Assembly: GCA_043814765.1 (NCBI GenBank)
Contig: JBDRJQ010000003.1
Location: forward strand, 1 to 17,970
Origin: Nanobdellota archaeon
GTDB lineage: Archaea; Aenigmatarchaeota; Aenigmatarchaeia; QMZP01
Length of the DNA: 17,970 bases
Direction: 5' to 3'
Shown here one piece after another: positions 1 through 17,970 of the stretch. The notes beneath the pieces were generated by a model. The model saw only the letters and a list, made by a program, of their open reading frames with translations. It did not search any database and was not told where the DNA came from. Position 1 is the stretch's first letter, and each line of letters starts with the position of its first letter. The position numbers and the translations under genes were made by a program.

Positions 1-40
1 AATAACATCTCCAATAGAAATGATGGGGGTGTGGGGTTAC

Positions 41-718
41 ATGAAAATATTAGTTTTTGGCGATGTGCATGGTAAAATGGACATACTTTCAAATATTATA
101 AAAAATATAAAAATTAAACCAGATATTGTTATATGTCCTGGTGATTTTACAGATATGTTTGAAACAATAGAAGGATTTTCTCAAATAGATATTGCTGATA
201 TGATTTTACAAAAACTTTTATCTTTTAATTGTCCTGTTATATGCGTTCCAGGCAATCATGACCCACCTGATATATTAAAATTATTTAATCAATATGGTGC
301 CAACCTACATGGTAAATTAAAAGAAATTAATGGTTTTCTTTTTATGGGGTGGGGAGGAGCTCTAACACCATTTAACACTTATTTTGAACCTAGTAGTGAA
401 GAGACTAGGACAAATCTAAATAGGATGTCTGATAAAATAAAAAATAAAAAATTTATATTAGTTGTTCATGATCCTCCAAAAAACACAAATGTTGATAGGG
501 TTATGTCTGGTGGTCATGTTGGTTCTAGTGTTATAAAGGAATTCATAATCAAACAAAAACCCATATTATGTATATCTGCACATATTCACGAATCAGGTGG
601 AACAGATAGAGTAGGTGATACAATTTTATTTTATCCAGGTCCTGTTTATGAAGGATTCTACGGTGTTGTGAATATAGATGATAAGAAAATAACATGTGAA
701 GTTAAAAAAGTAAAATAA
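41..718 (+). CDS. Calcineurin-like metallophosphoesterase (Icc/TT1561-like)
   Basis: Metal-binding motifs GDVHG, PGDFT, PGNHD, VHDPP, SAHIHE. Start placed at ATG 41 (MKILVFGDVHG), after a G-rich SD-like stretch; the ORF track starts at 20. Confidence 0.88.
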   Translation: MKILVFGDVHGKMDILSNIIKNIKIKPDIVICPGDFTDMFETIEGFSQIDIADMILQKLLSFNCPVICVPGNHDPPDILKLFNQYGANLHGKLKEINGFLFMGWGGALTPFNTYFEPSSEETRTNLNRMSDKIKNKKFILVVHDPPKNTNVDRVMSGGHVGSSVIKEFIIKQKPILCISAHIHESGGTDRVGDTILFYPGPVYEGFYGVVNIDDKKITCEVKKVK

Positions 719-1447
719 TCAATCAAGTGTTTTTAATTGATTGACAATATCGTCCACAGTGTTAAGTCTGGATAACGCTAAAGGGATGTTTTCTGCTTCA
801 GCTATGCGTTTAGCTACATCATCGACTACACTTAACCCATGAAGAACAACTAATGTTGGCTGTAAACTTGTTAATTTAATTGCAACCATAGGAGATCGAC
901 CAGTGGAAACTTTAGTAAATATTAATGCTCGTTGGGTAGTTAACCCATATAATTTAATTAATTCTGAAAAGGAGAGTTCTGTTATTGCTTTCAAAGAATC
1001 TATAATGGTGTAACCGTAGACGATTTTATTCATGTTAGAGGATTTTACCATGCTAGTTGCGTTTATTTTATTGCAAAAATCACTGACAGTTATGCCATCT
1101 GATAATTCTTTTATTTCTATAATAGCGCTTGATAGCATCGGAGATTTTGTATTTTTAATAAAACTCTTTATAGTACTCCCACCACTCTCAGCATCTATAT
1201 TAATCAACGACTGAACGTATTTTTTAATAACCCTTATACCAGGAGATTTTCTTCTACCTGATTCATAATCTGATACAACAGAAGAGGTTATCCCAAGATT
1301 TTTTGCAAGATCCTTTTGTGATATTTTGAATATGTTTCTCCATTTTTTTATTACATTTTCAGACTTTTCAGATAGAACTATCTCTCCGATAATATTCTTT
1401 GCTAGTTGGTCCTTTGCCAATGAAAATTCGTCAGTTATGTTATCCAT
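719..1447 (-). CDS. Archaeal XRE-type HTH transcriptional regulator (COG1709-like, C-terminal DRTGG-like domain)
   Basis: HTH segment KKWRNIFKISQKDLAKNLGITSSVVSDYESGRRKSPG; C-terminal YGYTIIDS...RALIFTKVSTGRSPMVAIK typical of this family. Confidence 0.85.
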   Translation of the reverse strand: MDNITDEFSLAKDQLAKNIIGEIVLSEKSENVIKKWRNIFKISQKDLAKNLGITSSVVSDYESGRRKSPGIRVIKKYVQSLINIDAESGGSTIKSFIKNTKSPMLSSAIIEIKELSDGITVSDFCNKINATSMVKSSNMNKIVYGYTIIDSLKAITELSFSELIKLYGLTTQRALIFTKVSTGRSPMVAIKLTSLQPTLVVLHGLSVVDDVAKRIAEAENIPLALSRLNTVDDIVNQLKTLD

Positions 1448-1522
1448 GTTCGATAATTGACATAAATCCTTAAATAAAGATTATAAGCAAAAATATAAAG
1501 CTTAAAAACACCATAATAAACC

Positions 1523-1894
1523 ATGAAAAATAAAGCTGCTAAGGGAGCGATGTTTGAACGCGAGCTTTTACATTTTCTAAATGCTAAGGGGTTTTCTGTA
1601 ATGCGAGCACCATCATCTGGCGGATATCTTTACCCTGTGGATGTTCTTGCGATAAAAAAGGGGAAGATCCTCGCCTTTGAGTGTAAAAACTATAAAACAA
1701 AACCAAAACTTAATCCAAAACAGCTTTCTTCTTTTAAAAAATGGGCTGAAAAAGCAGGCGCTATCAGTTTCTTAGCGTGGAGAACACCTAAAAATGAATG
1801 GAAATTTCTTAGAGTGGAAGATGCTGAAAACAAAAAATACGAAGATGAGAATTGGTTTGAGATGCCCATGCTTGAGAAGTGTTTCATGTTTTAA
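1523..1894 (+). CDS. hjc: Archaeal Holliday junction resolvase
   Basis: KGAMFERELL...GFSVMRAPSSG...VDVLAIKKG...FECK (PD-(D/E)xK Hjc signature), 123 aa. Confidence 0.9.
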   Translation: MKNKAAKGAMFERELLHFLNAKGFSVMRAPSSGGYLYPVDVLAIKKGKILAFECKNYKTKPKLNPKQLSSFKKWAEKAGAISFLAWRTPKNEWKFLRVEDAENKKYEDENWFEMPMLEKCFMF

Positions 1895-3056
1895 GTTTTT
1901 TAGTTGATTTCTCAATTCTATCCATTGCTTTCTCTATCTTATCATAAGCAGTTGCATAAGAGAAACGAACATAACCTTCACCATATTTTCCAAACTCTGT
2001 ACCTGGAACGCATGCCACCTTTGCGTTTTTCAGAAGCCATTCAGCAAAAACAAAAGATTTCTTTTTGAAAGCCTTTATGTTTGGAAAAGCGTAAAATGCA
2101 CCGTTTGGTTTAACACATTCAAACCCGTCAATTTCATTAAGACGTCTTGTAATCATTTTTCGCCTTCTGTCATACTCATCAACCATTTTGCAAACATATT
2201 TTTGTGTGCCTGTTAAGGCCTCCAGCGCGGCTATCTGAGAAATTGTAGAACCTGTCAATGATGTGAATATATGAAGTTTTTTCAGCCCATCAATTATTTT
2301 TTCCGGTCCTGCAGCATAACCCACTCTAAAACCAGGCATCGCATATGTTTTTGAAAACGATTGCAGTGTTATAACATGGTCTTCTATTCCATTCAATGAC
2401 CCAATTGAGATGTGTTTTTCATCATCATACACTTGTTTTTCATAAGCTTCATCTGATAATATAAGAAGATTTTTTTCAACAGCAAAATCTGCAATTTCTT
2501 CAAGCGTTTTTTTCTTTAGAACCACCCCTATTGGGTTTGAAGGAGTATTGAGTATAATGGAACGTGTCTTTTTTGGAATGAAAGCTTCTTTTAGTTTTTC
2601 TGTTGTTATTTGAAATCCATCACTTTCTTCCAGTTTTATTGATAGCGGGACACCGTTCAGTATCTCTACCATTGGAATGTATGCCAAGAATCCAGGGTTT
2701 GGCACCATTACAGTTTCACCAGGATCCAGCGTAGTCATTAGCGTTAGCAGTAAGGCTTCAGTGGATCCGTTGGTGACAACAACCTCGTCAGGTGTTACAT
2801 TAACCCTATTATCCTTTTTTAGCTTTTTTGCAATAGCTATTCTCAAATCAGTTCTGCCCGCGATTGGTGAATAATGGGTTTGCTTGTCTTTAATGGCTTT
2901 TTTTGCTGCACGAAGCACGTTGGGGGGAGAAGAAAAATCAGGTTCACCTGGTCCAAGAGAAATTATAGTTTTACTCTCTGCTGCGATTTTCAATAACTTA
3001 CCGATTGTGAATCTTGGTAAATCCTTTTCACGTTCTGATATAACACCTCTTATCAT
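1884..3056 (-). CDS. PLP-dependent aminotransferase class I/II (aspartate/aromatic type)
   Basis: GEPDF, NTPSNPIG, SDEAY, SFSKTYAMPGFRVGY (PLP lysine), GAFY, YVRFSYA. Confidence 0.93.
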   Translation of the reverse strand: MIRGVISEREKDLPRFTIGKLLKIAAESKTIISLGPGEPDFSSPPNVLRAAKKAIKDKQTHYSPIAGRTDLRIAIAKKLKKDNRVNVTPDEVVVTNGSTEALLLTLMTTLDPGETVMVPNPGFLAYIPMVEILNGVPLSIKLEESDGFQITTEKLKEAFIPKKTRSIILNTPSNPIGVVLKKKTLEEIADFAVEKNLLILSDEAYEKQVYDDEKHISIGSLNGIEDHVITLQSFSKTYAMPGFRVGYAAGPEKIIDGLKKLHIFTSLTGSTISQIAALEALTGTQKYVCKMVDEYDRRRKMITRRLNEIDGFECVKPNGAFYAFPNIKAFKKKSFVFAEWLLKNAKVACVPGTEFGKYGEGYVRFSYATAYDKIEKAMDRIEKSTKKLKT

Positions 3057-3118
3057 ATTTTATATTTGTTTGTGCCTGGTTAAAAACAATTTAACGAAGC
3101 TAAACAAAATAAAACTAT

Positions 3119-4489
3119 ATGCCTCAGTTAGATTATTTCTTTAATCCAAAATCAATAGCCATAATAGGTGCATCAAGAAACCCCATTAAAATAGGACATG
3201 TTGTTTTTAGAAATTTCCTTGAAGGCAAATATGAAGGCAAACTTTTTCCTATTAATCCAAAAGCAGAAGAACTTTTTGGATTGAAAGCCTTTCCAAGTAT
3301 TTTAAATGTGAAAGAAAAAATAGACCTCGCAGTTATAACAGTTCCGGCTGCAATCACAGCTAAAGTTCTCGAAGAGTGCGGCCGCAAAGGCGTGCCAGCA
3401 GTCATTATAATAACCGCTGGGTTCAAGGAGATAGGTAATGTTAAAGAGGAGGACGAATTAAAAAAAATATTAAGTAAATATAAAATGCGTTGCATAGGAG
3501 TCAACTGTTTAGGCGTTTACGATCCGTACTCTAATGTAGACACGTTCTTTTTGCCCAGATACAAATTAAGAAGACCAGAAGCAGGATCAATATCCTTTAT
3601 ATCGCAATCAGGAGCGCTAGGATCTGTTGTCATGGACTGGATGGCCACCAAAGGCTACAAAATATCAAAGTTTATTTCTTACGGAAATGCGACTGACGTG
3701 GATGAAGCAGACTTAATAGAATATCTAGGTGAAGACAAAAAAACAAGCGTAATATGCGCCTACCTTGAGGGGGTTAATAACGGTAGAAAGTTCTTTGATG
3801 CATCTAAAAAAGTTTCTAAAAAGAAGCCAATAATAGCATTGAAGGGAGGCGTTACCAAGGAAGGAAGTAATAGCGCATCTTCTCACACAGGATCATTGGC
3901 TGGATCAGCAGAAGTTGTTCATGCTGCATTCAAACAGGCGGGTGTTATTATTGCAAATGATTTGGAACAGGTTTTTAATTTTGCTAGAGTGCTATCAACA
4001 CAGCCTCTCACAAAAGGCAACAGAATCCAAATAATAACAGACGGAGGAGGATTTGGTGTCTTAGCAACAGACTGTGTCATAAAAAACGAAATGAGATTAG
4101 CCAAGATGCAAAAAACAAGTTTAGATAAAATAAAAAAAGTTTCCCCACCCTATGTTGTTTTAAAAAATCCAATAGATTTAACAGGAGACGCGGACACAGA
4201 GAGATACAGAGTTGCTTTAGAAGCTGCATTAGCAGATCCTAATGTTGATATGATAGCGCTGATAGTTCTTTTCCAGGTGCCAGCACTATCAACAGATGTG
4301 GTTGATGTTATATCAGAAGTTTCAAGAAAATCCAAAAAACCAATTATAGTTATTTCTGCTGGTGGAGGCTATACAGAAGTTCTAAAAAAATCATTAGAAG
4401 AGAATGATATACCATGTTTCTCTTATCCAGAAAGCGCAATAGAATCTATGAAGGCTCTTTACAATTATAGTAAAAACAAGAAAGGATAA
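3119..4489 (+). CDS. acdA: ADP-forming acetate/acyl-CoA ligase, alpha subunit
   Basis: PKSIAIIGAS CoA-binding fold, GVNCLG, SQSGALG, phospho-His motif SHTGSLAG, NPIDLTGDA; no ATP-grasp beta domain. Confidence 0.9.
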   Translation: MPQLDYFFNPKSIAIIGASRNPIKIGHVVFRNFLEGKYEGKLFPINPKAEELFGLKAFPSILNVKEKIDLAVITVPAAITAKVLEECGRKGVPAVIIITAGFKEIGNVKEEDELKKILSKYKMRCIGVNCLGVYDPYSNVDTFFLPRYKLRRPEAGSISFISQSGALGSVVMDWMATKGYKISKFISYGNATDVDEADLIEYLGEDKKTSVICAYLEGVNNGRKFFDASKKVSKKKPIIALKGGVTKEGSNSASSHTGSLAGSAEVVHAAFKQAGVIIANDLEQVFNFARVLSTQPLTKGNRIQIITDGGGFGVLATDCVIKNEMRLAKMQKTSLDKIKKVSPPYVVLKNPIDLTGDADTERYRVALEAALADPNVDMIALIVLFQVPALSTDVVDVISEVSRKSKKPIIVISAGGGYTEVLKKSLEENDIPCFSYPESAIESMKALYNYSKNKKG

Positions 4490-4524
4490 ATCAAACCTTT
4501 TACTAATAGTTAATTAGTGGGTTT

Positions 4525-5988
4525 GTGATTACTTATAAAAATTTTATAAATGGAAAATGGGTCAAGTCTAGTTCTGGAAAAACGTTTGAAAGCGCCAATC
4601 CAGCAACTAATAAAAAAATAGGGCTTTTTCAGTTGGGCAACGAAAGGGATGTTAATTCAGCTGTTGGTGCAGCTGACAATGCTTTTGGAAAATGGAGAGA
4701 CTTGCCTGCTCCAAAAAGAGGTGAAATTTTATTGCGTGCTGCGCAATTGTTGCGTAAAGAAAAGGAAAGGCTTTCACAACTTGTTACAAAGGAAATGGGC
4801 AAAATCATTTCTGAAAGCCGTGGAGACGTGCAAGAAGCTATTGATGTTGCAGAATACATGGCTGGCGAAGGCAGAAGACTTTTTGGTCATACCACAAAAT
4901 CAGAGCTGCGTGACAAATTTGCAATGACCATCAAAAGACCAATTGGCGTATGCGGAATAATATCACCATGGAATTTTCCTATCGCAATACCAGCATGGAA
5001 AATTATGCCTGCTTTAGTTTGTGGTAACACAGTAGTATTCAAACCAGCATCTGATACTCCGCTTTGTGCAATAGAGTTTGTGAAAATATTGATCAAAGCA
5101 GGTGTTCCAGCAGGGGTTGTTAATCTTGTAACAGGACCAGGATCTAGTGTGGGTATGTTCATTGTTAAAAATAAAAAAACAAAAGCAGTTTCTTTCACTG
5201 GAAGCAAGCAAACAGGAGAACTTATTGTAAAAGAGGCAGGAATAAAAAGGATTGGTCTCGAGTTAGGTGGAAAAAACGGAATAATAGTTATGGATGATGC
5301 GGATTTGAATCTAGCAGTTGATGGTGTTTTATGGGGAGCTTTTGGTACAACCGGACAAAGGTGCACAGCCACATCACGCGTTTTGGTTCATAAAAAAGTA
5401 AAAAAGAAATTTGAAAGAAAACTGCTTCAGTGCACTAAAAAATTGGTTTTGGGAAACGGACTCTTACCAAAAACTGATGTAGGACCACTTATCAATATGA
5501 GCGCAGTAGAAAAGACTCATATGTATGTTGATATAGGAAAGTTTTGCGGAGCCAAACTTCTTTGCGGTGGAGAGCCAGCCGGTAAAAACGGTTTCTTTTA
5601 CAAACCGACAATTTTCACTAATGTTACTCCTGACATGAGAATAGCGCAGGAAGAGATATTTGGACCAGTGTTATCAATAATAGAAATAAAGAATATAGAT
5701 GAAGCTATAGATGTTATGAATGGAATTGAATACGGTCTTAGCTCTGCTATTTACACTGAGAACATGAAAAACGCCTTTGAGGCGATAAACAAAATAGACT
5801 CTGGATTGACTTATGTCAATTCCAGCACAATAGGTTCAGAGGTTCACTTGCCTTTTGGTGGAGTGAAAGGAACAGGAAACACGCGTGAAGCCGGCATAGA
5901 AGGAATAAATGAATTCACAGAAACAAAAACTGTGTACTTTGACTACAGCGGTCGGCTTCAAAAAGCACAGATAGATGTTGTTAAATAA
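4525..5988 (+). CDS. NAD(P)-dependent aldehyde dehydrogenase (semialdehyde dehydrogenase-like)
   Basis: PWNFP, KPASDTP, FTGS, LELGGKN (catalytic Glu), GQRCTA (catalytic Cys), EEIFGP, PFGG. GTG start. Confidence 0.95.
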   Translation: MITYKNFINGKWVKSSSGKTFESANPATNKKIGLFQLGNERDVNSAVGAADNAFGKWRDLPAPKRGEILLRAAQLLRKEKERLSQLVTKEMGKIISESRGDVQEAIDVAEYMAGEGRRLFGHTTKSELRDKFAMTIKRPIGVCGIISPWNFPIAIPAWKIMPALVCGNTVVFKPASDTPLCAIEFVKILIKAGVPAGVVNLVTGPGSSVGMFIVKNKKTKAVSFTGSKQTGELIVKEAGIKRIGLELGGKNGIIVMDDADLNLAVDGVLWGAFGTTGQRCTATSRVLVHKKVKKKFERKLLQCTKKLVLGNGLLPKTDVGPLINMSAVEKTHMYVDIGKFCGAKLLCGGEPAGKNGFFYKPTIFTNVTPDMRIAQEEIFGPVLSIIEIKNIDEAIDVMNGIEYGLSSAIYTENMKNAFEAINKIDSGLTYVNSSTIGSEVHLPFGGVKGTGNTREAGIEGINEFTETKTVYFDYSGRLQKAQIDVVK

Positions 5989-6000
5989 GAAGGTGATGGT

Positions 6001-6840
6001 ATGAGAGAGGTTACTTCAACGTTTGTTAAGGGACTGTATAAGAAAAGGGATCCTTGGTCACATAAAGGTGATTTTGGAAAAGTTTTAATCATAGGAGGAA
6101 ATAAGGAATATTCTGGCTCGCCGGCACTTTCTGCAATGGCTGCATACAGAGCCGGAGTTGATTTAGTTTATGTAGCCGCACCAGAGAGAGCTGCAAACAT
6201 AATAGCGTCTTTTTCACCAAACATAATAGCGTACCCGCTTGCAGGAGAATTTGTTGCACCTCATCACATGAAAATAATTTCAAAGCTAATAGAAAAAGTA
6301 GATGCTATTGTTATTGGTGGCGGTCTGGGCAGGCATCCTCAAACAGTTAAGTTGGTTCAAGCCCTTTTAGCAAAAACAGAAAAACCATGTGTAATAGATG
6401 CAGATGCAATATTTGCTGTTTCCAACAGAAAAGCTGCAATTAAAAAAACATCTGTTATAACACCGCATGTAAATGAATTTTTTACCCTAACAGGAAAAAA
6501 TTTAGACAAGTCTACAATGGAAGAAAAGGAAAAGGAAATAGAACAAACTGCATTAAAACTTGGTGCAACATTGATTTTGAAAGGGCATATGGATATTATA
6601 TCCGGAAAAAAGGGAACCACAATAAATTCCAGAGGAACAGCCTACATGACAAAAGGCGGAACAGGCGACACTTTGGCTGGAATATGTGGCGCATTGCTCG
6701 CTCGCGGTATTGACCCTCAAGATGCTGCAGCTGCAGCAGCGTATATAAACGGTGCAGCCGGAGAGCTTGCAAGCAGAGAACTTGGAGAAGGAACCCTAGC
6801 AACAGACTTGTTGGATAAAATAGCAATCGTTATAAGGTGA
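6001..6840 (+). CDS. nnrD: ADP/ATP-dependent NAD(P)H-hydrate dehydratase (stand-alone, no epimerase domain)
   Basis: SHKGDFGKVLIIGG..YSGSP, GGGLG, VIDADA, ITPHVNEF, LKG, GGTGDTLAG. SD AGGTGA at 5991-5996. Confidence 0.93.
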   Translation: MREVTSTFVKGLYKKRDPWSHKGDFGKVLIIGGNKEYSGSPALSAMAAYRAGVDLVYVAAPERAANIIASFSPNIIAYPLAGEFVAPHHMKIISKLIEKVDAIVIGGGLGRHPQTVKLVQALLAKTEKPCVIDADAIFAVSNRKAAIKKTSVITPHVNEFFTLTGKNLDKSTMEEKEKEIEQTALKLGATLILKGHMDIISGKKGTTINSRGTAYMTKGGTGDTLAGICGALLARGIDPQDAAAAAAYINGAAGELASRELGEGTLATDLLDKIAIVIR

Positions 6841-6844
6841 AAGT

Positions 6845-8170
6845 ATTAAGAAGACTAAGGTCATCATAATGGGAGCTGCAGGAAGAGATTTTCATAATTT
6901 TAATGTTTTCTTCCGTAACAATTCTCATTATGATGTGGTTGCTTTTACTGCAGCACAAATAGTCGGCATAGAAAACAGAAGATACCCAAAAGAGTTGAGT
7001 GGAAGACTTTACCCAAAAGGCATACAAATTTATCCTGAAAAAGAACTTTCTAAGTTAATTAAGAAACATAAAATAGATGAAGTTGTATTGGCTTACAGCG
7101 ATCTCAAGCATGATGATGTTATGGAAAAGGGAAGTTTAATTTTAGCGCTTGGCGCTGATTTTAAGCTAATGGGAATGAACACAACAACGATAAAAACTAG
7201 TAAGCCTCTTATAACAGTTTGCGCTGTGCGAACAGGAGCAGGCAAAGGTACGATTGCAAGAGAAATACTAACTCGCTTGCGCAGCAAAGGAAGGAATCCT
7301 GTTGTCATAAGACATCCAATGCCTTATGGTGATCTGAAAGGACAAATATGTCAGAGGTTTGCTGCACAAAAAGATCTGGATAAATACAACCCAACAATAG
7401 AAGAAAGGGAAGAGTACGAACCGTATATAGAAAGAGGCTACATAGTCTATGCTGGTGTAGACTATGAAAAGATTATTAGAAGCGCCGAAAAGGAGGGGGA
7501 TATTATAGTTTTTGAAGGCGGGAATAACGACATGCCTTTCTACACTTCCAACAAACACCTGAAAGTTGTTGTTGCAGACCCGCTAAGACCTAATGACGTT
7601 TTTTCGTATCCAGGAGAAAGCAATGTCATAATGGCAGATCTTATCATTATGAATAAAGTAAATGTTGCCAGCAGAAAAAACATCAAATTATGCGAAGAAA
7701 AAATAAGAATGATTAACATAAGCGCTCCTCTTGTAAAAACCCGTTCTGTTGTTTCAATTGATAGGCCTGATTTGGTAAAGGGAAAGAAAGTGCTGATAGT
7801 TGAAGATTCTCCAACAGTAACGCACGGAAGTCTTGGATATGCCGCAGGAATGGTCGCTGCCCAAAAATACAAGTCATCTGAAAATGTAGATCCTAGACGC
7901 TATGCTGTTGGCAGTATAAAGAAAATTTATGAAAAAAACAAGCACCTGAAACACGTTTTACCAAGCTCTGGTTACACAAAAACACAGCTAAACGATCTAG
8001 AAAAAACAATTAACAGTGTAAAGTGTGATACTGTTATACTTGGTACGCCAATGAACCTTTCTCATGTTATTAAAATAAAAAAACCAGTGGCAAGAGTTTC
8101 ATATCAACCAATAGAAAGTGGAAAACCAGTATTGGATAAAATTATAAACAAATTCTTGAACGGAAATTGA
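6845..8170 (+). CDS. COG2403 P-loop ATPase (arginine synthetase ArcE / cyclic 2,3-diphosphoglycerate synthetase family; often annotated GTPase)
   Basis: GAAGRDFHNFN, AYSD, AVRTGAGK (P-loop), RHPMPYGDL, TIEEREEYEP, GGNND. The frame is open upstream of ATG 6869 to a TAA at 6833-6835; start inferred at ATT 6845 (see findings). Confidence 0.85.
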   Translation: MKKTKVIIMGAAGRDFHNFNVFFRNNSHYDVVAFTAAQIVGIENRRYPKELSGRLYPKGIQIYPEKELSKLIKKHKIDEVVLAYSDLKHDDVMEKGSLILALGADFKLMGMNTTTIKTSKPLITVCAVRTGAGKGTIAREILTRLRSKGRNPVVIRHPMPYGDLKGQICQRFAAQKDLDKYNPTIEEREEYEPYIERGYIVYAGVDYEKIIRSAEKEGDIIVFEGGNNDMPFYTSNKHLKVVVADPLRPNDVFSYPGESNVIMADLIIMNKVNVASRKNIKLCEEKIRMINISAPLVKTRSVVSIDRPDLVKGKKVLIVEDSPTVTHGSLGYAAGMVAAQKYKSSENVDPRRYAVGSIKKIYEKNKHLKHVLPSSGYTKTQLNDLEKTINSVKCDTVILGTPMNLSHVIKIKKPVARVSYQPIESGKPVLDKIINKFLNGN

Positions 8171-8178
8171 ATATAAAT
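8171..8178 (+). promoter_or_regulatory. Putative TATA box (leaderless transcript)
   Basis: ATATAAAT at -31..-24 from ATG 8202; no SD. Confidence 0.5.
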
Positions 8179-8201
8179 GTAGAAAACAACAAACTAATAT
8201 T

Positions 8202-9185
8202 ATGAAGAAATTGTTTTTACTGCTACCAGTTTTACTTGTTGTGTTTAGTTCTGGATGCACGACTTGTATACCGTTTATTGGAAGTTGTACAGAAGTCACA
8301 ATGGATACTGCTGATGTTTTAGTTTTTGATTCTGTTGCTGCTTTTCCAACAACAATTTCACCAGAACAAACAGTAAGAGTAAAGGCCTATGTTAAAAATT
8401 TAATAGAAAATGAAGAGTATATCAAAACCATAGAGATGTATGATAAATGTGAAGGAGTTTTTGATGAAATAAGTATTAATTGTGGAAAGGGAGAAGAAAT
8501 AGGAGGAATTTCATGTGGGGGTATTCGTGTTTACGGCAAACAAACAATACCAATTACATGGACACTAACTTCTATAAAAGGAATAAAACTTGAGACTGCT
8601 TGTGAACCAAAAATAAAAATGAGTTATATAAGAGATACATATGGTACTAGCTCAATAAATTTTATTAACCACGACGAACTTAAGAACAGGCTTGAACAGG
8701 GAATAACAGAGCCAGTTACATCTGAGATTGATGTAGGTCCAGGACCTATACGAATATTTTTTGAGGTTGAGGACGAACAGCCAATTCCAACTGATGCGAA
8801 AAAAACCGTGGTTTCTTTGCATATAAAAAACGATGGTAGAGGATACATAAAGGACAATAAAATAAAATACAGCCAAATTGAAGTTTATGGAGGAGCGTCG
8901 CCTGAAAGCCAAAGCGCAATTGACCTAAAAATAAAAGAATCACTTAATAAATGCGGTTTTGGCAAACCCAAATCAGATGATGACGGGGAATCTAGCAATA
9001 CAGATGACTGGGAAATTGAGCTTATGGGAAAACAAGAAACAGTGATGTTCTGTACTATTGATATACCAGCAGAGTTGGAAAATAAAGACGAAGCCGAGCT
9101 TCATCTTTCGGTTTCATTAAAAGGCTATGAGTATGAAATAAAAGAGAAAGCAAGTGTTGTTATCAAACCACACATAATAGAGTAG
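8202..9185 (+). CDS. Putative secreted lipoprotein / cell-surface Ig-like protein, paralog 1
   Basis: Signal peptide MKKLFLLLPVLLVVFSSG-C; beta-rich, acidic, Cys-rich; shares the EPKIKMSY...EL.NRLEQG...GP..I pattern with the next two ORFs. Confidence 0.75.
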   Translation: MKKLFLLLPVLLVVFSSGCTTCIPFIGSCTEVTMDTADVLVFDSVAAFPTTISPEQTVRVKAYVKNLIENEEYIKTIEMYDKCEGVFDEISINCGKGEEIGGISCGGIRVYGKQTIPITWTLTSIKGIKLETACEPKIKMSYIRDTYGTSSINFINHDELKNRLEQGITEPVTSEIDVGPGPIRIFFEVEDEQPIPTDAKKTVVSLHIKNDGRGYIKDNKIKYSQIEVYGGASPESQSAIDLKIKESLNKCGFGKPKSDDDGESSNTDDWEIELMGKQETVMFCTIDIPAELENKDEAELHLSVSLKGYEYEIKEKASVVIKPHIIE

Positions 9186-9198
9186 GAAATTCAACAAA

Positions 9199-9209
9199 CT
9201 TATAAATTA
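9199..9209 (+). promoter_or_regulatory. Putative TATA box
   Basis: CTTATAAATTA, identical to 10160-10170, upstream of lipoprotein paralog 2. Confidence 0.5.
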
Positions 9210-9241
9210 ACCATAACATATAATAATTAAGAGGGAAATTG

Positions 9242-10156
9242 ATGAAGAACTCCAAATATATATTATTACTTTTGCCTGTTGCCATGGTAGTTATAGCATC
9301 AGGCTGTGTTGGCGGCGGAAGCGGACCAACAACAGGACCAGGTGTTGCAATTCTAAATTTCGAGCCAGATTTCTCTTCTGTTGAATCCGGAGATGAAATA
9401 AGACTTTACTTACAGATACAAAACCAAGGTGAAGAGCAAGCAAATAACGTTAAAGCATTGCTAACAGGAATAGATGCAGTAGAATTAAATGTTGATTCTG
9501 TTCTTAAAGATTTTGATTACATGATACCACCCAATACTGATTATGGAACAGAGGGCGAAATACAGCAGCATTATTATAGGTTGACGGCTCCTGTTATGTC
9601 ACAAGGACAAGAAATAACATACAACCCAAAAATTAGAGTATATTATGATTATGAAACCAATGCAAACAAGCAGATAACATTAGTAAACAGCAATGAGTTG
9701 AGAAGACTCATACAAGAAGGCAAATCATTACCAACCGGAGATACTTCCTATTCTGCAGGACCATTATCAGTTAATGTTGCTACAGGAAAATACATCAAAG
9801 CAAGAACAGAAGGAGGATATTACTTCCCAATAACCATAACTATAAACAACGCGGGTAACGGCGTTGTCAGCAAATACCAATCCAATCCGACAGCTGAACC
9901 AATAGACTATAAAGTTGAAATGCAGCTTGATTTGCCTGGTAGCGGATTAAGTATTGATGGCTGTTCTGCGGACCTAGCCGGTGTTAATACATATGGAGTG
10001 GAATTGTGGAAAGGAAGCAGCGCAACTATTACATGCAGGTTTAATATAATAAACGTACCAAATACAGATGAACAAAAAACACTTAACATAAAATTAAAAT
10101 ACTCATACTACATTGATTCTTCTGCATCATTCACTGTAAAAGGTTTTGATTTCTAA
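9242..10156 (+). CDS. Putative secreted lipoprotein / cell-surface Ig-like protein, paralog 2
   Basis: MKNSKYILLLLPVAMVVIASG-C lipobox; CARDB-like VESGDEIRLYLQIQNQGEEQANNV. SD GAGGG at 9231-9235 favours ATG 9242 over TTG 9239. Confidence 0.78.
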   Translation: MKNSKYILLLLPVAMVVIASGCVGGGSGPTTGPGVAILNFEPDFSSVESGDEIRLYLQIQNQGEEQANNVKALLTGIDAVELNVDSVLKDFDYMIPPNTDYGTEGEIQQHYYRLTAPVMSQGQEITYNPKIRVYYDYETNANKQITLVNSNELRRLIQEGKSLPTGDTSYSAGPLSVNVATGKYIKARTEGGYYFPITITINNAGNGVVSKYQSNPTAEPIDYKVEMQLDLPGSGLSIDGCSADLAGVNTYGVELWKGSSATITCRFNIINVPNTDEQKTLNIKLKYSYYIDSSASFTVKGFDF

Positions 10157-10159
10157 TTT

Positions 10160-10170
10160 CTTATAAATTA
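10160..10170 (+). promoter_or_regulatory. Putative TATA box (leaderless transcript)
   Basis: CTTATAAATTA at -31..-21 from ATG 10191. Confidence 0.55.
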
Positions 10171-10190
10171 TAAAAACAAATACAATACTT

Positions 10191-11132
10191 ATGAGAATAA
10201 AATTATTGTTAATTTTAGTTGTTTTTTCAGCTGTGATAGTATCTGGGTGTGTAGGATTAGAAGCAGGTAATGGTGTTGTGATAAAGGATTTTTACACCGA
10301 TTTTGATGAGGTCAAATCAGGCGAAAGAACCGACTTTTACGTAAAATTTAAAAACATAGGCTCTGAACAAGCAGACAATGTTTTTGCAGAACTATTGGGG
10401 TTGGATTTAGCGTGGTATAGTGATGGTACACAAGTCGGAACTGGTGAGTGGGTTGGTACAACATTCAAAGAAAAACTACCAAACGAAGTTCGATGTCGCC
10501 ATACAGCAGACGTGCATTATTCTCTTATTCCACCAAACCCGTTGTTTGGTACAGAAGGAGAGGAAAAAACATGCAGCTGGTCTTACATAGCTCCCAAGGT
10601 TTCGCCAGGAGCCAATCTAATGTTTGAGCCCAAAGCGCGAATTTATTATGGTTACAAAACAGCAGCTACGGCTGTTATTAGTTTACTTCCTAGGGAAGAG
10701 ATGATAAGGCTTCAAAACAAAGGCGAGAGTCCACCATCACACATAGTAACCAAATCATCAGCACCTGTGGACATAAGCATAGGAATACAGCCAACCATAA
10801 GAGTCTCAGGCAACACTGTAACCTTCCCATTAGAAATAACTATAAACAATATTGGTGGGGGAATAACATGTTTAGCATGGAATAAGTGTAAAATAGAAGC
10901 GCTGGATCATGAATGGAATATAGTTAATATGAAAATAGATTATGGTGGCATGACCGTATCAGACTGCCAAGATGATATGAACATACCTTTATATAAAAAA
11001 TCAAATACGATTGTATGCAGTTTAACAGCGACGCTTGGTGATGCATATGCTTCTCAACAAAAGACATTAAAAATAGACTTAACTTATGGATATTTTGTAG
11101 ACAAAGAAATTAGTGTAAGCGTTACCGGTTAG
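10191..11132 (+). CDS. Putative secreted lipoprotein / cell-surface Ig-like protein, paralog 3
   Basis: MRIKLLLILVVFSAVIVSG-C lipobox; VKSGERTDFYVKFKNIGSEQADNV, IPPN...GTEGE, PKARIYYGY, FP..ITINN.G.G and QKTL.I.L.Y.Y shared with paralog 2. Confidence 0.78.
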   Translation: MRIKLLLILVVFSAVIVSGCVGLEAGNGVVIKDFYTDFDEVKSGERTDFYVKFKNIGSEQADNVFAELLGLDLAWYSDGTQVGTGEWVGTTFKEKLPNEVRCRHTADVHYSLIPPNPLFGTEGEEKTCSWSYIAPKVSPGANLMFEPKARIYYGYKTAATAVISLLPREEMIRLQNKGESPPSHIVTKSSAPVDISIGIQPTIRVSGNTVTFPLEITINNIGGGITCLAWNKCKIEALDHEWNIVNMKIDYGGMTVSDCQDDMNIPLYKKSNTIVCSLTATLGDAYASQQKTLKIDLTYGYFVDKEISVSVTG

Positions 11133-12400
11133 TTGAATTCTGTTAAACTTTTCTGTCCACCAGCACTACTTTTTGATACTGCTGGATTATATTTTTTATC
11201 AAAAACAGGATAACCATATACTCCATCAAATCCAGGAGCTATCTTTATTTTTTCATTCCTTATATCAACTATAGCCTTTGCTATCGGTTCAGAAACAGCT
11301 TCTTTAAGCTGTTCAACAGACGCATTTATGAGAACACTTAACTCAGAACCAAATATATTTATCATTTTATTATACTCATGCCAAATCCTTTTTGAGTACA
11401 GCTGTTCTATACCCAGTTTAGCCGACAGTATTTCTGAAAGAGGAATCAGCGTCTTAAACGGAATAGCATTTTTAGGTACGTGTCCTTCTTCCCTATCTGC
11501 TAACTCTTCAACACGGTTTAATACTCCTATAGTCATCTGTCGCTTGCATACCGGGCATATTTTACGAGTGTCTTCTGATTCTTTTGGGCTCATGCAAACT
11601 CCGCACTCTCTATGACCATCAAAATGGTATTTACCGTAATTAGGGCTAACTTCTATTGTATAAAGAAACTGCTTAGGGTCCTTCTCCTTCATCACGTTTA
11701 TGAAATTTTTGTATGTAAGCTCTTTCATCTCAAAAACATTGACTTCCCTACCTATTCTCCAGGGCCAGAAAGAATGACTGTCAGAGTTCGAAACCAGAGC
11801 GTATTTGTCTAGAGATGATAAACGCCAGTTCATTGCAGGATCGCTACTCAACCCTGTTTCTAGTGCAAAAATATGCTTTGTCTGGTCTTGGAAACATTCT
11901 TCCACACTGTTAAAACCAGAATTTGATCCAAACAAACTAAACCATGGTGTCCATATATGAGCAGGTATTACTTCAATGTCATTGTTTATTTTCTTCATGA
12001 GTTCAACAAATTCAGGGCACGGTATTTTGAAAATAGGCCTGCCATCATAGTCAACTCTGCCACGTTTTAACAGCTCCTCTGTTATCTGGCTCACAGTCTC
12101 AAAATTAGGGGCAAGTACTATATTATGCACCCTTCTACCCCTTCCTCCTTGCGTGTAGATCAAGGAGATTTCCGTCTGTAAAATGAAGGGAAATCCGTCA
12201 TTACTTCTTAATATTCCTGTTTCGTCCTCTTTCAGGTTCTCTTTCAGGTATTTTATCCACACAGGATGCGTGAAATCTCCTGTACCCAACAAACCAACGC
12301 CTTTAATTTTAGCATACTTTACCAGATTTGGTATGTCAATGTTTTTGCTGGTCGCACGGCTGTGAGGACCGTGTATGTGAAAATCAGAAACCACTTTCAT
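11129..12400 (-). CDS. endoQ: Endonuclease Q family DNA repair nuclease (PHP domain, Zn finger, C-terminal PIP box)
   Basis: DFHIH..HSRATS, GTGDFTHP, DGRP, PAHIWTPWFS, ETGLSSD, NSDSHS, GKYHFDGHREC, CPVC, GVLNRVEELADR, PGFDGVYG. Confidence 0.92.
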   Translation of the reverse strand: MKVVSDFHIHGPHSRATSKNIDIPNLVKYAKIKGVGLLGTGDFTHPVWIKYLKENLKEDETGILRSNDGFPFILQTEISLIYTQGGRGRRVHNIVLAPNFETVSQITEELLKRGRVDYDGRPIFKIPCPEFVELMKKINNDIEVIPAHIWTPWFSLFGSNSGFNSVEECFQDQTKHIFALETGLSSDPAMNWRLSSLDKYALVSNSDSHSFWPWRIGREVNVFEMKELTYKNFINVMKEKDPKQFLYTIEVSPNYGKYHFDGHRECGVCMSPKESEDTRKICPVCKRQMTIGVLNRVEELADREEGHVPKNAIPFKTLIPLSEILSAKLGIEQLYSKRIWHEYNKMINIFGSELSVLINASVEQLKEAVSEPIAKAIVDIRNEKIKIAPGFDGVYGYPVFDKKYNPAVSKSSAGGQKSLTEFN

Positions 12401-12430
12401 AAAATAAATTAGAGAATTAGCTTAAAGTTC

Positions 12431-13606
12431 TTATTTCTTCCTTTTTTTCTTCTCTTGGATTTTTCTTTCGTATTTATCCACCCAACTTTCTACTTTCTTC
12501 AAGTCTTTGGATGAATCTCCTATTCCAGAAGTATTTCCTACACCCAATAAAAGGATGTTATCATTGCGTTTTGTCATTTCTAACGATCTCTTTATGGCTT
12601 CTTTAACCTCTGGTATAGAGTCTTTTACTGCTTTGCGCATTGGTGTTATTGCTTCTTCAGGGCTCATCTTAACGATTATGGAGTCAATTGGTATGTTCAT
12701 TTTTGAAACAACGTCTTCAATATAAGATCTTTCGACACCAGGTCCACCCATTGCTACACCAACACCTTCAGCAACATCACCTGTTCTTTCACCTTCAAGC
12801 TTTGCTGCAGCGTCAACAGTTATCAACAAATCTATCTTGTTGCGTTTCATTATGGTTTGTATAGCTTTTCCAGGATACCCAATTCTACCACCAGGACCAC
12901 TGGCCTTGATTACGGTAATGTTTCTTCCGTAAAGCTTTATTTTAGCCATTACCATTTCTTCTCCTATTTTCTTTGCCTTTTTGGTGCCTATCAGATTTGC
13001 GACAACCATAGGGCCTATGCCATCACCAACAGGCTGTCCTCTTGCGAGAGCCTGTGACCCCTTGTACATTGATTTAGCTAGTCTTTCTATAAGAGGCAAC
13101 TGCATCTGTAAAATCATTGCTATCTGAACACTCTTTGTTTTTTTAATCAGCTCAACATAATGCCTTACTATCTTTGTTATCTGGTTAAGTGCTATGCCCG
13201 CTGCTATGCCCATTTCAATCGAGGTTCTTTTTTCTGGATGCATATCAGGAGCAAGCTGCTTGATAAAATACTGAAACTTGTTTCGTTCGTTCATTATTAT
13301 ATGATCGAATTTCTTTACGACTCCAGCAGGATCTAGCGAAATAGGTGTTATTAAAAAGAATTCATAAAACCTATTAAGAGAGGTTCTCACCCTCTTGTTT
13401 GGTTTTTTGGATATTTCCTTTTCTAAAAAATTCTTAGAGTTTTCTGTCATTTTTTCCAGATTTTTAACAGTTTTTTCAATCTTATACATTATTTGTGTTA
13501 TCATAAGTCTAGGATAGAATAAAAAGAACACCATGAAGAAAATTATCCAAATTACCCAGGATATGATACTATCCCCACCAAACTGTAAAAGTACTAGCCC
13601 ATCCAT
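12431..13606 (-). CDS. DUF1512 family membrane-anchored protein
   Basis: N-terminal TM segment; P.SLDPAG, PVGDGIGP, KASGPGG..G.PG, ITVDAAAKLEGERTG..AEGVGVAMGGPGVE, GVGNTSGI. Confidence 0.85.
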   Translation of the reverse strand: MDGLVLLQFGGDSIISWVIWIIFFMVFFLFYPRLMITQIMYKIEKTVKNLEKMTENSKNFLEKEISKKPNKRVRTSLNRFYEFFLITPISLDPAGVVKKFDHIIMNERNKFQYFIKQLAPDMHPEKRTSIEMGIAAGIALNQITKIVRHYVELIKKTKSVQIAMILQMQLPLIERLAKSMYKGSQALARGQPVGDGIGPMVVANLIGTKKAKKIGEEMVMAKIKLYGRNITVIKASGPGGRIGYPGKAIQTIMKRNKIDLLITVDAAAKLEGERTGDVAEGVGVAMGGPGVERSYIEDVVSKMNIPIDSIIVKMSPEEAITPMRKAVKDSIPEVKEAIKRSLEMTKRNDNILLLGVGNTSGIGDSSKDLKKVESWVDKYERKIQEKKKRKK

Positions 13607-13683
13607 TTTTAAAACTCCGATACGAAACTTAATAAAATATTACTTAATATTAAATGCTTTCCTATAATAAATAACTGATACAT

Positions 13684-14247
13684 ATGATTGACTGGAGAAT
13701 ACTGACAGCATCATTTGCTGCGATAATAGTTGTATCTTCTATGTTTATGGGAGGCATTGGAGGAGATTTTTTTTCTAACATACTTGATGATGTAAGCAAC
13801 TGGCTTGGCTCATCACCTTTTAGTGGATTTTTCATAACGCCAGTAGTCAAGACACATGATATTGATTTAACAATTTATCCTAAACAAATTTCATTAACTC
13901 CTGATTCTAGTGTAAACTTTAGCTCAGAATCCAGCGTTATTAGGAATTTTAAAGGAACCATAAATCTAGATTTTGAAGAACAGACCATTGTTTTAGAAGA
14001 AGCAGATAGTTCACTAAGATACGAATCGTCTATTCAGAACCTAGAGATAGAGTACATAAAATTGAATACACTATCGCTAGATGATTTAAAACTGAAGATA
14101 GCGCCTGACATAACATCAGAAAATGGTTCTGCAGAATTATACAACTTTCAAGGAAAACTTACAATAACTTCTGAAAGCCTAAAATTTGAAGGCAATGTAT
14201 CAAAAATAGTAGCAAAGATCGGAGATAGTACCTGGGAACTGAAATAA
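13684..14247 (+). CDS. Hypothetical protein with N-terminal membrane anchor or signal peptide and beta-rich extracellular domain
   Basis: 187-aa ORF with hydrophobic N-terminus (WRILTASFAAIIVVSSMFMGG), divergent from DUF1512; no recognised family. Confidence 0.7.
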   Translation: MIDWRILTASFAAIIVVSSMFMGGIGGDFFSNILDDVSNWLGSSPFSGFFITPVVKTHDIDLTIYPKQISLTPDSSVNFSSESSVIRNFKGTINLDFEEQTIVLEEADSSLRYESSIQNLEIEYIKLNTLSLDDLKLKIAPDITSENGSAELYNFQGKLTITSESLKFEGNVSKIVAKIGDSTWELK

Positions 14248-14248
14248 G

Positions 14249-14350
14249 TGGGACAGGTGGGATTTGAACCCACGACTCCACGGTCTTCAGCCGTGTGCTC
14301 TCCCAGGCTGAGCTACTGTTATGGCCTAAGGTAAACCCCCTTAAGTTCCC
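14249..14350 (-). tRNA. tRNA-Phe(GAA) with intron at noncanonical position 4/5
   Basis: Exon 1 GGGA (14350-14347) plus exon 2 (14318-14249) give GGGACAG TA GCTC AGCCTGGGA GAGC A CACGG CTGAAGA CCGTG GAGTC GTGGG TTCAAAT CCCAC CTGTCCC A, a complete 74-nt cloverleaf. Anticodon at 14288-14286; CCA not encoded. Confidence 0.92.
14319..14346 (-). other. 28-nt BHB tRNA intron in the acceptor stem of tRNA-Phe
   Basis: TACT-ATGG-GA^A-CTTAAGG...CCTTAGG-CCAT-AA^C-AGTA forms helix/3-nt bulge/4-bp helix/3-nt bulge/helix. Cutting after the second nucleotide of each bulge restores GGGACAG. Confidence 0.85.
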
Positions 14351-15117
14351 ATAGTATTGTCCCACTTCTTTATAACACTCTTAAGTTTTTCTTGTTTTAT
14401 ATTATCTTCAAAACCTATTTCTTTATAAAACTTTATTAAGGAATCCTTTCTTTTTATATACATTCTTAAAGGTTTGGTTATATTACCATCTTTTCTCTTA
14501 TTACTGGTTTTGAGAGTAAATATATTTGTACTTTGTATATGAAAATATTTATTAAGTCCATATCTAATTTGACTTAAAAAATCTTTAGAGTTATCCATCA
14601 GATTTATTACTTTCCAGAATTCTATTCTTATTCCAGGACTCTTTCCACCCCAAACACTTCCTTCACAAGTAAAGGCTCTTTGAACAAATCTTCTGAAAAA
14701 CCCTTTATTTTTCATAATCCACTCAGGTACTAAGAATTTATTAAGAACTTTATTTCCAATTGGTACACCAGAGAGATATAGCAACCTGGCTAAAGGCTTA
14801 CAATTTACACCATAGTTAAACGATGTACTAAATTTGTTGGTTTTACAGGGTCTAGGTTTCCCTTTTATACCAAAAAAATGATAGACTTCGTTTTCAAATC
14901 TATACATCTCTTTTTTTAGTTTGAATGTATAATCAAATCTCCATCGAGGGTTTCCTTGAAGATGACCATCACACATTAAATCAGCAACAATACCCGACAG
15001 TCTTTCTGATGCTGAAACAGGGAAACTATGTTTATATGGAAGTAATGCTTTCTGACCAGCGGTTTTGGATTTGTATTTAGCAAGAATTTGTTTAAATGTG
15101 ATGAGTTGTTGCCCCAT
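14341..15117 (-). CDS. Free-standing two-motif LAGLIDADG homing endonuclease (DOD/intein-like type)
   Basis: Motif 1 LSGIVADLMCDGHL, intervening LARLLYLSGVPIGNK...VPEWI, motif 2 FVQRAFTCEGSV, C-terminal KFYKEIGF...KQEKL. Very Lys-rich and visibly AT-rich; no intein splicing termini. Confidence 0.85.
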   Translation of the reverse strand: MGQQLITFKQILAKYKSKTAGQKALLPYKHSFPVSASERLSGIVADLMCDGHLQGNPRWRFDYTFKLKKEMYRFENEVYHFFGIKGKPRPCKTNKFSTSFNYGVNCKPLARLLYLSGVPIGNKVLNKFLVPEWIMKNKGFFRRFVQRAFTCEGSVWGGKSPGIRIEFWKVINLMDNSKDFLSQIRYGLNKYFHIQSTNIFTLKTSNKRKDGNITKPLRMYIKRKDSLIKFYKEIGFEDNIKQEKLKSVIKKWDNTMGT

Positions 15118-15138
15118 ATACTTATTTTATTTTTAAAT

Positions 15139-15146
15139 TTTAAATA
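15139..15146 (-). promoter_or_regulatory. Putative TATA box for the LAGLIDADG/tRNA-Phe transcript
   Basis: Minus-strand TATTTAAA at -29..-22 from ATG 15117, in an AT-rich spacer, so chance matches are possible. Confidence 0.45.
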
Positions 15147-15174
15147 TAGAAAAACATCGTGCTTTAATTATTAG

Positions 15175-15306
15175 CGCCTCAGGAAGGACTTGAACCTTCG
15201 ACCCCACGGTTTCTGCTCTTGGAAGGTGGAAACCTCCTTTGGATGAAACCCTTTCTTAAAAGGTTTCTTAACAGCCGTGTGCTCTAACCAGCTGAGCTAC
15301 TGAGGC
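15175..15306 (-). tRNA. tRNA-Asn(GTT) with 58-nt intron at canonical 37/38
   Basis: GCCTCAG TA GCTC AGCTGGTTA GAGC A CACGG CTGTTA [intron] A CCGTG GGGTC GAAGG TTCAAGT CCTTC CTGAGGC G. Anticodon at 15272-15270; CCA not encoded. Confidence 0.95.
15211..15268 (-). other. 58-nt canonical tRNA-Asn intron
   Basis: Central helix CTGT/GCAG, bulges TA^A and AA^A; the intron body folds into two hairpins (relaxed BHB). Confidence 0.88.
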
Positions 15307-15380
15307 ACATATATATGTTTAGTTTATAGTAAAGAAATAATACAGTGTAAATTTAAATAATATACACCAATAGAGGATTT

Positions 15381-15581
15381 ATGGGAAGAATAAAATCAGT
15401 AGCGGTAAAAACTCTTGGAAATGAGCTGATTATGGCTCATCCTAAGAAGTTTTCAGAGAATTTCGAGAAGAACAAGCAAGCTTTAGGCGAAGTAAAGGAA
15501 ATTAAATCTAAAAAAGTTAGGAATTTGATAGCAGGACACATAACAAATAAAATGCAAAAAATAAAGAAATCCGGGATTTAG
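15381..15581 (+). CDS. rps17e: 30S ribosomal protein S17e (eS17)
   Basis: MGRIK...VK...F..NFEKNK..L......SKKVRNLIAGHIT. Confidence 0.95.
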   Translation: MGRIKSVAVKTLGNELIMAHPKKFSENFEKNKQALGEVKEIKSKKVRNLIAGHITNKMQKIKKSGI

Positions 15582-15592
15582 AGGTCTTTTAT

Positions 15593-16678
15593 ATGAGTCT
15601 TCTGCCTTATTGCGAAACGCCATTAATTTTTGATTACAAAGAAAACGTATCAAAATCAACTGCAAAAATGTTAAATGAACGAAGACATGAAGCTATAGTG
15701 TTGAATAATGGTAGATATGAAGGCATTGTTTTTGCAAGAGACCTTACAAAAAGAAAGATAAATAATCCAGATAAAACCGCTATTGGAAAATATGCCTCTA
15801 AAATAAATCCGATATCTTTTGAGTATCCTATAGAAGAAGTGATAAACATGATGCTTATCAACGATTATAAATCAATGCCTGTTAAAAGGGGTGATGATTT
15901 TTTTGTGTTAACCAGAATAGGAATTCTTAAATCAATGAAAAACGCTGTTTCTTTCAGAAGCAAAAAACTAAGAGACATAATGAAGTTTCCATATTCTGTG
16001 AGCTATAATGACACCATTTCAACTGCTATGTCTGTTCTAAGACAGACAGGAGTATCACGCCTGCCTGTTGTTAGTAAAACAGGTGGCATAGACGGCCTTA
16101 TTGATGCAGTCGATTTGTTAGAAGCCAATATAGGAGCTAAAAGAATGCAAAAAGGAGAACGTATTGGAGAAAAAACAAAAAAGAGAGAAGCCTTGATTTC
16201 ATCCCTCATAAAAACAACTCCTATCGTTTTAACACCAACAGACACTGTAAAAAGAGCAGTAGAAGAAATGATAGGTAAAAACACGCCTACAGTTTTAGTT
16301 GAAGATAAAAAAACACTAGCAGGAATAGTAACGCCCAAAATGATATTGAAACTTCTTGGCAAAGAACTTTCTGGTGTTTTAGTAACACTTAGCGGAATTA
16401 AGGACGAAGACCCTTTTATAAAATCAGTAGTCGACGAAGAGGTAAGCAATGAAGTTAGAAAACTAAACAAAATTATAGGAATAGAACATCTAATTGTTCA
16501 TATTGACAAGCACCACAAAACAGGCGATCGTTTTAAGTATACTGTTAAAGCCAGGATGATGACCGAAAGGGGAATGTTTTTTGCCGATGATTTTGCTTGG
16601 GACATAACAAAAGCTATAAGGGGCATGCTGCATAAACTCGAAAAAGAATTAATAAAGAAAAAAAGCAAAATCTGTTAA
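15593..16678 (+). CDS. Tandem CBS-domain protein with C-terminal HPF/RaiA-like domain (putative ribosome hibernation factor)
   Basis: Four CBS-like repeats (e.g. SVSYNDTISTAMSVLRQTGVSRLPVV...GLIDAVDLL), then VTLSG...KLNK....L.VHI.K......KYTVKARM....G.F.A....WD...A......KLEKEL. SD GAGGT at 15581-15585. Confidence 0.82.
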   Translation: MSLLPYCETPLIFDYKENVSKSTAKMLNERRHEAIVLNNGRYEGIVFARDLTKRKINNPDKTAIGKYASKINPISFEYPIEEVINMMLINDYKSMPVKRGDDFFVLTRIGILKSMKNAVSFRSKKLRDIMKFPYSVSYNDTISTAMSVLRQTGVSRLPVVSKTGGIDGLIDAVDLLEANIGAKRMQKGERIGEKTKKREALISSLIKTTPIVLTPTDTVKRAVEEMIGKNTPTVLVEDKKTLAGIVTPKMILKLLGKELSGVLVTLSGIKDEDPFIKSVVDEEVSNEVRKLNKIIGIEHLIVHIDKHHKTGDRFKYTVKARMMTERGMFFADDFAWDITKAIRGMLHKLEKELIKKKSKIC

Positions 16679-16680
16679 TC

Positions 16681-16687
16681 TTTATAA
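16681..16687 (+). promoter_or_regulatory. Putative TATA box (leaderless transcript)
   Basis: TTTATAA at -30..-24 from ATG 16711. Confidence 0.5.
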
Positions 16688-16710
16688 GCAAAACATAGAT
16701 AAATGTCTTT

Positions 16711-17220
16711 ATGCCAGTCAAAGATTCGCTAAAATCAAACATGACATATATTATTTTAGGCGTTGCTCTGGCTGTAGCGATAAACATAGGAATGGGGCTG
16801 TTCTTATCAACTGACATGCCGGTTGTTGCTGTAGAATCAAATTCCATGGTTCCAACTTTCAGTAAGGGAGACATACTCGTTCTGCAAGGAATTTCCAGTG
16901 AGGACACTGCTGTGGGAGACATAATCGTATTTTCTGTAAAGGAGCAGACAACTCCTGTTGTTCATAGAGTTATCAGCATAAACGATGACGGCACCTTTAA
17001 GACAAGAGGAGACGCTAACTCTGGTTCCTTATCATTTGAAACCAGTATAGATGCATCACAGATACACGGAAAAAGTATTATGATAATCCCTTATCTTGGC
17101 TGGGTGAAAATAGGGTTAACTGAAATATTTTTACCAAATATTTTGTTTTTCATAATAGTGATAGCTGTGTCTGGAATGATATTCTACAACAAAGACAAAA
17201 TTATGAAGAAATTCGCTTAA
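16711..17220 (+). CDS. sec11: Signal peptidase I, archaeal/ER type (S26B)
   Basis: TM segment, VESNSMVPT (Ser), GD, VVHRV (His), TRGDAN, IPYLGW, second TM segment. Confidence 0.92.
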   Translation: MPVKDSLKSNMTYIILGVALAVAINIGMGLFLSTDMPVVAVESNSMVPTFSKGDILVLQGISSEDTAVGDIIVFSVKEQTTPVVHRVISINDDGTFKTRGDANSGSLSFETSIDASQIHGKSIMIIPYLGWVKIGLTEIFLPNILFFIIVIAVSGMIFYNKDKIMKKFA

Positions 17221-17293
17221 GGGGGATAGGTTTATAAAAAATAACATTATAAGCTTATAATATTAATTTATCATAAACTAGTAACGAGGTCGT

Positions 17294-17617
17294 ATGAAAT
17301 TCTGTGAAAAATGTGGTTCAATTTTAGTAGCAAAAAAAGAAAAAAACGAAATGTTTTTAGTCTGCAGACAGTGTGATTTCAGAACAAAGGAGTATAAACC
17401 AATAGAAATTGAAGAAAACGTTATAAAAAAACCACTAGACGATATCGTTATAATAGAGCAAAACAAAGAAACCATGCCGACAACCAAAACCGAGTGTCCA
17501 AACTGTGGCCACATGGAAGCTGTTTGGTGGATCCAGCAGACAAGAAGCTCAGACGAAGCACCAACACTGTTTTTGAGATGCACAAAATGCAAGCACTCCT
17601 GGCGTGAATACGGTTAA
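17294..17617 (+). CDS. tfs: Transcription factor S (transcript cleavage factor)
   Basis: Two Zn ribbons (CEKC/CRQC and CPNC/CTKC) and catalytic QTRSSDEAPT hairpin. SD GAGGT at 17286-17290. Confidence 0.95.
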   Translation: MKFCEKCGSILVAKKEKNEMFLVCRQCDFRTKEYKPIEIEENVIKKPLDDIVIIEQNKETMPTTKTECPNCGHMEAVWWIQQTRSSDEAPTLFLRCTKCKHSWREYG

Positions 17618-17647
17618 AGATTTATAACTATCCAACAAGCTTTCTAC

Positions 17648-17970
17648 ATGCGCATATTATTACTCGGTAGCAAGGAGTATCCTTTTGGCATCAGTCATAA
17701 ATATGATAAAAAAGCAGGCGGCGGTATAGAGGTTCATGTTGAGAAGCTTGCAAAGTATCTTGCCAAGGATGGCCACAAGGTTTTCATTATTACAAGAAGA
17801 TTTCCAGGACAGCTAAAAAAGGAAACAGCAGGAAATATAACCATATACAGAACCAAGTTTATCTATAACAAATATCTGAGAAACTTCACATTCAACTTCT
17901 CATCTTTTCTAAAAGCGTGGAGACTTATCAGAAAAGAGCGCATAGATCTAATTCACTGCCATGGCGCAGT
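17648..17970 (+). CDS. Glycosyltransferase family 4 (GT-B), N-terminal part, truncated by window end
   Basis: Own translation: MRILLLGSKEYPFG...GGGIEVHVEKLAKYLAKDGHKVFIITR...IDLIHCHG; open to the end of the window; not in the ORF track. Confidence 0.88.
   Translation, partial: MRILLLGSKEYPFGISHKYDKKAGGGIEVHVEKLAKYLAKDGHKVFIITRRFPGQLKKETAGNITIYRTKFIYNKYLRNFTFNFSSFLKAWRLIRKERIDLIHCHGA

Follow-up and report, generated by a model that had tools for sequence, protein, structure and literature searches.

The origin and movement of oddly placed introns in archaeal tRNA genes have been debated for about two decades, and intron transposition and relics of split genes are among the sources that have been proposed. 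A locus of a Nanobdellota archaeon adds a specific question to this debate, because here a gene for a LAGLIDADG endonuclease runs into an intron-split tRNA-Phe gene: do the endonuclease gene and the intron belong together, or do they share this place by chance? The locus lies in a contig stretch of 17,970 nucleotides, called the window in the following. An initial annotation of the window suggested that the enzyme recognizes the uninterrupted leader and 5' end of tRNA-Phe, that the intron immunizes the host allele, and that ORF and intron spread together.

Organization of the locus

On the minus strand, tRNA-Asn borders the endonuclease gene on its upstream side and is followed by the 258 amino acid LAGLIDADG ORF (15117..14341) and then by tRNA-Phe (Table 1). 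The intron of tRNA-Asn comprises approx. 58 nt (about 15211..15268, limits set by eye; ARAGORN with introns allowed gives 58 nt). The endonuclease ORF has no stop codon of its own ahead of tRNA-Phe, but runs through the leader and exon 1 into the intron, where its TAA (14343..14341) is located in the inner helix. ORF and tRNA-Phe gene thereby overlap by 10 nt (14350..14341). The 3' end of tRNA-Phe exon 2 is 1 nt away from the stop codon of a convergent ORF (13684..14247). The initial annotation had described the ORF as co-oriented with tRNA-Phe, with final codons that double as tRNA leader, exon 1 and intron start and with a stop codon inside the intron, and coordinates and codon reading agree with this description on all counts. 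It was also right in placing the ORF neither in an intein nor in the intron: the ORF is free-standing and the intron is 28 nt long, which rules out an intein- or intron-encoded endonuclease.

A TATA-like TTATAAAG at -25..-18 relative to G1 of tRNA-Phe is a candidate promoter of the tRNA gene, judged by its sequence and position. In the allele of the same-genus genome G001, which is devoid of the endonuclease gene, TTAAAATA is found at equal spacing from tRNA-Phe. The flanks consist of housekeeping genes (S17e, CBS, DUF1512) that are syntenic with G001 at 73% identity. Between these flanks, the endonuclease gene is the sole DNA that is not in common with G001, and no integrase or other mobile-element genes were found in the flanks of the endonuclease/tRNA-Phe locus.

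Table 1. Features of the endonuclease/tRNA-Phe locus, in window coordinates
Feature	Position	Strand	Basis and remarks
tRNA-Asn(GUU)	15175..15306	-	Rfam RF00005, 56.6 bits, model positions 1-71; canonical anticodon-loop intron
Free-standing single-chain LAGLIDADG endonuclease gene (putative homing endonuclease), 258 aa plus stop	14341..15117	-	ORF list
Candidate tRNA-Phe promoter, TATA-like TTATAAAG	14368..14375	-	By eye; inside the ORF, codons GTT ATA AAG
"Copy 1", second tRNA-Phe 5' acceptor strand	14358..14367	-	GGGACA within AAGTGGGACA, ORF codons ..AAG TGG GAC A..
tRNA-Phe leader nucleotides	14351..14356	-	Equal to ORF codons ACT AT(G)
tRNA-Phe exon 1, GGGA, tRNA positions 1-4	14347..14350	-	Within ORF codons ATG GGA
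28-nt bulge-helix-bulge intron, tRNA position 4/5	14319..14346	-	RNAfold and exon-1 enumeration
tRNA-Phe(GAA) exon 2, positions 5-73	14249..14318	-	Rfam 49.9 bits, model positions 4-67; ARAGORN anticodon GAA

The acceptor-stem intron of tRNA-Phe

ARAGORN reports a contiguous tRNA-Phe at 14322..14248, in which the first three acceptor pairs fail to form (pairs judged by eye). Since Rfam aligns only model positions 4-67 (14319..14253), such a contiguous tRNA-Phe would lack its first three acceptor nucleotides, and with 3/7 acceptor pairs failing it was rejected. All exon-1 candidates that restore a 7-bp acceptor stem were therefore enumerated. The best candidate, GGGA at 14350..14347, is followed by an intron at 14346..14319 and by exon 2 from 14318 onwards. 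It provides a central helix with 4/4 pairs (AUGG/CCAU), flanked by a 7-bp inner helix (14345..14339 with 14331..14325, loop 14338..14332) and a 4-bp outer helix; the 3-nt bulges GA|A and AA|C on opposite strands would contain the splice sites (hBHBh'). The leader contributes the 5' strand of the outer helix (14356..14353, UACU) and the first half of the central helix (14352..14351, AU), and the 3' strand of the latter is CCAU at 14324..14321. The minimum-energy fold calculated by RNAfold is the same bulge-helix-bulge structure. Upon intron removal, GGGA and CAG would pair 7/7 with the 3' strand CTGTCCC, which would result in a canonical tRNA-Phe acceptor. Two further candidates were discarded: GGGA at 14363..14360 (41-nt intron) has 4/4 central pairs, lacks both the inner and the outer helix and has no conserved counterpart in G006, and GGG at 14338..14336 (16-18 nt intron) forms merely 1-3/4 central pairs.

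Among 5000 dinucleotide shuffles of the 150 nt upstream, two satisfied the complete bulge-helix-bulge definition (4/4 central pairs, inner helix of at least 4 bp, outer helix of at least 3 bp), and 642 had a 4/4 central helix alone. The folding energy of the intron is not distinctive (z = -0.51; 64/200 shuffles fold at least as well), and the argument for the intron therefore rests on geometry and comparison. Homologous 4/5 introns are present in L012, L033, L099, L100, L039, L040, L048, L069 and other loci. Their inner helices are unrelated, and the central helices covary (AUGG/CCAU, GUGG/CCAU, GCGG/CCGC, ACGG/CCGU). The intron-split tRNA-Phe of the initial annotation is confirmed, and the structure of its intron is a textbook bulge-helix-bulge.

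The host is predicted to be capable of splicing such introns, because it encodes both an epsilon2-type EndA and RtcB. Its EndA (396 amino acids) matches the ARMAN-2 epsilon2 enzyme 4fz2 over the whole length (E 2.5e-94), and the RtcB ligase scores 522.7 bits. For the 4fz2 enzyme, a broad substrate specificity that includes strict and relaxed motifs is reported in the available part of PMC3488258.

A single-chain LAGLIDADG protein

The 258 amino acid protein contains two LAGLIDADG motifs, in each of which an acidic residue is followed by glycine. The catalytic-type residues are D50 (..ADLMCDG..) and E152 (..AFTCEG..); D50, G51 and E152 are invariant in 26/26 homologs, and the motif acids are kept in 20/20 rows that were checked. 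The Pfam family LAGLIDADG_3 (PF14528) matches the window protein with E 3.4e-4 and 21.3 bits, against a cut-off of 22.5 bits, and is precomputed for 21 of the 70 homologs listed; a profile match to 1dq3 has an E-value of 5.7e-5. The AlphaFold2 model (pLDDT 94.1, pTM 0.91), together with its Foldseek matches, has the pseudo-dimeric alpha-beta-beta-alpha-beta-beta-alpha fold. Foldseek retrieved 141 PDB matches at E<=0.001, and the best ones are LAGLIDADG enzymes, i.e. the TliVMA and PI-PfuI intein endonucleases, I-Tsp061I, I-SceI and I-DmoI. The matches include 7qsu (2.2e-9), 1dq3, 2dch and 2vs7, and the bI3 maturase is also among them. By its motifs and its modelled fold, the protein is a single-chain, two-motif LAGLIDADG endonuclease with putative cleavage activity. 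The window genome encodes a second LAGLIDADG ORF, which ends within an uninterrupted tRNA acceptor stem.

Distribution of the endonuclease family and its link to tRNA genes

The protein was detected in 4/40 relatives with 29-38% identity, and strong profile matches are present in about 27 of the 371 genomes of the class, with internal stops in three of them (G111, G134, G182). This sporadic presence, combined with decayed copies, is what is expected of a selfish gene. In the endonuclease tree, for which the tRNA labels were partly assigned by eye, all 31 rows labelled as tRNA-Phe-adjacent fall within one clade of 34 rows (96/95). The rows labelled tRNA-Trp or tRNA-Pro form another clade together with two unlabelled rows (nine rows, 100/100), and those labelled tRNA-Arg a third one (90/94). 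Both are sisters of the tRNA-Phe clade, and the same architecture recurs at their tRNAs. Members of the family adjoin tRNA-Phe in either gene orientation, which favours a link at the DNA level over one at the RNA level. Divergently oriented endonuclease genes at a distance of 40-270 nt also face 4/5 introns (L049, L058, L064, L067).

Co-occurrence of endonuclease gene and intron

Of 41 homolog loci, 22 contain a 5' intron in tRNA-Phe and four are intact; four have no clean T arm, ten have no Phe-type D arm by regular expression, and one (L077) was omitted because ARAGORN assigns it to tRNA-Ser despite the regular-expression match. A 5' intron is thus present in 22/26 scorable endonuclease-adjacent tRNA-Phe genes (three at position 3/4, ten at 4/5 and nine at 9/10, all inside 7 bp) versus 4/48 endonuclease-less tRNA-Phe genes of the window's order, counts that are not independent because the genomes are related. 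For the order baseline, 49 of 91 genomes have a recognizable tRNA-Phe D-arm-to-anticodon pattern, and 44 of these an intact 5' end; the pattern is blind to tRNA-Phe with introns at 8/9, at 9/10, in the D arm or in the anticodon stem, and 42/91 genomes remained unmatched. The five exceptions all carry a 4/5 intron, and the gene is alongside in the window genome only.

Contrasts within genera agree with this association. In genus g1, G000 has both, whereas G001 has neither and its 5' end is intact, and the same contrast exists in genus g44 between G348 and G350 on the one side and G349 and G351 on the other. In genera g102 and g110, the intron is present in all species that carry the endonuclease gene. 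There are exceptions of both kinds. The intron stands as an orphan, without the gene, in G006, G013, G329, G017, G150 and G177, and in family f1 the gene is missing from four of the five genomes that carry the intron. Conversely, four of the 26 endonuclease-adjacent tRNA-Phe genes have an intact 5' end (L045, L057, L059, L074), and the motif acids are kept in these loci. Thus, the check proposed in the initial annotation, whether the 4/5 intron accompanies the ORF in relatives, returned a strong association with exceptions on both sides. Its claim that both spread as a pair is partly supported: it is favoured by the unequal frequencies and the contrasts in g1 and g44, and weakened by the orphan introns and the intact adjacent genes. 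The leader and exon-1 context ACTATGGGAAC of the window is identical in the orphan G006, and the intron may therefore predate the gene at the window locus.

Fast intron turnover is also a general trait of these genomes. Although tRNA-Phe of G000 and G001 is 98% identical over a 58-nt exon stretch, every intron of their tRNA-Asn and tRNA-Phe genes differs. This frequency and short life of non-canonical introns, like the orphan 4/5 introns within f1, would suit a coincidence, in which an unrelated selfish endonuclease gene happened to settle in the tRNA-Asn/tRNA-Phe spacer beside a non-canonical tRNA intron of the ordinary sort that is common in DPANN archaea. We disfavour this explanation as very improbable, because chance accounts poorly for the difference between 22/26 and 4/48, for the confinement of all Phe-labelled rows to a single clade and for the same architecture in sister clades at tRNAs labelled Trp, Pro and Arg.

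LAGLIDADG maturases exist, and the protein could instead be a domesticated, RNA-acting member of the family that aids processing of the neighbouring intron-bearing pre-tRNA. The bI3 maturase among the fold matches and a possible co-transcription of the ORF with tRNA-Phe agree with such a role. We nevertheless consider it very improbable: orphan introns are maintained in genomes devoid of the protein, EndA and RtcB already give the host a full splicing pathway, the metal-binding acids do not vary, the distribution is patchy with decayed copies, and the tRNA adjacency is found in both orientations.

A proposed collaborative-homing-like unit

The reading that we favour, and regard as reasonably likely from the sequence comparisons, is that the locus is a composite selfish unit resembling those of collaborative homing, which would consist of a free-standing endonuclease gene and the 5' acceptor-stem intron of the adjacent tRNA-Phe. 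The enzyme would recognize the conserved, uninterrupted 5' part of tRNA-Phe (approx. positions 1-15) and cut alleles devoid of the unit. The chromosome that carries the enzyme gene would stay uncut, because the 28-nt intron at position 4/5 would split the target site there. The epsilon2-type splicing endonuclease and RtcB would excise the intron from the RNA, so that the tRNA would still work. Repair of a cut allele from a unit-bearing one would copy the intron and often the endonuclease gene along with it. Later decay or loss of the endonuclease gene would leave orphan introns behind.

If this is true, collaborative homing is not limited to group I introns of phages, but includes protein-spliced introns in the cellular genomes of archaea; orphan introns are explained as leftovers, and the known LAGLIDADG enzymes are joined by a natural set that targets tRNA genes. 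The locus and its relatives point to a concrete candidate agent, namely free-standing endonuclease genes that each stay with the 5' end of a single tRNA species and nearly always face a small intron there. This pairing recurs across DPANN archaea and suggests how oddly placed archaeal tRNA introns arise and spread.

Relation to known systems

The closest parallel is F-CphI of cyanophage S-PM2, a free-standing endonuclease encoded beside the intron-containing psbA (Zeng, Bonocora & Shub 2009, via PMC6083498); mobE/I-TevIII of phage T4 is a related collaborative case (PMC2790892). As far as the available parts of these sources describe it, the F-CphI/psbA system likewise has a free-standing endonuclease gene that adjoins an intron-bearing gene and co-occurs with the intron; the intron's proposed role is to prevent self-cleavage, and it owes its mobility to the enzyme. 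Within the same limits of the sources, the differences concern the intron (a self-splicing group I intron in a protein gene versus a protein-spliced bulge-helix-bulge intron of 15-55 nt in a tRNA acceptor stem), the enzyme (Endo VII-like versus LAGLIDADG) and the host (a phage versus a cellular archaeon). Furthermore, the window ORF physically overlaps exon 1 and the intron, unlike F-CphI and psbA, and cleavage and protection were demonstrated for F-CphI, whereas they are deduced here from sequence.

I-DmoI and I-Tsp061I, which belong to bulge-helix-bulge introns of rRNA and are a type represented among the fold matches by 2dch, 2vs7 and others, share the enzyme fold, the archaeal host, a stable-RNA target and the type of intron and splicing with the present case. 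However, in the I-DmoI type the ORF is located within the intron, whereas here it starts 767 nt upstream of exon 1 (15117 vs 14350), and extends by just its final two codons (ACT TAA, 14346..14341) into the 28-nt intron, which is too small to encode anything. Phage endonucleases of the Seg/Mob type, which belong to the GIY-YIG or HNH families, are free-standing and home without an intron; PMC2988022 is a review of this intronless homing. They resemble the present case in having a free-standing gene between conserved genes that spreads by cleavage of naive alleles and co-conversion of the flanks, and differ from it by family, by an immunity that stems from sequence polymorphism and by the absence of a tRNA intron.

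Published proposals hold that non-canonical archaeal tRNA introns protect integration sites (Randau & Soll, cited in PMC3293823) or are brought in by integrating elements (Sugahara et al. 2012, PMC3293823). In the available part of the source, these proposals share with ours an archaeal acceptor-stem intron that shields a conserved DNA target and a duplicated tRNA fragment alongside, but the attacker is an integrase-bearing virus or plasmid, whereas the attacker proposed here is a homing endonuclease next to the intron. The initial annotation knew of no description of the arrangement for archaeal tRNA genes, and a literature search among open-access papers likewise found none in which a homing endonuclease is coupled to a bulge-helix-bulge intron of an archaeal tRNA.

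Acceptor repeats and the question of immunity

Copy 1, the second acceptor strand upstream of the tRNA, is complementary over 10 bp to the tRNA-Phe 3' end and trailer, and the minimum-energy fold pairs it with the tRNA-Phe 3' end (z -2.95). In several genera, copy 1 directly follows the boundary between gene presence and absence, and G150 has three tandem acceptor-strand copies. A further acceptor-like repeat at the ORF start (ATATGGGGCAA, "copy 0") was considered as a flanking direct repeat or as the basis of a giant intron. It was dropped as a general feature, since the best matches close to the start of the ORF were at chance level in 17 co-oriented loci (0.4-8.5 expected per 150 nt).

A duplicated 5' tRNA fragment beside the functional 5' end could also be left as a direct repeat by an integrase-type element with an intron-bearing attP that rebuilt the tRNA 5' end, a model published for Caldiarchaeum tRNA-Thr in the part of the source available (Sugahara et al. 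2012, PMC3293823). This origin is disfavoured as extremely improbable, because there are no integrase or element genes, only the endonuclease gene is unshared with G001 between the flanks, and copy 1 and exon 1 are separated by 7 nt and not by an element.

More serious, though in our view still unlikely, is the possibility that the enzyme homes to the 5' flank or end of tRNA-Phe and that insertion of the gene itself destroys the site, with intron and acceptor copy as repair by-products, hitchhikers or donor-derived sequences. Insertion against the tRNA could destroy a site that reaches into the leader, and the intron would therefore be unnecessary for immunity. The four intron-less tRNA-Phe genes next to an endonuclease gene, the second LAGLIDADG ORF with its uninterrupted tRNA acceptor stem, the gene boundary directly upstream of copy 1 and the three copies in G150, which look like repeated repair, are all in line with this explanation. 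However, a by-product is not expected in 22/26 genes, and it should neither keep to three positions within 7 bp in the best-conserved region of tRNA-Phe nor persist as well-formed, covarying bulge-helix-bulge motifs. Moreover, the divergent genes 40-270 nt away nonetheless face 4/5 introns.

Under the collaborative-homing-like reading, copy 1 would most simply be the scar of a repaired break at about tRNA position 7-10. Extended to DPANN archaea as a whole, a tentative generalization, which we hold to be possible rather than probable, is that homing endonucleases are a main engine of the birth and spread of non-canonical tRNA introns. Each clade would have its own tRNA species (Phe, Trp/Pro, Arg, others), whose conserved 5' end it attacks, small introns at 3/4, 4/5 or 9/10 would represent an immunity that spreads along with the gene and outlives it, and copy 1 fragments, which end at position 6-10, would be repair scars that mark the cut. 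Orphan introns with such scars would then be fossils of past attacks. Repeats of the copy 1 type, 5-10 nt long, accompany 6/6 orphan-intron alleles and 15/24 endonuclease-side alleles.

Organization of the locus

In the window, tRNA-Asn, the endonuclease ORF and tRNA-Phe share one direction, all on the minus strand, as the initial annotation had stated for the ORF and tRNA-Phe; the strand opposite the ORF holds only a 51-aa frame. The flanks contain genes for ribosomal protein S17e and for a CBS and a DUF1512 protein, and no integrase is present at the locus. Only 1 nt separates the 3' end of tRNA-Phe from the stop codon of a convergent ORF. In G001, a second species of the same genus, the syntenic flanks are 73% identical and the allele has no endonuclease copy; the block from tRNA-Asn to tRNA-Phe, including the tRNA-Asn promoter, is inverted between the window and the G001 region (L011). 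By eye, a TATA-like TTATAAAG was located inside the endonuclease ORF at -25..-18 from G1 of tRNA-Phe, and TTAAAATA has the same spacing in the G001 allele.

Features of the tRNA-Asn/tRNA-Phe locus (forward-strand numbering)
Feature	Position	Strand	Basis and remarks
tRNA-Asn(GUU)	15306..15175	-	ARAGORN with introns allowed; Rfam, 56.6 bits; canonical intron of ~58 nt
Endonuclease ORF, 258 aa	15117..14341	-	ORF listing
Endonuclease stop codon	14343..14341	-
Acceptor-strand copy GGGACA	14363..14358
tRNA-Phe(GAA), exon 1	14350..14347	-	Enumeration and RNAfold
tRNA-Phe(GAA), intron	14346..14319	-	Enumeration and RNAfold
tRNA-Phe(GAA), exon 2	from 14318	-	Enumeration and RNAfold
Convergent ORF	13684..14247
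Block inverted relative to G001	14249-15362

The split tRNA-Phe gene and its processing

A contiguous tRNA-Phe proposed by ARAGORN (14322..14248) was rejected, as its first three acceptor pairs fail to form, and the Rfam alignment covers model positions 4-67 only (14319..14253, 49.9 bits). When every way of supplying the missing 5' nucleotides from the 150 nt upstream was enumerated, the best solution combined GGGA as exon 1 with a 28-nt intron. This intron has a 4/4 central helix (AUGG/CCAU) with bulges GA|A and AA|C, an inner helix of 7 bp and an outer helix of 4 bp, the latter formed by the leader UACU and tRNA nucleotides 6-9. The minimum-energy fold from RNAfold is this same bulge-helix-bulge. 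Of 5000 dinucleotide shuffles, 2 produced a complete (4/4) central helix together with at least 4 inner and at least 3 outer bp; the folding energy by itself is unremarkable (z -0.51).

The ORF overlaps the tRNA-Phe gene by 10 nt. The initial annotation had read its last codons (TGG GAC AAT ACT ATG GGA ACT TAA) as leader, exon 1 and intron start, which is exact, and had rightly placed the stop codon in the intron, where it falls within the inner helix; the gene itself stands outside the intron, again as described. The first observation at this locus is confirmed.

The host encodes a three-unit EndA of 396 aa (contig C37, L103:865-2055) whose whole length aligns with the ARMAN-2 epsilon2 EndA (4fz2, E 2.5e-94), an enzyme reported to cut both strict and relaxed motifs (PMC3488258). 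RtcB is present as well. Because an epsilon2-type EndA and RtcB are both encoded, the host can, as predicted from its genome, process such an acceptor-stem intron. A match resembling RNase P RNA scored 57.8 bits, below the curated cut-off of 84.

The endonuclease and its family

The Pfam model LAGLIDADG_3 scored 21.3 bits against the endonuclease, slightly below its cut-off of 22.5. The AlphaFold2 model, built with 26 homologs (pLDDT 94.1, pTM 0.91), has its closest PDB matches in the LAGLIDADG enzymes TliVMA and PI-PfuI (intein endonucleases), I-Tsp061I, I-SceI and I-DmoI, and the acidic ends of the two motif helices, D50 and E152, are invariant among the 26 homologs. Because pLDDT is only 69 for residues 251-258, the overlap appears to encode an unstructured tail in the model, and the ORF seems simply to continue until a stop is provided by the tRNA region.

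Among the matches listed, 70 proteins of ~250 aa each are 40-64% identical to the endonuclease and come, where named, from Aenigmatarchaeota, Micrarchaeota and Woesearchaeota. Matches of 29-38% identity occur in 4 of 40 related genomes, and strong free-standing ones in ~27 of the 371 genomes of a class sample, three with internal stops. Judged from these searches, the distribution is patchy, the pattern of a selfish gene.

Loci from one-genome-per-species contigs (40) and 20 fetched regions were examined with ARAGORN, Rfam and custom scripts. In most, the endonuclease gene abuts the tRNA-Phe 5' end, either co-oriented, often overlapping as in the window, or divergent; in one Woesearchaeota locus (L066) the order tRNA-Asn, endonuclease, split tRNA-Phe recurs. 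A maximum-likelihood tree was built from 48 proteins, with non-Phe and some Phe labels assigned by eye. It places all 31 rows with a tRNA-Phe-adjacent label in a single starred clade, which has 34 rows (96/95). Another starred clade, of 9 rows, includes the five labelled tRNA-Trp and the two labelled tRNA-Pro, and a third clade holds the three labelled tRNA-Arg. Gene neighbourhood and tree show a family-level link to tRNA-Phe.

In the sister clades the ORF tail likewise enters a tRNA split by a short intron in the acceptor stem or at position 9/10. Eight such loci in class genomes (L091, L093-L097, L088, L089; anticodons by eye) lie upstream of Pro(UGG), Trp(CCA) and Arg(UCU) tRNAs in the order acceptor-strand copy within the ORF tail, exon 1, short intron and exon 2, with the stop codon inside or abutting the intron. 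In two Woesearchaeota loci (L048:1940-2289, L055:2014-2444), the gene directly upstream of the endonuclease gene is that for archaeal RNase P RNA (101 and 97 bits with Rfam), and a split tRNA-Phe follows the endonuclease gene.

Co-occurrence of gene and intron

An automated scan took in 41 homolog loci (L039-L078 and L084), some of them close relatives of each other (L039/L040, L041/L042, L046/L060). The adjacent tRNA-Phe carries a 5' bulge-helix-bulge intron in 22, located between nucleotides 3/4 (3 loci), 4/5 (10) or 9/10 (9), with a central helix of 4/4 in 18 and 3/4 in 4. The 5' end is intact in four (L045, L057, L059, L074). Four further loci lack a clean T arm, none being intact by eye; in ten the Phe-type D arm was not matched by the regular expression, and L077, a match that ARAGORN calls tRNA-Ser, was excluded as ambiguous. 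As a baseline, the tRNA-Phe D-arm-to-anticodon pattern, which is blind to genes with other introns, was found in 49 of 91 genomes of the window's order and was preceded by an intact GGGnnnnTA 5' end in 44. All five exceptions (G000, the source genome, and G006, G013, G329 and G017) have a 4/5 intron, and only G000 has the endonuclease gene beside it. In the other four, tblastn of the intron-bearing loci found no endonuclease, and a profile search gave no match at E<=1e-15 in G013, G329 and G017; the sole profile match in G006 belongs to the Trp/Pro clade. By these comparisons, an association of the endonuclease gene with 5' tRNA-Phe introns is shown. The proposal that gene and intron spread together is partly supported: beside the gene, 22 introns stand against 4 intact ends, but introns without the gene (orphans) exist.

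Four genera allow a finer comparison. In g1, gene and intron are both present in G000 and both lacking in G001; in g44, G348 and G350 have both, G349 and G351 neither. In g102, G152 and G153 have both, G150 the intron alone, and G151 is intact; in g110, both occur in G174 and G175 and the intron alone in G177, while G173 and G176 carry the intron at a contig end. The gene without the intron was never seen in these genera, whereas the intron without the gene was, and such nesting is what an immunity role of the intron predicts. The counts throughout are not independent.

Both tRNA-Asn and tRNA-Phe of G001 are interrupted by a T-loop intron, and neither has an intron in the anticodon loop or at the 5' end; in the window, the tRNA-Asn intron lies in the anticodon loop and that of tRNA-Phe at 4/5. 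All introns of the two genes differ between G000 and G001, although the two genomes share 98% identity over 58 nt of the tRNA-Phe exon; on this comparison, intron turnover between the two is fast.

The acceptor-strand copy

A few nucleotides upstream of exon 1, the window holds a second copy of the tRNA-Phe acceptor 5' strand. In the whole-precursor minimum-energy fold (z -2.95), this copy and its neighbours form 10 bp with the 3' end of the tRNA and its trailer. Copies of 5-10 nt ending at tRNA position 6-10 were found in 6/6 orphan alleles and 15/24 endonuclease-side alleles, and where both allele types are comparable, the boundary of gene presence and absence lies just upstream of the copy. 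We read the copy as a putative repair scar. Alternatively, it may hold the tRNA 3' strand while nucleotides 6-9 form the outer helix of the intron. In G150 (L113), GGGACAGTA(A) is present in three tandem copies ahead of a tRNA-Phe with a 9/10 intron, with no endonuclease gene within 1.5 kb; the array may record repeated cutting and repair.

Relation to described systems

The closest described system is the collaborative homing of cyanophage S-PM2, in which intronless psbA is a target of the free-standing enzyme F-CphI, while its own genome is shielded from cutting by a group I intron (PMC6083498). In archaeal rRNA introns the LAGLIDADG gene lies within the bulge-helix-bulge intron, whereas here it lies outside. 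To explain disrupted tRNA genes in archaea, integrating elements have been proposed (PMC3293823); no integrase is present here. Searches of the main text of openly available papers turned up no account of an archaeal tRNA intron with an endonuclease as its partner. We infer target recognition, immunity and transfer, and consider a mechanism resembling collaborative homing reasonably probable and homing without an immunity role for the intron rather unlikely; coincidence, a maturase role and an integrase origin jointly share the small remaining weight.

Further LAGLIDADG sequences in the host genome

A second LAGLIDADG ORF of G000, outside the window (303 aa; PF14528, 37.6 bits; contig C1, L002:940-1946), ends inside the uninterrupted acceptor stem of a tRNA called Thr(UGU) by ARAGORN, its stop TAG forming tRNA positions 8-10; this tRNA has other introns and none at its 5' end. 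On contig C17 (L003), a weak match to the endonuclease (E 1.9e-5) within a 1669-aa open frame is probably the endonuclease domain of an intein in a large protein.

What the first reader, a model, noticed from the sequence alone, without database searches (positions are those of the whole stretch)
14312..14356. tRNA intron inside the acceptor stem (position 4/5), with a BHB built from the 5' leader
Seen: read contiguously, the tRNA-Phe 5' acceptor strand is broken. A strict hBHBh motif (outer TACT/AGTA, central ATGG/CCAT, bulges GAA and AAC, inner CTTAAGG/CCTTAGG) excises 28 nt and restores a perfect 7-bp stem. Six leader nucleotides (TACTAT) are needed, so splicing must precede RNase P cleavage. 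Known: acceptor-stem introns are rare and reported mainly at 3/4 in Thermoproteales. Standard tRNA finders would probably call this gene truncated or pseudo.
Basis: partly seen in the sequence, partly recalled or inferred. Interest (0 to 1): 0.78.

Follow-up and report, generated by a model that had tools for sequence, protein, structure and literature searches.

The report
Acceptor-stem tRNA intron tied to homing endonuclease
The only phenylalanine tRNA gene of this tiny archaeon is split after its fourth base by a short, properly shaped splicing intron, and the start of the tRNA lies inside the end of a selfish DNA-cutting enzyme gene that probably carried the intron there.

Summary
tRNA-Phe(GAA) spans 14248-14350. 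Exon 1 is GGGA and a 28-nt intron (14319-14346) follows it. A strict bulge-helix-bulge (BHB) motif uses six leader bases, and removing the intron restores a perfect 7-bp acceptor stem. None of 200,000 shuffles matched it.

The same 4/5 intron, with different inner helices, occurs in 5 of 91 genomes of the order. It is the only tRNA-Phe found in this 88%-complete assembly. The genome encodes an epsilon2-type splicing endonuclease (EndA), the RNA ligase RtcB and a candidate RNase P RNA. No RNA data exist, so splicing is inferred.

The leader, exon 1 and the first six intron bases lie inside the 3' end of a 258-aa LAGLIDADG homing-endonuclease ORF (14341-15117). Its close orthologues sit in front of tRNA-Phe genes with a 4/5 or 3/4 intron. 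More distant family members sit in front of tRNA-Phe or tRNA-Trp genes with introns at 2/3, 3/4, 4/5 or 9/10. A same-genus genome lacks both ORF and intron. I read this as a co-inherited endonuclease-plus-intron unit, like collaborative homing.

This scan had already noted endonuclease genes beside tRNA genes on other DNA.

The parts
14248..14350 (-). tRNA-Phe(GAA) gene including its intron; 75 nt after splicing, CCA not encoded
14347..14350 (-). exon 1, GGGA (tRNA positions 1-4)
14319..14346 (-). 28-nt BHB intron at position 4/5; single copy in this genome
14248..14318 (-). exon 2 (tRNA positions 5-73)
14351..14356 (-). six leader bases TACTAT. They form the outer BHB helix with A6-A9 and half of the central helix. 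They are also codons of the endonuclease ORF.
14314..14356 (-). complete hBHBh' motif (outer 4 bp, central 4 bp, two 3-nt bulges, inner 7 bp, 7-nt loop)
14358..14367 (-). upstream near-copy of the 5' acceptor strand (AAGTGGGACA). It is complementary to TGTCCCACTT (14254-14245) and paired with it in the predicted precursor fold. Its role is unproven.
14341..15117 (-). 258-aa two-motif LAGLIDADG homing-endonuclease-like ORF. Its last codons cover the leader, exon 1 and six intron bases, and its stop codon TAA lies inside the intron.
15175..15306 (-). tRNA-Asn(GTT) with a canonical-position intron. It is the conserved upstream partner of tRNA-Phe in this order and a possible left homology arm.

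Best explanation
This is the working tRNA-Phe gene of a small-genome DPANN-type archaeon, interrupted between positions 4 and 5 by a 28-nt bulge-helix-bulge intron.

Proposed mechanism:
1. The precursor is transcribed with at least six, probably about 20 or more, leader bases that are also the last codons of the upstream gene.
2. Leader bases -6 to -3 pair with tRNA bases 6-9. Bases -2, -1, G1 and G2 pair with CCAT near the intron's 3' end.
3. The epsilon2-type splicing endonuclease cuts in the two 3-nt bulges and RtcB joins GGGA to CAG.
4. Only then can the 7-bp acceptor stem form and RNase P trim the leader. Splicing must therefore precede 5' maturation.

Shown here: the motif, its conservation with structure-preserving changes, and the presence of the enzymes. 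Inferred: actual splicing and the order of steps.

Second layer, about 0.55-0.6 likely. The intron belongs to a unit with the LAGLIDADG homing-endonuclease gene whose 3' end encodes leader, exon 1 and the intron start. The enzyme would cut intron-less tRNA-Phe genes near their 5' end. Repair would copy the endonuclease gene plus the adjacent intron from the donor, using the conserved tRNA-Asn and the tRNA-Phe body as homology arms. The intron would protect the carrier allele by breaking the target.
For: Motif and chance:
- 0 of 200,000 shuffles as good as the real motif, 17 with any strict BHB.
- the spliced form is a full tRNA-Phe.

Conservation:
- The pattern search over 91 genomes of the order hit 6 genomes, 5 of them real, with 0 control hits.
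- The per-locus table shows central helices kept through A-T, G-C and G-T changes and invariant CT at -4/-3, while the codon's first base varies (ACT, GCT, TCT).

Only copy.

Enzymes:
- EndA of 396 aa matches 4fz2 over its full length at E 2.5e-94. I recall 4fz2 as the ARMAN-2 epsilon2 enzyme; PMC3239211 describes that enzyme type.
- The abstract and passages of PMC3239211 say this type cuts both canonical and non-canonical BHB motifs.
- RtcB scores 522.7 bits.
- An RNase P RNA candidate is full length at E 5e-16.

Endonuclease layer:
- AlphaFold model with pLDDT 88.9.
- Foldseek top hits are the TliVMA intein endonuclease, PI-PfuI, I-WcaI, I-Tsp061I and I-DmoI, at E 6e-10 to 1e-6.
- D50-G51-H52 are invariant, and the second motif is acidic in 8 of 8 aligned sequences.
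- Orthologues at 52-61% identity occur only in G085, G087 and G074. All three lie directly upstream of a 4/5-intron tRNA-Phe and overlap it.
- A 46%-identical orthologue in another MAG precedes a tRNA-Phe with a strict 3/4 intron.
- G001, of the same genus, lacks both the ORF and the 4/5 intron at the Asn-Phe pair.
- G006 keeps the intron and the last ~20 nt of the ORF region but has no ORF.
- At class level, 29 of 371 genomes carry a homologue. The tRNA-Phe or tRNA-Trp next to them has introns at 2/3, 3/4, 4/5 or 9/10.
- The ORF's GC content is 30.6%, against 34-38% for its neighbours.
Against: - No transcript evidence of any kind is available (no RNA holder listed).
- The 45-nt fold energy alone is not exceptional (z -1.62).
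- G006's central helix has one A-C mismatch. G085 and G087 have only a 1-bp inner helix, so those are relaxed motifs.
- The RNase P RNA hit is below Rfam's gathering score (57.8 against 84 bits).
- Pfam LAGLIDADG_3 is just under its cut-off (21.3 against 22.5 bits).
- The assembly is 88% complete, so a second tRNA-Phe cannot be excluded.
- For the homing layer, no cleavage site is known.
- G006 carries the 4/5 intron with no ORF beside it, and G007 (L023) has a strict 9/10 intron although one search found no homologue in that genome. Some homologues have no tRNA nearby, or a divergent one (L069, L070, L092).
- The Phe-endonuclease-Asn block is inverted relative to its flanks compared with G001 and G006, and G001 has a different gene after tRNA-Phe. 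The comparison is therefore not a clean filled-versus-empty site.
- The carrier genomes are relatives, not independent samples.
Confidence: 0.8

Rival explanations
1. The endonuclease gene and the intron are neighbours by history only. The intron arose or spread on its own, for example by the intron transposition proposed for Thermoproteales or by the small hairpin modules noted elsewhere in this genome. The endonuclease gene merely landed in the tRNA-Asn/tRNA-Phe spacer and read through into the tRNA until it met a stop codon.
For: - G006 has the 4/5 intron and no ORF.
- G007's tRNA-Phe (L023) has a strict 9/10 intron although one search found no homologue in that genome.
- Some homologues have no tRNA beside them.
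- All five 4/5 carriers could descend from one event.
- Earlier scan notes describe insertable hairpin modules in this genome's tRNA introns.
Against: - This intron has no other copy in the genome; the longest stray match is 12 nt.
- Across Phe- and Trp-linked members of the family, the adjacent tRNA carries an intron within its first 10 bases at four different positions. That is hard to get from one inherited event.
- Of 18 homologous ORFs examined in the order, 10 overlap or abut the 5' end of a same-strand tRNA.
- Loss of the ORF with retention of the intron is the expected late stage of a homing cycle.
Confidence: 0.3
2. The true 5' exon is the upstream copy (GGGACA at 14363-14358). The removed segment is then longer, about 41 nt at 4/5, or everything between copy and T8, and the proximal GGGA is intron sequence.
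For: - A full or near-full copy of the 5' acceptor strand lies 7-12 nt upstream in G000, G006, G074, G085 and G087, and in several class-level loci.
- The predicted precursor fold pairs it with the 3' acceptor strand.
- In G006 and G074 both readings give the same mature sequence.
Against: - No BHB can be drawn at the distal site, by my hand check of the letters. The distal central helix is worse than the proximal one in 3 of 4 lineages, there is no inner helix after the distal bulge, and the outer strand does not pair.
- In G000 the copy reads GGGACAA, which would leave an A-C mismatch at 7-66. In G085 and G087 it reads GGGGCAG.
- The strict proximal motif is the only solution my scan returned.
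Confidence: 0.06
3. The gene is a pseudogene. The insertion of the endonuclease gene destroyed the 5' end of tRNA-Phe, and a working copy lies in the unassembled 12% of the genome.
For: - The assembly is 88.2% complete in 39 contigs.
- ARAGORN and Rfam see a broken acceptor stem.
Against: - The motif restores the stem perfectly and is far beyond chance.
- The same arrangement persists in five genomes of two families with compensating changes.
- The body of the tRNA is 98% identical to that of the sister genome.
- No second GAA tRNA was found.
Confidence: 0.04

Closest known systems
Acceptor-stem (position 3/4) BHB introns of Thermoproteales tRNAs (Sugahara et al. 2008, as summarised in section 4 of PMC4090602)
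   Same: A protein-spliced BHB intron sits inside the 5' acceptor strand. By geometry the helices must draw on 5' leader bases.
   Different: - The position is 4/5, not 3/4.
- The host is a DPANN-type archaeon with an epsilon2 rather than an (alpha-beta)2 endonuclease.
- The leader is coding sequence of a homing-endonuclease gene.
- I could not search for '4/5' in print because the search tool rejects the slash. I therefore cannot say this position is unreported.
ARMAN-2 (Micrarchaeum) epsilon2 splicing endonuclease and its heavily disrupted tRNA set (PMC3239211; structure 4fz2)
   Same: The EndA here matches 4fz2 over its full length (E 2.5e-94). That enzyme type cut a strict BHB at 37/38 and a relaxed one at 59/60 in vitro (passages read).
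   Different: The passages of the paper's main text that I read mention introns at 37/38, 53/54 and 59/60, and the terms 'acceptor' and 'leader' do not occur in its main text. Its supplementary tRNA tables could not be opened and may list other positions.
[quoted passage not shown]
   Same: The endonuclease gene lies outside but next to an ORF-less intron in a conserved gene, and the two co-occur across genomes. The intron would interrupt the presumed target.
   Different: - The intron is a protein-spliced BHB intron in a tRNA, not a self-splicing group I intron.
- The ORF physically overlaps exon 1 and the intron.
- The host is an archaeon.
- The cleavage site is untested.
Archaeal intron- and intein-encoded LAGLIDADG endonucleases (I-DmoI, I-Tsp061I, PI-PfuI, TliVMA intein)
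   Same: Same fold by Foldseek, and two motifs with conserved acidic residues.
   Different: By the titles of the PDB entries those enzymes are intron- or intein-encoded. This one is free-standing and runs into a tRNA gene. One distant homologue (L062) does lie next to 16S rRNA sequence.

Membership tests
Archaeal BHB (hBHBh') tRNA intron | Two 3-nt bulges on opposite strands separated by a 4-bp helix | tested here: met
   ATGG/CCAT between bulges GAA and AAC
Archaeal BHB (hBHBh') tRNA intron | Flanking outer and inner helices | tested here: met
   Outer helix 4 bp, inner helix 7 bp
Archaeal BHB (hBHBh') tRNA intron | Removal yields a canonical cloverleaf | tested here: met
   ARAGORN calls a 75-nt tRNA-Phe on the spliced form, with the junction after base 4
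Archaeal BHB (hBHBh') tRNA intron | Genome encodes an endonuclease able to act at non-canonical positions, and a ligase | tested here: met
   Epsilon2-type EndA; RtcB. Activity is inferred from the homologue.
Archaeal BHB (hBHBh') tRNA intron | Intron is actually excised in vivo | not testable with these tools
   No RNA run lists the locus
LAGLIDADG homing endonuclease | Two-domain alpha-beta-beta-alpha-beta-beta-alpha fold | tested here: met
   Model pLDDT 88.9. 140 PDB matches at E<=0.001, led by LAGLIDADG enzymes.
LAGLIDADG homing endonuclease | Two LAGLIDADG-type motifs ending in an acidic residue | tested here: met
   D50-G51-H52 invariant. The second motif has E in 7 and D in 1 of 8 sequences. 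The motif assignment is by my reading of the alignment.
LAGLIDADG homing endonuclease | Passes the curated Pfam threshold | tested here: not met
   LAGLIDADG_3 scores 21.3 bits against a cut-off of 22.5. Precomputed PF14528 marks are listed for 19 of the 69 relatives. I file it by fold, not by Pfam.
LAGLIDADG homing endonuclease | Site-specific DNA cleavage and homing | not testable with these tools
   Only a patchy presence/absence pattern is available
Collaborative homing unit | Endonuclease target coincides with the intron insertion site | not testable with these tools
   Needs a cleavage assay
Collaborative homing unit | Free-standing endonuclease gene and ORF-less intron co-occur at one gene | tested here: met
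   All 4 genomes of the order holding a close orthologue (>=52% identity) have the 4/5 intron beside it. One further 4/5 carrier (G006) lacks the ORF.

The most novel reading that the evidence does not exclude
A family of free-standing LAGLIDADG endonuclease genes in DPANN archaea targets the first ten bases of tRNA genes. It travels together with a short BHB intron at 2/3, 3/4, 4/5 or 9/10 that breaks its own target site. This would be a protein-spliced, archaeal counterpart of collaborative homing and a concrete engine for the gain of non-canonical tRNA introns.

Because such introns lock the true 5' acceptor strand into the BHB, these loci also carry an upstream surrogate copy of that strand. 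The copy pairs with the 3' acceptor strand in the precursor. It may let the precursor be cut out of the endonuclease mRNA before splicing, with a second RNase P cut afterwards.
Probability: 0.35. Interest if true: 0.8.

Novelty: new variant of a known kind. Interest (0 to 1): 0.62.

Why it matters
How archaeal tRNA genes acquire introns at odd positions is unsettled. Here an essential, single-copy tRNA depends on an intron whose splice motif is built from leader bases. This fixes the order of processing steps (splice first, trim the 5' end second) and can be tested with one transcript and one enzyme.

The physical overlap with a homing-endonuclease gene, repeated across tRNA-Phe and tRNA-Trp loci and across several intron positions, points to a DNA-level mechanism for intron gain. 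That mechanism can also be tested with a simple cleavage assay.

In practice, such genes are mis-called by ARAGORN and the Rfam tRNA model. Small archaeal genomes would then appear to lack tRNA-Phe or tRNA-Trp.

Tried and rejected
- Exon 1 upstream of the ORF (one large ORF-containing intron). The ORF start ATGGGG in G000 resembles leader plus exon 1, but the orthologues start ATGGGC and ATGGAT. Rejected.
- The intron as one of the genome's repeated hairpin modules. No other copy exists; the longest stray match is 12 nt.
- Other acceptor-stem introns in this genome. The BHB-removal scan gave one further candidate (contig C4, tRNA-Met, junction at 8), which folds poorly and is spurious. Relaxed motifs were not scanned.
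- Expression. The look-up of sequencing runs listed three DNA runs of one groundwater study (best word share 0.17) and no RNA holder.
- Wider pattern search over 371 genomes of the class. It hit 18 genomes. All 12 loci outside the known five were coding sequence without a T-arm, and the reversed control pattern hit about as often.
With the single protein it gave 3 loci in genome contigs and 4 in metagenome contigs. Only one organism among them added a tRNA-Phe case.
- Profile search of PDB sequences gave only weak hits to V-ATPase intein chains (E about 6e-4). The fold search was needed.
- Literature. No paper held all of LAGLIDADG, tRNA intron, bulge-helix-bulge and homing endonuclease in an archaeal tRNA context (3 hits, none on this). 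The same was true for homing endonuclease, tRNA intron, archaea and free-standing (2 hits). These were listings only. Position numbers with a slash cannot be searched.
- The contexts of the 69 database homologues could not be fetched, because the tool for encoding contigs is closed.
Full report
WHAT IS THERE. The feature lies on the minus strand. Read 5'->3' there, the sequence from 14356 is: leader TACTAT, GGGA, a 28-nt segment (14346-14319), then CAG TAGCTCAG and a normal tRNA-Phe(GAA) body that ends CTGTCCC A at 14248.
- ARAGORN on the raw DNA calls 14248-14322 with a broken acceptor stem.
- Rfam's tRNA model aligns only model positions 4-67, at 49.9 bits.
[quoted passage not shown] The outer helix is TACT/AGTA and the central helix is ATGG/CCAT. 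The bulges are GAA and AAC. The inner helix is CTTAAGG/CCTTAGG, with one G-T pair and a 7-nt loop.
- Cutting after the second base of each bulge joins GGGA to CAG and gives seven Watson-Crick acceptor pairs.
- The centroid fold of the 45 nt is this structure. The fold energy alone is unremarkable (z -1.62).

CHANCE. I shuffled the 120 nt upstream of C5 200,000 times. For each shuffle I asked for any exon-1/intron combination that restores the stem through a strict BHB.
- 17 shuffles gave one. None was as good as the real motif.
- A BHB-removal scan of the whole 859-kb assembly followed (41,618 candidates, each spliced in silico and passed to ARAGORN). It recovered this intron as a 75-nt tRNA-Phe with the junction after base 4.
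- The only other acceptor-region candidate in that scan was spurious.
- Because an A repeats at both borders, a 3/4 cut would give the same product. Only the BHB geometry assigns 4/5.

CONTEXT OF THE ORGANISM. The assembly has 39 contigs, 37% GC, 88.2% completeness and 1.2% contamination.
- It encodes one splicing endonuclease of 396 aa, which matches PDB 4fz2 over its full length (E 2.5e-94). I recall 4fz2 as the ARMAN-2 epsilon2 enzyme described in PMC3239211.
- That enzyme type cut both a strict BHB at 37/38 and a relaxed one at 59/60 in vitro, and its host has 56% disrupted tRNA genes (PMC3239211, abstract and passages).
- RtcB is present.
- A full-length RNase P RNA candidate lies just after the 23S rRNA, below Rfam's gathering score (57.8 against 84 bits).
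- No other tRNA-Phe was found by BLAST of the gene, by the splice scan, or by a search for GAA anticodon arms with D and T motifs (1 of 56 arms, this one).

COMPARATIVE SUPPORT FOR THE INTRON. I searched the order's 91 genomes with a pattern for 'exon 1, 12-40 nt, bulge, exon 2, D-arm'.
- The pattern hit 6 genomes, with no hit for the reversed control. Five hits are tRNA-Phe genes: G000, G006, G074, G085 and G087, from two families. One is coding sequence.
- Intron lengths are 28, 23, 15, 15 and 15 nt.
- The inner helices are unrelated in sequence: 7 bp, 5 bp, 2 bp with a GAAA loop, 1 bp and 1 bp.
- The central helix is kept through A-T, G-C and G-T changes, with one A-C mismatch in G006.
- Leader bases -4/-3 are CT in all five and pair with G7/A6, while the first base of that codon varies.
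- In tRNAs with other acceptor sequences that carry 3/4 introns, the leader strand changes to match bases 5-9 of that tRNA. Examples are ACGT/ACGT, CAAGA/TCTTG and TATCG/CGGTA. This is the covariation expected if leader-exon pairing matters.
- The same-genus genome G001 has an uninterrupted GGGACAG and instead an intron in the T-loop.
- Other relatives have tRNA-Phe introns in the D-loop, at 9/10 or in the T-loop. Intron turnover in this gene is fast.

An ORF on the same strand (14341-15117, 258 aa) ends inside the tRNA.
- Its last codons are the leader and exon 1, and its stop codon is intron bases 4-6.
- Pfam gives only a sub-threshold LAGLIDADG_3 hit.
- An AlphaFold model built on eight homologues has pLDDT 88.9.
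- Its best structural matches are LAGLIDADG enzymes: the TliVMA intein endonuclease, PI-PfuI, I-WcaI, I-Tsp061I, I-DmoI and I-SceI.
- Both motif positions keep their acidic residue in 8 of 8 aligned sequences.
- Within the order, 34 of 91 genomes have some homologue. Orthologues at 52-61% identity occur only in G085, G087 and G074, where the ORF is split across two contig ends. These are exactly the other-family carriers of the 4/5 intron.
- In each, the ORF runs into exon 1 and the intron. In G074 its stop codon is T8-A9-G10.
- G006 has the intron and the last ~20 nt of that region directly after the upstream tRNA, but no ORF.
- G001 has neither ORF nor intron; there tRNA-Asn lies about 50 nt before tRNA-Phe.
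- tRNA-Asn followed by tRNA-Phe is the common arrangement in the order. The endonuclease gene sits between the two in G000, G085 and G087.
- A 46%-identical orthologue in a MAG labelled Woesearchaeota precedes a tRNA-Phe with a strict 16-nt intron at 3/4.

THE PATTERN IS GENERAL.
- Of 18 homologous free-standing ORFs examined in the order, 10 overlap or abut the 5' end of a same-strand tRNA. One lies next to 16S rRNA sequence.
- The ~35%-identical group precedes tRNA-Trp genes with strict 3/4 introns built from ORF-encoded leaders. Two of these share the end motif in different reading frames, which points to an RNA-level rather than a protein-level constraint.
- Across the class, 29 of 371 genomes have a homologue at E<=1e-25.
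- Next to those homologues I found tRNA-Phe genes with strict 9/10 introns (7 of 9 loci tested; two of the nine, L010 and L023, came from the relatives set, and no adjacent homologue was established for them). I also found tRNA-Trp genes with 3/4 or 4/5 introns, and one tRNA with a 2/3 intron.
- The database search found 69 homologues at E<=1e-10. Most are labelled hypothetical and come from MAGs named Aenigmatarchaeota, Micrarchaeota or Woesearchaeota.
- The own genome holds a second case. On contig C1 a 304-codon LAGLIDADG-like ORF ends with its stop codon on T8-A9-G10 of a tRNA that ARAGORN mis-calls.

HOW IT MOST LIKELY WORKS.
- Shown: the motif, its conservation and the enzyme set.
- Inferred: the precursor keeps its leader until EndA and RtcB have removed the intron. 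Before that, G1-A4 and A6-A9 are locked in the BHB and no acceptor stem exists for RNase P to measure.
- More tentative (about 0.55-0.6): the endonuclease cuts intron-less tRNA-Phe genes near their 5' end. Repair from a carrier copies the endonuclease gene together with leader, exon 1 and intron, using tRNA-Asn and the tRNA-Phe body as homology arms. The intron shields the carrier allele.
- This is the logic of collaborative homing, described for phage group I introns (PMC3984707, section 12). Here it would apply to a protein-spliced intron.

EVIDENCE AGAINST A SIMPLE STORY.
- G006 carries the 4/5 intron with no ORF beside it, and G007 (L023) has a strict 9/10 intron although one search found no homologue in that genome.
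- Some homologues have no tRNA nearby, or a divergent one.
- The Phe-endonuclease-Asn block is inverted relative to its flanks when compared with G001 and G006.
- The carriers are relatives, not independent samples.

AN UNEXPLAINED EXTRA. Seven to twelve bases upstream of exon 1 there is a second copy of the 5' acceptor strand.
- In G000 it is 14363-14358, one base short of a full copy.
- The copy is present in all five 4/5 carriers.
- In class-level loci it matches the tRNA concerned: the Phe strand before tRNA-Phe and the Trp strand before tRNA-Trp.
- In the predicted precursor fold of G000, ten bases (14367-14358) pair with the 3' acceptor strand plus trailer while the BHB stays intact.
- It may be a scar of a duplication, or a surrogate strand that holds the 3' acceptor strand while the true 5' strand is in the BHB.
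- It is not a better 5' splice site. By my hand check of the letters, no BHB can be drawn there.

COMPARISON WITH WHAT IS KNOWN.
- Acceptor-stem introns are acknowledged in print: 3/4 in Thermoproteales (PMC4090602, section 4) and a general statement in the introduction of PMC12397907.
- tRNAscan-SE 2.0 is described as extending candidates by 60 nt to catch introns near the ends (PMC8450103, passage).
- My two searches for a link between LAGLIDADG genes and archaeal tRNA BHB introns found nothing on it (listings only).
- This scan, however, had already recorded endonuclease genes beside intron-bearing tRNA genes in other genomes. I used those notes as leads and tested the pattern here independently.

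VERDICT. The observation and the reading are right, and the intron is very probably functional. On its own it is a one-base variant of a known rarity. The overlap with a homing-endonuclease gene, repeated across tRNAs and intron positions, is the more interesting part, and it remains to be tested at the bench.

Noticed in passing
window 15175-15306 (minus strand): tRNA-Asn(GTT) with a ~59-nt intron at the canonical position. It scores 56.6 bits with Rfam and is the conserved upstream neighbour of tRNA-Phe in this order.
   Followed up: partly
G000 contig C1 10093-11007 (+) and the tRNA after it (to about 11102): A second LAGLIDADG-like ORF (304 codons) whose stop codon TAG is T8-A9-G10 of a tRNA with acceptor AGCCCTG/CGGGGCT. 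The tRNA has a hairpin insert in the D region. ARAGORN calls it Thr(tgt); by eye it looks like Gln(CTG).
   Followed up: partly
window 14358-14367 (minus strand) and 14245-14254: An upstream near-copy of the 5' acceptor strand is complementary over 10 bases to the 3' acceptor strand plus trailer. Similar copies recur before tRNA-Phe and tRNA-Trp genes with 5'-proximal introns in relatives.
   Followed up: partly
window about 14248-15362 compared with L004 (G001) and L003 (G006): The tRNA-Phe / endonuclease / tRNA-Asn block is inverted relative to its flanking genes when compared with both relatives. G001 carries a 220-aa gene after tRNA-Phe that is absent here.
   Followed up: partly
G000 contig C29 6798-7150 (L068:1501-1853): A full-length match to archaeal RNase P RNA directly after the 23S rRNA gene. 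It is below Rfam's gathering score (57.8 against 84 bits).
   Followed up: no
whole genome G000: Only 22 matches to the Rfam tRNA model in an 88%-complete genome. Several ARAGORN calls (Phe aaa, SeC, Stop) look like mis-read intron-bearing tRNAs. My strict-BHB scan added tRNA-Ala(tgc), Glu(ttc) and Leu(tag) with non-canonical introns.
   Followed up: partly
L035 (G074:C46), L036 and L037 (G085, G087), L069 (minus strand 330-500): tRNA-Phe genes with two to four or more introns each (acceptor stem, D-loop, anticodon stem, T region).
   Followed up: no
L062 (G046:C2): A distant homologue of the endonuclease ends next to 16S rRNA sequence. It is probably a classical rRNA-intron endonuclease.
   Followed up: no
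L101 (G107:C67): The Phe-type endonuclease homologue carries one in-frame TGA and may be a decaying copy.
   Followed up: no
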